Below, piece by piece: positions 1 to 64,000 of a DNA stretch of 64,000 bases. The stretch lies in the IMG/VR virus record IMGVR_UViG_3300046028_008994. One strand, written 5' to 3'. Position numbers and translations under genes: made by a program. A model generated the notes under the pieces. It did not search any database. It was not told where the DNA came from and was given only the letters and a program-made list of their open reading frames with translations. Source of the DNA: a virus. Position 1 is the stretch's first letter; every line of letters begins with the position of its first letter.

Positions 1-1
1 A

Positions 2-406
2 ATCAGGCACTACGGGTATTCATTTGATGAGCTCCAGGTCACAATTAGAGCAATGGTTGAGCGCTTACCACTAACAATTGAATCTCTTAACAAGTTCTGT
101 GCCGTGCAGTTGGGACAAGACCAGATGTTAGAGTTTGCCCAGAGAGCTCTAGCAACCAGGTTCTCAGAGGATGAACTAGGAAATATTGAAGTAGACCTAG
201 CGCAACTGCTAGAACCTACCAGGGCAGAGGATAGGGGAACTGATCTGTGGAGTGTGTTCAACGTGGTTCAGGAGAAATTGGTAGGTGGAATGTTCAGCTA
301 TACTTATGGGAATAAGACCCGCAAGGCTAGACGGATAAAGAACTTTAAACAGGATATCGCCGTTAATGAAAAATTATATGATTTAGCATTGTCATACGCG
401 GCTTAA
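2..406 (+). CDS. DUF932/DUF945-family protein, 5' end outside window
   Basis: Frame is open from base 2 (IRHYGYSFDEL...). Contains R-x-ED-x-G-x-DLWSVFNVVQEKL and a C-terminal N-x-x-L-Y/W motif typical of DUF932. Confidence 0.75.
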   Translation: MRHYGYSFDELQVTIRAMVERLPLTIESLNKFCAVQLGQDQMLEFAQRALATRFSEDELGNIEVDLAQLLEPTRAEDRGTDLWSVFNVVQEKLVGGMFSYTYGNKTRKARRIKNFKQDIAVNEKLYDLALSYAA

Positions 407-420
407 AGAAATAACTATGA

Positions 421-460
421 TAGGGGATTTGGGTAACTAGATTCCCTATTGTATGTTCAC
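421..460 (+). promoter_or_regulatory. Early promoter fused to hairpin (TTTG-N20-TATGTTCAC)
   Basis: 12-bp stem TAGGGGATTTGG-GTAA-CTAGATTCCCTA; TTTG at 428-431, TATGTTCAC at 452-460. Confidence 0.75.
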
Positions 461-483
461 CTTAAATAAAATAAATAATAAAA

Positions 484-885
484 ATGAAAAAAAGAATTTT
501 AAAAAACGGATTAAAACAGGGTCAATGGTTTAGAGCAGAAATTGATGGTAATGAATGTGTTGGTAGGGTAAGTATTAGTGAAAGTGATAATGTTTATCTT
601 TGCCAAGATGTAGCTGATGGTGCTGATGCTCCTGATAAATTAGGGTTCCAATATTCATGGAGTGTTAGTAATGGTTCAGCAAAAGCATTAAAAGATGAGC
701 ATGTTAAAAATTTTAAATTATTATCACGAAAACCAGCATCATATGTAACACCAACAATACTACCTAGCATTGGTAGTTATAGTGTCACTTTAAAAGATAA
801 TGGAGAAACAATTAAAGTAGGTTGCACTCCGGTTTCTAGAGAATTGTATCTAGAGGTAGGTAGAAAAGCAGGTTGGATCGAATAA
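484..885 (+). CDS. Hypothetical early protein
   Basis: 133-aa ORF with A-rich leader directly after an early promoter. Confidence 0.7.
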   Translation: MKKRILKNGLKQGQWFRAEIDGNECVGRVSISESDNVYLCQDVADGADAPDKLGFQYSWSVSNGSAKALKDEHVKNFKLLSRKPASYVTPTILPSIGSYSVTLKDNGETIKVGCTPVSRELYLEVGRKAGWIE

Positions 886-909
886 AAATATTTTATTATT
901 CATTATATT

Positions 910-948
910 AGGGGATTTGGGTAACCAGATCCCCTTTTGTATGTTTAC
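910..948 (+). promoter_or_regulatory. Early promoter fused to terminator hairpin
   Basis: AGGGGATTTGG-GTAA-CCAGATCCCCT-TTT; TTTG at 916-919, TATGTTTAC at 940-948. Confidence 0.75.
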
Positions 949-951
949 AGA

Positions 952-1827
952 ATGAGTAATTATCTATATTTTGACAAGGCACAAACCAAAAGAGGTCGTG
1001 GTAGACCAAAAATTCAGAACGTAATGCCTGTTCCTTCTATTATTGATTTCACAGGCATTGACAAGCTAGGTAATCTAGAGATTGATCCCCGAATGATGGA
1101 GACAATGACATCTGGAATGAGAATGGACCAGTTGATGTCTCATGAAGGTGGGATACCGTGTGCCACGAACATTATGTGTATTGGGGATCCCGGGGTAGGG
1201 AAGACCACTATTCTGCTAGACTATCTGGCAGGGATCCAGACCGCGGGGCGCAAGTGTCTATTCATATCAGGTGAGATGGGCAAGAAGCAGATGTTCAAGT
1301 ACTCACAAAGGTTCCCTCAATTCCAGATACTAAAAACATTGTTCGTGTCTGATTATATTAACTACAATACTAAGGATGTCATTGAACAGTCTCTTAACAT
1401 GGGTTGGGATCTGGTGCTTATAGATAGTATAGCCGAAATTATAGGCGGCGTGCGAGATGATAATGGGTGGGACAGGAAGACTGCTGAGTCTTGGCTCGTA
1501 GACGTGTGCCAGCAGAATAATAAGGGTGAGAACGATGATAATAAGTTCACGTCATTTCTTTTGATACAGCAGGTGACAAAGGGAGGTGTGTTCGTAGGGT
1601 CTAATGCCCTGAAACATCTAGTAGACGCGTTCATGGAGATGAGGAGAGAAGGGACAAGAGCCGGAGGTGGTAGCTACATGGAGTTCAATAAGAACAGAAA
1701 CGGACAAGTTGGGGTTAGATTGCCCTATGAACTAGACGCTAATAAGATCATTTATAGACAAATATTAGACGTTAAAGAAGATGATACAAAAACACCTGTA
1801 GAAGAAGATTTGGATACTGAAGAATAA
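952..1827 (+). CDS. RadA/Sms-like RecA-family ATPase with N-terminal AT-hook-like motif
   Basis: Walker A GDPGVGKT, FISGEM, Walker B LVLIDS, QVTKGG..GSNALKHLVDA and NKNR; KRGRGRPK near the N-terminus. Start moved to ATG 952 because the track's TTG lies inside the promoter motif. Confidence 0.8.
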   Translation: MSNYLYFDKAQTKRGRGRPKIQNVMPVPSIIDFTGIDKLGNLEIDPRMMETMTSGMRMDQLMSHEGGIPCATNIMCIGDPGVGKTTILLDYLAGIQTAGRKCLFISGEMGKKQMFKYSQRFPQFQILKTLFVSDYINYNTKDVIEQSLNMGWDLVLIDSIAEIIGGVRDDNGWDRKTAESWLVDVCQQNNKGENDDNKFTSFLLIQQVTKGGVFVGSNALKHLVDAFMEMRREGTRAGGGSYMEFNKNRNGQVGVRLPYELDANKIIYRQILDVKEDDTKTPVEEDLDTEE

Positions 1828-1841
1828 AATTGTATGTTTAC
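1809..1841 (+). promoter_or_regulatory. Early promoter; -33 box lies inside the 3' end of the upstream gene
   Basis: TTTG 1809-1812, N20, TATGTTTAC 1833-1841. Confidence 0.7.
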
Positions 1842-1858
1842 AGCATAATAAAATAACA

Positions 1859-2137
1859 ATGAAATTAAATTCAAAAACAAACCCAGTAGTAATTGCATTA
1901 ACTGAATCAATGTTAAATGTAACAAACAAAGAACTTAACTTTAAAATTAGTCAAGTTAAAGAAGGTACAAGTGTTAAGTTTAATGACTTAAGATTGTATG
2001 GTAAAAACGTAATTAGTGTTAAACGAAGTATGGCTCGAAAAGGTTTCAAAATGGTAAAACAAGATTATTCTACAGGTACAGCTGATATGAGATCAAGTAG
2101 AAAAGGTATTAGATTCGTTTACGAAAATAAAAGATAA
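1859..2137 (+). CDS. Hypothetical basic protein
   Basis: 92-aa ORF after a promoter. Confidence 0.65.
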   Translation: MKLNSKTNPVVIALTESMLNVTNKELNFKISQVKEGTSVKFNDLRLYGKNVISVKRSMARKGFKMVKQDYSTGTADMRSSRKGIRFVYENKR

Positions 2138-2157
2138 GTTTTATTATTATTATGAAG

Positions 2158-2195
2158 AGGGATTTGGGTAACTGAATCCCTTTTTGTATGTTTAC
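2158..2195 (+). promoter_or_regulatory. Early promoter fused to terminator hairpin
   Basis: AGGGATTTGG-GTAA-CTGAATCCCT-TTTT then GTATGTTTAC. Confidence 0.75.
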
Positions 2196-2213
2196 ATCAT
2201 AATAATAATTAAT

Positions 2214-2495
2214 ATGAAAGTAGAAAACGTAATCGAATTGTTAGGAGATAAAATCTTCACAGTTACATTTATTAAGAAAGATGGTACAGTAAGAGTGTTG
2301 AATGGTAGAAGAAAAGTAACAAAACACCTTAAAGGTGGAGAGTTAGCTTATGATCCTATTGAAAAAGGTTTAATACCTGTTTATGATTTAAAAAGTGAAG
2401 GTTATAGAATGATTAATTCTCAGACTGTAACAGAAATTAAATCAGAAAAACAAATATACACTTTTGAAGAAGGTGAATTAGTAGAAAATTGGTAA
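2214..2495 (+). CDS. WYL_2/DUF2693-like SH3 (Sm-like) beta-barrel protein
   Basis: IFTVTFIKKDGTVR...LIPVYDL....YRMIN pattern. Start at ATG 2214. Confidence 0.65.
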   Translation: MKVENVIELLGDKIFTVTFIKKDGTVRVLNGRRKVTKHLKGGELAYDPIEKGLIPVYDLKSEGYRMINSQTVTEIKSEKQIYTFEEGELVENW

Positions 2496-2514
2496 TTGGG
2501 TTATTATGTTTTAA

Positions 2515-2555
2515 AGAAGAGACTTGGGTAACTAAGTCTCTTTTTGTATGTTCAC
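2515..2555 (+). promoter_or_regulatory. Early promoter fused to terminator hairpin (compensatory stem variant)
   Basis: AGAGACTTGG-GTAA-CTAAGTCTCT-TTTT then GTATGTTCAC. Confidence 0.75.
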
Positions 2556-2576
2556 AGTATAATAATAAATAATAAT

Positions 2577-2768
2577 ATGACAGTACAAGAATTAATTAAC
2601 AGACTAAACAAAGTTAAAGACAAAAGTGTTGAAGTAATCATTAGAGGTACAGATCCTACAGATTGGACTTATAATAATGAAATTGACAGTTGTGGAGTAG
2701 AAAAGGTGTATTTTGAAGATGATGAAGAAGAAAGAAAATGTTTTGTAATTGACGGAGGAATGTTTTAA
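2577..2768 (+). CDS. Hypothetical protein (MTVQELIxxL type)
   Basis: 63-aa ORF with a common phage small-protein N-terminus. Confidence 0.65.
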   Translation: MTVQELINRLNKVKDKSVEVIIRGTDPTDWTYNNEIDSCGVEKVYFEDDEEERKCFVIDGGMF

Positions 2769-2780
2769 AAAACAATTAAG

Positions 2781-2819
2781 GAGAGAGTTTGAAATATAAC
2801 TCTCTTTTTGTATGTTCAC
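2781..2819 (+). promoter_or_regulatory. Early promoter fused to hairpin
   Basis: GAGAGAGTT-N8-AACTCTCTT; TTTG 2788-2791, N19, TATGTTCAC 2811-2819. Confidence 0.7.
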
Positions 2820-2822
2820 AGT

Positions 2823-3044
2823 ATGAAAATAATAAATAAAAAAGATAAAGAATATCAACAAATAATTGATTGGTTATGTAATGAATATGAATTAGAAGAA
2901 GCTGAAGAACAAGTTAATGGGGCATTTATAATTGAGGAAGATGATAATACTATTACCATTAGATATGATAATGGAGTTAAAGATAAAGTTATGATTGTAG
3001 GTGAAAATGTAATACATTTAAATCCTTTTGGAGGAACAAAATAA
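2823..3044 (+). CDS. Hypothetical acidic protein, probably leaderless
   Basis: ATG lies 3 nt after TATGTTCAC. Confidence 0.65.
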   Translation: MKIINKKDKEYQQIIDWLCNEYELEEAEEQVNGAFIIEEDDNTITIRYDNGVKDKVMIVGENVIHLNPFGGTK

Positions 3045-3062
3045 AAATTGTATGTTCACATT

Positions 3063-3215
3063 ATGAATAATAATAACAACAACAAAACAAACAACTTTAA
3101 CAAAGAACAAAGAATATTTTGGTTAGGTCGTGGAGGTAAATGTATACATTATATTATTAATTGGAATGCAGGATTAAGTGCTTTTGGAGATAAAAGAATA
3201 GATTTGGAGAAATAA
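3063..3215 (+). CDS. Small hypothetical protein (50 aa), not in ORF track
   Basis: MNNNNNNKTNNFNKEQRIFWLGRGG...; promoter TTTG 3027-3030 / TATGTTCAC 3051-3059 directly upstream. Confidence 0.55.
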   Translation: MNNNNNNKTNNFNKEQRIFWLGRGGKCIHYIINWNAGLSAFGDKRIDLEK

Positions 3216-3238
3216 AACTAACATTGTATATTCACATT

Positions 3239-3337
3239 ATGAATATAAAAAGAATAATATTAAAAGGAATTGAAGCAGGTTTATTCTGCACTATGTTAGG
3301 TTCAATAATTTATATTTTAGCAACATTAATATTTTAA
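3239..3337 (+). CDS. Small membrane peptide (32 aa), not in ORF track
   Basis: MNIKRIILKGIEAGLFCTMLGSIIYILATLIF; own promoter TTTG 3203-3206 / TATATTCAC 3227-3235. Confidence 0.6.
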   Translation: MNIKRIILKGIEAGLFCTMLGSIIYILATLIF

Positions 3338-3375
3338 AGATATTTTCTAGCAATAGAAGATTGGCGACAGGCTTA

Positions 3376-3416
3376 AAGAGGGATTTGGATAACCAGATCC
3401 CTTTTTGTATGTTCAC
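3376..3416 (+). promoter_or_regulatory. Early promoter fused to terminator hairpin
   Basis: AGGGATTTGG-ATAA-CCAGATCCCT-TTTT then GTATGTTCAC. Confidence 0.75.
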
Positions 3417-3422
3417 AATATT

Positions 3423-3605
3423 ATGATACCAAAAAGAATAAAACTAATCAAAATGGATGATTTTGATCCAGTAGAACCAGGAACATTAGGAACCGTTATT
3501 AAAGAAAACGTGGTACAGGGCCAAAACATCCTTGAGGTAAAATGGGATAATGGTAGAGGTTTAAATATAATTGACGGTATAGACGAATACGAAATAATAG
3601 AATAA
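3423..3605 (+). CDS. DUF4314-like protein
   Basis: RIKLIKMDD..PVEPGTLGTV.....GQ...VKWDNGRGLNII.G.D pattern. Confidence 0.75.
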   Translation: MIPKRIKLIKMDDFDPVEPGTLGTVIKENVVQGQNILEVKWDNGRGLNIIDGIDEYEIIE

Positions 3606-4153
3606 TGAAAACATTAATAATACACCCTAAAGATAGGTCGACGGATTTCCTGAAGCCTATCTACGCTGGGATCCCAGATAAGATAGTGATTACTGGGGGT
3701 ACGACCCGGAAAGAGCTACATGAGCTGATCCAAGCACACGATCGAATCATTATGATGGGGCATGGGTACCCAGGGGGCCTGTTTAGTGTGGGTCAGTTCC
3801 CCTCGCCTGGAGTAATTATAGGCCCAGATGAGGTTTATTATCTTCAAGGTAAAGAGAACATATTCATATGGTGCAATGCAGATCAATTTGTTAGGAGATA
3901 TAGCTTGAAGGGATTTTCCACGGGCATGTTTATATCTGAGGTGAGTGAGGCTGAATGGTGTGGGTTGTCGGGCACGAAGCAGGATGAAGTGGATGAGTCG
4001 AACGACACGTTTGCCCAGTTCATGAGTGAAGGCCTTAACGAGGGCCTGGGTGCGCGTGAACTGAAAGAGACCATTAAGGACAGATATGGTGTCCTAAGTG
4101 ATATAAACCGAGTAGCCCTATATAATAATTATAGAATATATTTGTTTGATTAA
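3605..4153 (+). CDS. Hypothetical alpha/beta protein
   Basis: 182-aa ORF coupled by TAATG overlap; IIMMGHG and IFIWCNAD motifs; function unknown. Confidence 0.7.
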   Translation: MKTLIIHPKDRSTDFLKPIYAGIPDKIVITGGTTRKELHELIQAHDRIIMMGHGYPGGLFSVGQFPSPGVIIGPDEVYYLQGKENIFIWCNADQFVRRYSLKGFSTGMFISEVSEAEWCGLSGTKQDEVDESNDTFAQFMSEGLNEGLGARELKETIKDRYGVLSDINRVALYNNYRIYLFD

Positions 4154-4176
4154 GGATAAGATTGTATGTTCACATT

Positions 4177-4323
4177 ATGAAAAATAAATTAGAAATAATA
4201 ATAATCTTATCCATGGTGATGTTTGTAGTAATGTTAGTAGCTAAACATTTATTTGGAATTATTTGTATGGGTGGAGCTGTAATTGCAAGTATAATGACTT
4301 ATAGAGAATATATGGGGAAATAA
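4177..4323 (+). CDS. Small two-helix membrane protein (48 aa), not in ORF track
   Basis: MKNKLEIIIILSMVMFVVMLVAKHLFGIICMGGAVIASIMTYREYMGK; promoter TTTG 4141-4144 / TATGTTCAC 4165-4173. Confidence 0.65.
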   Translation: MKNKLEIIIILSMVMFVVMLVAKHLFGIICMGGAVIASIMTYREYMGK

Positions 4324-4327
4324 AAAT

Positions 4328-4407
4328 AGTCAGGTGGCGGAAAGGTAGCGCAGAAGCAAGACATAAAAATCAAGCCGATATTGCAAGTTCAAATCTTGTC
4401 CTGACTA
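4328..4407 (+). ncRNA. tRNA-like RNA, copy 1 (no anticodon arm)
   Basis: Acceptor AGTCAGG/CCTGACT+A; D-arm GCG-GAAAGGTAG-CGC; T-arm GCAAG-TTCAAAT-CTTGT; middle shows no obvious stem. Confidence 0.75.
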
Positions 4408-4424
4408 CTAAATAAAAAAAAGTT

Positions 4425-4586
4425 ATGAAAGAAGCATACATATTAATAAAACAATACCCAGGTTCAGAGAAATTAGGTACAATATTTACATTTAGTAAGA
4501 GTTGGGGTAAGTATAAAACAAAAGATAAAATCAATGGTAAGTGGGATAAAAACTATTTTCTAAAAGAATATTACGAAGCTCTTTAA
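4425..4586 (+). CDS. Small hypothetical protein (53 aa) between tRNA-like copies 1 and 2
   Basis: MKEAYILIKQYPGSEKLGTIF...; not in ORF track. Confidence 0.65.
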   Translation: MKEAYILIKQYPGSEKLGTIFTFSKSWGKYKTKDKINGKWDKNYFLKEYYEAL

Positions 4587-4590
4587 ACAT

Positions 4591-4705
4591 AGTCAGGTGG
4601 CGGAATTGGTAGACGCTATACCGATAAACATTCATAGAAATATGGATGTGTAAGGTATGATTAATCATGGTGGATTAAATGCAGGTTCGATTCCTGTCCT
4701 GACTA
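4591..4705 (+). ncRNA. tRNA-like RNA, copy 2 (anticodon arm replaced by a GAAA-capped long hairpin)
   Basis: AGTCAGG/CCTGACT+A; Leu-type D-arm GCG-GAATTGGTAGA-CGC; TATACC..GGTATG enclosing ACATTCATA-GAAA-TATGGATGT; variable arm TTAATC/GATTAA; T-arm GCAGG-TTCGATT-CCTGT. Confidence 0.85.
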
Positions 4706-4745
4706 CTCATTTGGAACCACAAAACATAAATCGTATGTTCACAGT

Positions 4746-4904
4746 ATGAATATTAAAACCAAAGTCATAACATTATTAGTATTAACAAGCATAACATTTG
4801 TTGTACTATTAGCATTTAGAGACATCATGGGGATGTTTTTAATGTGTATTATTTCAATTTATTTAGGAGTAGCTCTCAAATCAATCAAACAATATGAACA
4901 ATAA
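4746..4904 (+). CDS. Small two-helix membrane protein (52 aa), not in ORF track
   Basis: MNIKTKVITLLVLTSITFVVLLAFRDIMGMFLMCIISIYLGVALK...; promoter TTTG 4710-4713 / TATGTTCAC 4734-4742. Confidence 0.65.
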   Translation: MNIKTKVITLLVLTSITFVVLLAFRDIMGMFLMCIISIYLGVALKSIKQYEQ

Positions 4905-5010
4905 ATCAATAACAATGAACCCAACAGACAGGATCAAAGTGGGGATTATCACCACATTCACAGTTGCATTAATAGTGTTTATTACACTGTTAAGTACAAA
5001 TAATCTTTAG
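4894..5010 (+). CDS. Small single-helix membrane peptide (38 aa)
   Basis: ...DRIKVGIITTFTVALIVFITLLSTNNL; overlaps the previous stop region. Confidence 0.5.
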   Translation: MNNKSITMNPTDRIKVGIITTFTVALIVFITLLSTNNL

Positions 5011-5031
5011 TGCTGTTTTATTATTAAGGTT

Positions 5032-5054
5032 GGGGTGCTCATAGAGCATCCCTT
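5032..5054 (+). terminator. Hairpin, probable terminator
   Basis: GGGGTGCTC-ATA-GAGCATCCC followed by TT. Confidence 0.5.
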
Positions 5055-5072
5055 CTATTACGAACAATATTT

Positions 5073-5378
5073 ATGATTATGAAAAAGCAAATATTAAATG
5101 AAGAATTTAAACGCATGCAAAAACTTGCAGGCATAAAGGAGATAACAGTAAGAAATCCAATCCCAACATATGATGAACTTAAGATAGGGGATAAACTACG
5201 AGCAACTAAAGATCATCCTCCATATGTTATGAGTGGTGATGTGTGGAAAGTAGAACGTCTTGGCCAGTTTGGTCAATTAAATTTTGTTCAAGGTCAAGGA
5301 AAGGCACGTACTATGATGGGCAGTTACCATATTCAAAGAATGCTAGATTATGCAGCATTTAGGTATGTACAAGAATAG
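5073..5378 (+). CDS. Putative head-associated protein with RMQKLAGIKE leader and SH3-like body
   Basis: Late motif TATTTAT at 5068; N-terminus ILNEEFKRMQKLAGIKE; LKIGDKLRA. Confidence 0.65.
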   Translation: MIMKKQILNEEFKRMQKLAGIKEITVRNPIPTYDELKIGDKLRATKDHPPYVMSGDVWKVERLGQFGQLNFVQGQGKARTMMGSYHIQRMLDYAAFRYVQE

Positions 5379-5397
5379 TTAATCCGGTTCTATATTT

Positions 5398-6096
5398 ATG
5401 ATTATGAATGATGAATTTAGACGTCTACAGGAACTAGCAGGCATAAAGGAGATGAAAGTGGATAATCCACTTACAGTTAATATTAAACGTCTTGAAACAG
5501 GAGATAAACTGATAGTAATTAAAACAGTATACTGGGATGAAGAAGGAGATAAACCAACATTAACACCCCAACAAGGAGAATATGGGGTATTTACATATAA
5601 GGATGATGTGTGGGAATTAAAAAAAGATAATATTTTAGTGGCAACATGTATTCAAAGTAATGATCCATATTCTGTAGGTAATACAATATTAATTGCAACA
5701 ATTATCTCAATATCAAGATTAGGAGCATTTAAACATATTAGAAAGTCTGAGGTAAAGGAGATAAAAATAGGTAATCCAATAAAAGTAGACCCACGTAGGT
5801 TAAAAGTAGGAGATAAGCTCCGAGTAAAGAAAGAAGTGTATCGGGTTTCCGATCCAGAGAATCCTCGTAGCCCTAGCCTTTATTTCAATACTGCTGAAGA
5901 AGCTAATGCTGTAGAACCTAGAGGTAACAGATTATCATATATTGATGTGGGTGATGTTTATACTGTAACAGGATTTGCCCCAGGAATTGATCCATCTAAA
6001 CCCAAAATCTATCTAGAGTGCCGTGAAATAGGAGATGATATAGGTCCCACTACAGCATTAAGACTAATTAATTTTGGTGTGTTTGAGTATGCCTAA
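5398..6096 (+). CDS. Paralog of 5073 with RLQELAGIKE leader and two SH3-like repeats
   Basis: TATTTAT at 5393; repeats KEMKVDNP...RLETGDKL and KEIKIGNP...RLKVGDKL. Confidence 0.7.
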   Translation: MIMNDEFRRLQELAGIKEMKVDNPLTVNIKRLETGDKLIVIKTVYWDEEGDKPTLTPQQGEYGVFTYKDDVWELKKDNILVATCIQSNDPYSVGNTILIATIISISRLGAFKHIRKSEVKEIKIGNPIKVDPRRLKVGDKLRVKKEVYRVSDPENPRSPSLYFNTAEEANAVEPRGNRLSYIDVGDVYTVTGFAPGIDPSKPKIYLECREIGDDIGPTTALRLINFGVFEYA

Positions 6097-6153
6097 ATAA
6101 TATTTGGATACACAATATTTTATTTGTATGTTCACCCCATAATAAATAACAGT

Positions 6154-6531
6154 ATGCAAATAATTTTAACACCACAAGAAAGCGAAGAATTTTTTTACAA
6201 TGCCCTATGTAATGGTTTATCTGAAATGAATGGCTACGGCTTAGAATTCAATTACAACAAAGACCATTATGCTCAAGCAAAATCAAAACTCACAAGCCCA
6301 TGCTTTGAAGACGTGTTGATGCAAATCCTGAGAGACGGAAACACATTCGGGTTCGAAGATGTTGAGTGCGATGGAGAGTACAGCAAGCAGATCACCCTAG
6401 AGGATGTACACACTAAAATGTCCAGTGTAGATCCAGAGCGCCTACTAGAAATGAAGAACGAAACCGACGATGCAGGAACAGCAGATGTGATCCTTCAGAC
6501 CATAATGTACGGTGAAGTGATTTTCGGATAA
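6154..6531 (+). CDS. Hypothetical early protein
   Basis: Promoter TTTG 6103-6106 / TATGTTCAC 6127-6135; C-terminus DAGTADVILQTIMYGEVIFG resembles conserved phage proteins. Confidence 0.7.
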   Translation: MQIILTPQESEEFFYNALCNGLSEMNGYGLEFNYNKDHYAQAKSKLTSPCFEDVLMQILRDGNTFGFEDVECDGEYSKQITLEDVHTKMSSVDPERLLEMKNETDDAGTADVILQTIMYGEVIFG

Positions 6532-6555
6532 TAGGATCACGCCCCACAAAACATG

Positions 6556-6586
6556 AAGGCCGGGACCAATGGGTTCCGGCCTTTTT
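6556..6586 (+). terminator. Strong intrinsic terminator
   Basis: AAGGCCGGGACC-AATG-GGTTCCGGCCTT then TTT. Confidence 0.8.
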
Positions 6587-6588
6587 GT

Positions 6589-6720
6589 CTCTAGCGGGTC
6601 TGGGGCTCTGGCCCCTAGAAAGAGGGGGGGGTCTATCTGTTGGCCGTACGTACGCCGTACGGTATACATAAATAGTAGAGCCCCACGCATGCCGTTGTCC
6701 ATATACCGTATGCATATATG
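6589..6720. repeat. Cluster of palindromes and inverted repeats with a G8 run
   Basis: CGTACGTACG 6645-6654, CCGTACGG 6655-6662, GTATAC 6662-6667, TACGGTATA/TATACCGTA 6658-6666 and 6702-6710, GCATGC, ATGCAT, CATATATG; G8 at 6624-6631. Confidence 0.7.
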
Positions 6721-6906
6721 TCAAAAAAAGTGTGATTAATTTATAGATCGAATATAGGTATAACCCGCCGACAAATATATACAAATATACCAACCGCGAC
6801 AAAACATAATCCCAAAATCCAAATAAGCCATAATTGGATTATTGATTCCATATAGGCATTTTTTCTCAAAAATCGCAAAATCAAAAAAAGATTTCTTTAA
6901 TAAAAA

Positions 6907-6939
6907 TTTGGCTATATGAAAGGATATACGTATATTTAC
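6907..6939 (+). promoter_or_regulatory. Promoter for tRNA-like copies 3-5
   Basis: TTTG 6907-6910, N20, TATATTTAC 6931-6939. Confidence 0.7.
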
Positions 6940-6951
6940 TACATAAAATAT

Positions 6952-7028
6952 AGTCAGGTGGAAGAGTTTGGTACTTCGCTCGGTGGGAAACTGCTGAGAG
7001 GCCACAGGTTCGAATCCTGTCCTGACTA
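6952..7028 (+). ncRNA. tRNA-like RNA, copy 3 (anticodon loop replaced by GAAA tetraloop)
   Basis: AGTCAGG/CCTGACT+A; D-arm GAAG/CTTC; CTCGGTGG-GAAA-CTGCTGAG; variable loop AGGCC; T-arm ACAGG-TTCGAAT-CCTGT. Confidence 0.85.
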
Positions 7029-7035
7029 CTAAAAT

Positions 7036-7176
7036 ATGAAAACTATGAAAGAAGCATTGAAAGTTATTTTATTATTCAAAAAACCAACATGGGATGATTA
7101 CAGATTACCATATATATTTTTTGGAATAATTGGGTGGTCATTGATTATATCCATTGTAATTGAAATGATAAAATAA
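7036..7176 (+). CDS. Small membrane protein (46 aa) between tRNA-like copies 3 and 4
   Basis: MKTMKEALKVILLFKKPTWDDYRLPYIFFGIIGWSLIISIVIEMIK; not in ORF track. Confidence 0.6.
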   Translation: MKTMKEALKVILLFKKPTWDDYRLPYIFFGIIGWSLIISIVIEMIK

Positions 7177-7183
7177 ATAATAT

Positions 7184-7310
7184 AGTCAGGTGGCGAAAAG
7201 ATATTGATAATGCAGTTGCAACTAAATATCGTGGTAGACGCTATACGTAGAACACAACCGTTATTAAAATAGGGCGTGTGTTCGTACAGGTTCGAGTCCT
7301 GTCCTGACTG
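7184..7310 (+). ncRNA. tRNA-like RNA, copy 4 (hairpin inserted in D-loop, no anticodon loop)
   Basis: AGTCAGG/CCTGACT+G; D-loop insert GATATT..AATATC; long arm GAACAC..GTGTTC; T-arm ACAGG-TTCGAGT-CCTGT. Confidence 0.8.
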
Positions 7311-7326
7311 CTAACATAAAAAAGTT

Positions 7327-7548
7327 ATGAAACAAAAATATGTAACATGTAAAAATGCTTCTGAATGTGATTATACTCTTCATAATATGAAGGATTACCT
7401 TGTTGTTGCTTATGATACACAACCTTATGGTATTGGTTGGGTTGTAATTTTATTACCTAATGGTAATACTAAATGTTACCCTAAAACCAAGTTTAGTAAA
7501 GTGTTTGAAAAACAGTCAGGTGGCGGAATGGTAGACGTAGGCCGTTGA
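7327..7548 (+). CDS. Small SH3-like protein whose 3' end reads into tRNA-like copy 5
   Basis: VTCKN....YTL...KDYLV......G...YPK.KF pattern; C-terminal QSGGGMVDVGR is translated tRNA-like sequence. Confidence 0.6.
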   Translation: MKQKYVTCKNASECDYTLHNMKDYLVVAYDTQPYGIGWVVILLPNGNTKCYPKTKFSKVFEKQSGGGMVDVGR

Positions 7549-7623
7549 AAGTTAAGTGGTTCAGAGTTGGTCGTCTGATTACCTAAATTAGTAAACATAC
7601 AGGTTCGAATCCTGTCCTGACTA
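7514..7623 (+). ncRNA. tRNA-like RNA, copy 5 (three small hairpins in the middle)
   Basis: AGTCAGG/CCTGACT+A; D-arm GCG-GAATGGTAGA-CGT; GGCCG..TGGTT, CAGA..TCTG, TTAC..GTAA; T-arm ACAGG-TTCGAAT-CCTGT. Confidence 0.8.
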
Positions 7624-7628
7624 CAAAG

Positions 7629-7826
7629 ATGAAAAACAAAAAATTATTTACATATTTTAGAGAAGGTGACTACTGGATGTGCTATAGTCAAAAACTAAAA
7701 ATAATAGGCTATGGTAAATCAAAGCAAGACGCTTATGAACTGTTCCTATTTGTTTGGAATTATATATTAACCGAATATAAACACAAGAAAAATGAAGTAT
7801 CTAAAACCAGAAGAAATTCTAAATAA
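7629..7826 (+). CDS. HicB-like antitoxin N-terminal-domain protein (tentative)
   Basis: FREGDYWMCYSQKLKIIGYGKSKQDAYELF resembles the HicB pattern E-d-g-y-x-a-y-x-p-x-L-x-i-x-g-y-G-x-T-x-e-e-A. Confidence 0.5.
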   Translation: MKNKKLFTYFREGDYWMCYSQKLKIIGYGKSKQDAYELFLFVWNYILTEYKHKKNEVSKTRRNSK

Positions 7827-7992
7827 TCCTGATTACATCCAAATGAAACCAAAAACGTACGTTTGGGGTGTAAGTAATGTAAATGATATTACTCACTACA
7901 CTTGTATACCATTTAATGACAATGGGTGGGAAGCCGTGTTATATTACCGATTTGTAGGGTCTATAACGCAAGATCAACCGCAAAATACATAA
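7792..7992 (+). CDS. Hypothetical protein
   Basis: 66-aa ORF overlapping the previous gene. Confidence 0.5.
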   Translation: MKYLKPEEILNNPDYIQMKPKTYVWGVSNVNDITHYTCIPFNDNGWEAVLYYRFVGSITQDQPQNT

Positions 7993-8144
7993 GGCATCGC
8001 CTAACGTAATATACACTTATAGACATATAAGGGATCGTATATATGGATTGATGGATTGAGTAGGGTCAACTGCTGTTTATAAAGAATCTTCCACTATAGC
8101 TTGGATATTAAATAATTTTATAGTATATTGATATTTTAAAAGTT

Positions 8145-8378
8145 ATGAGTCAAAAACTAAACCGCACAGCAAAACAAGCGTTCTTCTCAGCTCGCCAAAG
8201 AAAAGGCGACGCTGTTCGCTTATCAGAAAAAACAGGCTACTCTGTTTCTCACGTTAATAACGTGATGGCAGGTAGACGCAACGTTCCACAATTACTTGCT
8301 AATGAAATGTACAAAATTTCAAAACGCAGAATGAAGAATAGTGAAAAAGAAATCACTGTCTTTGTTTTTGAGTGGTAA
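8145..8378 (+). CDS. Small helix-turn-helix DNA-binding protein
   Basis: DAVRLSEKTGYSVSHVNNVMAGRR; promoter CTTG 8100-8103 / TATATTGAT 8124. Confidence 0.6.
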   Translation: MSQKLNRTAKQAFFSARQRKGDAVRLSEKTGYSVSHVNNVMAGRRNVPQLLANEMYKISKRRMKNSEKEITVFVFEW

Positions 8379-8403
8379 CATCAAATCCATTTTATTTATT
8401 TTC

Positions 8404-8428
8404 AAGCCCCTTTTCAGGGGCTTTTTTT
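8404..8428 (+). terminator. Intrinsic terminator
   Basis: AAGCCCC-TTTTCA-GGGGCTT then T-tract. Confidence 0.8.
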
Positions 8429-8615
8429 ATTTTAGTTTGGCAATAAGAAAAAAAGGCGCTATATTTATAACATAACAATGCAGTACCACGATGCTTCCCG
8501 TAAGAACAGCACACTTCAGTGGTCTTTTCGTCAAACAAGTGAATAGCCCAAGGCATAAGCTAAATTGACACCCCTAAATAAGACTACTTGATCAATAGAC
8601 ACTGTTTAGGATTTG

Positions 8616-8688
8616 GCCACTTTAGCTCAGCTGGTAGAGTAACTGATTTGTAATCAGTAGGTCGTTGGTTCGATCCCGACAAGTGGCT
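8616..8688 (+). tRNA. tRNA-Thr(UGU)
   Basis: Cloverleaf: GCCACTT/AAGTGGC, anticodon arm ACTGA-TTTGTAA-TCAGT, GTTGG-TTCGATC-CCGAC. Confidence 0.92.
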
Positions 8689-8793
8689 CCCGGATATTAA
8701 TATATCGAGAAACGCTTCTTTGGTAGATATATTAGTATAAACAACCAGTCACTGTAGTCTCTAAGGAGCGGTGTGAACGAAGAAGCAAAAATT

Positions 8794-8862
8794 GCGGTGG
8801 TAGTGTAATGGTAACATTCAGGCCTCATAAGCCCGAGTCACGGTTCGAATCCGGCGACCGCA
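8794..8862 (+). tRNA. tRNA-Met(CAU), degenerate or pseudo
   Basis: Loop CTCATAA and TTCGAAT are present, but there are mismatches in the acceptor (G.G), anticodon stem (A.C) and T-stem. Confidence 0.6.
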
Positions 8863-8868
8863 ACAAAT

Positions 8869-8942
8869 AGGTCTATGGTGAAATGGTATCATAATGAGCT
8901 CCAACCTCATTGTTTAGGGTTCGAATCCTTATAGGCCTGCCA
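8869..8942 (+). tRNA. tRNA-Trp(CCA), 3' CCA encoded
   Basis: AGGTCTA/TAGGCCT-G-CCA; ATGAG-CTCCAAC-CTCAT; TAGGG-TTCGAAT-CCTTA. Confidence 0.92.
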
Positions 8943-9014
8943 AATATGCTATAATTAATACGCTTTGTTATTAAAAAATTAATCTAATATTTTATTTGTT
9001 TATCCATATTTATT

Positions 9015-9911
9015 ATGGACAAACTTATGAAAGTCTATAATTTATCAGGAGGAGCCACTAAAATTGGAGCATTATTTGCTAAATCAGAGCGAATTATAAA
9101 AGAATTTGGATATAGGCCAGACATTATTACTGGTGTATCTTCAGGTGCTTTATTATCTTTACCTATTGCCTTAGGTAAGTGGGATCAATTAAAGAGTTTA
9201 GTACTTAGTATTACTCCAGATGATATATTTGATAATAAACCTGTAAATAAAAAAGGACAAATAACTTTCAAAGGTGTATGGAGATTGTTATTAGGTAAAC
9301 CTTCGTTAGGAACTCAAAATAATTTATATTTAAAACTGTCTAGTTTAGTCACTGAAAAAGATTTCTATAAATATGTGAATGGCGATTATCCTAAAATATA
9401 TGTTGGAGTAGTTAATTTTAACACAGGTGGATTTGAATTAATTGATATTAGTAGTTGTACTTATGATCAATATTTAGATTATACAATGGCTTCTGCATCA
9501 ATTCCTTTTGCTGTTGAGGGTGTTGAAATTAATGGTGATATATATTTTGACGGAGGTGTATTACACCACACATGTACTAATGAATTAATAAGAAAATACA
9601 AAGATAAAATAACACATTGTATTACAGTATTTTCTAGACCAAAAACAATCGACACTTCTTACGAGCTATTTAGTCAAATTGATATAACTCAAGTATTAAA
9701 ACAATATGAATATATTACAACATCTTTTACAAGTCTTAATGATCAAAAGATAGAAAAAGAATTGTGTAAACAATATAAAATAAAAAATTTACAAGTATTT
9801 AGTCCTAAGGTATTAAAATCATTATATGATACAGATCCTGATAGGTTAAAAGAATTATATGTAAGAAGTTATAATATAGAAGATAAAAAATATTACACAG
9901 ATTATATATGA
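9015..9911 (+). CDS. Patatin-like phospholipase
   Basis: SGGATKIG oxyanion loop, GVSSG nucleophile elbow, ASASIP, FDGG. Confidence 0.9.
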   Translation: MDKLMKVYNLSGGATKIGALFAKSERIIKEFGYRPDIITGVSSGALLSLPIALGKWDQLKSLVLSITPDDIFDNKPVNKKGQITFKGVWRLLLGKPSLGTQNNLYLKLSSLVTEKDFYKYVNGDYPKIYVGVVNFNTGGFELIDISSCTYDQYLDYTMASASIPFAVEGVEINGDIYFDGGVLHHTCTNELIRKYKDKITHCITVFSRPKTIDTSYELFSQIDITQVLKQYEYITTSFTSLNDQKIEKELCKQYKIKNLQVFSPKVLKSLYDTDPDRLKELYVRSYNIEDKKYYTDYI

Positions 9912-10147
9912 AAAAGTTTATAACAGATATGTTTTCCTCTAAAGAGGGAGTATCTCATAAAAGAGTACTAGGAGCTATAGGATTTATTTCCTTAATAGTT
10001 TATATGTTTATATATCAAACAGATATCTCAGTAGAAGCTGTAGAATATACAACTATAGCTTACGGTTTAGGAACTGTAGCTGAAAAATTTAGTAGAAGAA
10101 ATAAAAAAGAAACCGAAGAACCCGTTATAGAACAAATACAAGAATAA
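9908..10147 (+). CDS. Small membrane protein, holin-like
   Basis: SHKRVLG followed by hydrophobic helices and a charged tail; located between patatin and endolysin. Confidence 0.5.
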   Translation: MKKFITDMFSSKEGVSHKRVLGAIGFISLIVYMFIYQTDISVEAVEYTTIAYGLGTVAEKFSRRNKKETEEPVIEQIQE

Positions 10148-10149
10148 TT

Positions 10150-10674
10150 ATGGATAATTTAACTTTAGAAAGAATTAAAACACTTCACCCAGATATAAGA
10201 ACTGAGGCTTTACAGATGTACACTGAAATATGTTCTGTGTTACCTAAAAATGTAATTTGTAGATTTGCTCATACTCTTAGAACTAATGAAGAACAAAATC
10301 AACTTTATGCTCAAGGAAGAACAAAATTATTTGATAGTAAAGGTAAAAGATTAGGTATTGTAACTAATGCTAAAGGTGGTCAAAGTTATCACAACTATGG
10401 TTTAGCTATTGATATTGTTTTATTAGTAGATAGAGATGGAAATGGTACTTATGAATCAGCATCTTGGGATGTAAATGGTGATTTTGATAAAGACGGTGTA
10501 GCAGATTGGAATGAAATTACTATAATATTTTTAAAATACGGTTGGAAATATCTTATAGATAAAAAAGGTAAAAGATGGGATTTTCCTCATTTTCAAAAAA
10601 CCTTTGGTAAAACAATTAAACAACTACAAACAATTAAAAAACAACCTGGAACCTCGTATCCTTTGTTTAAATAA
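10150..10674 (+). CDS. Endolysin, peptidase M15C (L-Ala-D-Glu peptidase) family
   Basis: LRTNEEQNQLYAQGRT, VTNAKGGQSYHNYGLAIDI, DFPHFQ. Confidence 0.9.
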   Translation: MDNLTLERIKTLHPDIRTEALQMYTEICSVLPKNVICRFAHTLRTNEEQNQLYAQGRTKLFDSKGKRLGIVTNAKGGQSYHNYGLAIDIVLLVDRDGNGTYESASWDVNGDFDKDGVADWNEITIIFLKYGWKYLIDKKGKRWDFPHFQKTFGKTIKQLQTIKKQPGTSYPLFK

Positions 10675-10740
10675 TATTTTTATATATAATCGATGTACTT
10701 ATTGATTATTATAAGATAATACGTTATATACACTATAAAT

Positions 10741-11157
10741 ATGAATATAGACAAAATTTTCAATATGTTTGAACCAGAAGTTAAACCAGCTCCTGAAAAT
10801 ATTGTATTGGTAGATTTTAAAGATCATCCTTATTACTGGGTAGGGATGTTTAAAAAAATTATGTTAAATTATGATTTATTTAGTAAAAAATTTATTTCAT
10901 TATTTCGTGAAGATGGTTCTAAAGTAAATATGGCTGATGTTGAAAAAGCAGGTGAACATTTTGTGTATGAAAGAGCCTGGGAGTATATTAGTAAATTAGA
11001 TATTACAATACCACTTCATTTATCATCATTATTACAACTCAGAGATCATACATTAATTAAAAATCTAAACAAAATACTTTTACATCTTCAGGACAATGAA
11101 GAATATGAAAAATGTGCTCATATTTTTAAAATAGTAGAAGCTTTAAAAAAAGATTAA
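10741..11157 (+). CDS. Hypothetical protein with C-terminal UVR-like motif
   Basis: EEYEKCAHI near the C-terminus. Confidence 0.65.
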   Translation: MNIDKIFNMFEPEVKPAPENIVLVDFKDHPYYWVGMFKKIMLNYDLFSKKFISLFREDGSKVNMADVEKAGEHFVYERAWEYISKLDITIPLHLSSLLQLRDHTLIKNLNKILLHLQDNEEYEKCAHIFKIVEALKKD

Positions 11158-11218
11158 CTTTAGCTTGGATACCCAGGATTTCTCTTGTATCTTCTTAATC
11201 ATATTAAAAAATGTAATT

Positions 11219-11416
11219 ATGAAAAACAGAGAAATAATAATGAGGAGATTAGAAACAATAGAATCTAATATGTCTAAATTAGACTTTATCCTAAAAAGAC
11301 AGGGTAGTAGAGAAGAATTTGAAGATGTAATAGCCGATGTTAAAGATAAAGTTAATGAAGCTAAAGCGTTTGTTCAACAAGAACCACTATCACCGGGAGA
11401 AATTAATCAATATTAA
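11219..11416 (+). CDS. Hypothetical coiled-coil protein
   Basis: Start moved to ATG 11219, downstream of promoter CTTG 11164 / TATCTTC 11188. Confidence 0.6.
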   Translation: MKNREIIMRRLETIESNMSKLDFILKRQGSREEFEDVIADVKDKVNEAKAFVQQEPLSPGEINQY

Positions 11417-11421
11417 TAGTT

Positions 11422-12192
11422 ATGCAGTTAGAAGCTAAAGAAATCCAACAAAATTGGGTTCGAATGATGGGTTTTATTGAAGACCACATTTCTGAACCAC
11501 GTAGAACTAAGTTAATGGAATTTTATAATAAATTTCAAGAGCGAATTATTATGATGCCTGCTGCACATAAAAAAGAATACCACAATTCATTCCCTGGAGG
11601 TTATGTAGATCATGTTAATCGTGTTATTACATGTGCTCTTAATTTACATGATTTGTGGGGTCAAATGGGAGCTGATTTGAATACTTATACTAAAGAAGAA
11701 TTAGTATTTTCTGCTCTAAATCATGATTTAGGTAAAATGGGGGATGAAGAACATGAATCTTATATTGAACAAGATGATAAATGGAGACGCGAAAAATTAG
11801 GTGAAGATTATAAATTTAATAATAAATTAGCATTTGCATCTGTACCTGATAGAGGATTATTCTTATTACAAGATCATGATATAAAATATACATTTAATGA
11901 AATGATTACTATTCAGACTCATGATGGTTTATATGATGAAGGTAATAAAAAATATTTAATGTCTTATTCTCCAGAACAAAAACCACGTACTTCATTACCT
12001 TTTATTGTTCATCAAGCTGATTTAATGGCTGCTCGTATTGAATTTGAAAAAGAATGGTTACCTAAATTTAATGGTGAAATTACAGAAGCTCCTAAAAAAA
12101 TATCTACTTCAGAAACTAAAACTAATGTTAAACAAAAAGCACTAGGTACAGTTAAAAGTGAAGGATTAAAAAATTTATTAGATAGTCTATGA
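11422..12192 (+). CDS. HD-domain phosphohydrolase (YhaM-like)
   Basis: YHNSFPGGYVDHV, LNHDLGK, THDG, HQAD. Confidence 0.85.
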   Translation: MQLEAKEIQQNWVRMMGFIEDHISEPRRTKLMEFYNKFQERIIMMPAAHKKEYHNSFPGGYVDHVNRVITCALNLHDLWGQMGADLNTYTKEELVFSALNHDLGKMGDEEHESYIEQDDKWRREKLGEDYKFNNKLAFASVPDRGLFLLQDHDIKYTFNEMITIQTHDGLYDEGNKKYLMSYSPEQKPRTSLPFIVHQADLMAARIEFEKEWLPKFNGEITEAPKKISTSETKTNVKQKALGTVKSEGLKNLLDSL

Positions 12193-12464
12193 TATTCTTA
12201 CTTATTTTTCTAGTAATATTATGTGCTGTACTAGGATTTACTACTTATAATCTTCTAAAGAAAAACGAAGCCCAAGAAGATATATTATCCAGTTATATGA
12301 CATACTTAAATAAAATGTCAGATATAATTGAATTTTCAGATAAAAAAATGAAAGAAGTAGATGAAAAAGGTTCCTTTAAAAGTGATGATGAGGTTGGTTT
12401 TTTCTTTGAGCAAATTAAAGCTCTTCAAGATATACTAAATTCATTTAACGTAAAAAATATCTAA
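12189..12464 (+). CDS. Membrane-anchored hypothetical protein
   Basis: N-terminal hydrophobic helix followed by a coiled coil. Confidence 0.65.
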   Translation: MIFLLIFLVILCAVLGFTTYNLLKKNEAQEDILSSYMTYLNKMSDIIEFSDKKMKEVDEKGSFKSDDEVGFFFEQIKALQDILNSFNVKNI

Positions 12465-12465
12465 T

Positions 12466-13176
12466 ATGGAAGAATTAGTAGTAAAGAAAAAGAAAAAAAG
12501 TGTTCAATATTTTACTAAAGAAACAGAAGATGCTATTGTAAGATATAATAATACTGAGGATCCTGAGGAACGTTCGAATATCTATAGAGATGAAATCCAT
12601 TATGCTTTCTTTAAATTAACAGAAAACATTATTCATACTTTTAAATTTTATTATACTGAAGTAGAAAATATAGAAGATTTACAACACGAAATTATAACAT
12701 TTTTATTATCTAAAATACACAGATTTAATCCTGAAAATGGAGCTAAAGCATATTCCTATTTTGGAACTATTACCAAAAGATGGCTAATTTTATATAATCA
12801 GAAAAACTATAAAAAAAGAGTTGATAATATTGATATAGAAGTATTAGAAGAAGATGAAAATCACTCATATGAACTTGAAGATACTCAACCAATAGAACGT
12901 TTATCTTATTATATAGATGAATATGTTAAATATTGTACCGAAAATATATTTATAATGTTTCCTAAATCAGAAGATGCTCAAATAGCTGATGCTGTATTAG
13001 AATTATTTCGTAAAAGAGAACATTTAGATATTTTTAATAAAAAAGCACTTTACATCTATATTCGTGAAATAATAGATGCTAAAACACCTAAAATTACAAA
13101 AATAACAAATCAACTATACGATGTATTTAGAAAAGGATACTCGTTTTATTTAGAAAATGAATATATAAAATTCTAA
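12466..13176 (+). CDS. Phage sigma factor, gp55-like (late transcription)
   Basis: Sigma region-2-like EDLQHE.....L.KIHRFNPENGAKAYSYFGTI; immediately precedes the structural block. Confidence 0.65.
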   Translation: MEELVVKKKKKSVQYFTKETEDAIVRYNNTEDPEERSNIYRDEIHYAFFKLTENIIHTFKFYYTEVENIEDLQHEIITFLLSKIHRFNPENGAKAYSYFGTITKRWLILYNQKNYKKRVDNIDIEVLEEDENHSYELEDTQPIERLSYYIDEYVKYCTENIFIMFPKSEDAQIADAVLELFRKREHLDIFNKKALYIYIREIIDAKTPKITKITNQLYDVFRKGYSFYLENEYIKF

Positions 13177-13182
13177 CATTAA

Positions 13183-13190
13183 TATTTATA
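13183..13190 (+). promoter_or_regulatory. Late-promoter motif TATTTAT(A), representative copy
   Basis: Also at 5068, 5393, 9007, 15612, 24927, 25690, 29300, 32483, 34623, 37451, 40940, 44057, 50058, 51596, 53037, 53878, 55471, 57402 and 59180, nearly all just upstream of a gene start. Confidence 0.7.
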
Positions 13191-13208
13191 ATAAAAAATT
13201 ATATATTT

Positions 13209-13544
13209 ATGTCACAATTTGATAATATTGTTTTTGGTAAAAAGAAATTTTCACATCTGTTAGAAGAAATCTATAATAATCAAAAGAAAAAAGACACTCA
13301 ATTAGTAGCTCTTATAAATGAATTAAAACCATTAATATCTGAGATAGGAGATGCTACATTGATTGTTCCTTTAATAAAAGAATACTTAGAAATAAGTGTT
13401 AAAAATGATGATTTATTAATTAAAATGGCAGCATTAGCACAACGTGCTATGCAAACACAATCAGTAGATGGGACATTAACAATTTCAGATGAAGAAAAAG
13501 AACAATTACTTTCAGCTGTAAATGAATTAAAAGGAGGTAAATAA
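13209..13544 (+). CDS. Conserved hypothetical late protein
   Basis: 111-aa helical ORF, first gene of the late block. Confidence 0.7.
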   Translation: MSQFDNIVFGKKKFSHLLEEIYNNQKKKDTQLVALINELKPLISEIGDATLIVPLIKEYLEISVKNDDLLIKMAALAQRAMQTQSVDGTLTISDEEKEQLLSAVNELKGGK

Positions 13545-14752
13545 TGAGTACCTATGGTTTTAAGAAAGTTAATAATATTATTACTAATAATCAAATTCCA
13601 AATACAGGAATTAACAATGAATTATTAACTGTAGTACGTGTTAAAAGTATAGTTTTAGATGAAACTCATCCTAGATTTAAAGATCTTGGAGAGTGGGATG
13701 CTTTAGGTACTATAGAATACGAAAATGTAATAAAACCAAATATTATAAATCCTCTTCCAACAGCAAAACCATTATATGGTAATATAAAAAATTATCCATT
13801 AATTAATGAAATTGTTTATATATTATCTCTTCCAAGTACATTAATAGGACAACTAACATCAAATACAATTTCATATTATGTTAGTACTGTTGCTCTTTGG
13901 AATCATCCACACCACAATGCTTATCCTTCTAATTCTAATGAAAAACCACCAACACAACAAAAAGGATATAATCAAACAGAATTAGGAAATACTAGCAAAA
14001 TAACTAACCAAACATTAAAAGTAAATTTAGGTAACACTTTTGAAGAACGTTCTAATATACATCCATTATTACCTTTTGAAGGTGATGTTATATATGAAGG
14101 AAGATGGGGGAATAGTATAAGATTAGGATCAACTGTTACTACAAAACCACCAATTGATAGTCCTTTAAATAATTGGTCTAAACGTCCAAGTACTTCAGGA
14201 GATCCTATTTTAATATTAAGAAATGGACAAGGTAAACAAACCGAAGAAGGTTGGTTACCAATAGAAGAAGATATTAATAATAATGAATCTTCTATTTATT
14301 TAACAAGTACACAAAATATTCCTTTAGAAGCAGCTAGTACTAATTATACTAGCTATAAAACAGCACCAACCTCACCAAACAAATACTCAGGCAAACAAGT
14401 AATGATAAGTTCAGGTAGATTAGTTTTTGATTCTTCGGAAGATCATATTTTACTAAGTTCAGCAAAAAGTATTAGTCTAAGCTCTAATTCAGGAGTTAAT
14501 ATTGATACTTCTCAGTTTATAGTTCAAAGTTCAAATGTTTATTTAGGATCTAAAGATGCTACTGAATCAATGATTAAAGGAGATTTATTAATAGCTGAAT
14601 TACAAAAGTTATTAATTCAAATACAGTTATTATCAACTGCATTACAATCGGTTCCTCAAGCAGCATCAGCCGCACAGTTAGTATTATCTGAATTACCTAA
14701 AATATCTGCTGATTTAGAAAAAACAAAATCTAATGTAAATAAATTAATATAA
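13544..14752 (+). CDS. Baseplate hub/spike protein (gp5/gpV-like)
   Basis: N-terminal OB-like YPLINEIV; GDVIYEGRWGNSIRLG; C-terminal beta-repeat ending VYLG...E..IKGD. Confidence 0.55.
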   Translation: MSTYGFKKVNNIITNNQIPNTGINNELLTVVRVKSIVLDETHPRFKDLGEWDALGTIEYENVIKPNIINPLPTAKPLYGNIKNYPLINEIVYILSLPSTLIGQLTSNTISYYVSTVALWNHPHHNAYPSNSNEKPPTQQKGYNQTELGNTSKITNQTLKVNLGNTFEERSNIHPLLPFEGDVIYEGRWGNSIRLGSTVTTKPPIDSPLNNWSKRPSTSGDPILILRNGQGKQTEEGWLPIEEDINNNESSIYLTSTQNIPLEAASTNYTSYKTAPTSPNKYSGKQVMISSGRLVFDSSEDHILLSSAKSISLSSNSGVNIDTSQFIVQSSNVYLGSKDATESMIKGDLLIAELQKLLIQIQLLSTALQSVPQAASAAQLVLSELPKISADLEKTKSNVNKLI

Positions 14753-15606
14753 TGGCTACTATAGATTTACAATTATTCGAAAATTCATTACCTGATAGTC
14801 TAAAATCAACAGGCTCAGAAAAATTAGGGCAACTTATTTTAGAAAAAGGAATACAAATAAATGACATTGTTCAACCTCAATTAGATTTACTTTTATCTAA
14901 TTTAACAACACCTGATGGTTTATGTTTACCTGAAGCTCAATTAAACGAGTTTATAACTCAAAGAAATAATATAGTAAATACCTTAAATCAAATTAATAAA
15001 TATTTAGATTTAACTACTGGTACTATAGGAATAACATCAACTATATTAGATACTTTAATATCCACAGCAAGAACATTAAAAGGACTCAAACCAGCAGCAA
15101 TAGCGGCAACAGCCGCAAGTCCAGTTCCAGGTCCTTTTGCAAGTTTAGTATTACAAGCCAATGAAGTATCAAATAATTTAACATTTGATATTTTAGGAAA
15201 TTCAAAATTAAATAAGATAAAACTAATAATTGATAGAACAGCAGTTCCTATATCTTTAACATCACGATTTATATCTAACGCTGTTACAGCATTAGGTCTT
15301 ATAGATGTAATATTAAAAAAATGCTCACCCAATTCAACTATTTCCCCAATATCTCAAAACCTAGTAAATATAACAGAAGCTCAATTAAGATCAACACAAA
15401 CAATAAATGATATTACTTATAAAGGTTTTATTATTGAAATTCAAGAAGTACCATTTAACGATACAATAATTCGTAGAAAAGCAGTTGGTAAAAATGTACA
15501 AGGAATCCCATTAATTGAAACTGAATTATCATTTACAACAAACTCACAAATTCTCATCAATGAATTAAAATTAATAATTGATAGAGATAATTTAAAAGCC
15601 TATTAA
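14752..15606 (+). CDS. Hypothetical virion-module protein
   Basis: 284-aa ORF translationally coupled within the baseplate block. Confidence 0.7.
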   Translation: MATIDLQLFENSLPDSLKSTGSEKLGQLILEKGIQINDIVQPQLDLLLSNLTTPDGLCLPEAQLNEFITQRNNIVNTLNQINKYLDLTTGTIGITSTILDTLISTARTLKGLKPAAIAATAASPVPGPFASLVLQANEVSNNLTFDILGNSKLNKIKLIIDRTAVPISLTSRFISNAVTALGLIDVILKKCSPNSTISPISQNLVNITEAQLRSTQTINDITYKGFIIEIQEVPFNDTIIRRKAVGKNVQGIPLIETELSFTTNSQILINELKLIIDRDNLKAY

Positions 15607-15623
15607 TTTAATATTTATAAACA

Positions 15624-15968
15624 ATGAAACCGTCAGATTTTAAAAACATCATCAAAGAATCAGTAAAAGAAGCTATTCAAGAAGAATTAAAAGAAATTCT
15701 TTTAGAGGCTATTCGTACCCCTAAAACAATTGTTACCGAACAAGTTAAAAATACATATGCTCAACCACAAATAAACAATCCTAAAAAATTAACACCTGCA
15801 GAAAGACATGCAATGTTTGGAGGGATTTTAGGTGAAATGCAAAATGGAGGAGTAGCTAATACTAATAATATTCCTTTTAACTCAACAGGTCCAGTAGACC
15901 CAGTTAATGGAGCTTTACCTGAAGGCGAAGTAGGATTAGATATGATAATGGGTTTAATGAATAAATAA
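15624..15968 (+). CDS. Hypothetical protein with MKxSxFKxIIKE leader
   Basis: Late motif at 15612. Confidence 0.7.
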   Translation: MKPSDFKNIIKESVKEAIQEELKEILLEAIRTPKTIVTEQVKNTYAQPQINNPKKLTPAERHAMFGGILGEMQNGGVANTNNIPFNSTGPVDPVNGALPEGEVGLDMIMGLMNK

Positions 15969-16375
15969 TGGCTTTTGGAGCGAAAAAAATATTTCCTATA
16001 GATACACGCCCTGGAACGGGTGTAGGAATTGGTTTACCTTTTAATGCTCCGGCTGTTTTTCCTATTACTTATACTACAAAAGATGCTATCAAAAATAATT
16101 TAATTAACTATTTTTTAACAAATAAAGATGAAAGATATTTAAATCCAACTTTTGGTGGAAATTTAAGAGCATTTATATTTCAACAAATAGATGAAGGTAA
16201 TGTAAATTATTTAAAAGAAGATATTCAAAATCAAATTGGATTATTTTTTCCAAATGTTATTATAGGGAGTCTAGAAATAGATTCGTTCCCAGATATAAAT
16301 CAAATATCAGTAACTTTAAAATATAATATTAAAGATACAGGTTTAACAGATACAATACAATTAGCATTTACATAA
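15968..16375 (+). CDS. Baseplate wedge subunit, gp25-like
   Basis: IKNNLINYFLTNKDERYLNPTFGGNL..FIFQ. Confidence 0.85.
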   Translation: MAFGAKKIFPIDTRPGTGVGIGLPFNAPAVFPITYTTKDAIKNNLINYFLTNKDERYLNPTFGGNLRAFIFQQIDEGNVNYLKEDIQNQIGLFFPNVIIGSLEIDSFPDINQISVTLKYNIKDTGLTDTIQLAFT

Positions 16376-18234
16376 TGGCTACTAAAAAAAGAAATATACA
16401 ATATATAAATAAAGATTTTAGTGAATTAAGAGCAAACTTAATTGACTATGCTAGAACTTATTTTCCAACAACCTATAATGACTTTACAGAAGCATCACCT
16501 GGAATGATGTTTATGGAAATGGCAGCGTATGTTGGAGATGTTTTATCATTTTATCTTGATAATCAATTACAAGAAACTTATTTACAATATGCTCGTCAAA
16601 CAAATAATTTGTATGAATTAGCTTATATGTTTGGTTATAAACCAAATGTAACTCAAGTTGCAACAACTGAAATTGATTTTTATCAACAAGTACCTGCTAA
16701 ATTATCTGGTTCAACATATATTCCTGATTTTGATTATGCTTTATTTATTAACCAAAATGCTAGAGCAGCATCACCCAATATTCAAAATACATCATTCTTA
16801 ATAGAAGATCCGATTGATTTTTCAGTATCAAGTTCAGGTGATCCTACAGAAGTAACTGTATTTTCTACTTCAGGAGGTAACCCAACTTATTTTTTACTAA
16901 AGAAAACAAGAAAAGCAATATCTTCAACTATTAGTACTACTACTTTTAGTTTTGGTTCTCCAGTACAATTTTCAACTGTAACTATTAATACACCACGAAT
17001 TGTAGGAATTTTAGATGTAATTGATACTGATGGAAATAAATGGTATGAAGTAGATTATTTAGCTCAAGATACTGTATATGATTCTATTAAAAATACAAAT
17101 ATAAATAATCCTAACTTATCACAGTATAGTGGAGATACTCCTTATATTTTAAAATTAAGACAAGTTCAAAGAAGATTTACATCAAGATTTTTAGATTCTC
17201 AAACTTTACAATTACAATTTGGAGCAGGAACAGCTAATGATACTGATGAAGAAATTATACCTAATCCAAATAACGTAGGTATTGGTTTACCTTTTGAAAA
17301 ATCAAAATTAACAGCAGCATATTCACCTACAAACTTTATGTTTACTAAAACATATGGTATTGCTCCTTCTAATACTACTTTAACAGTAAGATATTTAACC
17401 GGTGGAGGAGTTACAGCAAATGTACCTGCTAATAGCTTAACTAATTTAATTGCAAATACTACATTTTTAAAATCAAATTTAAATTCAGTAACATCAGATA
17501 CTATATTTAATTCATTAGCTATTACAAATCCAACAGCAGCAAGTGGTGGTGGAGATGGAGATACAATAGAAGAAATTAGACAAAATGCATCCTCAAATTT
17601 TTCATCTCAATTACGTAACGTAACTCAAGATGATTATTTAGTTAGAACATTATCTTTACCTGCTAAATATGGTGTTGTATCTAAAGCGTATATTGAACCT
17701 ACAAAAGCACAATCCATATCTTCTGGTGAATCTAATTCAATATTAGATCTATACGTTTTATCATACGATGTAAATAATAGATTAACTATAGCTTCACCAT
17801 CAATAAAACAAAATGTTGTAAATTATTTATCACAATATAAAATGGTAAATGATGCTGTAAATATTAAAGATGGTTTTATTATTAATATTGGATTGAATTT
17901 TGATATTATTATATTACCTAATTATAATAGTAATCAAATTTTATCAAATTGTATTACTGCTTTACAAGATTATTTTCTAATAGATAAATGGCAAATAAAT
18001 CAACCAATTTTATTAAGAGATATTTATATTTTATTAGATAGAATTGAAGGAGTTCAAACAGTTAAAAACGTAGAAATAACAAATTTAGTTGGAGAAAATT
18101 TAGGATATTCACCTTATGCTTATGATATAGCAGGAGCAACAATTAGTAATGTTGTTTATCCATCATTAGATCCTTCAATTTTTGAGGTAAAATATCCAAC
18201 ACAAGATATTCAAGGAAGAGTAGTAAACTTATAA
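16375..18234 (+). CDS. Baseplate wedge subunit, gp6/baseplate-J-like
   Basis: YINKDFSELR..L..Y....FP..YNDF..ASPG; GGGDGDTIEEIR; RNVTQDDY. Confidence 0.85.
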   Translation: MATKKRNIQYINKDFSELRANLIDYARTYFPTTYNDFTEASPGMMFMEMAAYVGDVLSFYLDNQLQETYLQYARQTNNLYELAYMFGYKPNVTQVATTEIDFYQQVPAKLSGSTYIPDFDYALFINQNARAASPNIQNTSFLIEDPIDFSVSSSGDPTEVTVFSTSGGNPTYFLLKKTRKAISSTISTTTFSFGSPVQFSTVTINTPRIVGILDVIDTDGNKWYEVDYLAQDTVYDSIKNTNINNPNLSQYSGDTPYILKLRQVQRRFTSRFLDSQTLQLQFGAGTANDTDEEIIPNPNNVGIGLPFEKSKLTAAYSPTNFMFTKTYGIAPSNTTLTVRYLTGGGVTANVPANSLTNLIANTTFLKSNLNSVTSDTIFNSLAITNPTAASGGGDGDTIEEIRQNASSNFSSQLRNVTQDDYLVRTLSLPAKYGVVSKAYIEPTKAQSISSGESNSILDLYVLSYDVNNRLTIASPSIKQNVVNYLSQYKMVNDAVNIKDGFIINIGLNFDIIILPNYNSNQILSNCITALQDYFLIDKWQINQPILLRDIYILLDRIEGVQTVKNVEITNLVGENLGYSPYAYDIAGATISNVVYPSLDPSIFEVKYPTQDIQGRVVNL

Positions 18235-18240
18235 TAAAAA

Positions 18241-19434
18241 ATGGCAGTATATAAATTATTTCCGACTAAAGACGCAACGTTATATTCATTATTTCCAACA
18301 ATGAATACAGGATTAGATCCTATTATGGAAGCTACTCTTACAACATTTGCTTATTCTACCCCAAATCCTCAAACAAGTAGATTTTTAATTTCATTTGATG
18401 AAACAGAAATTGAAGATGTATTAGAAAATAAAATAGGCATAAGTAGCTCAGCACAATTATTAAGTACATCTAGTTGGAAAGCAACATTAAACTGTTTTAT
18501 AGCAACAGCAACTGGATTAGAAATATTACCAACAGGTACTACTTTAGAATGTTATCCTGTATCTGGGGCTTGGAGTATGGGAACAGGACAATATTTGGAT
18601 GATCCTCAAACCACAGATGGAACAAGTTGGATATGGCAAGGATATTCAGGTTCTAACACTTGGGCAACATCAAACTATAATACTTGTTCAACAGGATCTT
18701 ATAATACAAATTATGCACCAGCTGGTGGAGGAACATGGTATACTGGATCTGTAATACCTTCTAGATTAAATTCTAATATATATCCTATAACAGCTTCTCA
18801 ATCATTTAATTATAAATCTACTAAAGATACTAATTTTAATGTATCTAATATGATTAGAGCATGGTATACAGGAGCTATACCTAATAATACATTTGATGGA
18901 TTTATAATAAAACAAGAACCTGAATTTATAGATAATATTAATTACCAACCAGAATTAAAATATTATTCAGTAGATACTAATACTATTTATCCTCCGCAAT
19001 TACAATTTAGCTGGAGAGATTATACTTTTAATACAGGATCTTCTACACAAACAATATTAAATACCTTACCAGCTACTATTACAGTAGCTAATAACCCAGG
19101 CACATTTTTTCCAAATAGTATAAATAAATTTAGAGTAAATGCTAGACCAGAATTTCCAATTCAAGTATGGCAAACATCATCAGTTTATACTAATAATTTT
19201 TATTTACCTACTACGTCATATTATGCTATTAAAGATGTATACACGAATGAATATGTTATAGATTTTGATGATTTATATACACAGATAAGCGCGGATTCTA
19301 CGTCAAGTTACTTTGAAGTATACATGAATGGATTAGAACCAGAAAGATATTATACTATTATAATAAAAACAATAATTGACGGAACAACAATTGTTTTCGA
19401 TAATCAATACTCATTTAAAATTGTTAATGGATAA
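18241..19434 (+). CDS. Virion structural protein (baseplate region)
   Basis: KDATLYS..P.MNTGLD; GGTWY; position in the baseplate block. Confidence 0.6.
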   Translation: MAVYKLFPTKDATLYSLFPTMNTGLDPIMEATLTTFAYSTPNPQTSRFLISFDETEIEDVLENKIGISSSAQLLSTSSWKATLNCFIATATGLEILPTGTTLECYPVSGAWSMGTGQYLDDPQTTDGTSWIWQGYSGSNTWATSNYNTCSTGSYNTNYAPAGGGTWYTGSVIPSRLNSNIYPITASQSFNYKSTKDTNFNVSNMIRAWYTGAIPNNTFDGFIIKQEPEFIDNINYQPELKYYSVDTNTIYPPQLQFSWRDYTFNTGSSTQTILNTLPATITVANNPGTFFPNSINKFRVNARPEFPIQVWQTSSVYTNNFYLPTTSYYAIKDVYTNEYVIDFDDLYTQISADSTSSYFEVYMNGLEPERYYTIIIKTIIDGTTIVFDNQYSFKIVNG

Positions 19435-19772
19435 TGGAAAATATTACACCAAATAAAACAATATTTGATAAAAATCAATATAAAAGAGTAATAGATACTT
19501 CTTTTACTCAATTGGTACAACCACAACCAACAGGTTCTTTACCAACCATTTCTGTAGCTGAATTTTTTCAAAATTATCAAACATTATTTTTTTCAATACC
19601 TAAATTTGGAGATACAAATTCTCATGAATATCTTATTAAAACGAGTAGTGAATATGTTGGTTCAACAAATTTAAATGATGATTTAATTCAAGCATTATTA
19701 GAAGAAACAAATCAATTAAGACAAGAAAATCTTGAATTACAACAAAGTATATTAGGAAATATAACACAATAA
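19434..19772 (+). CDS. Hypothetical structural protein
   Basis: Coupled ORF in the baseplate block. Confidence 0.65.
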   Translation: MENITPNKTIFDKNQYKRVIDTSFTQLVQPQPTGSLPTISVAEFFQNYQTLFFSIPKFGDTNSHEYLIKTSSEYVGSTNLNDDLIQALLEETNQLRQENLELQQSILGNITQ

Positions 19773-19777
19773 AATAA

Positions 19778-22700
19778 ATGGCTGAAATAGTTAATATACA
19801 AAATATAAACCCAACAACATTTGAACTACAAACCTATTCTCCAGAAGATAGTGCTCTTATAAATTCAACAACAATAGATCGTATTTTTAATTCTTCTACG
19901 GATATTATAGAATATTTTATCTATGATTTAAATTCAAATATATTATTCGAAAATGTAGATGGTTATTCTAGTTATTATATAAATAATAATATAATAACTT
20001 TAACACCAGAAGAAAATTTAAAAAATGCTGGTTTTACAGAAGGAAATTATAATACTTTATATAATTTTTTAACCCCAAGACTAGGTTCAAATTCACTTAA
20101 TCGTTACTTTATATCAGAAATAAGTTCCGATAGAACAGAAATTAGATTAGATACAACTGCTATTCCAAACGAAGTTGTGGTTTCTTCTGCTAATGAATTA
20201 TCTAATGAAATTAGTACAACAGTAGGTAGTTATTATGATTTTTATTTAGATTTTGGTAACAATCAATTAATAATAGCTAATAACGTATTACTAGATAATT
20301 CTATTGAAACTAATCCAACAGTATTAATAAAATTATATGATGCTTTACCTTCTCAATTTTCAATCAAAGATGAATTATGGGTTGTAGTTAAAGCATCTGA
20401 TTCTGTTGCTTATAATATTAGTATTATAAATACATTTGATATAGAAGATGAGTTTATTTATTTAAAAGGTCCTAATACTAACATTAATATTAAGGATCAA
20501 ATAAATAATTCTACTAATTATATTAATTTAGCTAATCTTAATAATACATCAACATCACAAGGATCAGGTAGCTCTCAATATCAACTAAATAGTTTATTAG
20601 CTGAAACAGGAATAGAAATCAATATAGATTATTCCGATTATTCAAATTTTATACATTTCTCTTCAGCACAAACTCGTTTAGAAAATTTTTACTATAAATT
20701 ATCATTAATAGAACAATATAATTATAGTGCTAGTTTGTCTAGTGGAACACCAACAAATTATTATGTTTCATCAAGTAATATAGTATATCAAAATAAAATT
20801 GATGAAATTATTACAGGATTTGATGGATATGAATATTTTTTATATTACGAATCAGGTTCAACTTGTTGGCCTAAAAGTAATGATACTCCACCATATGTAA
20901 ATGTTTTAACTACTTCATTAAATGGTCAAAATTGGTTAATAAGTCAATCTTTAGTAGCTGAAAACTATGATTTAGAAAATAATAATGCTTTAACTTTAGC
21001 TATTCCTTCATATATTACTGATGACCCTAGTAATTTTCAATTTAATTTATTTATTGAAATGATTGGTCAAAGTTTTGATAATACATTTGTATATTTACAA
21101 GATATTACTAACAAATATAATGCTGATAATAGATTAAATTATGGTGTATCTAAAGACTTAGTAGCAGATATACTAAGAGATATGGGTATAAAAATATACC
21201 AAAATAATTTTTCATCAAACGATTTATATTCTGCATTAATAGGTTTTACACCATCAGGAAGTTTATATAATTTACCATATACAACAACACAATATCCTGT
21301 ACCATCAGGTTCGTTTTTAGATTATATAACAACGTATATAACTGCTTCTTCTACATCTTCATTGACACCCACTAGTGATATAAATAAAGAACAATATAAA
21401 CGAATATACCATAATTTACCTTTATTATTAAAGAAAAAAGGTAGTACTCAAGGTTTAAAAGATTTAATTACTACTTTTGGAGTCCCAGATACTATTTTAA
21501 GAATAAATGAATTTGGAGGTAAAGATAAAAATCCAAATACATGGGATTACGGACAAAATGAATATAATTATGCTTTTTATACTAGTGGCTCTGCTTTTAT
21601 ATCATCATCTTTTGTTTTAAATTCATCATGGGGTTCTTTAAATGATAGACCTCAAGCAGTAGAATTTAGATTTAAAACTAATACTTTACCACAAAATACA
21701 GCTAGTATAGCTTTACAAAACTTATGGTCAACAGACAATGGAGTTACATTAAGATTAAGATACACAGGCTCAGGTTATATTACTGCTTCTTATAGTGGTG
21801 GTCCCTTAAATCCTTATTATCAATATGCTTTATTAGAATTTATACCTAATACATCATCTGCTTCAGTATCTGCTAGTATTTATTTACCATTTTATAATGA
21901 AGAATGGTGGTCAGTTTTAATCAATAGTGGAAGTAATGGATTTACTTTATATGCTGGAAATAAAAATAATGAATCACCAAATTCAATAAATTTTAAAGAA
22001 TCATCATCAGTAACTGGAAGTAATGTGTGGAATAGTAGTTTAATATCTACTTTTGGCTCATCGTCATTAAAAATATTTACAGGATCATTTCAAGAAATCA
22101 GATATTATACTCAACCACTATTGGAAGATTATTTTAATGATTATATAATGAATCCATCATCAATAGAATCAAGTGAATATTTAGCTTTTAGAGCATCTTT
22201 AGGAGGAGAATTATATACTTCATCTATTTCTATTCATCCTAAAATCACAGGTTCTTGGATATCAACTTCTTCATTTACATCAAATAGTGATTTTTATATA
22301 AGTTTAGAAGGAAAATATATTCCAAATACTGAGATTCATTATTATGATCAAGTTCCAGCAGGTATTCAGAATGCAATATCTCAAAAAATACAACAACAAA
22401 ATATAGTTTTACCTTATAGTAATAATAAAAATAATACTCCTAATCCTAAAGTACTGTCTCCTTTTATTTCAGTCCAACAATCATCACCAATAAGTCAAAG
22501 TTATACTAGAGATGTTGATTATGTAGAAGTAGGTTTTTCACCACAAAACGAAATAAATGAAGATATAAATAATCAATTAGGTTATTTTAATATTGGAGAA
22601 TTTATAGGAGATCCTAGACAACAAACATCTCCATCTTTATCATATCCTGATTTAGATGGTTTAAGAGACTCTTATTTTAAAAAGTATTTAACAGATTATC

Positions 22701-24910
22701 AAGAATGGGATTATATAAGATTAATTCAGTTTTTTGATAATTCATTATTTAAAACAGTAGCTGATTGGATTCCTGCTAGAGCAAGTTTAGCATCAGGTAT
22801 TATAATTAAACAACATTTACTAGAAAGAAATAAATACCCTGTACCACAAGCAGAAATTTCTACATCAATAGCTAATGTGGCTAGTGGTTCAACTAATATT
22901 CCTTTTTACCAAGAAAATATATTATTTACAGGTTCAATTCCAGTAGGAACAATTACTGGAAGTAATGGAGGTACATTACCTGATTTAAATGGACAAACAT
23001 CATCTGTTATATTACCTGGTAATTATAATACAACTGTAACCCAAATTTGGGGTGGAAGCAACTCAGGACCTTTAGGAATAGTTCCATTTACTGATTCATA
23101 TCAAACAGAATTTTTTGATGGAGAATTAAGTGGTTCTGTAATAACTGTTACTACTCAAAGTCTAAATCCAGATAATATATTATTAAATAATCAATCATTT
23201 TATCCTACAATAGGTGATTATCAAAATTTAAATGTTAGTGTAACTAATAATACTGTAATAAGTAGTTCTTTTCCTGCATTTTTTCCATTTAATATATTAA
23301 ATAGATATATAGATTATTATAATATTTCTACATATGAATATAGTCCTAAATATAATACTGTAGCTGATTTTAATATTTATATAACAGGATCATTTTATTT
23401 TGGCGATTCTGCTGATATATTATATATTTATGCTTTTGAAAATACAAATGGAAATTATAAATATTTAAGTAGTGATTTTGAAATTACAAATCAGGTAGGT
23501 AATGTAAATATAAACACAAATGTAAATATAAATAATATTTCATTAAAAAGTGGTTCTATATATGTTGTTGGGTATAATTTTTATAATACTGGTATAGACG
23601 ATTCAACAGGTTCACTTAATTCTGCTACTAATTGGACTGTTAATGTTGTTAATCCTCAAACTATAGGTTATCCTAATGATCCTAACATTTATCAACAATC
23701 AACATTTCCCGGTAATTTAGAATTATATCCTGAATATAATGCTGTTTTAAACAATGTCTATAGTAATAGATTATCTGAAAAATATTTTGATGTTGATTAT
23801 TCACAACAAGGTGTATTACCTGTAAATCAACAAGTAATTTTGTCACAATCCGCTACTTATGCTCAAATACAAGATTCAAATTATACTTTAGCTTCAAATA
23901 TTAATCCACGTTATGTTGGATCTAAAAATACAAGTGCTAAATATAATACTTATACTATTGGAGATTCATCATATGGTAAAACAGCAGCTATAGATAACTA
24001 TGTAAACTATTTTGCTTATTGGGATTTTAGAGGTACATCATCTCCACATTATCCAGGAGGCGGAAACATCCATTTAACTTATTTAGTAGATACAGAAGGT
24101 AATGCTATTCCATTAACTGGAAATAATAAATGGTTAGAAACAGTATCAAATATATTTGTAAAAAACCAAACAGCTTATATTTTACCAGTAGTTTATTCAC
24201 CTGGTGAACCTAATATCCCCGTTACTATTGTAGAAGGAGGGGCTATATATGAAACAATTGTAGTTAAATCAGGATCAGGAACTATATCAGATGCTGGATT
24301 TACAGTAAATGCTGATGTAATAAATAATTTCCCATCAGTATTTTTTATTTCAGGTTCAAGTATTACAAGTTCATTATTATTAAATAATCCAGTTTCACCA
24401 AACCCTAACTTTTTAGATTTTTTCATACCAGGTACTAATTTTAATAATGTAACTTCTTATACAACTAGAGGAACACCTGGATTATTTAAAATATTTAATA
24501 AATCAAATAATGGGTTAGGTGAGGGAGTAATACCAGTAGAAAATACCCTTTTCCCTATACAATATGGAGATTTTATTAGATTTGGAACATCTAATTCTCC
24601 TGATCCTATTCAATCAGGTTCATTAGACTATAAATGGAATAATGGATTTTTATATCAAATATTAGATACTAATACATCAGATATTCTTTCTGGAATATCA
24701 AGTAGTCTTCAAATAGTACCATCAGCACATAGTTATCCTCAATTAACTTCAAATCAATCATTTAGAATAATGAGAAGAGTACCAAATGAGACCTTTGTAC
24801 TAGTTAATATTATACCATCATATAAAGATGGAGGATTTTTAATTCCTGAAAATTTTAATCCAAATTTTGATCCATATGATTTAGCTAGAAAAGCAGGATT
24901 AATTCAATAA
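19778..24910 (+). CDS. Large baseplate/structural protein (1710 aa; gp7-like wedge segment and a probable beta-sandwich domain)
   Basis: KRIYHNLPLLLKKKGSTQGLKDLITTFGVP..ILRINEFGG resembles P2 gpI/gp7-type wedge segments; S/T/N-rich. Confidence 0.6.
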   Translation: MAEIVNIQNINPTTFELQTYSPEDSALINSTTIDRIFNSSTDIIEYFIYDLNSNILFENVDGYSSYYINNNIITLTPEENLKNAGFTEGNYNTLYNFLTPRLGSNSLNRYFISEISSDRTEIRLDTTAIPNEVVVSSANELSNEISTTVGSYYDFYLDFGNNQLIIANNVLLDNSIETNPTVLIKLYDALPSQFSIKDELWVVVKASDSVAYNISIINTFDIEDEFIYLKGPNTNINIKDQINNSTNYINLANLNNTSTSQGSGSSQYQLNSLLAETGIEINIDYSDYSNFIHFSSAQTRLENFYYKLSLIEQYNYSASLSSGTPTNYYVSSSNIVYQNKIDEIITGFDGYEYFLYYESGSTCWPKSNDTPPYVNVLTTSLNGQNWLISQSLVAENYDLENNNALTLAIPSYITDDPSNFQFNLFIEMIGQSFDNTFVYLQDITNKYNADNRLNYGVSKDLVADILRDMGIKIYQNNFSSNDLYSALIGFTPSGSLYNLPYTTTQYPVPSGSFLDYITTYITASSTSSLTPTSDINKEQYKRIYHNLPLLLKKKGSTQGLKDLITTFGVPDTILRINEFGGKDKNPNTWDYGQNEYNYAFYTSGSAFISSSFVLNSSWGSLNDRPQAVEFRFKTNTLPQNTASIALQNLWSTDNGVTLRLRYTGSGYITASYSGGPLNPYYQYALLEFIPNTSSASVSASIYLPFYNEEWWSVLINSGSNGFTLYAGNKNNESPNSINFKESSSVTGSNVWNSSLISTFGSSSLKIFTGSFQEIRYYTQPLLEDYFNDYIMNPSSIESSEYLAFRASLGGELYTSSISIHPKITGSWISTSSFTSNSDFYISLEGKYIPNTEIHYYDQVPAGIQNAISQKIQQQNIVLPYSNNKNNTPNPKVLSPFISVQQSSPISQSYTRDVDYVEVGFSPQNEINEDINNQLGYFNIGEFIGDPRQQTSPSLSYPDLDGLRDSYFKKYLTDYQEWDYIRLIQFFDNSLFKTVADWIPARASLASGIIIKQHLLERNKYPVPQAEISTSIANVASGSTNIPFYQENILFTGSIPVGTITGSNGGTLPDLNGQTSSVILPGNYNTTVTQIWGGSNSGPLGIVPFTDSYQTEFFDGELSGSVITVTTQSLNPDNILLNNQSFYPTIGDYQNLNVSVTNNTVISSSFPAFFPFNILNRYIDYYNISTYEYSPKYNTVADFNIYITGSFYFGDSADILYIYAFENTNGNYKYLSSDFEITNQVGNVNINTNVNINNISLKSGSIYVVGYNFYNTGIDDSTGSLNSATNWTVNVVNPQTIGYPNDPNIYQQSTFPGNLELYPEYNAVLNNVYSNRLSEKYFDVDYSQQGVLPVNQQVILSQSATYAQIQDSNYTLASNINPRYVGSKNTSAKYNTYTIGDSSYGKTAAIDNYVNYFAYWDFRGTSSPHYPGGGNIHLTYLVDTEGNAIPLTGNNKWLETVSNIFVKNQTAYILPVVYSPGEPNIPVTIVEGGAIYETIVVKSGSGTISDAGFTVNADVINNFPSVFFISGSSITSSLLLNNPVSPNPNFLDFFIPGTNFNNVTSYTTRGTPGLFKIFNKSNNGLGEGVIPVENTLFPIQYGDFIRFGTSNSPDPIQSGSLDYKWNNGFLYQILDTNTSDILSGISSSLQIVPSAHSYPQLTSNQSFRIMRRVPNETFVLVNIIPSYKDGGFLIPENFNPNFDPYDLARKAGLIQ

Positions 24911-24938
24911 AATTGAAGCTTTAATGTATTTATAATAA

Positions 24939-25673
24939 ATGCCAATGTTTAATACAGTACCTGGGTTAATTCCTTTAAAGATATTTAACGGAAATGATCT
25001 AATTACATCTAATGTTAATTTAATTAATTTTACAGGATCAGGTGTAACAGCATCTGTTGGTGAATTTAATAATTTAATTATTACTGTAGGTGGAGGAGGC
25101 GGAGGAATAACTGTTAATACAGGTTCATTATTATCAACGGCATCGTTTTCAAATCCTAATTTAACATTTATAAAAGGGGATGGAAGTACATTTTTTATAA
25201 ATTTATCTACTTTAGTACCCACAAGCGCATCTTATGCTTTAACATCTTCCTTTTCAATAACCTCTTCTTTATCTTTACAAGGTATAACAACAGCATCTGT
25301 ATCTAATACAACAATAACTTTTACAAAAGGAGACGGAACAACATTTCCAATAACAGTAGCACAGTCAGGTTCAGTATCAACAGCTTCTTATGCTTTATTT
25401 GCTGAACAAGCTCTAAGTTCTTCATATGCAGCAACAGCATCTTATGCTTTAAATTCAGATTCTAATCCTTTTAGAATAACTACAGGTAGTATTTCTGCTA
25501 GTGTAAATACAGGACCTAACATTTTTATTATTACTAATAATAATATTCCCTTATTTACAGTATCTCAAAGTGGTGTAATTATATTAGCAACTCAATCACA
25601 AGAATTAACAAACTCAGCACCAAACGGTGGAATTTATTTTACTTCTGGTTCTTTTTTCGTAGGTCTTGATTAA
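24939..25673 (+). CDS. Tail-fibre-related protein
   Basis: INFTGSGVTAS, two FTKGDG-type repeats, ASYA repeats. Confidence 0.6.
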   Translation: MPMFNTVPGLIPLKIFNGNDLITSNVNLINFTGSGVTASVGEFNNLIITVGGGGGGITVNTGSLLSTASFSNPNLTFIKGDGSTFFINLSTLVPTSASYALTSSFSITSSLSLQGITTASVSNTTITFTKGDGTTFPITVAQSGSVSTASYALFAEQALSSSYAATASYALNSDSNPFRITTGSISASVNTGPNIFIITNNNIPLFTVSQSGVIILATQSQELTNSAPNGGIYFTSGSFFVGLD

Positions 25674-25718
25674 TCTTAAATTCTTCATATATTTATAAAT
25701 AAAATAAAATAAAATAAA

Positions 25719-26981
25719 ATGGCAACTTGGAAAAAAGTAATAACCTCGGGAAGTACAGCTAATTTAGCAGCACTTCAAGTAGATAATTTAACATCAGGTA
25801 GTGTAGTAATTGGTGGAGGTTCTAATAATTTATCTGTTAGAACCATCAATGGAACAGGAAGTATACTAGCTACAACAGGAGCAACAGGGGTTTCAATATC
25901 CGGTTCATTTAGTGGTTCTTATTTTGGTGATGGTTCTGGATTAAGTGGTGTAGCTGCTAATTTTCCTATAGTTGCTAAAACAGATTTAGCATCTACTGAT
26001 CAATTTTTTATTAGTGATGGTGCTAGTAAATTTATTACCTATGGTAATTTATTAACTGATTTAGCAGGTACTAATTTAGCAGTTGAAGGTACAGATAGTT
26101 TAACATTAGCTACTACTATTACAGGTATTACATCAATAACTTCTACTGGTTTTACTGGTTCATTAATTGGTACTTCAAGTTGGGCTACAAATGCATTAAC
26201 ATCTTCTAGATTTACAGTTACTGACACAACAACAGGTACAGGACCATATTATGTAGTATTTACAGATGGTACATCAGGAGCTCAGTTACCAAGAGTAGAT
26301 TCTGCTGCTCTTACTTTTAATGCTACTACAAATACTTTAACAGTAACTTCTTCAAATGCAACTCAAGCTTTAAGTTCATCTTTTGCTACAACAGCTTTAT
26401 CCTCAACATCATCTTCATTTGCTACAACTGCTTCATTTGCTACAACAGCATCATTTGTTACAAGTGCGTCATTTGCTTCAACTGTAGGAAGTATAGCTAA
26501 TAATGTTACTAATAATGCTGATAATAGAATATTAACAGCAACCGGTGCTGGTACAATAAATGGTGAAGCCAATTTAACGTTTGATGGTACTACATTAAGT
26601 GTAACAGGAAATCAAGTATTAACAGGAAATTTAATAGTACAAGGTACAGCTTCATTTCAACAAACAACCAATTTAGAAGTTGCTGACCGATTTGTATTAT
26701 TTGCTTCAGGTTCAAACTCAGCAGGAGATGGTGGTATTATTGTTCAACAAGCAACTCAAAATATAGGAGAATTATTTGGTTATGAAAATTCAGTTAATCG
26801 TTGGGGATTCACATCATCTTTTAATGCTTCTAGTCCTTCATATACAGCAGCCGCTTTTGTAACTACAACACAAATAGCGGCATCTAATCCTACAGCAGCT
26901 CCAATTTATGGTGGTGTTACAAATGGATTAGGTAATATTTGGGTTAATTCAACTTCAGAAGATATTTTTATATATTCATAA
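25719..26981 (+). CDS. Tail fibre protein
   Basis: MATWKKVITSGS start, TASFA repeats, NRILTATG...INGEANLTFDG, TGNLIVQGT...NLEVADRF. Confidence 0.7.
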   Translation: MATWKKVITSGSTANLAALQVDNLTSGSVVIGGGSNNLSVRTINGTGSILATTGATGVSISGSFSGSYFGDGSGLSGVAANFPIVAKTDLASTDQFFISDGASKFITYGNLLTDLAGTNLAVEGTDSLTLATTITGITSITSTGFTGSLIGTSSWATNALTSSRFTVTDTTTGTGPYYVVFTDGTSGAQLPRVDSAALTFNATTNTLTVTSSNATQALSSSFATTALSSTSSSFATTASFATTASFVTSASFASTVGSIANNVTNNADNRILTATGAGTINGEANLTFDGTTLSVTGNQVLTGNLIVQGTASFQQTTNLEVADRFVLFASGSNSAGDGGIIVQQATQNIGELFGYENSVNRWGFTSSFNASSPSYTAAAFVTTTQIAASNPTAAPIYGGVTNGLGNIWVNSTSEDIFIYS

Positions 26982-26986
26982 AAATT

Positions 26987-27175
26987 ATGGGGATTTTAGA
27001 TAAACTTAATAAACAAACAAACCCACAATTAGGTATTAATAATCTTAATCAAAAAGAAATAGAAATTTTACTTTCTATGATTAAGCGTACAACATTTCTT
27101 GGAGAAGACATAGAGTTTTTGTATACTTTAGTTGTTAAATTACAAGAACAATATTTAAATTCAAATCAAACATAA
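26987..27175 (+). CDS. Small hypothetical protein (possible fibre chaperone)
   Basis: 62 aa, located between fibre genes. Confidence 0.55.
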   Translation: MGILDKLNKQTNPQLGINNLNQKEIEILLSMIKRTTFLGEDIEFLYTLVVKLQEQYLNSNQT

Positions 27176-27194
27176 ATAAATAAAACAAACAGTT

Positions 27195-27434
27195 ATGAAT
27201 ATATTTTCAATCGATTTTTCCCATGCTGAACTAAATTTTATTAGACAAGCCTTAGAAACTGTTCCAATTCAAGGACGAGATGCTAAATTTTGTGCTTCTA
27301 TTCAAATTAAAATTGAACAAGAGTTAGAACAAATAATACAATTTATTAAAAATGAAGAAGAAGCTAAAATGTTAGGTCTTCAACAAATTGTAAATAATGA
27401 GACAATGAAGCAATCAGCAAGAAAAAAATCTTAA
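27195..27434 (+). CDS. Small hypothetical protein
   Basis: 79 aa, located between fibre genes. Confidence 0.55.
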   Translation: MNIFSIDFSHAELNFIRQALETVPIQGRDAKFCASIQIKIEQELEQIIQFIKNEEEAKMLGLQQIVNNETMKQSARKKS

Positions 27435-27463
27435 CTTATTATATAATTATAATAAAATAAAAT

Positions 27464-28402
27464 ATGTCTAGTTGGAAGCGAATTATAACGTCAGGTTCGG
27501 ATGCTGTTTTAAATACAGTCAGTGCTACCTCATTTATTGGACCTTTAAATGGTACCGCTTCATGGGCTGTATCATCATCAAGAGCAATAACAGCATCATT
27601 TGCTACTCAAGCATTAAGTTCATCATTTACATCAACAGCTTCATTTATTAATACATTAAATCAAAACGTAACAGTAAATGGTACAATTAGTGGATCATCT
27701 TTATACTCAAATGGAGATGTTACTGCCGCACAATACCTAAGATCACTAAATTCATCAGGAGATGAAGGAGGGGAAATCTTTCTTAGTAAAGCCGTTACAA
27801 ACACATCTATTACAGGAGGTGTTACTATCGATGTTTGGCAAAATAGATTAAGATTTTTTGAGCAAGGGGGCACTGCACGAGGATATTTTTTAGATATCAC
27901 CGCAGGTGGTGCAGGTGTGGGAACAAACCTAGCATCAGGAGGTAGTGGATTTCCATTTACTGGATCAGCACAAATAACTGGTAGCTTAGGAGTAACAGGT
28001 AGTGCATATATAAGTGGTGCTTTAGGTGTAGGAACAAGTACTCCAACAACAATAGGTTTAATTCGAGCAACTAATGACGTTATTGCTTTTTATTCATCAG
28101 ATGAAAGATTAAAAACAAATAAAAAAATTATTTCCAATCCTGTAGAAATAATACAACAACTTAATGGATATAAGTTTACTTGGATTCCAAAAAAAGGTAT
28201 TCATGAAAATAAAGGAAAAGATATAGGAATTATAGCTCAAGAAGTTGAAAAAGTCTTACCTGAAATTGTAGTTACTCGTGATAATGGATATAAAGCTGTT
28301 AAATATGAAAAAATAATAGCAGTTTTAATTGAAGCAGTTAAAGAACTAAATAATAAAATTGAAATTTTAGAAGAAAAAATCAATAAAAATGACAATACCT
28401 AG
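27464..28402 (+). CDS. Tail fibre with C-terminal intramolecular chaperone (peptidase S74)
   Basis: SSDERLKTN...GIIAQEVEKVLPEIV...AVKYEKIIAVLIEAVKEL. Confidence 0.88.
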   Translation: MSSWKRIITSGSDAVLNTVSATSFIGPLNGTASWAVSSSRAITASFATQALSSSFTSTASFINTLNQNVTVNGTISGSSLYSNGDVTAAQYLRSLNSSGDEGGEIFLSKAVTNTSITGGVTIDVWQNRLRFFEQGGTARGYFLDITAGGAGVGTNLASGGSGFPFTGSAQITGSLGVTGSAYISGALGVGTSTPTTIGLIRATNDVIAFYSSDERLKTNKKIISNPVEIIQQLNGYKFTWIPKKGIHENKGKDIGIIAQEVEKVLPEIVVTRDNGYKAVKYEKIIAVLIEAVKELNNKIEILEEKINKNDNT

Positions 28403-29072
28403 TTCAAGCATTTCATTTATTGATATATGGGAAGAAGCAAATGGAACTTATAGTTCAGGAGAACTTAGTTTATTTAAAATGTCAAATTTCTCTTATTTTT
28501 CAGGACCTAATGGATCAAATACAGTTTCAGATAATAATTGGGGAAGAGGAGAATTTTCAGGAGCCGACAGAATATATAATCTTACTGCTCAAACTTCTTC
28601 TTTTGGTGTAGGTGATTTTTCAAATTTAGATTATTTCTATGATAATACAAATTATAAAATTATTTTAGATGTAACAAATAATGTGGCCGCACCCCCACCT
28701 TTTCCACCCCCACCACCTACAGCTAATGAATTTAATCCTATTTTGCAGTTTTTTGATAATTCATTAACTTATAATTATATTAATGCAGGAACAGGATTTG
28801 TCTCACCGGGAGGAGGAAATATAAATACTGATATTAGTACAACAACTACCCCATTAATTAATACAGCTTATTGGGAATTAACCCTTGTTCCCGGAAGTCC
28901 TTTTCCTGCTAGTTTTGCCGATTTAACAATTAATGGAACTACTATTTTTACAGGAGTTGTTGTAAATGCTAGTCCTACTAATACAGTTTTTAATTCTACT
29001 ACTTATGGTACAGTAGATATAGGAGCTATTACGGGGGGTGATGGTTTTGAATTTGTTTTAGATGTATATTAA
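28389..29072 (+). CDS. Fibre-associated or receptor-binding candidate with polyproline linker
   Basis: MTIPSSSISFIDI start, common for genes following S74 fibres; APPPPFPPPPPTA. Confidence 0.55.
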   Translation: MTIPSSSISFIDIWEEANGTYSSGELSLFKMSNFSYFSGPNGSNTVSDNNWGRGEFSGADRIYNLTAQTSSFGVGDFSNLDYFYDNTNYKIILDVTNNVAAPPPFPPPPPTANEFNPILQFFDNSLTYNYINAGTGFVSPGGGNINTDISTTTTPLINTAYWELTLVPGSPFPASFADLTINGTTIFTGVVVNASPTNTVFNSTTYGTVDIGAITGGDGFEFVLDVY

Positions 29073-29286
29073 TAATATGATTAACTGGATTTCAACATAT
29101 GATTTTTTAAATTATCAACCTGATCAAGAATTAGAATTAAAAATTTTTAACTTAGCAAAAGAAAATACAACTCCATTTAAGATTGGAAATCCAATAAGTC
29201 CTAATTCTCCAATTCCGTATAATAAAAAAACATATTTTTACCCTTTAGAATTTTTACAACAAAATTTTCAAAATGAAGTAAAATAA
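29062..29286 (+). CDS. Hypothetical protein
   Basis: 74-aa ORF. Confidence 0.5.
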   Translation: MYINNMINWISTYDFLNYQPDQELELKIFNLAKENTTPFKIGNPISPNSPIPYNKKTYFYPLEFLQQNFQNEVK

Positions 29287-29323
29287 TTAAAAAATTATAT
29301 ATTTATAATAAAAATAAAAACAC

Positions 29324-29986
29324 ATGGGATATTTAAATAATACCGTAGTTACAGTAGATGCTATTTTAACTACTAAAGGCCGTCAATTATTAGCTCAAAA
29401 TGATGGTTCGTTTCGTATAACACAATTTGCTTTAGCTGATGATGAAATTGATTATACTTTGTATAATCCTAATCACCCATCAGGATCTGCTTATTATGGT
29501 GAGGCATTAATTAATATGCCTTTACTTGAAGCTTTTCCTAATGAAACTCAAGTAATGAAATATAAATTAACAACATTACCTCGTGGTACAGCTAAGTTAC
29601 CTATTTTAGCTATTCCTCCAAGTGTTCCTTTAAAACAAGGTCAATCACAAATAATTCGACCTGAAACTCTAAACTATTTTGGAGGAAATACATCTGAACA
29701 ATCAGGTTATACATTTACAATTTCTGATGTTAGATTAACATCTACATTTGAGGGTGTTGGTATTAATACTCCAAATGCACAAGCACTAAATACTTCAACT
29801 CAAACAACAGGTACTGTAGTATCTAAAACAGTAATAGGTACTTCTTTAAATATAAGAGGTACTACTGTAAATGCTATATTCCCTGCTACTGCTAATGCAG
29901 GATCAATTTTACAAGCTACATTAAATATTGTAGGTAGAGATAGTGGAGCTACAGCAACAATACCATTCCAATTAACAAAAGTATAA
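29324..29986 (+). CDS. Virion structural protein
   Basis: DAILTTKGRQLLA....F.ITQFALADDEIDY; late motif at 29300. Confidence 0.65.
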   Translation: MGYLNNTVVTVDAILTTKGRQLLAQNDGSFRITQFALADDEIDYTLYNPNHPSGSAYYGEALINMPLLEAFPNETQVMKYKLTTLPRGTAKLPILAIPPSVPLKQGQSQIIRPETLNYFGGNTSEQSGYTFTISDVRLTSTFEGVGINTPNAQALNTSTQTTGTVVSKTVIGTSLNIRGTTVNAIFPATANAGSILQATLNIVGRDSGATATIPFQLTKV

Positions 29987-29996
29987 AATATAAGAC

Positions 29997-31043
29997 ATGG
30001 CATTTAAAGCATTTCAACCAACAGATATTGTAGTAAGTAGTGATTCAATTACAGCTACATTGTGGTCTACTAATACACCTTCATTAACAACATTTTTTAC
30101 CTCTTCTACACAGATAGCAAGTACAGCAGGTAATTATTATTATAATATTTTTCAAACAGCATCAACACAAATAGGTGCTGAAGTACAATTTGCTATAGCT
30201 TATGGTAATACTAATGGAAGTGGTAGTTTAAATTTTAATAACTTAGTAGATGGTTATTCTCCAACTTCTACAATCTATGGTCAATATCAAGATTTAGTTT
30301 TAGGAGATGAAAATTCTAATTTTATTTTTGGAGCAATTACTTCATCTGAATTTATTGCAATTTCTTTTGATAGATCTAGATATAAAGAATCATTATTTTT
30401 AGGTTCATTAGCATTAACACTTAAAGGACAAGCAGCATCTTCAGGTTCTGTTACTTTAACAGATAATAGTAAATATGTAAGTTCTGTTGTTTATACGAAT
30501 GGCGGAATGAGAGTATTTCAATTAATGTCGGGGTCTCAAGGTATTAGATTTACAGGTTCAGCAACAACAGCAGATGGATTTTCAAAAACAGGTTCTTATG
30601 GTTGGTTCTTACCAGATATTGGAACTATATTATTAAATCCGAGTGCATTAAGAGCAGTACCAGCTGACGGAGGTATAGGATTTTTATTTAGTGGTTCTGC
30701 AACAGCATCAGTAGCTCCAATAGCACCACCACTAAGAGATATTTACACAGCAATTAGTGGAGGAGCTTCATTTTTAATTAATTCACAAGAAACTATTACA
30801 TCAGATTATATATTTGTAAGACCACAAAGTTCTGAATTTAATTATTCTGAAAATCCAAGTTTTATTGCAGGTTCTACAGGTGAAGTAATATATAGTGATT
30901 TTATTAATAATCCACAAACATATATTACAACTGTAGGTTTATATAATAATAATAATGAGTTATTAGCTGTAGCTAAATTATCAAGACCATTATCTAAAAA
31001 TTTCACATCAGAAGCTCTTATACGTGTTAAATTAGATTTTTAA
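29997..31043 (+). CDS. Virion structural protein (baseplate/fibre attachment type)
   Basis: C-terminal YITTVGLYN.NNELLAVAKLSRP. Confidence 0.65.
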   Translation: MAFKAFQPTDIVVSSDSITATLWSTNTPSLTTFFTSSTQIASTAGNYYYNIFQTASTQIGAEVQFAIAYGNTNGSGSLNFNNLVDGYSPTSTIYGQYQDLVLGDENSNFIFGAITSSEFIAISFDRSRYKESLFLGSLALTLKGQAASSGSVTLTDNSKYVSSVVYTNGGMRVFQLMSGSQGIRFTGSATTADGFSKTGSYGWFLPDIGTILLNPSALRAVPADGGIGFLFSGSATASVAPIAPPLRDIYTAISGGASFLINSQETITSDYIFVRPQSSEFNYSENPSFIAGSTGEVIYSDFINNPQTYITTVGLYNNNNELLAVAKLSRPLSKNFTSEALIRVKLDF

Positions 31044-31048
31044 AATGA

Positions 31049-32029
31049 ATGAGCGTATACAAACAATTTCAAGCATCTGATATAATTGTTTCTCCATTCG
31101 AGGTAAATAAATCATTTACTTTTAATGGTGCTGCTTCATTCACAGGTTCTAATGTTGGTATTGATAGATTTTTAGGTTTAAATACAGGTTCTTTATTTAA
31201 TCCACTAAGCGATCCAACAACAGGACAAATATCTACTCAATACCAAAGATTAGTTTATAGTTCTATTAAAGAACTGTATTACTCAAATTTTTTAAATTCA
31301 ACAGCAAGTTTAGGATCTCCAGTAACAACAGCAAGTTTAATACCTGGAGCAAACTCAGAAGGAGATGTTTTAGTAGGTCCTACATCTTCTGCAGGTAGAT
31401 ATTTTAATTATCCTCAAACAACTTTAACTTTTGAACATTATCTTCCTACAGCACCTAATTTATATATTGGTGTTTTATCAATTCCAGCAAAATTATTTGG
31501 AAATTATATACAACCTGGTTCATTTAGATGGAGTGCAGACAGTGGTTCGATTAATGATGATGGAGAAGGAAATTTAATATTTTCTTCTACTCAACAAATT
31601 TGTGGTCAAATATTTTATTCTCATGGGATTGCTGTATTAACTAGTGATTCAATGCCATTAGCTGATACTTATGGAACTGGAATATTTGGTTCTTCTGTTT
31701 ATGGATTATCTGATAGTATAGTAATTGAAAATTTTATAACATCATCTAACGTAACTTGTTCATTTTCATCCTCTCTAACAATTTATGAAACACAATATAA
31801 ATGTACAGCAAGAGAAAATGAATTTAATTTTAGTTTAAATCCATCTATAATTTCAGGTTCTGAAGGTATACCATATAGTTATGTAACATCATCTTTATTC
31901 TCACCATATGTAACAACAGTAGGATTATATGATGAAGATCAAAATTTATTAGCAATAGGAAAATTATCACAACCATTACCTTCATCGCCTACAACAGATA
32001 CTACAATACTTATTAATATAGATAGATAA
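31049..32029 (+). CDS. Paralog of 29997
   Basis: C-terminal YVTTVGLYD.DQNLLAIGKLSQP. Confidence 0.65.
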   Translation: MSVYKQFQASDIIVSPFEVNKSFTFNGAASFTGSNVGIDRFLGLNTGSLFNPLSDPTTGQISTQYQRLVYSSIKELYYSNFLNSTASLGSPVTTASLIPGANSEGDVLVGPTSSAGRYFNYPQTTLTFEHYLPTAPNLYIGVLSIPAKLFGNYIQPGSFRWSADSGSINDDGEGNLIFSSTQQICGQIFYSHGIAVLTSDSMPLADTYGTGIFGSSVYGLSDSIVIENFITSSNVTCSFSSSLTIYETQYKCTARENEFNFSLNPSIISGSEGIPYSYVTSSLFSPYVTTVGLYDEDQNLLAIGKLSQPLPSSPTTDTTILINIDR

Positions 32030-32032
32030 ATT

Positions 32033-32482
32033 ATGAATAATTGGTTATACGAAAATAAAGAAATAATATCACTGGATGATTTCCCAACCGACACTTTTGG
32101 GTATATATACATGGTAACTCATACTCCGAGCGAAGTATCGTATTTAGGGAAAAAATCGCTATATCACAACGTAAAGCGCAAATTAACCAAAAAAGAATTA
32201 GCAGAAATGCCCGTAACAAGAGGACGAAAAGTATTAACAGAAATTGTTAAAAAAGAATCCGATTGGAAAACATATTTTGGGTCCGCAAAACCAATCTTAG
32301 CACTGATAAAGGACGGTAAACAAGAGGAATTTACCCGTCAGATACTACAGTTGGTACCCAATAAAAAATTACTAACATACTATGAGTGTAAATATATGTT
32401 TACTCATGGTGTGTTAGAAAATCCTGATAAATGGTTTAACGACAATATTTTAGGAAAATTCTACAGTAAAGACTTTTTATAA
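32033..32482 (+). CDS. GIY-YIG-superfamily nuclease-like protein
   Basis: FGYIYMVT......YLGKK, SDWKTYFGS, FTRQIL, NDNILGKF. Confidence 0.65.
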   Translation: MNNWLYENKEIISLDDFPTDTFGYIYMVTHTPSEVSYLGKKSLYHNVKRKLTKKELAEMPVTRGRKVLTEIVKKESDWKTYFGSAKPILALIKDGKQEEFTRQILQLVPNKKLLTYYECKYMFTHGVLENPDKWFNDNILGKFYSKDFL

Positions 32483-32494
32483 TATTTATAACAA

Positions 32495-32851
32495 ATGAAA
32501 CTAACAGATTTAAGAAAACTAATTCTAGAAGAATTAGCAAATATCCAAGAAGAAGCACACATCCCAGTAGATGAAATTGGTAAATTTTTTGTAGTTAAAA
32601 AACCTAAAAAAGGTATGACTAAAGAAAATATGGTTCAAGAAGCTACTGTTTTTGATGATATTAAAGCAGAAGAAACATTGGGTGTTTATAAAAATAAATC
32701 TGAAGCAAATCGTTTAGCTGGTGAAGCATTAAAATCATTTGAAGATCAACTTAAAGAAGTTGAAACATCAATGGAAGAATATAGAAGTGCTCAAAAAGCT
32801 ATTAAAGAAAAAGCTGAGGAAACAAAAGCAAAAATCAAAAAAATAAAATAA
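32495..32851 (+). CDS. Hypothetical protein with MKLTDLRKLILEE leader
   Basis: Late motif at 32483. Confidence 0.7.
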   Translation: MKLTDLRKLILEELANIQEEAHIPVDEIGKFFVVKKPKKGMTKENMVQEATVFDDIKAEETLGVYKNKSEANRLAGEALKSFEDQLKEVETSMEEYRSAQKAIKEKAEETKAKIKKIK

Positions 32852-32860
32852 TTTTAAATT

Positions 32861-32896
32861 AAGCTTGGAAAACCAAGCTTTTTTTATTATATTAAG
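32861..32896 (+). promoter_or_regulatory. Terminator/promoter overlap upstream of primase
   Basis: AAGCTTGG-AAAA-CCAAGCTT-T5; CTTG 32864, N20, TATATTAAG 32888, ATG 3 nt later. Confidence 0.65.
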
Positions 32897-32899
32897 GTT

Positions 32900-33829
32900 A
32901 TGTTAAATCAACCTTTAATAGCTTTGGTTAATTCTGTATTAGGAACAGGTAAATCTACTTCTAGAGGAAATTATGCATATCATTGTCCTTTTTGTAATCA
33001 CCATAAACCAAAACTAGAAATTAATTTTAACGAAAATGAAAAGGGTGAAAATCCTTGGCATTGTTGGGCATGTGATAAAAAAGGTAAAAAAGCATATCAA
33101 GTTTTAAAACTATCCCCATTATCACCTGAAATAATATCAGAATTAAAATCACTTACTAAAGGAGGATTCTCAGAAAAACAAATAACAGTAGAGGAAAAAG
33201 TAGAACTACCTAAAGAATATAAATCACTATTGAATATTAGTCAATTAAATATTATAGGTAGACATGCATTATCATACTTAAAATCTAGAAATATATTAGA
33301 AGAAGATATAATTAAATATAATATGGGTTATTGCGATTCAGGACCATATGCTAATATGATAATTATTCCTTCATACGATGCAAATGGTAAATTAAATTAT
33401 TTTACAGGACGTTCATTTAAAAAAGATTCATTTATAAAATATAAAAACCCAACAGTATCACGTGATATAATTCCTTTTGAATTATATATAAATTGGGAAT
33501 TACCAATTATATTGTGTGAAGGACCATTTGATGCAACAACAATTAAAAGAAATACTATCCCACTACTAGGTAAAAATATACAATCTAATTTAATGAAGAA
33601 AATTGTAAAATCTAGTGTTGACAAAATATATATCGCCTTAGACAGGGATGCTCAAAAACAAGCCTTGAGTTTTTGTGAAAAGCTAATGTCTGAAGGTAAA
33701 GAAGTTTATCTAGTAGATATGCAAGATAAAGACCCAAGCGAAATGGGTTTTGAAAACTTTACAAAATTAATTCAAGACACTTATCCATTAACCTTTTCTA
33801 GTTTACTAGGAAAAAAACTAACATTATGA
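32900..33829 (+). CDS. DNA primase (DnaG-type, zinc finger + TOPRIM)
   Basis: CPFCNH...WHCWAC; LCEGPFDA; IALDRDA; KDPSE. Confidence 0.9.
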   Translation: MLNQPLIALVNSVLGTGKSTSRGNYAYHCPFCNHHKPKLEINFNENEKGENPWHCWACDKKGKKAYQVLKLSPLSPEIISELKSLTKGGFSEKQITVEEKVELPKEYKSLLNISQLNIIGRHALSYLKSRNILEEDIIKYNMGYCDSGPYANMIIIPSYDANGKLNYFTGRSFKKDSFIKYKNPTVSRDIIPFELYINWELPIILCEGPFDATTIKRNTIPLLGKNIQSNLMKKIVKSSVDKIYIALDRDAQKQALSFCEKLMSEGKEVYLVDMQDKDPSEMGFENFTKLIQDTYPLTFSSLLGKKLTL

Positions 33830-34605
33830 TAGACAAAAACTCAAATATTATCCATGATCCTAAAATTAAACGAATTATACAATATAGTTCTGATAATAAA
33901 CAAATTAACGTATTAGATCAACGTTTTTACAGACGAAACGAGGAATATTATCCTTCAGTATCTAGTATATTAAACTATTTTCCTAAAAATAAATTTTTTC
34001 ACGATTGGCTTAAAGATGTAGGTCATAATAGTGAAATTATTGCTCAAAAAGCAGCATGGGAAGGTACACAAGTACACAATGCTATTGAACATTTTCTTAA
34101 TGGAAATGAATTAAGTTGGATTGATGAGGATGGAAATGCTTTATACGGTTTAGAAATTTGGAAAATGATATTAAAATTTGCTGATTTTTGGAATACACAT
34201 AAACCAGAACTAATAGCAACAGAATATCATTTATTTTCAGATGAATATAAATTCGCAGGTACTGCAGATATTATATGTAGAATAGCAGGAGTATTATATT
34301 TATTAGATATTAAAACATCAAATTCAATTCATAATTCATATAATTTACAACTAGCAGCCTATGCTCAAGCATGGAATGAAACACATAGTGAAAAAGTAAC
34401 AGATACAGGTATAGTATGGTTAAAAGCAGCTACACGAGGTCCTGCTAAAGATAAAATTCAAGGTAGTGGATGGCAATTAAAACAAATAGGTAATATAGAA
34501 CATAATTTTAATATGTTTACTAAAATATATGATATTTTTAAAATGGAAAATCCTGACTACAAACCATTAACTCAAACACTCCCAACTACTATTAAAATAT
34601 CATAA
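33826..34605 (+). CDS. PD-(D/E)XK exonuclease
   Basis: YPSVSSIL, GTQVH, AGTADI, LLDIKTS, LQLAAY. Confidence 0.85.
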   Translation: MIDKNSNIIHDPKIKRIIQYSSDNKQINVLDQRFYRRNEEYYPSVSSILNYFPKNKFFHDWLKDVGHNSEIIAQKAAWEGTQVHNAIEHFLNGNELSWIDEDGNALYGLEIWKMILKFADFWNTHKPELIATEYHLFSDEYKFAGTADIICRIAGVLYLLDIKTSNSIHNSYNLQLAAYAQAWNETHSEKVTDTGIVWLKAATRGPAKDKIQGSGWQLKQIGNIEHNFNMFTKIYDIFKMENPDYKPLTQTLPTTIKIS

Positions 34606-34634
34606 TTTATTTTTTTCATTAATATTTATAATTA

Positions 34635-35723
34635 ATGAATATCCTAGTTTCCTCATTAGTTGAACACCTTACCGAACTTATTACAGCTACTGATATAATA
34701 TGTAATAATTGTAATTGGAAGTGGTCTAAAGAAGATGGTGGGGATGATTTATATCTTTGCCATAAGTGTGGGTATGATAATACTTCTGATACTTTAAATG
34801 AATTAGGAGAAGGAAATGTTAAACCATTTGAGTGGCGTACTTTAGGTAATTATAGCATAGAAACTTATGTTGATAAATTAAAAGAAATGGCACCCGAATA
34901 TGGTGATGGTACATATCAATACGCCTTTAAATCAGATAATGCTGATTATGTTGTAAATGTTTTTATTAAAACTATACCACCTACAACAACTAATGGTAAA
35001 CACCAAATGTATATGGCTTTTGGTTTTGGTTTAAAAAGTGGAGGAGAGGAAATAACTAACTATCAAGAACAATATAGAATAATGGCTACTATGTTAGATA
35101 TTATATCTAATTTTGTAAACACAGTAGATGATAATATAGACGATGTAATTATTAAAGAAATTCAATTTCACCCCAAAGCAGATGATGGTATTGGCAATGA
35201 TGCTAATTCTAAAAGAGGTAAATTATATAAAGAATATATTGTTAAAAATTTAGATCGATTTCATAAAAAATATAAATTTTCATCAACACCTAAAGCATTA
35301 TATTTAATACCAACTAACGTATTTCCTGTAAAAGAAAATCAAACTAAAACTTTGGATCTTAAAGAAGGAATCGTACGTTTATCGAAATACATGCTCGATA
35401 ACGGATTAAATATTAAACCTCTACCTAAAATAAAATTTATAAGCAATGATAATGAAAATGCAAATAATATTTTAGGTAAAACAGCGTATTACAATCCATC
35501 AGAAAAATCAATTACTTTATTTACTTTAAACAGACATCCAAAAGATATTTTACGTTCATTTTCTCATGAAATGATTCACCACATTCAAAATTTAGAAGGT
35601 AGATTAAATAATATTCAAACTACTAATACAAACGAAGATGGTGATTTACCTGAATTAGAAAAAGAAGCATATGAAAAAGGTAATATGATGTTACGTAATT
35701 GGGAAGATAGTATAAAAAATTAA
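34635..35723 (+). CDS. Modular protein: zinc ribbon, middle domain, HExxH zincin-like domain
   Basis: CNNCNWKW...LYLCHKCG; RSFSHEMIHHIQ...LEKEAY. Confidence 0.7.
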   Translation: MNILVSSLVEHLTELITATDIICNNCNWKWSKEDGGDDLYLCHKCGYDNTSDTLNELGEGNVKPFEWRTLGNYSIETYVDKLKEMAPEYGDGTYQYAFKSDNADYVVNVFIKTIPPTTTNGKHQMYMAFGFGLKSGGEEITNYQEQYRIMATMLDIISNFVNTVDDNIDDVIIKEIQFHPKADDGIGNDANSKRGKLYKEYIVKNLDRFHKKYKFSSTPKALYLIPTNVFPVKENQTKTLDLKEGIVRLSKYMLDNGLNIKPLPKIKFISNDNENANNILGKTAYYNPSEKSITLFTLNRHPKDILRSFSHEMIHHIQNLEGRLNNIQTTNTNEDGDLPELEKEAYEKGNMMLRNWEDSIKN

Positions 35724-35730
35724 TAACAAT

Positions 35731-36264
35731 ATGAATTACAATATTAGAGAAGACGAAGATAATCAATCATCATCAATACGCTTAGATCAAGATCTTATTT
35801 TAACAACAACAGAAAATATTCAAAAAGTCGTAGATGCCTTAGAAAATATTGATAATTATGGAATATATTTATCAAATATTAGAAAACCAAATACTAATAA
35901 AGCAATAGAAGATTATTTTGGTCCATCAAATCCTTCAAAAAAGAAAACAGCATTAAAAGCAAGAGGAGGAGAACCATTTCCTCTTAGAACAAAACAATCA
36001 GTAGATGATTTTATCAAATCACTAACCAGTAAACCTAATTTATTAGATTATAAAGTAGAAGGTAATACTATTATATTTCCTAAAGAATCAAATGAAACAA
36101 AAGAAAATATAAAAAGAATAATTGATACTGTTATGAAAAGTGCTGGCATTACTAAATATAAATTAATTAAAAAAGAAAGTGGTAGTTCTATAGAAGAAGG
36201 TAGAAAAATAAAACAAATCCGCCAGTTTATTAGAGAAGAAATCAAAAACATTATAAATAAATAA
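35731..36264 (+). CDS. Hypothetical protein
   Basis: 177 aa; ends IRQFIREEIK. Confidence 0.65.
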   Translation: MNYNIREDEDNQSSSIRLDQDLILTTTENIQKVVDALENIDNYGIYLSNIRKPNTNKAIEDYFGPSNPSKKKTALKARGGEPFPLRTKQSVDDFIKSLTSKPNLLDYKVEGNTIIFPKESNETKENIKRIIDTVMKSAGITKYKLIKKESGSSIEEGRKIKQIRQFIREEIKNIINK

Positions 36265-36270
36265 AATATA

Positions 36271-36837
36271 ATGAAAAATACGGTTTTAAAAAAAGAATTT
36301 AAGCAACGTGATGTAGAACGTCTTCGTAACCTTGTTCAAGGTAAATACGGGGATAGCACCACGATGGGGATAGGTTATGAAAAAGCAAAAGAATTCCATA
36401 GTGAGGGAGATGTGTGGGAAGAAGATAGTCGTACATGGACTATTAAGAATGGAATTAAACAAAATGTTACTAAATTAGATAAAGCAAAAGAAGGTATAAT
36501 TTTACCTTTATTTTGTCCTTGTTGTACTAAAGCATTAAAACCCCATTTAGACAAACAGTGGTATATAATGTATGGACATTGTTTTAATTGTCAGGTAAAT
36601 GCTGAGGCTGAATTACGTAAACAAGGTAAATTAGAAGAAGTCGAAAAACAAATAACAAATGATTATGTTGATGGAATGACTAATGATTTTGAAGTTTGGT
36701 TTGAAGAGTTAATAAATCAAAAAGACCAATTTATAACTGAGGCTGGTGATGTTGAAAAATGGGATGGTTCTGGTAAACAACAATTATTAAAAAATAAAGA
36801 AGAAGCACTTAAATATTTACACAGTTTGAAAAAATGA
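36271..36837 (+). CDS. Zinc-finger-containing hypothetical protein
   Basis: FCPCC...GHCFNC. Confidence 0.7.
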   Translation: MKNTVLKKEFKQRDVERLRNLVQGKYGDSTTMGIGYEKAKEFHSEGDVWEEDSRTWTIKNGIKQNVTKLDKAKEGIILPLFCPCCTKALKPHLDKQWYIMYGHCFNCQVNAEAELRKQGKLEEVEKQITNDYVDGMTNDFEVWFEELINQKDQFITEAGDVEKWDGSGKQQLLKNKEEALKYLHSLKK

Positions 36838-37445
36838 TAACTATGATTACTACTATAACCGTTGCATTAATAACAGCGGTAATTGGCCCTGCAGTACTAG
36901 AATGGATTAAACTTAAATTTAATAAACAATCTAACAAAGAATCCCTAATGAAAGAGGCAATTGATTTAAATGAATTGGTTGATCATCAGTTAGATGGTAT
37001 GATGGAAATTTTAGAATGTGATAGAATATGGATTGCCCAATTTCATAATGGAGGTCATTTTTATCCTACAGGAAAATCAATACAAAAATTTTCATTATTT
37101 TACGAAAAAGTATCTCCAAATACACAATCAATACAACACATATTCCAAAATATTCCAGTAAGTTTATTTCCAAAAGCATTAGCTAAATTATATAAAGATG
37201 GTGAATTAGGTATTTTAAATTATAATGAACATGAAAATTATGATTTACATTCATTTGCTTGTGATTATGGAACAAAATCATTTTATATGTTAGCAATCGA
37301 TGATTTAGACAGTCATTTTATTGGAGTAATAGGAATTGCATTTAATACAGAACATAAATTATCTAAAGAAGAATGGATATTTATACGTCAGAAAGTAGGA
37401 GCAATTGGTTCATTACTTACAGAATATTTAAATAAGAAAAGATAA
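36834..37445 (+). CDS. Single-TM protein with GAF-like domain; T4 holin T-like candidate
   Basis: N-terminal TM helix; DRIWIAQFHNG...KSFYMLAI......FIGVIGI. Confidence 0.5.
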   Translation: MITMITTITVALITAVIGPAVLEWIKLKFNKQSNKESLMKEAIDLNELVDHQLDGMMEILECDRIWIAQFHNGGHFYPTGKSIQKFSLFYEKVSPNTQSIQHIFQNIPVSLFPKALAKLYKDGELGILNYNEHENYDLHSFACDYGTKSFYMLAIDDLDSHFIGVIGIAFNTEHKLSKEEWIFIRQKVGAIGSLLTEYLNKKR

Positions 37446-37475
37446 TATAATATTTATAACAAAACACACAAAATA

Positions 37476-38192
37476 ATGGAAAAATTTGATTACAAAAAAT
37501 TCTTAACTGAAAATAAATTAACCAAGGCCTCAATATTAAGAGAAGGTTTTGGTGCTTATGAATATGAAGAAGGTAAAGCTGAAGGTAAAGCCGAAGAAAA
37601 ACAAAAAATGACCAAAGAAGAATTTAAGCAAAAAATCAAAGAAATGATTATTGCTGAGTTAGATGGTGCTGCAATAACAGAAGGACCAGATGATGAAGAT
37701 TATGAAAAAGCAGGTCGTGAAGTAGAATACGGTATTAATCCAAATGATGAAAAACTTGATTTCAAAGACTTCTTTAATGATGATGAAATGATGGATGATG
37801 AAATGATGGATGATGAAGAAGAATTATCATATGATATACCTGGTTTTGAAGGAACTAGAGATGCATTAAGTGCTCTTAAAATTAGAGAAGCTAAAAAAAA
37901 GAAAAAAGAAGATACTCCTGAAGAAGATATAAATCTTGATTTAGGTGAAGAAACACCAGAAGGTGAAGAAAATTTAGATATTAATTTTAGTGGAGATAAT
38001 GCAGAACCTACAGATAATTTCAATATTGATACAAGTGCTGTAGATCCTAATATTAAAGCTGTTCAAGATGCTTTAACACAAGCACAAGCCGCAGCTGAAA
38101 AAATTCAAGATGAAAAATTAACACAACAAATTGGTAATACAATTACAATGTTTACTCGTACTCACATTGCTAATAAAGAACCAATTCGTTAA
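37476..38192 (+). CDS. Acidic low-complexity protein, probable head-internal protein
   Basis: FDYKKFLTENK leader; multiple L/I-x-E sites. Confidence 0.65.
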   Translation: MEKFDYKKFLTENKLTKASILREGFGAYEYEEGKAEGKAEEKQKMTKEEFKQKIKEMIIAELDGAAITEGPDDEDYEKAGREVEYGINPNDEKLDFKDFFNDDEMMDDEMMDDEEELSYDIPGFEGTRDALSALKIREAKKKKKEDTPEEDINLDLGEETPEGEENLDINFSGDNAEPTDNFNIDTSAVDPNIKAVQDALTQAQAAAEKIQDEKLTQQIGNTITMFTRTHIANKEPIR

Positions 38193-38221
38193 TATAAAAT
38201 AAACAATAAAAAACAAACAAT

Positions 38222-38395
38222 ATGAACACAACAGAGTTATTAGAAAAAATCGAGTCATTATTAGTAGAATTAAAAGTGGAAAACGCTAAAACTACTAAAG
38301 CTGCTCATGGTCGCGCACGTAAAATTGCAGGTGAAGTTAAAGCTTTAGCTAACGACTATAGAAAAGCTTCAATTGCTGAAGACAAAGCAAATTAA
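38222..38395 (+). CDS. Histone H1-like Hc1-family protein (57 aa), not in ORF track
   Basis: KAAHGRARKIAGEVKALANDYRKAS matches the Hc1 pattern KAAxxRARKxxxExxxxxxxxRKxS. Confidence 0.7.
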   Translation: MNTTELLEKIESLLVELKVENAKTTKAAHGRARKIAGEVKALANDYRKASIAEDKAN

Positions 38396-39468
38396 TGAAC
38401 AAAACCCAACTTAAAACAGTAATTAGAGAGTTCTTATCTGAAGATAAGGGCTCTCCTGTTATTGATGATAAGTACAAAAACACATTTTTAAATAAACGCC
38501 AAGAATATATCAATGCGTTATTAAAAAATAAAAAGAATTTAGTAAAACGTTATGGTAAAGATGCTGAAAAAGTATTAGTAGGTAGAGCAATTAAAGACGC
38601 TAAAAAATATATAGAAGACATGAAACAACAAGACATAAAAGAATTAGTAAGAAAACAATTAACAGCTGAATCAGAGTCAATAAACTCTAAACAATACATC
38701 TCAGAAAGAGAAGAAAATCCAGAAGATAAAATTACTATGGATGTTCCTTTATTTATTCGTATGTTAGAATATGCTCGTGAAGATGCTAGTACTGATGTTG
38801 ATTTACACGATGTTGCTAAAAAAGCAATCGGTTTAAGTAGTGAAGATAAAACATTAACTATGGATGACTATGAAACTATTATTGGTGAAATGGAATCATT
38901 AAATGAAGATGATTGGAAACAAGCGGATGATGAGTCTGATATGGCTGATTCACAATTAAAATCAATTCAATCAAATGCTTCTAAATTAATGAATATGATT
39001 GATAACAATGAGCAATTAGATGCTTGGGTACAATCTAAATTAACTAAAGCACAAGATTATTTACAATCTGTTAGTGATTATTTAACAGGTGAAGAAGGTG
39101 AAGTTGAAGAACTTTACGAGAAAAAAGCAAAAAAAGATTATGATGGGGATAATAAAATAGAATCACCTGAAGAAGAATACAAAGGAGTAAAAGATAAAGC
39201 TATTAAAAACGCAAAAGGATTAGCAAAAACTATTGCTAAAAAATTAAAAGAATCTAGTTATAAAGCACCTTCAAATTCAAAAGAAGCTCAATATTTAAAA
39301 AAAGGAGACGTTATAGGTAGTGGAGAAACAGTAGTTTCTGTATCATCGGGTGCATATACTCCAGGTGGAAAAGTTGATGTTACATTAGAAAAAGGCGGTA
39401 AAACTAGAACAGCTGTTTGGGGTAAATCTACTAAAATAGGTGTTAAAAAACCAGAAGACATTAAATAA
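38395..39468 (+). CDS. Modular probable head-internal protein
   Basis: MNKTQLKTVIREFLSE leader; modules ITMDVPLFIRMLEYARE, LDAWVQSKLTKAQDYL and KDYDGDNKIES. Confidence 0.65.
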   Translation: MNKTQLKTVIREFLSEDKGSPVIDDKYKNTFLNKRQEYINALLKNKKNLVKRYGKDAEKVLVGRAIKDAKKYIEDMKQQDIKELVRKQLTAESESINSKQYISEREENPEDKITMDVPLFIRMLEYAREDASTDVDLHDVAKKAIGLSSEDKTLTMDDYETIIGEMESLNEDDWKQADDESDMADSQLKSIQSNASKLMNMIDNNEQLDAWVQSKLTKAQDYLQSVSDYLTGEEGEVEELYEKKAKKDYDGDNKIESPEEEYKGVKDKAIKNAKGLAKTIAKKLKESSYKAPSNSKEAQYLKKGDVIGSGETVVSVSSGAYTPGGKVDVTLEKGGKTRTAVWGKSTKIGVKKPEDIK

Positions 39469-39992
39469 TGACTAAGTCAGAATTAAGAGATAAAATAAAA
39501 ACATTAGCTAAACAAGCTCTAATACCTAAATCAGTTGATTTAGATAAAGGAAACGATGTGTCTCTTGATGCATTAAAATTTCCTGTTTTAGGTAAATTTC
39601 CTGATCTTAAAAAAGTAATTGTAAGTTTACTTACTAAACAGTATGAGGTTTTTATGACTGATATTCAATGGGTAGCACCTCGTCCTACTACTTTTCGTAT
39701 TATATTAGGAAATAAAGAAACATTTTATTTAATTTATACTGAAAGAAGTTGGATAGCTAAAGTTGAAGGTAAAAAATATTATTTATTAAATTTAAGTGAA
39801 GAAGAATCAGCAGCCGAATCAATATCTAGAATATTATCATACGGTGCTCCTAAAGAAGAAGAAGATCCAACTGGAAATTTCAAAGATGAAATCCCAGAAG
39901 TAAATCCAGAAGATTTTTCTATGCCTGATACAGAAACACCTGAAGAGGAAGTACCTGAAGAGGAAGCACCTGAAGAAGCACCAACAGCATAA
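39468..39992 (+). CDS. Hypothetical protein with acidic PEEE tail
   Basis: 174-aa coupled ORF. Confidence 0.65.
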   Translation: MTKSELRDKIKTLAKQALIPKSVDLDKGNDVSLDALKFPVLGKFPDLKKVIVSLLTKQYEVFMTDIQWVAPRPTTFRIILGNKETFYLIYTERSWIAKVEGKKYYLLNLSEEESAAESISRILSYGAPKEEEDPTGNFKDEIPEVNPEDFSMPDTETPEEEVPEEEAPEEAPTA

Positions 39993-40033
39993 CCTTTAGA
40001 TTTAAAATTCTTATTTTTAATAAAATAGAATAT

Positions 40034-40939
40034 ATGAAGAATATCTTCAAAAAAATAACAAATTATACTTATAATCTATTTTTTTATAAAAAAATATTTA
40101 ATTATTTGTTAAGAAAAAACATAAATACTAAAGAAAGTATTTACTTTTTACATTTATTAAATTCAATAAATAAAACAAAAGTATTTTATAATTTAATAAA
40201 ACAACCAGTATCTTTCGATATAACTAAAAATAATATATTTACACAAATCCCCGGTTTTATACCAGATGAATTAGAATATATTTTTGTGTCTATGAAAGAT
40301 TCAACTAAAGGTAATGTATCTTTAGGACCAGGTGAACTTTTTCTTATTATTTTCTTTGAAAATGTTACTCAAAATAGTATTAAAGGGGATTTATATATAA
40401 AAGAAATAGGAGAAGTAGAATTAAAATCAAGAACAGGAAATCATGGTTCTTTATTTGTATCCAAATATTATACTCGAGGTAGTTTTTCAACATCTGTAAA
40501 ACCTCACATCTCAACATTAATTAATAATCTTAGATTATCTACGGAACATACTTACCAATTAGAAAAATTTAATGTTAGTGGAGGACACAGTTGGTTAATT
40601 AAAATAAATAATATCTATAAACAATATTTAGAATATAGTGGGGATAAAGATTTATTTATACAAGAATTTAATAATGTTCTTAAAATAATGTATCCTACAT
40701 TTGGTATAAACATTACACCATTTATAACAGATACATTTAATTATGAAGCTTTTAATTTATATTTAACTCAATTATCATCTACTGAATATATCCAAACTTC
40801 TACTTTTAAAGGAATAATATTCGCTAACTATATAGGACATTTTAAATTTTTTAAAAATGAAGATTTTGTAGAAGCAATAAATAAACAAGAAATAAAAATT
40901 TCATATCCTTCTGATTTATTTCCTAGATTAAAAATATAA
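40034..40939 (+). CDS. Restriction-endonuclease-like (PD-(D/E)XK) protein, tentative
   Basis: GPGELFL...KGDLYI....EVELKS; very AT-rich. Confidence 0.45.
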   Translation: MKNIFKKITNYTYNLFFYKKIFNYLLRKNINTKESIYFLHLLNSINKTKVFYNLIKQPVSFDITKNNIFTQIPGFIPDELEYIFVSMKDSTKGNVSLGPGELFLIIFFENVTQNSIKGDLYIKEIGEVELKSRTGNHGSLFVSKYYTRGSFSTSVKPHISTLINNLRLSTEHTYQLEKFNVSGGHSWLIKINNIYKQYLEYSGDKDLFIQEFNNVLKIMYPTFGINITPFITDTFNYEAFNLYLTQLSSTEYIQTSTFKGIIFANYIGHFKFFKNEDFVEAINKQEIKISYPSDLFPRLKI

Positions 40940-40950
40940 TATTTATAATC

Positions 40951-41595
40951 ATGCATAATTTAAAAGAATTAATAAGAAAAGTGCTATCAGAGACCTCTAA
41001 AAAACCAGATTGTGGTTGTGGTTGTAAGGGTACTGCTAAGTGTTTTGATGCACCTATATTAAATGAAAGTTTAAAAGCGCGTATTGTTATGACTGAAAAT
41101 ATGCAATACCATATAGACGCTAAAACACCGCTATTTGAAACAACTTTACCATACGGTTCAAAAGAATATTTAAATTTATGGGCTGAAGCAAGATACTTAT
41201 ATTCTCGTGGTGCTTTAAATGTTGAAGGTATTGATAAAGAAAAAATTACTGAAACTAACTTGGGTGAATATGGAATATATGAAGGTAAAAAAGTACCTTT
41301 AGACTTACCAATGCCTGATAATGATATATTAACCGAGGCAGAATACCAAGGTCGTAAAGTAACTTTAGGTAAACCAATGCAGGGTGATGTTAAGAAATTC
41401 AAAGTATATGTTAAAAATGATAAAGGTAATGTAGTAAAAGTTAACTTTGGATTTGGTGGTAAATCAGCTAAAGGTAAAAGAATGGTAATTAAGGATAAAA
41501 ATCCTAAAAGACGTGCAGCCTTTAGAGCAAGACACAATTGCAAAAACCCAGGTCCAAGATGGAAAGCTCGTTACTGGTCTTGTAAAAAATGGTAA
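40951..41595 (+). CDS. Modular protein with basic C-terminal domain
   Basis: LTE|AEYQGRKV...VVKVNFG...RRAAFRARHNC...ARYWSC. Confidence 0.7.
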   Translation: MHNLKELIRKVLSETSKKPDCGCGCKGTAKCFDAPILNESLKARIVMTENMQYHIDAKTPLFETTLPYGSKEYLNLWAEARYLYSRGALNVEGIDKEKITETNLGEYGIYEGKKVPLDLPMPDNDILTEAEYQGRKVTLGKPMQGDVKKFKVYVKNDKGNVVKVNFGFGGKSAKGKRMVIKDKNPKRRAAFRARHNCKNPGPRWKARYWSCKKW

Positions 41596-41596
41596 T

Positions 41597-42070
41597 ATGA
41601 ATACATCTGAATTACAACAACTTATTAGAGAAATACTTTCTGAAAAAAAAGTAAAACGAGACAGATGTCTTCGTATTGCTGATCGTAAGTTTGATAAACC
41701 ATCAGCTTACAAATCAGGAGCTGTTGTAAGATGTCGCGCTGGAAAAATTTGGAAAGATATAAAAGAAACAGACGATCCTCAATCAGGTAAAGCAGCACCA
41801 TATGGATCAGGATATGCTAAGGTTGAAGAAGAATTAATTCTTGAAAAAGTAAAAGAAACACTTAGAACTTGGTTTTCTCGTAAAGGTGCTCCTGGTAAAA
41901 CAGGTGGGTGGGTTGATTGTAATGCTCCAATTAGAAAAGATGGTAAAATAACTGGTTACAAACCTTGTGGAAGACAAAAAGGCGAAAAACGAGCATATCC
42001 AGCTTGCAGACCAACTCCAGCAGGATGTAAAGCAAAAGGTAAAGGTACTAAATGGGGTAAAACAAAATGA
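41597..42070 (+). CDS. Modular basic Cys-containing protein
   Basis: Start moved to ATG 41597 (MNTSELQQLIREILSE); PSAYKSGAVVRCR; LRTWF..GGWVDC..PCGR..YPACRP. Confidence 0.7.
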   Translation: MNTSELQQLIREILSEKKVKRDRCLRIADRKFDKPSAYKSGAVVRCRAGKIWKDIKETDDPQSGKAAPYGSGYAKVEEELILEKVKETLRTWFSRKGAPGKTGGWVDCNAPIRKDGKITGYKPCGRQKGEKRAYPACRPTPAGCKAKGKGTKWGKTK

Positions 42071-43089
42071 TAAAACTATTAGATATATTAAATGAGGTTT
42101 TATCTGAAAATGATCCTAAAAAAGGAACAGGTAAAAAACCTAAAGGATCAGGTCGTCGTTTATACACAGATGAAAATCCAAAAGATACTGTATCTATTAA
42201 ATTTAAAACTAAAGAAGATATAGTTGATACATTAAATAAAGATTCATTTAAATCTAAACCACATGCTCGTCAATCACAAATTATTAATTTAATTCATCAA
42301 CGAGTAAGAGCAGCATATGGTAAAGCAAAAGATCCTGAAGTAAAATCTAGATTAAAACGTGCTTTAGATTATATTGAAAAACGTAAAGAATCATCTAAAG
42401 CTAAAACACAACGTTTAAATAAAGTAAAAGAAACAGCAGACCCACAATCAGGTAAAGCAGCACCATATGGTTCTGGTTATGCTCCTGTTAAAAATAAAAA
42501 TATAAATGAGTTAAGACAAGGTCTTTTAGATTATTTAAAACAACAACTTCCAAATTTCCCTGATTATGTTATAAAGGATTGGATTTATAAAATGATTAAA
42601 AAAGATGATAATATCAACACAGCCGAAGGTATTCAGGATTGGATTGATAGTCAACTTAAAGATTTAAAATGGGAGACTAAGACAAACTTTCCTATAACAA
42701 TGGATATTTTTGGTAATAAAACTCAACAAGAATTAAAATCAAGAATTGGAGGGGAAATTAGACAAGATGTAGGTAAGGATATTGAAAGACACAATACACA
42801 ACAAAAATTATTAAAAAGTCAAGGAATATCTAAAGAACCTATTATTATATTTAAAACTAAAGATGGTAAATATGAATTAGGAGAAGGCTGGCATAGAACT
42901 ACACAAGCATTTAAAATGTATCCTGAAGGTTTTATTCAACCTAATGTTTATATTGGTTTAAATGCTAAATGGTTAAATGAAATGTTAGAAGAAGATATAC
43001 TTACTGAAAAATGTTGGAAAGGATATACTCAAAAAGGTATGAAAACAATGTTTGGTAAAAAATATCCAAATTGTGTAAAAATAAAATGA
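42067..43089 (+). CDS. Modular protein including a ParB-like segment and a CWKGY...PNCV tail
   Basis: MIKLLDILNE leader; GRRLYTDENP; EPII.....KYELGEGWHR; KCWKGY. Confidence 0.7.
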   Translation: MIKLLDILNEVLSENDPKKGTGKKPKGSGRRLYTDENPKDTVSIKFKTKEDIVDTLNKDSFKSKPHARQSQIINLIHQRVRAAYGKAKDPEVKSRLKRALDYIEKRKESSKAKTQRLNKVKETADPQSGKAAPYGSGYAPVKNKNINELRQGLLDYLKQQLPNFPDYVIKDWIYKMIKKDDNINTAEGIQDWIDSQLKDLKWETKTNFPITMDIFGNKTQQELKSRIGGEIRQDVGKDIERHNTQQKLLKSQGISKEPIIIFKTKDGKYELGEGWHRTTQAFKMYPEGFIQPNVYIGLNAKWLNEMLEEDILTEKCWKGYTQKGMKTMFGKKYPNCVKIK

Positions 43090-43412
43090 TAAAATTATTA
43101 GATATATTAAAAGAAGCTAAAAAACTTAAAGAAACTTTTGAGGAATTTGCTAAAAAACGTGGTGAAGGTGCTGCTAAAATAGCTTCAAATGCTGAAGAAA
43201 AAGGTGGTTTAGCATTATTAACTTGGCACCACTTTAAAGTTAAAGCTCCTTATTATAAAAAAGCAACTAACGGTAAATTTGATAAAGAAGTTGCTACAAA
43301 AGAATTTGAACAAACACTTAAAAAAATATCTTTAAACATGACACCAATTGAATTTCAAAGAGAAGTTGGTCGTTTAGAGGTATTAGGTGAATTACTAATA
43401 AGAGAAAAATAA
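43086..43412 (+). CDS. Hypothetical protein with MIKLLDILKE leader
   Basis: Start moved to ATG 43086. Confidence 0.65.
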   Translation: MIKLLDILKEAKKLKETFEEFAKKRGEGAAKIASNAEEKGGLALLTWHHFKVKAPYYKKATNGKFDKEVATKEFEQTLKKISLNMTPIEFQREVGRLEVLGELLIREK

Positions 43413-44029
43413 TGTTAAATGAAAATATTCCTTATTTTAAATGTTTAATAAGACGCTCTCATTATACTCATAATTCTAAAGATAATAACATTTTTGATAA
43501 TGCCTATGTTTTTGGAATACAATCTATTACAGGTAAAATACTAACCTTTCATATTATGACAGATTTTGGAATGGTAAGAAGTAGAGTCCCCATTTCAGAA
43601 CTTTTTATAAAAGAACCAACTAAAGATATTCCTTTCTATTATAAACAATTATGGGATTGTTTTAGTGAAAATGTATCTGTTACAAAATATTCATTTTTAC
43701 TAGAAAAAAGATGCCAGGTTATTTTAAGAAATAAAACTAAAGTTTGGGCTACTTATTTATTTACTGTAGATTGGTACGATAATCCATATTCTGACGAACC
43801 TACTGATTATAAAGCAGGTCATGTTTTAGTAGCAGATGGTGGTTATCTTTTATGTATGCCTAATAATAGAATTTATTGGAGAGATTCAAATTGGGTTACA
43901 TCTGAATTTCCATTAAATGTTAAAGACATAAAAGTAGATAAATATTTACTCTCAGTAGAATCAGTAGCAGATAAATGGATAACTGAAGACACAGATTCTT
44001 ATTATTACGATATAAATGAAACTGTATAA
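43412..44029 (+). CDS. Conserved phage hypothetical protein
   Basis: LNENIP, QLWDCFS, YLFTVDW and PNNRI motifs. Confidence 0.7.
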   Translation: MLNENIPYFKCLIRRSHYTHNSKDNNIFDNAYVFGIQSITGKILTFHIMTDFGMVRSRVPISELFIKEPTKDIPFYYKQLWDCFSENVSVTKYSFLLEKRCQVILRNKTKVWATYLFTVDWYDNPYSDEPTDYKAGHVLVADGGYLLCMPNNRIYWRDSNWVTSEFPLNVKDIKVDKYLLSVESVADKWITEDTDSYYYDINETV

Positions 44030-44067
44030 AAAAGATAATAATCAAAATTTTTGTAATATTTATAAGC

Positions 44068-44394
44068 ATGATCAAGTTTATAGACATCATTCGTGAATCA
44101 ACAAATCCTAACATATATTTAGTATATTGTAGAATTGTTGTTAACAGTGATGCAAGACCCATGCAAGAAATATTATCGGATATTAGAGCTATTCCTGGTG
44201 TTACTATTGTAGATATAGTAGATGCTGATGATGAAACACACGGTATAAGACACGTTGTTGATCTTAGCTTAAAAATTGATCCATCTCCATTTGAACCATT
44301 TGATGGAAAATCTTATTCAAAAATATTAGCAGGTATCAAAAGAATACCATCTATATACACAGCCAAATTTACATCAACTCCAACAACAGTATAA
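44068..44394 (+). CDS. Hypothetical protein with MIKFIDIIRE leader
   Basis: Late motif at 44057; DIRAIPGVTIV. Confidence 0.65.
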   Translation: MIKFIDIIRESTNPNIYLVYCRIVVNSDARPMQEILSDIRAIPGVTIVDIVDADDETHGIRHVVDLSLKIDPSPFEPFDGKSYSKILAGIKRIPSIYTAKFTSTPTTV

Positions 44395-44399
44395 TAAAA

Positions 44400-47069
44400 A
44401 TGAGTTTAAAACAAACAACATCCCCAATATACAAATTTATAACACACGTTGCAAGTAATTTATATCCATTACTTGAATATGCAGAAAATGTAATATTAAA
44501 ATACATTGAAAAATTTAAAGAAGAAGCAGATGACTTAAATATAACAATATCAGATAATCAACTGAGAAAATACATTGAGCGTTTTGATCAAATAAAAAAT
44601 TCACCTAAAATTACTGATAAAGAATTACGTAATTACACTTTATCTCAATTAATAAAATTAATAACATCTTCTGAAGGTGTTAATAGTGGAGATGATGAGA
44701 TAGAAAACACACCAGATGTTGTTTATAATGAAGGTGGTAAAACTATATATAATGGTTCTAAAGAAGGTAATTGCCTACTGTATGGTAGGGGTGAAAGATG
44801 GTGTATTACTAGAGGATCATATGGTAATTATAGATATAGTAGAGATAGAGGATATCCAACATTTTATTTAGCTAAAAATGAAAATTTACCTAGCTCTAAT
44901 AAATTAAGTTTTGTTGCTATACAAGTTAGAGATACACCTCAGGAAACTAATAGATATGTTTATACTAATAGAGATAATAGTCCAAATGAATCATCACCTA
45001 TGGATTTTAGTAAACTAATGAGTGAAATTCCTTGGTTAGCAGATATTCCAAATATTAAAAATATATTAAAATACATTCCTTTAAAATCATCAGAAAAATT
45101 AAATCAACTATATAAAGACAACCCAATAAATATAAGAGAATGGCTAAAATTAGAATTTTCAGCTAAAAAACAATATCTTGTTGTTAGAAAAGGTAAAGAA
45201 ATGTTTGATGATGTTTCTAATAATGAGTTTATTTCTAAATACTTACCTAAATTTCCACAATTAGCTAATTTTATTGCTATTACTCCTGGTATTTTTGATA
45301 GTGATGAATTATTAAAAAATTTAGATAGCTTTTCAAGTAATGATAGAAGATCAGTTACTGCAAATTTACAAAATTCTATAAGTTTAAATTATTTACCAAA
45401 AGATTTTTTCTCATTTGATGTTAAAAAATTAATAACTACTTTAAAGAAATGGGATATTAATGGTGATCAAAGAATATATATTACTGAAGATGGTAGTACA
45501 ATTGTATTATTAACTTTAGGTGAAAATATTAGAATGGGTTTATATCAAGCAGATGATGATTATCCTAATGTTAAATTAAATAAAAGAACATCCAAATACT
45601 TATTAGAATACCCTGAATTAGATAAAATCCCCTTTCAGAACTTAATAGATTTAGCATCTGAAGGTGTTGTTGATAAAAGTGTATTAGGTGCTGTTTTAGA
45701 ACAAGCAAAAACAAATCCAAATTCGTCAATTGTTGTTAAAGAAATAGATGGTAAACAAATCTTAATAGATGCAAATTCATTTCTTTCTTATAAAATAGAA
45801 GGAGATACAATAACTAGAGTTCCATTTAATGACGAAGATGTACAAACAGCATTTGCACAAGAAGAAAATAATAAAGGATTTCAAGAATCAGCATTAAATA
45901 TATTTAAAAATGAAGAAGATATTCCAGGAACTATAAATAAGGAAGGTTTAGCATCAATTGTTAATGCAACACCATACAATGAAAGAACATTCACAACAGA
46001 AGAGACTAATGGCCCGGCTGTATTATTAACAATACCAGGTGATGAAGCCCCAAATTTCTTTACAATTAATACAAATGGTGGAACTAACTCTTATTTAATA
46101 ATGCCAACTGTGTATATTGGTAGTAATAATAATTGGAGACTTTTTAATAGAAATAGAAAGGCTGTTAGTAACTCTGAGCAAATACAAGCTATTATTAATT
46201 ACTTAAGAGGATCAGGTAAAACACTAAATGATGAATCATTATTAAATACTTTAAGAGCATCACAATATTATGAACCTGAAGTAGATATTGTTAAACAATT
46301 TGTACGATTAAACCCACCACTAGCAGCTGAAAATAGATACAGACCAGTAATATTTAATGATACATTACTTATTATTAATACTGCTAATCCAAGAGAAAGT
46401 TTACAACTTTCAGATAGAAGTGGTAAATTAGTTAAAGCTAATATATCACCTGCTCAAGCATCACGATTAATAGGTACTACGGCACCAGCAGCACAAGGGG
46501 CAGGTGAACGAGTAGCCACTCCAGTAGCAGGTACTGGTAGAAGAGGCAGACCAGCAGGCGTACCTAATGCTCCTGTAGCTCCAGCAGCAAACGTCCCAGC
46601 AGGTCAAGGTGAATCTGTAGCAGGAATTATGGCAAACTATGAATTAGGAAATGGATTTACTCAATTACCGGGTCGTTCATTTACTAGATTAAATACAAAC
46701 ACAGGAGTTGGACAACAAATAACTAATAATAGAGGTGCTACTCGTCGTAATAATTTATTAGGAAATAATGGTCGTGTAGTAAGAAACATTTCAGTAGGCC
46801 CAAGTGATATTTATATAATTAGATTAGCCAATGGTTCAAATGTAGCATCAGTTGTAGTACAACCAGGTAACTTACATTACTTAATTACTTCAACAAATGC
46901 TATCTCTTTAAATTCACCCGCTGAATTATTAAATGCTTTACAACAAAGAAATTTAGCAGAAGCAAGAGGATACATAATGAATGAATATTTAGAACGGAAT
47001 CCACAACATAAAAACGAATTTAAAGAATTAATTAAAAAAACCATAACCGAAAAACAAACCAACAAATAA
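44400..47069 (+). CDS. Large hypothetical protein (889 aa) with WCIT motif and AT-hook-like GRRGRP
   Basis: YGRGERWCIT; TGRRGRPAG. Confidence 0.75.
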   Translation: MSLKQTTSPIYKFITHVASNLYPLLEYAENVILKYIEKFKEEADDLNITISDNQLRKYIERFDQIKNSPKITDKELRNYTLSQLIKLITSSEGVNSGDDEIENTPDVVYNEGGKTIYNGSKEGNCLLYGRGERWCITRGSYGNYRYSRDRGYPTFYLAKNENLPSSNKLSFVAIQVRDTPQETNRYVYTNRDNSPNESSPMDFSKLMSEIPWLADIPNIKNILKYIPLKSSEKLNQLYKDNPINIREWLKLEFSAKKQYLVVRKGKEMFDDVSNNEFISKYLPKFPQLANFIAITPGIFDSDELLKNLDSFSSNDRRSVTANLQNSISLNYLPKDFFSFDVKKLITTLKKWDINGDQRIYITEDGSTIVLLTLGENIRMGLYQADDDYPNVKLNKRTSKYLLEYPELDKIPFQNLIDLASEGVVDKSVLGAVLEQAKTNPNSSIVVKEIDGKQILIDANSFLSYKIEGDTITRVPFNDEDVQTAFAQEENNKGFQESALNIFKNEEDIPGTINKEGLASIVNATPYNERTFTTEETNGPAVLLTIPGDEAPNFFTINTNGGTNSYLIMPTVYIGSNNNWRLFNRNRKAVSNSEQIQAIINYLRGSGKTLNDESLLNTLRASQYYEPEVDIVKQFVRLNPPLAAENRYRPVIFNDTLLIINTANPRESLQLSDRSGKLVKANISPAQASRLIGTTAPAAQGAGERVATPVAGTGRRGRPAGVPNAPVAPAANVPAGQGESVAGIMANYELGNGFTQLPGRSFTRLNTNTGVGQQITNNRGATRRNNLLGNNGRVVRNISVGPSDIYIIRLANGSNVASVVVQPGNLHYLITSTNAISLNSPAELLNALQQRNLAEARGYIMNEYLERNPQHKNEFKELIKKTITEKQTNK

Positions 47070-47070
47070 T

Positions 47071-47517
47071 ATGAAAATTAAAGATTTAAGACAAATAATT
47101 AGAGAAGAAATCAAAAGTGTGTTGAGTGAAAATCAACCTGCTCCTGCTAAACCACGTGAAACCCCTGGTAGAGAAGTAGCTGAACCGGGAACTAAACCAG
47201 GTAAAGAGGAAAAACGTAGAAAATTAGGTAATCCTAATGTTAAACCAGCTCCTAAAGCTAAAGCTACACTTAAAGAAGCAGATATTATATCTAAAATTAC
47301 AAAAAGATTTAAAAGTAAACAAATGGATGAGCTTTTAACTTTGGGTGATGATAATGATTCCAAAAAATCAGATTCAAAAGCAAAACCTTTATATACTGAT
47401 AAAGAAATAGAGGCAATGACTCCACAACAAGCAAAAGCAGCCATTAATAAAGGAATATGGAATGTCCCAGCTAATTCAAATGTACTTAAAAAATTAAGAG
47501 AAAAATCAAAACAATAA
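47071..47517 (+). CDS. Low-complexity protein with MKIKDLRQIIREEI leader
   Basis: P/K-rich sequence after VLSE. Confidence 0.65.
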   Translation: MKIKDLRQIIREEIKSVLSENQPAPAKPRETPGREVAEPGTKPGKEEKRRKLGNPNVKPAPKAKATLKEADIISKITKRFKSKQMDELLTLGDDNDSKKSDSKAKPLYTDKEIEAMTPQQAKAAINKGIWNVPANSNVLKKLREKSKQ

Positions 47518-49235
47518 TGATTAATTTACTAGAAGCAGAATACGAAGATATTTTTCGTCCTGAAACAATGGCAGCCTTAAAAGGCAAATCAGGTGAATCA
47601 TTAAGACAAATGCTTGGAAACAAGGAATTAATGCAAACCCTTATAAGATCTAAAGAAGTATTAAATGACATAATAGCAGCAGAAAAAGGATATCATGATT
47701 TACTAGAAGGAATAGCAATAGAAATGGTAACTCAAGCTTATCCAATTATTGATTATGCTAATATTAAAATAGATGCTAAAATAGGAGGAGATATAGGTAG
47801 TGGAGAACCATCAGATGATGAACCTTCACTAGAAATTCCAGCAGAAGCCGAAAAAGCAAGACGTCGTATTATTAATGGTATTACTCAAGGTGCATCAATT
47901 AGAGGAGCATTTGCTTTTTATTTATTTAGAGAATATCTTGATATGATGGATGATACTTTAGTAGATAGATATAATGAAATATTAAAATTAGTATTTGGTA
48001 TATATGATGATGAAAATGCTATTGCTATGATGTTAGCTGCTTTAGCACAAGGTCAAAAAATGCAAGGTGGTGAAAGTGAAGTTGAATATGATGAAGAAAA
48101 TGAGCAATTTGTTATTAAAGCACGTGCACTTTGTTTTCCAATGTTAGTACATGAAATTGTAAAAGGATTGTATGAAATAGTAGGAACTGAAGGATTTGGA
48201 ACTGATAAAGAAAAAAATAAAGCTATTGTTGGTGCTGTAGATAAAGTATCAAATGAGCCTAACGATTTTCGATTCGGAAAATTCATATATGACGCGATAA
48301 CAAAGTTATATAATGAGAGTAACTTAGATGACAATAGAATACGTGAATTATTTTTTGCATCGCTATATAAACTAGGAGATGATGAATTTTTTCCATTTGT
48401 AGAAAATGCTGTTAATGATCAATTAACACCTGAACAAAAAAGATGGGCATTGGGTGAAATGAAAGATATTGAAAAAGATCTTAAAAAAGATGATACTGGT
48501 TTAAGTGGATTAGATGAAGGACAAATAGATGAAATAAAAGGAAAAAACATTGCTGTAGGTGATATTTTTACATTATCTGCTGATTTGGGTAAATTTAAAA
48601 ACGGAAATAAAGTTAGAGTATCATCAAAAACCCCATCCGGTGGTGATATTAAATTAATATTATCTAGTATTGATGGTAAAATTAAAGACATATTTTTCTT
48701 AGATAAAAATGATGAATTTGAAGGTCTAGATGAAAATGAAAATAATGAACTTGAAGGATCTAATGAACCGGCTCCAACCCCATCAACCCCACCAGGTGAA
48801 ATTAGTGCTGAAGAAGCTAAACGTTTAATAAAAGATACAAACGGTAAAATTTTCACAGCAACATTTAATAAAAAGGATGGTACTGAAAGAGTAATGAATG
48901 CTCGTTTAGGTGTAAAAAAATATTTAAAAGGAGGAACATTAGCTTATGACGCTGAATCTAAAGGTTTAATTCCTGTTTATGATATGCAATATAAAGAAAA
49001 TCCAGAAAAAGCATATAGAACAATTAATGTTAATACACTTACTAAATTAAAAATAGGAAAAAATATATATACAGTAACATCTTCAGTAACAGAAAATACT
49101 ATCGTTGAAGGTAAAGCAAAAGAACTATTTGATGAAATACTTGAATTAATAAGAAAACGTACTCGTGAGATGAATGATGATGACGCTTTTGAATTTCATG
49201 AAAAATTAAAAACTTGGATTAATAAGTTAATATAA
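47517..49235 (+). CDS. Multi-module protein with a WYL_2-like SH3 domain near the C-terminus
   Basis: RRIINGITQGA, FPMLVHEIVKG; the module at about 48800-49075 closely resembles ORF 2214. Confidence 0.75.
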   Translation: MINLLEAEYEDIFRPETMAALKGKSGESLRQMLGNKELMQTLIRSKEVLNDIIAAEKGYHDLLEGIAIEMVTQAYPIIDYANIKIDAKIGGDIGSGEPSDDEPSLEIPAEAEKARRRIINGITQGASIRGAFAFYLFREYLDMMDDTLVDRYNEILKLVFGIYDDENAIAMMLAALAQGQKMQGGESEVEYDEENEQFVIKARALCFPMLVHEIVKGLYEIVGTEGFGTDKEKNKAIVGAVDKVSNEPNDFRFGKFIYDAITKLYNESNLDDNRIRELFFASLYKLGDDEFFPFVENAVNDQLTPEQKRWALGEMKDIEKDLKKDDTGLSGLDEGQIDEIKGKNIAVGDIFTLSADLGKFKNGNKVRVSSKTPSGGDIKLILSSIDGKIKDIFFLDKNDEFEGLDENENNELEGSNEPAPTPSTPPGEISAEEAKRLIKDTNGKIFTATFNKKDGTERVMNARLGVKKYLKGGTLAYDAESKGLIPVYDMQYKENPEKAYRTINVNTLTKLKIGKNIYTVTSSVTENTIVEGKAKELFDEILELIRKRTREMNDDDAFEFHEKLKTWINKLI

Positions 49236-49239
49236 TAAA

Positions 49240-50049
49240 ATGATTAGTTTAGTTGAAATTTTAAAGGAATTAGGACAGCGTAAGCATTACACTGAAAGAA
49301 AATTTCAACGAACAAATATATCTAGAATAAAAATCCCTGATGAAGCTTATGGTGGTTATGATGTCAAAGAAACTAACATTAAATTAATAAGTATTTTAAA
49401 AAAAGAAATACTTGATAGATTGAATAATCTAGAAAAAATAAATATAGTATCGTCCTTTAAATATTATGTTGGATATAGAGTATTTAAACCAATATTAATT
49501 AGTAATGGTAAAAAATATCCTATTGTTATGTATGTAGATTATCAAGAAAAAAATAAAGAAAGAAAAAAATACGGAGATTTATATTATGCTGTAGTAAATA
49601 AAGATGAACTTATTACCTTAATTTTAAGTAGTGATATTAGTAATACTGAATTAGAACATAGAATAGCACATAATCTTGAAATAGAACAAGAAATTCGTAA
49701 TGCTAATGTTAAAATTATAGAATCATCAAATTATGATTATATTATAGATCTTGATAAATTATATGGAAAAAGTCAACAAGTAAATAAAACACCGTCAAAA
49801 GACTCAGTAGAATACAAAGTTAATATGGCTTATAGAAAAGATACTAGTTTTAATCATAAAATTTATGGAGAAGGAGTAGTAGTAGATACATCAAATGGAA
49901 AAGCGGGAATGGGAGATGCTAGAGGAAAATTAGATTGGGTAGATGTAGATTTTAAAAACTCAAAACCAGTACTTAAAGGAGGAAAATTAACAACAATAAA
50001 AAGAATATCTCCAGTATATACTAAAAAATATTTTGATAATCTCCAATAA
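49240..50049 (+). CDS. Hypothetical protein with MISLVEILKE leader and C-terminal SH3/Tudor-like segment
   Basis: FNHKIYGEGVVV. Confidence 0.65.
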   Translation: MISLVEILKELGQRKHYTERKFQRTNISRIKIPDEAYGGYDVKETNIKLISILKKEILDRLNNLEKINIVSSFKYYVGYRVFKPILISNGKKYPIVMYVDYQEKNKERKKYGDLYYAVVNKDELITLILSSDISNTELEHRIAHNLEIEQEIRNANVKIIESSNYDYIIDLDKLYGKSQQVNKTPSKDSVEYKVNMAYRKDTSFNHKIYGEGVVVDTSNGKAGMGDARGKLDWVDVDFKNSKPVLKGGKLTTIKRISPVYTKKYFDNLQ

Positions 50050-50123
50050 ACTAAACATATTTATAATTAAATAAACTACAGAACAGATTTATAGCCTGTT
50101 CGATTAAACAAAAATTTTAAGAG

Positions 50124-50170
50124 AGCTGTAACCTCAATTTTGGGTTACAGTTTTTTTTTCGTATATTAAT
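50124..50170 (+). terminator. Intrinsic terminator overlapping a promoter
   Basis: AGCTGTAACCTCA-ATTT-TGGGTTACAGTT plus T-tract; TTTG 50139, N19, TATATTAAT 50162. Confidence 0.7.
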
Positions 50171-50177
50171 ATAAAGT

Positions 50178-51518
50178 ATGGATAAAAAAATAGTAATTAT
50201 AGGAGCCGGTGTAGCAGGTATTAATGCTGCTACTAAATTAGTAGATAATGGTTATCCTGGAGAGTTAATCACAATTATCGATAAAGGTAATGACCCACAT
50301 AACCGCTTACCTGAAGAGGTAATGACAGGTATGTTAGGAGCTGGAGGATGGTCAGATGGTAAATTAACTTACCACACAGAAATCGGAGGTCAATTAGCAA
50401 AATATTGTGGTGAGGAAAAAGCTATGGAATTGATGGATCAAGTTATTAGTAACTTTAGACGTTTCCACCCAAAACCAGAAGAAATATTTATGTCAGATCC
50501 ACAAACAGAACCTGATTTTATTAAACCATATTTTGGTTTAAGAATGTTTCCTGTATGGCATATAGGTTCAAATTATTTACATGAAATTGCTAAAGCATGG
50601 TATCAATATTTAGTTGATAAAGGAGTAGATTTTCATTGGGGGACTGAAATAATTAAGATTGATTTTAATAATGATGATCCTCTATTTACTGGAGGAACAT
50701 GTTATGGTAAATGGATAAACGAAAAAGGAGAACATTTTGATACTCACCATTATGATACTTTAATATTTGCAGTAGGCAAATCAGGTATTGATTTTGCTCA
50801 AAAATTAGCTAATGATTATAAATTACCTAATGAACCTAAATCAGTTCAAATTGGAGTACGTTTTGAAGCACCACAAAAATATTTTCAAAAATTAATTGAT
50901 ATAAGTTATGATTTTAAACTATATCAGAAGTTTGATAATGTATCTTTAAGATCATTCTGTACTAACAATAATGCAGCTTATGTAGCTGTTGAAGAAACAT
51001 ATGGTGATATTAGTTACAATGGTCATGCTAAAAAAGGTGAGGAATTTAGAAACGATATGACCAATTTTGGTATTTTAATGGAAATTAAAGGTATTGAAAA
51101 TCCGTTTGAATGGTCAAGAAAGGTAGTAGAATCATGTCAAGCCAATAAAACAGGATTATATTACTCACCTAATATGACTCGTAAACCAGGATTAACATCA
51201 GAAGGTACAACAGTATCAGCTTGGGAAATATCTGAACATTCACTAGATAATATTAGAAATGCTATGGGTGGTTATTTTGAACATATAGAAAAATTCATTG
51301 AAGATATGAATAAAATATTTGAATTTGGAGATGATTGGGGAATGTATATTCCTGAAGTAAAATACTTATCTCCTGAACCATTAGTAAATTACACAGATTT
51401 ATCATTAAATGAATATCCAAATGTACATTTTGTAGGTGATGCTTTATCAGCGCGCGGGATAACTGTTAGTGGTGCACATGGAATTTATGTAGCAGAAAGT
51501 TTGGTAAATAAAAATTAA
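50178..51518 (+). CDS. FAD-dependent oxidoreductase
   Basis: IVIIGAGVAG, GAGGWSDGKL, IGVRFE, RSFCTN, NGH, FVGD...RGI. Confidence 0.85.
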   Translation: MDKKIVIIGAGVAGINAATKLVDNGYPGELITIIDKGNDPHNRLPEEVMTGMLGAGGWSDGKLTYHTEIGGQLAKYCGEEKAMELMDQVISNFRRFHPKPEEIFMSDPQTEPDFIKPYFGLRMFPVWHIGSNYLHEIAKAWYQYLVDKGVDFHWGTEIIKIDFNNDDPLFTGGTCYGKWINEKGEHFDTHHYDTLIFAVGKSGIDFAQKLANDYKLPNEPKSVQIGVRFEAPQKYFQKLIDISYDFKLYQKFDNVSLRSFCTNNNAAYVAVEETYGDISYNGHAKKGEEFRNDMTNFGILMEIKGIENPFEWSRKVVESCQANKTGLYYSPNMTRKPGLTSEGTTVSAWEISEHSLDNIRNAMGGYFEHIEKFIEDMNKIFEFGDDWGMYIPEVKYLSPEPLVNYTDLSLNEYPNVHFVGDALSARGITVSGAHGIYVAESLVNKN

Positions 51519-51535
51519 TTTCGTATATTATAATT

Positions 51536-51595
51536 ATGAGTAAAAAGTTTGAAGCAAGTAAATTTTACAACTGGGAAGATTTTTATATTTTATAA
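51536..51595 (+). pseudogene. Truncated remnant related to ORF 52259
   Basis: MSKKFEASKFYNWEDFYIL*; own promoter (TTTG 51500, TATATTATA 51524); shares CTGGGAAG and (N/S)WE with 52259. Confidence 0.4.
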
Positions 51596-51617
51596 TATTT
51601 ATTAATAAATAAAATAT

Positions 51618-52295
51618 ATGAATTATAAAAAACATTATAATAATTTAATAGAAACTAGAAGAAATAGAGTTTTAGATTTAAATCAATATTATGAAAAACA
51701 CCATATAATACCAAAATGTATGGGTGGAACAAATGATAAAGAAAATATAATTAAATTAACAGCAAGAGAACATTTTATAGCTCATTGGTTGTTATATAAA
51801 GAATATAAAAATAAATCATTAGCTGCTGCCTTTTGGAGAATGTGTTTTAATGGTAATAAAAATATGAGAAGATATATACCATCATCTAGGACATATGAAG
51901 AAGCTAGATTAAATTATATAAAAGAATATAAAGGTAAACCTAAGCATACTGAGGAAAGTAAAAGAAATATAGGATTAAAAAATCAAAAACCTAAACCTAA
52001 AGAATATGGCATTAATTTGAGTAAATTAATGAAAGAAGGTTTAGCTGAAAAAATTGGAAAAAGTAACAAAGGTATAAGTAGGGGAAAAAATAGAAAAATA
52101 AGTTGGAATGTGGGTAGAAATAAATCTCTTTTTATACAATATGACATAGAAGGAAATATTATTAAAGAGTGGGATGGATTGGAAGAATTAAAAAAAGAAT
52201 TTAGTATATCATCTATATATAATTCATTTAAAAATAATAAAATATATAAAAAATCAATATGGAAAATAATAAGTGGAAACCTTCGAGAAAATTAA
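51618..52295 (+). CDS. HNH homing endonuclease with NUMOD-like C-terminus
   Basis: EKHHIIPKCMGG....NIIKLTAREHFIAH; HTEESKRNIG; IQYDIEGNIIKEW. Confidence 0.88.
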   Translation: MNYKKHYNNLIETRRNRVLDLNQYYEKHHIIPKCMGGTNDKENIIKLTAREHFIAHWLLYKEYKNKSLAAAFWRMCFNGNKNMRRYIPSSRTYEEARLNYIKEYKGKPKHTEESKRNIGLKNQKPKPKEYGINLSKLMKEGLAEKIGKSNKGISRGKNRKISWNVGRNKSLFIQYDIEGNIIKEWDGLEELKKEFSISSIYNSFKNNKIYKKSIWKIISGNLREN

Positions 52296-52510
52296 CTAAG
52301 GCTGATGGAACAATAGCATATATTTGGGAAAACTGTTTGCATAGCTGGGAAGGACCAGCTTTAATACCTGAGGGTGATAATCGTAAAAGAGAATATTATA
52401 TTCATGGTATAAAATATAGTGAAGATGCTTGGAAAGAAGCTCGTAAAAATAGACAGGGTCTTCCATGGTATAAACAATCAGCTAATAAAGGAGGAACAAA
52501 TAGGTTTTAA
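52259..52510 (+). CDS. Hypothetical protein (LHxxEGPA repeat type)
   Basis: LHSWEGPALI......EYYIHG. Confidence 0.7.
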   Translation: MENNKWKPSRKLTKADGTIAYIWENCLHSWEGPALIPEGDNRKREYYIHGIKYSEDAWKEARKNRQGLPWYKQSANKGGTNRF

Positions 52511-52511
52511 T

Positions 52512-53036
52512 ATGAAAATAGGATTATGTGGAACAGTAAGTGTAGGAAAAACTACACTTGTAAATGCGCTTAAGGAATTACCTGAATTTGCTGATTATGA
52601 AATAGCAACTGAGCGTTCAAAATATTTAAGAGATCAAGGTATTGCTTTAAATAGTGATTCAACTTTTAAAGGTCAATTAGTATTTGCTGCTGAACGTTCA
52701 TTAGAATTAATGAAAGAAAATATTATAACTGATAGAACAGTTTATGATGTTAGTGCTTTTACATTAAGTGCCAAATCTATTGAGTGGTGGATTAGAGAAA
52801 CATTTGTTCAATTAATAATGCAATTACATAAAGAATATGATGTTATAATTTATGTATCTCCTGAAGGTATTGAAATTGAAGATAATGGAGTTAGAACTAC
52901 TGACTCAGAATACAGAGATAAAATAGATAAAGTTATTAAGGAAATGTTAGTAGAATGGACTCCTGTTAAATTAATTGAGGTAAAAGGTACTACTGAAGAT
53001 AGAATAACAACCATTAAAGAGGCACTATTTTCATAA
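52512..53036 (+). CDS. P-loop kinase/ATPase (AAA_28, NMP-kinase-like)
   Basis: MKIGLCGTVSVGKTT, ITDRTVYD, EDNGVR; start moved to ATG 52512. Confidence 0.8.
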   Translation: MKIGLCGTVSVGKTTLVNALKELPEFADYEIATERSKYLRDQGIALNSDSTFKGQLVFAAERSLELMKENIITDRTVYDVSAFTLSAKSIEWWIRETFVQLIMQLHKEYDVIIYVSPEGIEIEDNGVRTTDSEYRDKIDKVIKEMLVEWTPVKLIEVKGTTEDRITTIKEALFS

Positions 53037-53041
53037 TATTT

Positions 53042-53284
53042 ATGGTCATGAAAAAATCTGACCTAAAACTAGAAATTAAAAAATATATTTCAGAAATATT
53101 ATCTGAAGACGTAAATGAGGCTATTGGTGCTGAAATTACAGGTAAAACAGGTAAGAAAACAGTAGCGTCTTTTTCAAATACAAAAGATATGACTGATTTT
53201 AAATCTAAAAACCCAAACATTGCTAGTGTAACACCATTAGAAGAAGATAAGTCTAAAATAATCAAAAAATTAAGAGGAGAATAA
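53042..53284 (+). CDS. Small protein with MKKSDLK..I...ISEILSE leader
   Basis: Late motif at 53037. Confidence 0.6.
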   Translation: MVMKKSDLKLEIKKYISEILSEDVNEAIGAEITGKTGKKTVASFSNTKDMTDFKSKNPNIASVTPLEEDKSKIIKKLRGE

Positions 53285-53285
53285 T

Positions 53286-53864
53286 ATGAAAATTAAAATC
53301 TCTTATATTATTATAGCCGCGTTAGTGGCTATAATTATTTTCATGACTAAATGTGGAGATGGTAAATTTATTCCAACAGGCAATTCTGATACTCAATATA
53401 TTGAGACATCAAAATGGGATACTCTTAGTATTCATGATACAATTACAAAACCAAAATGGAAGAAAATAACAATCCATACTCATGATACTTTAATAGATTC
53501 TATCCCATACCCAGTTTATGGTTATGTTACATTAACTGAAGACACAATCTCGGTTATAAATGATTCAACAAGATTATTTGTATTATATAAAATATACAGT
53601 CAAGATCCATTATATAAACTAGAAAAAAGTGTTAATTTAAGTGTTAAACGTAAAACAATAACTAGTATTATAACTAAAGAAATGGTTAGAAAAAATGCAT
53701 TATTTGTTGGACCATCAGTTGGTATAGGAAAAAATAGTGGTTTTATATCTTTAAATGGTTTATATGAACATAAAGGTAAAACAATATATGGTTTAGGGGT
53801 TGGAGTAACAAACCAAGTTCAACCAATTATTAAAGCTGGAATTTACTGGCAAATATTGAAGTAA
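53286..53864 (+). CDS. Membrane-anchored exported protein, spanin-like candidate
   Basis: N-terminal TM ending KCG; DT-rich stalk; amphipathic beta-strand C-terminus. Confidence 0.5.
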   Translation: MKIKISYIIIAALVAIIIFMTKCGDGKFIPTGNSDTQYIETSKWDTLSIHDTITKPKWKKITIHTHDTLIDSIPYPVYGYVTLTEDTISVINDSTRLFVLYKIYSQDPLYKLEKSVNLSVKRKTITSIITKEMVRKNALFVGPSVGIGKNSGFISLNGLYEHKGKTIYGLGVGVTNQVQPIIKAGIYWQILK

Positions 53865-53904
53865 AATTTCTTGTATATATTTATATTAGACAATAATATA
53901 ATAT

Positions 53905-55470
53905 ATGAGTCAAGATTTAAAAGCAATTATAAGAGAAGAATATATAAAGTGTTCCCAAGATCCGGCTCACTTTATGAAAAAATATTGTAATATTCAACAC
54001 CCACAAAGAGGTAGAGTAATATTCAATTTATACCCGTTTCAAGATAAAGTATTACATTTATGGAGAGATAATCCATATTCAATAGTACTAAAATCAAGAC
54101 AATTAGGTATATCTACTTTAGCCGCAGGTTATTCCTTGTGGCTAATGTTGTTTCATAAAGACAAAAACGTACTTTGTATTGCAACTAAGCAAGAAACAGC
54201 AAAAAACATGGTAACGAAAGTTAAATTCATGTTTGATAACTTACCTTCTTGGTTAAAAATAACAGCAGAAGAAAATAACAAATTAACACTACGATTAAGT
54301 AATGGATCTCAAATCAAAGCAACTTCAGCATCATCAGATGCAGGTCGTTCAGAAGCAGTATCTTTACTAATAGTCGATGAAGCAGCATTTATTGAACAAA
54401 TTGGAGAAATATGGGCATCAGCACAACAAACATTAGCAACGGGTGGTGGAGCAATTGTTCTATCAACACCTTATGGAACTGGAAACTGGTTTCACAAGAC
54501 ATGGGTATCAGCAGAGAACAAGGAAAACGACTTTTTACCTATCAAACTACCTTGGTTCGTACATCCAGAACGAAATGAGGAATGGAGAAAACGTCAAGAC
54601 GAATTATTAGGAGATCCTAGATTAGCAGCACAAGAGTGTGATTGCGATTTTAGTACATCAGGTGATGTTGTGTTTTTTCCTGAATGGGTTGAATTTATAA
54701 ATCAAACAACAATACAAGAACCATTAGAACGTAGAGGAGCAGATCAAAATTTATGGATATGGGAAGTAGCTGATTATTCAAGAGAATATATGATAATAGC
54801 TGACGTAGCTAGAGGAGACGGTAAAGATTATTCTACATTTCATGTTATGGATATAGCTACAAATACACAAATAGCCGAATATAGAGGACAACTACCACCA
54901 AAAGAATTTGGTTATTTATTAGTAGCAATAGCTACAGAATATAATATGGGATTATTAGTAATTGAAAATGCTTCAATTGGTTGGGCTACAATAGATTCTG
55001 TATTAGAAAGAGGATATTCAAACATTTACTATTCTCCTAAATCAGATACATTAACTGTAGATTCTTATTTTAATCAATTTGAAAACAGTACAAATGTTAC
55101 ACCTGGTTTTACAATGTCCTTAAAAACAAGACCTTTAGTAATTAATAAATTTAGAGAATATATTGGTGATAAATCAGTAACAATTCGTTCAAAACGTTTA
55201 TTAGAGGAAATGAAAGTATTTGTATGGAAAAATGGTAGAGCAGAAGCACAAACAGGATACAATGATGATTTAGTCATGCCGTTTGGTATAGCAATGTATT
55301 TAAGAGATACTTCATTAAAATTCCAACAACAATCTCATGATCTTACTCGAGCTACTCTTGGTAGTATGAAAAAAGTATCGTATAATGGAGGATATAATTC
55401 TAACCAAATTCAAAATCCATATGCTATGCAAACAAAAGATGGAATGGAGAATATTAATTGGTTATTATAA
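53905..55470 (+). CDS. Terminase large subunit (gp17-like)
   Basis: LKSRQLGIS, LLIVDEAAF, LSTPYG, ADVARGDGKDYS, NDDLVM. Confidence 0.95.
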   Translation: MSQDLKAIIREEYIKCSQDPAHFMKKYCNIQHPQRGRVIFNLYPFQDKVLHLWRDNPYSIVLKSRQLGISTLAAGYSLWLMLFHKDKNVLCIATKQETAKNMVTKVKFMFDNLPSWLKITAEENNKLTLRLSNGSQIKATSASSDAGRSEAVSLLIVDEAAFIEQIGEIWASAQQTLATGGGAIVLSTPYGTGNWFHKTWVSAENKENDFLPIKLPWFVHPERNEEWRKRQDELLGDPRLAAQECDCDFSTSGDVVFFPEWVEFINQTTIQEPLERRGADQNLWIWEVADYSREYMIIADVARGDGKDYSTFHVMDIATNTQIAEYRGQLPPKEFGYLLVAIATEYNMGLLVIENASIGWATIDSVLERGYSNIYYSPKSDTLTVDSYFNQFENSTNVTPGFTMSLKTRPLVINKFREYIGDKSVTIRSKRLLEEMKVFVWKNGRAEAQTGYNDDLVMPFGIAMYLRDTSLKFQQQSHDLTRATLGSMKKVSYNGGYNSNQIQNPYAMQTKDGMENINWLL

Positions 55471-55497
55471 TATTTATAACATATAACAAAATAAAAA

Positions 55498-57390
55498 ATG
55501 GCTGATAAAAGTTTATTTACCCGATTACAAAGATTATTTTCTACAGATGTAATTATTCGTAATCAAGGAGGCAATCAATTAAAAGTAATGGATGTTGATT
55601 CCATTCAACGTTCCGGAGATATAGCAACAAATTCATTAGTAGATAGATATAATCGTCTATATTCACCATCAACAACATCATTATTAGGTTCTCAATTAAA
55701 CGTAAACTGGCAGTACTTACGTACAATGACTTACTCAGATTACGATAATATGGATTATGATGCTATTGTAGCTTCTGCTCTTGATATTATTGCTGATGAA
55801 TGTACGTTAAAAAATGACATGGGAGAAGTACTCCAAATCAGAAGTAGTAACGAGGATGTTCAACAAATACTTTATAATTTATTTTATGATGTATTAAATA
55901 TCGAATTTAATTTATGGTCTTGGATTCGCCAAATGTGTAAATATGGTGACTTTTTCTTAAAAATGGAAATTGCTGAAAAATATGGTGTATATAATGTAAT
56001 ACCTTACACAGCATTTCATATTGAAAGACAAGAAAACTATGATAAAGAACGTCCAAACTCAGTAAGATTTAAATATGCACCTGAAGGTATTTATGCTGGA
56101 GGATCAGGTTACTATGGTACGCCAAATATTGGAACATTTGATAATCAACCAGGTATATTTTTTGAAAACTATGAAATGGCTCATTTTAGATTATTAACTG
56201 ATGTTAACTATCTTCCTTATGGTCGTTCATATCTAGAACCAGCTCGTCGTATTTTTAAACAATATGTTTTAATGGAAGATGCTATGTTAATTCATAGAAT
56301 TTCTCGTTCACCAGATAGAAGAATATTTTATATCAATGTTGGATCAATTCCACCAAATGAAGTAGAAAACTTCATGCAGAAAACTATCACTACAATGAAA
56401 CGTACTCCATTAATGGATAGCCAAACAGGTGAATATAATTTAAAATATAACATGCAAAACATGTTAGAAGATTTTTATATCCCAATCAGAGGTAATGATC
56501 AAACAACAAAAATAGAAACTACACCAGGTTTAACTTACGATGGTATTCAAGACGTAGAATATTTAAGAGATAAATTATTTGCTGCTTTAAAAGTACCTAA
56601 AGCTTTTATGGGGTATGAAAAAGATTTAACAGGTAAAGCAACATTAGCAGCTGAAGATATTCGTTTTGCACGCACAATTGACCGTATACAACGTATTACC
56701 TTATCTGAATTATATAAAATTGCGCTTGTACATTTATATGCCCAAGGTTACACAGGTGAAGAATTAACTAATTTTGAATTAGATTTAACTACTCCATCTA
56801 TTATCTATGATCAGGAAAAAATTGCATTATTAACTCAAAAGGTAGAATTAGCTAAATCAATAATGGATGCTAAATTATTACCTACAGATTGGATTTACGA
56901 TAATATATTCCACTTCAGTCAAGATCAATTTGATGAATATAGAGATTTAGTAGCTGAAGACCAAAAACGTGCATTTAGATATAATCAATTATTTGAAGAA
57001 GGTAATGATCCTAAAGAAACAGGTAAATCATATGGTACACCACACGATCTAGCTTCACTTTATGGTAGAGGTAGATATGAAGAAACTAGTGTACCTGATG
57101 GATATGATGAAAAAGTACCATTAGGAAGACCAAAAGAAAAAGTAACTGATAGAAATACACAAGATGATTTCTTAGGAAAAGACAGATTAGGTGTTCAAGG
57201 AATGAAAAAAGATGATAACGAATCTGATTCAATTCGTCCTCAATATAAAGGTGGTTCACCGTTAGCATTAGAGGCAAAACAAGTCTACCTTAAAAATAAA
57301 ACATTAATTGAAAGTTTAGGTAAAAAAGTATCTATTGAAAGAGACTCAGCAGGAGAATCATTATTAGATGAATCTAGATTAAAAGAATAA
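55498..57390 (+). CDS. Portal protein (gp20-like)
   Basis: LMEDAMLIHRISRSPDRRIFYINVG.IP; EDFYIP.RG; ALKVPK. Confidence 0.95.
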   Translation: MADKSLFTRLQRLFSTDVIIRNQGGNQLKVMDVDSIQRSGDIATNSLVDRYNRLYSPSTTSLLGSQLNVNWQYLRTMTYSDYDNMDYDAIVASALDIIADECTLKNDMGEVLQIRSSNEDVQQILYNLFYDVLNIEFNLWSWIRQMCKYGDFFLKMEIAEKYGVYNVIPYTAFHIERQENYDKERPNSVRFKYAPEGIYAGGSGYYGTPNIGTFDNQPGIFFENYEMAHFRLLTDVNYLPYGRSYLEPARRIFKQYVLMEDAMLIHRISRSPDRRIFYINVGSIPPNEVENFMQKTITTMKRTPLMDSQTGEYNLKYNMQNMLEDFYIPIRGNDQTTKIETTPGLTYDGIQDVEYLRDKLFAALKVPKAFMGYEKDLTGKATLAAEDIRFARTIDRIQRITLSELYKIALVHLYAQGYTGEELTNFELDLTTPSIIYDQEKIALLTQKVELAKSIMDAKLLPTDWIYDNIFHFSQDQFDEYRDLVAEDQKRAFRYNQLFEEGNDPKETGKSYGTPHDLASLYGRGRYEETSVPDGYDEKVPLGRPKEKVTDRNTQDDFLGKDRLGVQGMKKDDNESDSIRPQYKGGSPLALEAKQVYLKNKTLIESLGKKVSIERDSAGESLLDESRLKE

Positions 57391-57423
57391 AAATTATTAT
57401 ATATTTATAACAAAATCTCAAGA

Positions 57424-58293
57424 ATGAATATTAAACACTCAAAGTACAAAAATACAGGAATACTGTTTGAACTTTTAGTAAGACAAATTACCGCTGATAC
57501 ATTATCTGGTGTTGATTCTAAAGCTACTAAAATTTTAAAAAAATACTTTGTTAAAACAGAATTAGGAAGAGAATATAAATTATATGAAACACTTTCTAAA
57601 CATAAAAATCTTACTGAGGGTAAAGCTGAGGTAGTAATTAATTCTATAATTGAGTCCTCTAAAAATTTAAATAGAGGAGCATTAAAAAGACAAAAATATA
57701 ATATAATTAAAGAGATAGCTAGTCATTATAATTTAGATGAATTTTTTAAAACAAAATTACCTAGTTATAAATCACAAGCAGCATTATATACATTATTAGA
57801 AATATATAATAGCGAAAACTTATCAAATCCAGACCAAATAATTGATAATAAAATTATAATATTAGAAACATTAACAACAAAATCAATCGATAAACAAAAA
57901 GTAGAAGATGATTTGATGACTGAATTTCAAACATATGATAAAGATTTACGTATTTTAACGTATCGTGTAATGTTAGAAAAATTTAATGGTAAATACGAAT
58001 CATTAAATACATCACAAAAAATGGTATTAAAAGAATTTATCAATTCAATAGATTCAACACCGAAATTAAAAGAATTTTATAATACTAAAATAACTGAGAT
58101 TAAGTCTGAATTAAGCAATTTGTGTAAAAAAGTTTCGGATAAAGCAATTCAAATTAAATTAACAGAAGTTAACAACATGTTAACCCCATTAGGTAAATTA
58201 TCTAAGATAGATAATGATGATCTAGTTAATTTATTACAATACTATGCACTTTTAGAAGAACTAACTAAAGCGAATGTTCAAGTACAAATATAA
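57424..58293 (+). CDS. Conserved head-module protein
   Basis: KHSKYKNTGILFELL; located between portal and protease. Confidence 0.7.
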   Translation: MNIKHSKYKNTGILFELLVRQITADTLSGVDSKATKILKKYFVKTELGREYKLYETLSKHKNLTEGKAEVVINSIIESSKNLNRGALKRQKYNIIKEIASHYNLDEFFKTKLPSYKSQAALYTLLEIYNSENLSNPDQIIDNKIIILETLTTKSIDKQKVEDDLMTEFQTYDKDLRILTYRVMLEKFNGKYESLNTSQKMVLKEFINSIDSTPKLKEFYNTKITEIKSELSNLCKKVSDKAIQIKLTEVNNMLTPLGKLSKIDNDDLVNLLQYYALLEELTKANVQVQI

Positions 58294-58834
58294 AATAAAA
58301 GAAGAATCAACTATTTCATCTGATTCTGGATTTACATCTGGAGGCACTGGAGAAAATCATAGTGGGCCTTCTAAAAAAAAATCAACTTACGGAGCATATA
58401 CACAAGTAGGATTTAAAAAAGTAACAGAAGGTCCTGGAGCTACAGTAGGTCCTGGTCCAAAAGCAGGTCCTGAAGGTGTTAAAGATAATGTATATGTTAA
58501 AAAATTTAAATATAAATTAGTTAATCGTCCTGCTCTAAATAAAGCAGCTAAAGGTATTGAAATAAAAGCATTGTGGGAAGCAAATACTAATGTTGAAGAA
58601 TTTATTACAGGATTAAATATAACAAATCCAGATAATAAAAAATTTATTACATCTCGTATTTTAGGATTTGATGAATTAGAAACAAAACTAAATGAATTAA
58701 TTCCTTTATTACAACAAGCAAAACACAAAACTATGGATTTTTACAGACAAGATCCAAATTCATTTACCGTTCTATATGGAACAGATATTGCAAACGAATA
58801 TCTAAATGATTTACTAGAACTATTTAAAAATTAA
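58274..58834 (+). CDS. Hypothetical head-module protein
   Basis: 186-aa ORF. Confidence 0.65.
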   Translation: MFKYKYKIKEESTISSDSGFTSGGTGENHSGPSKKKSTYGAYTQVGFKKVTEGPGATVGPGPKAGPEGVKDNVYVKKFKYKLVNRPALNKAAKGIEIKALWEANTNVEEFITGLNITNPDNKKFITSRILGFDELETKLNELIPLLQQAKHKTMDFYRQDPNSFTVLYGTDIANEYLNDLLELFKN

Positions 58835-58837
58835 AAC

Positions 58838-59170
58838 ATGGCTAATTATAATGTTTCAGTTACACAAAGTATAGTAATACAACCAGCAAATATTTTAGCT
58901 AGTCAGGTAACAACTTATACTATATCAAATCCTTTAATTGGTTCTTCTTATTTTACATTAGAAACAGTAAGAAACAATGACGGATTTTATAATTCAACTT
59001 CTCCTAAAAACACCTCAGGTTCATTTTCATTAGGAACAGGATTAGCAGAATTAATACAATCAGATTATATAGCTTCAGTTATTGTAGCACCAGGAGGAGG
59101 TACATTAACGTTTACACCTGCTAATAATATAACAGGTTCTACTTTATATTTAAGAGGAACAGGAGCATAA
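58838..59170 (+). CDS. Small beta-rich structural protein (possible head decoration)
   Basis: S/T/G-rich 110 aa. Confidence 0.55.
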   Translation: MANYNVSVTQSIVIQPANILASQVTTYTISNPLIGSSYFTLETVRNNDGFYNSTSPKNTSGSFSLGTGLAELIQSDYIASVIVAPGGGTLTFTPANNITGSTLYLRGTGA

Positions 59171-59192
59171 AAATTAACATATTTATAATAAA

Positions 59193-60416
59193 ATGGAAAA
59201 AACATTACAACAACAATATACTCTTATTAGAGAAGGTAAAGGAAATAAAGATCACTTTCTTAAACAAGCAAGAAATTTATTCCCAGAATTCATTACACCA
59301 GTTAATGATTATAATACTACAGTTCATATTTTAAAATCAAAAAGTATTTTAAGTGAAACCGCTATAGGAGGAGTAATCACTTCAAATCCAAATAAACCAG
59401 ATTGGTTTAAAATATTTGATACTAATTTAAAAGAAGCAGTAGGTGTTAAAAACACTAAAGAATATGGTGATCAAAACGAATTTGAAAAAATTGATAAACA
59501 AGTTCAAGATGCTTTAGATCATCAATTTGATAATAAAGATGATAAAAACATAGACAATGTTTATGGACAATCATTTTTAATGGGATACTATACTGAAATG
59601 AAAGATCCTAAAAACGCTGATAAAACAGTTGATGAATTAAAAGCTATTGTATTAAAAAACATGGTTAAAGACATCAATTATTATCATACTGAAGCATCAT
59701 TTGGTGTTAAAGAAATTGGATATACAAAAGATGTAGTTGGTGGTGGAGATGCAATAGCACCCAAAGGCAAATATAAATCATCAGGATATGGTGATATGCC
59801 TAAAGCTAAAGTTGTTAAAGAATCTTTAAATGAAGCTAAAAAATCAAACGTTCAAACTCGTATTAAAGATTTAGAAAAACAAAACGAAGTATTAGCTTTA
59901 GAATCTAAAATAGCATCATTGGATGAAGCAATTAATGAATTAACTCAAAAAGTATCATTATCTGAATCTGATGAGTTAACTGATATGATGGATCCTAAAA
60001 AAATTAATGAACTTAAAAAAGACATTAAAGTACTTGAAAAATACAAAATGACTTGTGAGAAAAAATTATCAAAATTAGGTGGTAAAAAAACCATAGTTGA
60101 TGAAAATAAAGATGAAGACTATGGTGGTTTAAATCCTGAAGATTATGATTTAATGGATGATGGTAGTATGGTTGATCCTGAAACAGGAAAAGTAGTTTGG
60201 AGCCCAACCAATGAAAAAATAACTGAAAACGAAAACGAAAATCCCCCTAACAAATATACATTTGTTGATAAAAAAGTAGTTAGAAGAATTAGTCCACAAA
60301 ATGGAGATAAATCATATGATATTCAATTTGATGATCGCACAGAAAAAACAATTTATGCAAGTCATGATGATTGGGATAAAATCAATTCTATATATCAAAA
60401 AGCTAAAAACGGATAA
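59193..60416 (+). CDS. Modular head-associated protein
   Basis: Late motif at 59180; multiple L-x-E sites; coiled coil. Confidence 0.65.
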   Translation: MEKTLQQQYTLIREGKGNKDHFLKQARNLFPEFITPVNDYNTTVHILKSKSILSETAIGGVITSNPNKPDWFKIFDTNLKEAVGVKNTKEYGDQNEFEKIDKQVQDALDHQFDNKDDKNIDNVYGQSFLMGYYTEMKDPKNADKTVDELKAIVLKNMVKDINYYHTEASFGVKEIGYTKDVVGGGDAIAPKGKYKSSGYGDMPKAKVVKESLNEAKKSNVQTRIKDLEKQNEVLALESKIASLDEAINELTQKVSLSESDELTDMMDPKKINELKKDIKVLEKYKMTCEKKLSKLGGKKTIVDENKDEDYGGLNPEDYDLMDDGSMVDPETGKVVWSPTNEKITENENENPPNKYTFVDKKVVRRISPQNGDKSYDIQFDDRTEKTIYASHDDWDKINSIYQKAKNG

Positions 60417-60419
60417 TTA

Positions 60420-61028
60420 ATGAAACAAGTATTAATTGAAACTATACCGTTTAATGTATCTCCGATACAATTAACTGAAGGAATGAAAGCCCGTTCTGGT
60501 AATCCTTTAGTTGAAGGTATTTTAGCTACTGCCGAAGTAAAAAATGGTAATGGTAGATACTATTCTAAAGATTTATGGGAAAGAGAAATTAATAAATACA
60601 TGGATGTTGTTAAAGAAAATAGAGCAACAGGCGAGTTAGACCACCCAGAATCTACAATTATTAATCTAAAAAACGTATCTCATATTATTAGAGAAATTAG
60701 ATGGGACAACGATAAAGTAATAGGTAAAATAGAAATATTACCAACAACATCAGGTAACATATTAAAAGCTCTTATTGAAAACGGAGTTATGGTGGGTGTA
60801 TCATCTCGTGGAATGGGTAGTTTAAAAGAAATGAATGAAGGTACTTTAGAAGTACAAGATGATTTCGAACTATTATGTTGGGATTTCGTATCAACACCTT
60901 CAAACCCGGGCTCATATATGAATTTAGTAAGAGAAGGTAAGGAAAATAATATTATAAACCCATATAATAAGGTGAATTTATTATTAACCGAAATCTTATG
61001 TGCTAATGGTTCTTGTCCAATATTTTAA
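60420..61028 (+). CDS. Prohead protease (gp21-like)
   Basis: KNGNGRYY, GELDHP, VSHII, GVSSRGMGS, DFVSTPS. Confidence 0.93.
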   Translation: MKQVLIETIPFNVSPIQLTEGMKARSGNPLVEGILATAEVKNGNGRYYSKDLWEREINKYMDVVKENRATGELDHPESTIINLKNVSHIIREIRWDNDKVIGKIEILPTTSGNILKALIENGVMVGVSSRGMGSLKEMNEGTLEVQDDFELLCWDFVSTPSNPGSYMNLVREGKENNIINPYNKVNLLLTEILCANGSCPIF

Positions 61029-61228
61029 ACAATAAAACTATGAAAATAATAAACTCTTGGAAATCAAAAGCAAAACAATTCGATAAAATAGATATAACTG
61101 CAAGAATATCTTATTTGTCTATATTTGAATTAAATATAGATTTTTCTAAAAAATCTTACAGATTAGTAATATTAAATTTCGGTATTAACTCTTAACCCCT
61201 CTCTGGATAGAATCCATTGATAGACCCT

Positions 61229-61254
61229 TCCCTAAAAAGAAGGGTTTCTTTTTT
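61229..61254 (+). terminator. Intrinsic terminator
   Basis: ACCCTTC-CCTAAAAA-GAAGGGT then TTCTTTTT. Confidence 0.65.
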
Positions 61255-61393
61255 CGATTTTAGAAAAGGTGCATATATGTATCGAGGAATATACGGTTCA
61301 TTTTATATCGTATCTATTTTAAATATTCTATTACGCTTCGATTTTATCTACAATAAGCGTATTTCCAACAAAACAATTTGAGGACAAAAAACA

Positions 61394-62455
61394 ATGACAA
61401 ACAGAGATTTGCTAAAAGAAGCAATCGCAGATGCCAAAGCAGTTAAAGAAACAGCTATCGCAAATGCAAAATTAGCTCTTGAAGAAACTTTCAACCCGTA
61501 TCTAAGAGAAAGATTAGCTGCAAAGTTAAACGAATTAGATGAAGCAGAAGAAGAAACAGAGTTAAAAGAAACAGAAGAAGTAATGGACGAAAATTATTCT
61601 GAAGATGATGACATGATGGAAGAAACCATGGAAGTGGAAAATGCAGAAATGGCAGCTGAAGCAGATACATTAGATCTAGAAGCTCTTCTAAGAGAATTAG
61701 ACGGTATTGAAGAAGACAAAACAGTCAACGCCGCAGGTTACGCTGAAGATGAAGATAACGATGATCACGGTAATCTAAACGAAGCTGAAGATGATGAAGT
61801 TGCTAAAGGTGAAGATGATGATGAAGATGAAAACATCAACATTGAAGACATGAGCACAGAAGATTTAGAATCATTTATCAAAGACGTAATCTCAGACATG
61901 GTATCAGCAGGTGAATTAGAAGCTGGTGAAGAAGGCGAAGAAGGCGGCGAAGAAGAAGATGTTATGAAAATGGATGATGAGGGTGATGATGAAGAAGAAA
62001 TTAACTTAGATGCTATAGTAGCTGAACTTAAAAAGAAACCAGTAACTAAAAAATCAAGTAAAGAAGATGATAAAGAAGACAAAGTTAAAAAGATGGAAAA
62101 AGAACTTAAAGAAGCTTATGACGCTTTAAGACTTGTTAAATCTGAATTAAACGAAGTTAACTTATTCAACGCTAAATTACTTTACACAAACAAAATCTTC
62201 AGAAACAAAAACTTATCTGAATCACAAAAAGTAAAAGTATTAGCAGCATTTGATAAAGCTGTTAACGTAAAAGAAGCTAAATTAGTATATGAAACATTAA
62301 GTGAAGGTTTAAAACAAACAAAAACTCCAGTTAACGAATCATTATTAAGAGGTGCGGCATCTAAAGTATCTGGTATTGCTCCAAAGAAACCAATTCTTGA
62401 AGTAAATGACCAATTAAACAGATGGCAAATATTAGCCGGTATCAAAAAAATATAA
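61394..62455 (+). CDS. Prohead scaffold/core protein (gp22-like)
   Basis: Highly acidic coiled coil between protease and MCP; LNEVNLFNAKLLY; ends RWQILAGIKKI. Confidence 0.8.
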   Translation: MTNRDLLKEAIADAKAVKETAIANAKLALEETFNPYLRERLAAKLNELDEAEEETELKETEEVMDENYSEDDDMMEETMEVENAEMAAEADTLDLEALLRELDGIEEDKTVNAAGYAEDEDNDDHGNLNEAEDDEVAKGEDDDEDENINIEDMSTEDLESFIKDVISDMVSAGELEAGEEGEEGGEEEDVMKMDDEGDDEEEINLDAIVAELKKKPVTKKSSKEDDKEDKVKKMEKELKEAYDALRLVKSELNEVNLFNAKLLYTNKIFRNKNLSESQKVKVLAAFDKAVNVKEAKLVYETLSEGLKQTKTPVNESLLRGAASKVSGIAPKKPILEVNDQLNRWQILAGIKKI

Positions 62456-62482
62456 CAATAAAAAAACAAAACAATTAAAACA

Positions 62483-64000
62483 ATGTCAAACGTACATCAA
62501 TTATTAGAAAGCGCAGCAGGAAACTGGAAATCACTACAAAGTGATGCTGCTAAATTAGCTTCTAAATGGACTAAAACAGGTCTATTAGAAGGCTTAACTA
62601 CTGTGGACAGTAACAATATGTCCCTTTTATTAGAAAACCAAGCAAAACAATTAGTAACAGAAACTAACACTGTTGCTTCAAACTCTGGATTCACTTCTGG
62701 TACACAAGGTGAAAACTGGGCTGGTATTGCATTACCATTAGTAAGAAAAGTATTCGGAACTATCGTAGCTAAAGAATTCGTTTCTGTTCAACCAATGAAC
62801 ATGCCTTCTGGTTTAGTATTCTTCTTAGATTTCCAATACGGAAACAACAAAAATCCATTTACTGCAGGTTCTTCTTTATATGGTAACAGAAATGCTTCTG
62901 GTCAATATCCATTTGCTACTCCAGCAGCTGAAGGCGGTTTATACAACCCAGCAAACAAATTTACTTACTCTACTAACCAATTCTCAGCTTCTGTTCCATT
63001 AACTGGATCTACTGCTGGTGGTGTTTTACCTACTATTGGTGCTGGTACTGGTTCAGTAGTTACAGCATCATGGGCTGAATTAAATTTTGATTCTGAATAT
63101 TCAGCATCAGTAATTGCAAACAGAATATACAAAGTAACTGTTGCTACAGCTTCTGTATTAACTAACTTTGATCCAGATGCAGTAAGAGGTTTCACTTTAG
63201 TATCTGGTTCTACATTTACTGCTTCTAATATTTTACCTCAGTTTACAACTTATAACTATACAGCAGGAACTATTAGTTTCTTCTATACAGCTTCAGCTAC
63301 TTTAGGTGCTAATAATACTGCCGGTGCTTCTGCTACTATTTTCTATAACAAAGGTAATAACAGTAGTACATTATCTGGTAATGATGCTAGAGCTGATTTC
63401 GAAGCAGATAGAACAGACGTATCTGTACCTAACTCTTTAAGTAGTTCAAACATCGTAATCCCAGAAATTAATGTTAAAATGCAATCACAAGCCATCACTG
63501 CTAAAACTAAAAAGTTAAAAGCTGTATGGACTCCTGAGTTCGCTCAAGATTTAAGTGCTTACCAAAACATTGATGCTGAAGCTGAATTAACTAACATCAT
63601 GAGTGAGTATATTTCAATGGAAATTGACTTAGAAATCTTAGAAATGTTAATCGAAGATGCTGCAGCTGGTACTGAATACTGGTCAGCAATTAACAACCAA
63701 ACTATTTCAACCCAAGGTACTATAACTAACTTAGGAACTTCAGGTTATTATAACACTCAAGGTCAATGGTTCCAAACTTTAGGTACTAAAATCCAAAAAT
63801 TAAGCAACAAAATCCACCAATTAACTTTACGTGGAGGTGCTAATTTTATCGTAACTTCTCCAACAGTAGCTACTATCTTAGAATCAATCCCAGGATTTGC
63901 TTCTACAAGCAATGGTGAAGCTGATCAAATGGAATATGCTTTCGGTGTACAAAAAATTGGTACTGTAAACGGTCGTTACAAGGTTTACAAAAATCCTTAC
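62483..64000 (+). CDS. Major capsid protein (gp23-like), 3' end outside window; absent from ORF track
   Basis: KWTKTGLLEGL, LLENQAKQL, LPLVRKVF, VSVQPMNMPSGLVFFLDF, AKTKKLKAVWTPEFAQDL, DAEAELT, RGGANF. Confidence 0.95.
   Translation, partial: MSNVHQLLESAAGNWKSLQSDAAKLASKWTKTGLLEGLTTVDSNNMSLLLENQAKQLVTETNTVASNSGFTSGTQGENWAGIALPLVRKVFGTIVAKEFVSVQPMNMPSGLVFFLDFQYGNNKNPFTAGSSLYGNRNASGQYPFATPAAEGGLYNPANKFTYSTNQFSASVPLTGSTAGGVLPTIGAGTGSVVTASWAELNFDSEYSASVIANRIYKVTVATASVLTNFDPDAVRGFTLVSGSTFTASNILPQFTTYNYTAGTISFFYTASATLGANNTAGASATIFYNKGNNSSTLSGNDARADFEADRTDVSVPNSLSSSNIVIPEINVKMQSQAITAKTKKLKAVWTPEFAQDLSAYQNIDAEAELTNIMSEYISMEIDLEILEMLIEDAAAGTEYWSAINNQTISTQGTITNLGTSGYYNTQGQWFQTLGTKIQKLSNKIHQLTLRGGANFIVTSPTVATILESIPGFASTSNGEADQMEYAFGVQKIGTVNGRYKVYKNPY

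Follow-up and report, generated by a model that had tools for sequence, protein, structure and literature searches.

The 64,000-nt stretch of DNA analyzed here (the window) derives from an uncultured T4-like phage. By sequence reading and pattern searches, it contains five elements, all on the + strand, which are shaped like the upper half of a tRNA and carry unrelated sequence in place of the anticodon arm. This raises the question whether such elements are damaged tRNA genes, decoys, processing signals, or RNAs with an activity of their own. The answer we favor, with moderate confidence, is that diverse functional RNA inserts owe their maturation and stability to a chassis derived from tRNA-Leu. 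The relevant features of the window are:

4328..4407, + strand: copy 1, chassis RNA (79 nt, then A73); A-rich insert of 30 nt, T-stem GCAAG/CTTGT
4591..4705, + strand: copy 2, chassis RNA (114 nt, then A73); D-arm of the Leu type
6908..6936, + strand: promoter-like site TTGGCT-17-TATATT, a consensus match only, 6-16 nt upstream of copy 3
6952..7028, + strand: copy 3, chassis RNA (76 nt, then A73); D-stem of 4 bp resembling class I, pair G15/C48
7184..7310, + strand: copy 4, chassis RNA (126 nt, then G73)
7514..7623, + strand: copy 5, chassis RNA (109 nt, then A73); D-arm of the Leu type
8615..8942, + strand: canonical tRNA cluster Thr-UGU, Met-CAU, Trp-CCA (ARAGORN, Rfam), ~1 kb downstream of the elements

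All five copies share the acceptor helix AGTCAGG/CCTGACT and U8-G9; each D-loop contains GG, and each T-arm fits the pattern RCARG-TTCRANT-CYTGT. The 3' motif TTCRANTCYTGTCCTGACT yields five matches where shuffles predict 0.15, and AGTCAGGTGG five where 1.16 are expected. With the discriminator counted, copies 1 to 5 measure 80, 115, 77, 127, and 110 nt. Copy 4 has G as its discriminator, the other four have A. A 7-nt anticodon loop is absent from all five, and CCA is not encoded in any of them, since the 3' trailers read ACT, ACT, ACT, GCT, and ACA, respectively. ARAGORN calls only the copy at 6952 (copy 3), as tRNA-??? with the 4-nt loop 'gaaa'. The Rfam tRNA model recognizes copy 3 (47.9 bits), copy 2 (38.5), and copy 5 (37.4) and takes the middle as an insertion; copies 1 and 4 do not match it, and no Rfam family besides tRNA matches any copy. 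The shared frame, the missing anticodon loop and CCA, the distribution of A73, and the Leu-type D-arms of copies 2 and 5 bear out the original prediction.

The middles differ from copy to copy. No stable fold is predicted for the 30-nt insert of copy 1. Copy 2 has an anticodon-stem-like 5-bp helix ATACC/GGTAT, followed by an internal loop and a 9-bp helix with a GAAA cap, as well as a hairpin resembling a long variable arm (TTAATC/GATTAA); the entire element folds with a z-score of -4.34. At the position of the anticodon arm, copy 3 has an arm of 8 bp that ends in a GAAA tetraloop. Copy 4 contains the hairpin GATATT..AATATC in its D-loop, between A14-A17 and G18G19, and a 7-bp hairpin GAACACA/TGTGTTC at the anticodon/variable position, while copy 5 has three small hairpins, one of 7 bp closed by an 8-nt loop and two of 4 bp each. 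Both the GAAA-capped extended arms and the D-loop hairpin had been foreseen. D-loop insertions at the site used in copy 4 also occur in L032, L102, L082, and L070. Only the inserts of copy 2 (z -4.75) and copy 3 (z -2.84) fold better than shuffles; those of copies 1 and 5 do not. The earlier claim that four of the five middles still pair holds in part: folding energy supports it for copies 2 and 3, and for copy 5 the support comes from comparison of six relatives, which maintain pairing at all variable positions of the predicted stems.

The chassis 3' motif was found in at least 120 IMG/VR contigs, and the chassis is also present in freshwater MAG contigs. Together these sources provide 199 unique chassis sequences of 53-190 nt, with inserts of 20-140 nt, and lake-phage DNA as a whole holds at least 200 such RNAs. 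Among isolate bacterial genomes, none has a tRNA-shaped element with the chassis frame. Across the family, U8 is conserved in 100%, A14 in 92%, and U48 in 87% of the sequences, the last value not being imposed by the search, as U48 lies outside its pattern. The Levitt pair 15-48 covaries, with A15-U48 in 169 sequences and G15-C48 in 9 of 11 (Fisher 7e-10). A search anchored in the D-arm, which left the acceptor sequence free, retrieved 72 noncanonical elements. Their acceptors are of 23 kinds, all of them fully compensated, and covariation is seen at each of the seven pairs. Selection acts on the tRNA fold. The acceptor, originally described as invariant, is thus variable in the wider family, although AGTCAGG still accounts for 51 of the 72 noncanonical elements with a Leu D-arm. 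The near-identity of AGTCAGG chassis at the nucleotide level exceeds what the fold alone requires and counts against our preferred explanation; gene conversion, recombination, or a reader specific for the sequence may lie behind it.

The origin of the chassis is clearly a tRNA, and comparison points to tRNA-Leu as the probable one. Its D-arm matches those of canonical phage, T4, and T5 tRNA-Leu, and the canonical tRNA-Leu(UAA) at L112:10981 has an acceptor one pair different from that of the chassis. In E. coli, LeuRS needs A73, A14, A15-U48, and G18G19, with the anticodon and the variable arm being dispensable, and a minimal tRNA-Leu lacking both arms is still charged (PMC9976931). The elements could accordingly be conceived as effectors that receive CCA, are charged by LeuRS, and then act as aminoacyl donors, enter ribosomes in the manner of tmRNA, or serve a tRNA-dependent transferase, with the insert directing the destination. 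The Leu identity elements A14, A15-U48, G18G19, and A73 are present in copies 1, 2, 4, and 5, save for the G73 of copy 4. We nevertheless regard this proposal as very unlikely: that same G73 and the non-Leu D-arms (G15-C48) of copy 3 and others speak against it, SmpB or a transferase partner was not found in the window, and ARAGORN calls no tmRNA among the elements, whose 3-70 pair is U-A rather than G.U. For the explanation that we favor, it counts as a limitation that the host is uncultured. MAG labels and a portal that matches that of a Flavobacterium phage at 57.5% suggest that it probably belongs to the Bacteroidota, so that what holds for LeuRS and RNase P in E. coli is extrapolated here.

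Copies 1, 3, and 5 recur on other contigs with unrelated flanks. A relative of copy 1 (L031:6246) shows 91% identity confined to the element, and its T-stem ACAGG/CCTGT is a compensatory change. The relative of copy 3 at L275:1066-1143(-) keeps the GAAA-capped arm, in which a single U->C turns G.U into G-C. The insert of copy 5 occurs in eight IMG/VR contigs and at least three unrelated contexts, the nearest contigs sharing about 93% identity over the element; at L179:2434-2542 it sits inside the acceptor GTCAAGG/CCTTGAC, where four pairs are altered on both sides. In all, four cases of an insert common to different chassis were found (window copy 5/L179, L188/L023, L088/L028, L035/L112). A single 21-nt word of the copy 2 insert has no exact match in IMG/VR. 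Compensatory pairs also appear inside insert clusters (L002 vs L054, L014 vs L065), where the covariation rests on few pairs because clusters comprise at most three members each among 216 sequences. GNRA hairpins are found 47 times in the inserts against 20.3 +/- 4.2 in shuffles, and internal T-arm hairpins six times against 0.36. Folding z-scores average -0.61, with 11.5% under -2. As far as sequence comparison can tell, the inserts are under selection. No insert could be assigned a target or partner: the inserts match no Rfam motif, and antisense matches to them in the window do not exceed chance.

These data bear on one alternative, namely that the elements are decaying tRNA-Leu pseudogenes or precursors spliced to normal tRNAs. 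Descent from a tRNA, probably tRNA-Leu, would agree with it, and the Lys-UUU relatives in L020 and L059 resemble working tRNAs. However, a canonical anticodon arm, defined as a 5-bp stem and a 7-nt loop with U33 and R37, is present in only 4 of the 199 sequences, and decay would hardly be confined to the middle, with chassis, flanking signals, and 15-48 covariation all left intact throughout, nor would it leave inserts conserved and compensated. Removal of the hairpin from copy 2 would result in a 9-nt loop without U33. We consider breakage or splicing extremely improbable, and the earlier judgment that the copies are not products of plain decay holds, also in view of the arm retained in L275. 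An intron-bearing tRNA was tried as a candidate and rejected, as neither the group I intron nor any other intron model of Rfam matches.

The original prediction included a decoy centered on the chassis. On such a reading, the conserved top half is what acts: it soaks up enzymes acting on the acceptor end or elbow of tRNAs, be it toxSAS/CapRel, nucleotidyltransferases of the MenT type, or nucleases specific for tRNA-Leu. Titration of LeuRS, EF-Tu, or the CCA-adding enzyme would be another possibility, and the anticodon arm was removed only to spare decoding from disturbance. The strong nucleotide-level conservation of the chassis described above, the retention of A73 and the Leu identity set, the multiple copies per genome (five in the window, seven in L013), and the location in an early region would all suit a decoy. 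Yet a decoy needs no particular middle, while the inserts are conserved across phages, moved between acceptor helices, and compensated; since the acceptor sequence varies freely with compensation, a reader of that sequence is not required either. No defence or counter-defence gene was recognized beside the arrays, and the proposed link to toxSAS or MenT-type toxins finds no support. A pure decoy is distinctly unlikely in our assessment, and a scaffold carrying functional cargo suits the conserved, compensated inserts better. Of the earlier interpretation, the notion of non-decoding, tRNA-shaped phage RNAs that are not decay products is supported.

Such RNAs would have to be matured, and the signals for this are retained. 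U-1 is found in 79% of the family, in 67% of canonical tRNAs, and in 30% of the background; A73 and C74 reach 90% and 98%, respectively, C74 being present in 100% of 187 canonical tRNAs. The flank signature (U-1, N73-C74) hence matches genuine tRNAs from the same loci. Together with A14, A15-U48, and G18G19, these are the features on which RNase P, the enzymes of 3' processing and CCA addition, and possibly also LeuRS would rely, in agreement with the prediction. Family elements lie within or adjoining tRNA clusters on the same strand, and the phages carrying them also have separate, normal tRNA-Leu genes with other acceptors. In the window, the canonical tRNAs downstream share the strand of the five copies, which thus occupy the tRNA region of the phage. 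From the promoter-like site, transcription of a unit spanning copies 3-5 would begin a few bases ahead of A1; at other loci a TAnnTTTG-type box precedes the element by 4-5 nt.

The arrangement of the elements suggests a further role. Cleavage at the tRNA shapes by RNase P and 3' enzymes could divide polycistronic early transcripts into units, much as tRNAs punctuate mitochondrial transcripts, and the 25-30-bp identical arms could provide homology for shuffling small ORFs or inserts between co-infecting phages, a parallel being the PeSL cassettes of T4-type phages. A common placement is 0-20 nt past an ORF stop and 10-30 nt ahead of the next ATG, the window elements alternate with single small ORFs, no terminator was found within either window array, and entire elements are conserved between unrelated flanks. 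Many copies, however, are flanked by tRNAs or other elements and have no ORF close by, the conserved and covarying inserts would be left unexplained, and the compensated acceptor variants indicate selection on an RNA helix rather than on DNA sequence. As the main explanation we hold punctuation or recombination to be fairly unlikely; either is compatible with a cargo-bearing chassis and not exclusive of it.

For the scaffold that we prefer, the following scheme can be envisaged. The 7-bp acceptor helix, U8, the G18G19 D-arm, the 15-48 tertiary pair, and the T-arm jointly form the acceptor/T minihelix and the elbow that are typical of the L shape of tRNA. The anticodon arm and the variable arm have given way to an unrelated structured domain; in copy 4 the D-loop is affected too. 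The elements would be co-transcribed with early small ORFs and tRNAs, cleaved by RNase P 5' of A1, and trimmed at the 3' end by the route of the phage's genuine tRNAs, with CCA presumably added by the host. The product would be a stable RNA of tRNA shape, unable to decode. The chassis would supply maturation, stability, and perhaps recognition by LeuRS or EF-Tu, possibly with charging, and the insert a specific activity, probably the binding of a host or phage protein or RNA.

The same design principle underlies the engineered tRNA scaffolds of Ponchon and Dardel, in which an RNA of interest reportedly replaces the anticodon arm and E. coli tRNA enzymes process and stabilize the product; this laboratory tool, not a natural system, may serve as a functional analogy. 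tmRNA and YrlA likewise are non-decoding RNAs in which a tRNA-like acceptor/T-arm module is joined to another functional domain. tmRNA, however, requires G3.U70, pseudoknots, and a tag ORF, which sets it apart from the window elements with their U-A pair at 3-70. In the bacterial Y RNA YrlA the tRNA-like module is permuted, and both termini of the RNA lie in the Ro-binding stem; its Rfam model (RF02553) does not match the window elements. Class-II tRNA-Leu, including that of the same phages, has the D-arm, A14, A15-U48, G18G19, T-arm, A73, U-1, and C74 trailer in common with the family and differs by its anticodon stem-loop.

The closest known RNAs are T4 RNAC/RNAD and T5 RNA1/RNA2, which are tRNA-like stable RNAs. 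The assertion that no described family is involved is therefore only partly correct: no Rfam family but tRNA applies, whereas these RNAs and T5 RNA3 have long been known. The scale of the chassis RNA family appears undescribed. T4 RNAC (species 1, 139 nt) and RNAD (species 2) are, like our elements, small stable RNAs from the tRNA region of T4-type phages, and their roles are still unknown in the literature (PMC3014915, PMC9697503). RNAC ends in a canonical T-arm (CCGGG-UUCGAAU-CCCGG) and an acceptor-like 3' strand, but it has no recognizable D-arm, its acceptor helix contains two U.U mismatches, and it occurs as one copy, in contrast to the multicopy family with interchangeable inserts. T5 RNA1, RNA2, and RNA3 are annotated as 'tRNA-like stable RNA with unknown functions' (GenBank AY543070). 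They too reside inside the phage tRNA cluster on the tRNA strand, with an acceptor-like helix and a canonical T-arm flanking a non-tRNA middle of 125-144 nt. The D-arm of RNA1 (GCCGGAAUUGGUAGACGG) is of the Leu type, and RNA2 has nearly the T-arm of the family plus an internal T-arm-like hairpin. The sequence relationship is limited to generic tRNA features, and the T5 RNAs are single genes of one phage group without a common chassis for many inserts. They fall under the Rfam tRNA threshold, which three of the five window copies reach.

Exactly five tRNA-like elements are present in the window, all on the plus strand, as the original prediction had it. They share a frame, here called the chassis, that consists of an AGTCAGG/CCTGACT acceptor helix, U8-G9, a D-arm with the GG doublet, a 15-48 pair and a T-arm of the form RCARG-TTCRANT-CYTGT; the predicted motifs are found in all five copies. 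The chassis encloses a variable insert, which replaces the anticodon and variable arms and, in copy 4, also the D-loop.

Chassis elements of the window and the canonical tRNA cluster
4328-4407, plus strand: copy 1, shared chassis motifs
4591-4705, plus strand: copy 2, shared chassis motifs, extended arm capped by GAAA
6952-7028, plus strand: copy 3, shared chassis motifs, extended arm capped by GAAA
7184-7310, plus strand: copy 4, shared chassis motifs, hairpin in the D-loop
7514-7623, plus strand: copy 5, shared chassis motifs, three predicted hairpins in the insert
8615-8942, plus strand (same as the copies): canonical cluster of tRNA-Thr/Met/Trp, about 1 kb downstream of copies 3-5

The 3' motif of the chassis matches five times in the window, where shuffles lead to an expectation of 0.15, and the 5' motif likewise five times (1.16 expected). 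The architecture of the Rfam tRNA family RF00005 (7-bp acceptor helix, D-arm with G18G19, T-arm with a TTCRANN loop) is present in 5/5 copies, and the profile of the larger family agrees. Copies 3, 2 and 5 score 47.9, 38.5 and 37.4 bits, respectively, against a gathering threshold of 29 bits, whereby the model skips the middle; copies 1 and 4 have no RF00005 match, even at E ≤ 1. Beyond tRNA, the copies match no other Rfam family at E ≤ 1, and a search of the inserts for known RNA motifs at the same cutoff returned tRNA alone, apart from noise below threshold (RAGATH-19 and ar35). None of the five copies has a 5-bp stem with a 7-nt U33/R37 loop, consistent with the claimed absence of an anticodon loop; the single ARAGORN call is copy 3, reported as tRNA-??? 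with the 4-nt loop 'gaaa', as was anticipated. As proposed, no copy encodes CCA and four have A as discriminator; that of copy 4 is G. Folding reproduced the extended arms with GAAA caps in copies 2 and 3, as well as the additional hairpin in the D-loop of copy 4. The further claim that most of the middles are paired stands in part: by energy alone, copies 2 and 3 have inserts that are more stable than their shuffles (z -4.75 and -2.84), and the other copies do not.

The window shows features of a T4-like myophage, i.e., a gp17-type terminase, a gp20-type portal and baseplate wedge proteins. Its nearest cultured relative is Flavobacterium phage immuto (portal identity 57.5%), in which a search for the chassis element found none. 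The copies alternate with small ORFs in two units, copies 1 and 2 in the first and copies 3-5 in the second, which starts at a promoter-like site just 5' of copy 3 and has no terminator before 8404, shortly upstream of the canonical tRNA cluster. None of the small ORFs between the copies has a Pfam match, nor does the 65-aa ORF at 7629-7826 at E ≤ 0.05. Forty ORFs of the window were screened against Pfam or PHROGs and gave matches to baseplate, terminase, portal, RecA/KaiC-like ATPase, patatin-like lipase, M15 peptidase, primase and PD-(D/E)XK nuclease; tRNA-related enzymes were not among them. A partner protein was not found in the window, only chance-level 11-12-mers join the five inserts to the 64 kb as antisense candidates, and a search for related loci with the proteins of 9015-9911 and 5398-6096 returned no relatives. 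Two mobile-element readings were rejected: an attP or integration site, because the phage is lytic and T4-like and an integrase was not seen, and a MITE, because the flanks show no visible target-site duplication.

Scanning IMG/VR for the 3' motif gave at least 120 matches, and a generic tRNA-frame search was then run over the fetched loci (denoted by L-numbers). Among the matches listed, the family with an AGTCAGG-type frame comprises 199 unique sequences of 53-190 nt (median 102), with up to 7 chassis copies per locus. In these sequences, positions outside the search pattern are conserved as well: U8 in 100%, A14 in 92%, U48 in 87%, A73 in 90% and C74 in 98%. The Levitt pair covaries, being A15-U48 in 169 sequences and G15-C48 in 9/11 (Fisher 7e-10); copy 3 is a G15/C48 example. 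In a further IMG/VR scan, the Leu-type D-arm served as the anchor, which left the scan blind to the acceptor. The 72 non-canonical elements that it revealed use 23 different acceptor helices, in which all seven pairs covary, along with those of the T-arm. The acceptor is thus a helix under selection at the RNA level. It is not the invariant sequence that had been claimed, though AGTCAGG dominates with 51 of the 72 elements.

Clusters of inserts have at most three members among 216 sequences, which corresponds to about 190 distinct inserts among the matches listed. The insert of copy 5 is found on 8 contigs that represent at least three unrelated contexts. In one of these (L179) it lies within a different acceptor helix with four pairs altered on both sides, and pairing is kept at every variable position of its three predicted hairpins. 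Because this insert recurs across contexts and chassis with its pairing retained, the inserts, as judged by comparison of sequences, are not filler. A relative of copy 1 in L031 is 91% identical, has unrelated flanks and a compensated T-stem; the one relative found by a metagenome scan with the D-arm of copy 3, in L275, differs from it by a sole change that converts G.U to G-C. Exact-word scans of IMG/VR with the inserts of copies 2 and 3 gave no matches. Three further pairs of loci share an insert on different chassis (L188/L023, L088/L028, L035/L112), and double compensatory changes are found within insert clusters (L002 vs L054, L014 vs L065). GNRA-capped hairpins are enriched in the inserts (47 vs 20.3 ± 4.2), as are extra T-arm-like hairpins (6 vs 0.36), and folding of the inserts is somewhat more stable than that of shuffles (mean z -0.61, p ~1e-11). 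The chassis tolerates insertions at two sites: one is the anticodon/variable region, the other lies in the D-loop before G18G19.

With modest confidence, we favour a model in which the chassis is a scaffold and the insert its cargo: the former would provide processing, stability and perhaps contacts to LeuRS or EF-Tu, and the latter a specific activity. The original prediction had left open whether the elements are decoys or scaffolds. Conserved and compensated inserts speak for the scaffold; a decoy centred on the chassis is weakened because it needs no particular insert, and we consider it unlikely.

Family members share the strand of the tRNAs and lie within tRNA clusters or next to them, in other loci interspersed with canonical tRNAs. 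They are frequently placed between ORFs, with 0-20 nt separating them from the preceding stop and 10-30 nt from the ATG that follows. Such inter-ORF positions, and the conservation of an element amid unrelated flanks, would be accounted for if the elements served as processing punctuation and recombination cassette. This leaves the covariation within inserts unexplained; we regard it as a fairly unlikely account by itself, which may nevertheless coexist with the scaffold-plus-cargo model. Among 185,579 species genomes scanned, real elements were located on MAG contigs only, mostly from freshwater bins and many labelled Bacteroidota; these contigs are probably phage DNA. Pattern matches in the isolate genomes of this set are not tRNA-shaped, with the exception of a tRNA-like stretch in Hymenobacter montanus (L148), which is without a matching 5' strand. 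Since no isolate genome carries a tRNA-shaped element with the chassis frame, we regard the chassis as phage-specific. Mimicry of a host tRNA was likewise rejected: the chassis is not a copy of a known host tRNA, the genome scan having given MAG contigs only.

A 5-bp stem with a 7-nt U33/R37 loop is found in only 4/199 family members among the matches listed. An origin as pseudogene or intron has, in our estimation, a close to negligible probability; as for an intron, copy 2 with its hairpin excised has a 9-nt loop that lacks U33. The flanks resemble those of functional tRNAs. U-1 is present in 79% of the family, 67% of canonical tRNAs and 30% of the background, and the family trailer, N73-C74 followed by A or T, is the signature of the genuine tRNAs of those loci, which supports, but does not prove, that RNase P and the 3' route of real tRNAs mature the elements. 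In the 187 canonical tRNAs of L001-L120, C74 is found in 100%, then mostly A/T (ACAA, ACTA, TCAA etc.), and CCA is rarely encoded. This trailer of the canonical tRNAs is an unusual, lineage-wide rule.

The D-arm of the chassis matches the canonical tRNA-Leu of the same phages, of T4 and of T5. At L112:10981-11065(+), a normal-looking tRNA-Leu(UAA) has the acceptor ACTCAGG/CCTGAGT, one base pair from the chassis, and is a candidate for the functional tRNA that gave rise to the family. Leucine identity in E. coli is composed of A73, A14, A15-U48 and G18G19, and tRNA-Leu variants without anticodon and variable arms are still charged there (PMC9976931). Copies 1, 2 and 5 contain the full set including the class-II D-loop, according to rules that are those of E. 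coli and may not be those of the host; copy 4 deviates by G73 and copy 3 by a class-I D-arm with G15-C48. Given this identity set and the charging of armless variants, leucylation of copies 1, 2 and 5 is plausible. A role of the elements as leucyl donors or in a tmRNA-like manner appears very improbable to us. tmRNA, with its G3.U70 alanine identity, tag-peptide ORF and pseudoknots, differs from the copies, which have U-A at 3-70, and neither ARAGORN nor Rfam calls a tmRNA among them. For YrlA/bacterial Y RNA (RF02553), the copies gave no match at the gathering threshold or at E ≤ 1.

Molecules of a similar kind, the tRNA-like stable RNAs of phage tRNA clusters (T4 RNAC/RNAD, T5 RNA1/RNA2), have been known for 50 years; to our knowledge, their purpose was never found. 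In the fetched stretch of T5 (AY543070, 30284-33083; L177), eight stable RNAs of unknown function are annotated: RNAI, RNAIII, RNAIV, RNA1, RNA2, RNA2H, RNA3, and RNAX. Three of these, RNA1, RNA2 and RNA3, are annotated as tRNA-like inside the T5 tRNA cluster, and none of the three reaches the Rfam tRNA threshold. T5 RNA1 has a Leu-type D-arm and a T-arm that enclose an 80-nt body, and T4 RNAC a canonical T-arm and an acceptor-like end. Common to the copies and the T4 and T5 RNAs (RNAC/RNAD and RNA1/RNA2/RNA3) are the location in or next to a tRNA cluster on the same strand, and an acceptor-like helix with a T-arm around a non-tRNA body. Owing to this resemblance of T5 RNA1/RNA2/RNA3 and T4 RNAC to the family, the kind of RNA is already known; a literature search found no description of a single chassis with well over a hundred interchangeable inserts.

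More tentatively, and as a possibility we hold for doubtful, the family could constitute a natural display system: one tRNA-Leu-derived chassis would express, mature and stabilise well over a hundred structured RNA domains, each a natural aptamer or mimic directed against a factor of the host or of a rival phage, and phages would exchange inserts by recombination in the constant arms. If true, the family would parallel, at the level of RNA, the hypervariable accessory-gene cassettes, and engineered tRNA scaffolds would have a precedent in nature; should the inserts prove to be effectors, they would form a new class of phage small RNAs. In any case, the old question on tRNA-like stable RNAs gains a large comparative handle. 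Their purpose becomes testable because one chassis carries about 190 inserts in 216 sequences, with several copies per genome and inserts that move between chassis. Partners can be sought by pull-down through the tRNA handle of each insert, and charging and processing are open to direct assay. Furthermore, counts of 'tRNAs' in metagenomic phages may be inflated, as ARAGORN gives spurious anticodons to 31/148 unique elements (approximately a fifth).

Several minor observations concern the neighbourhood of the elements. In the window, a 73-codon ORF (7327-7548) without an earlier stop overlaps copy 5 by 35 nt, comprising the acceptor 5' strand and the D-arm; if the ORF is real, cleavage at A1 of copy 5 would deprive its mRNA of a stop codon. 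The box GTATGTTCAC is repeated at 4165-4180, 4738-4748 and 6127-6140: two small ORFs have it 3 nt 5' of their ATG, a third has it upstream, and one box lies 3' of copy 2. It is probably the early promoter of this phage, and its placement points to mRNAs with little or no leader. The tRNA cluster is immediately followed by genes for a patatin-like phospholipase (9015-9911, Pfam 9.4e-14) and a peptidase of the M15 D-Ala-D-Ala carboxypeptidase type (10150-10674).

In other loci, TGACAGCTCGGAAAGACGAGCAACAT, a small hairpin with a GAAAG loop, recurs directly 5' of many elements (upstream flanks of L001, L013, L019, L028, L042, L054, L076, L094, L098, L113, and L120); the motif is absent from the window. 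A Bacteroidota-type -7 box TAnnTTTG, e.g., GTATATTTGCATT or CGTATCTTTGTGTC, ends 4-5 nt before A1 in some flanks (L021, L032, L040, L066, L079, L085, L107, L115, and L178-L183), and in these phages the primary transcript would start with the element itself. Three 70-nt members with the AGTCAGG chassis, L020:9938(-), L059:1217(-) and L095:4078(+), contain a Lys-UUU anticodon arm, the stem of which differs by a compensatory change (CCGAC/GTCGG vs CCGAT/ATCGG); because this anticodon arm is a proper one, the chassis may also host a working tRNA. Finally, L015:7997(-), L051:2259(-) and L074:585(-) represent a separate tRNA-framed class of 155-175 nt with the acceptor TGTCAGG/CCTGACA or variants, a D-loop hairpin and the conserved core CACCCACTCGTCTCGTGGGCGCTGA..GGGTTGACCAC.
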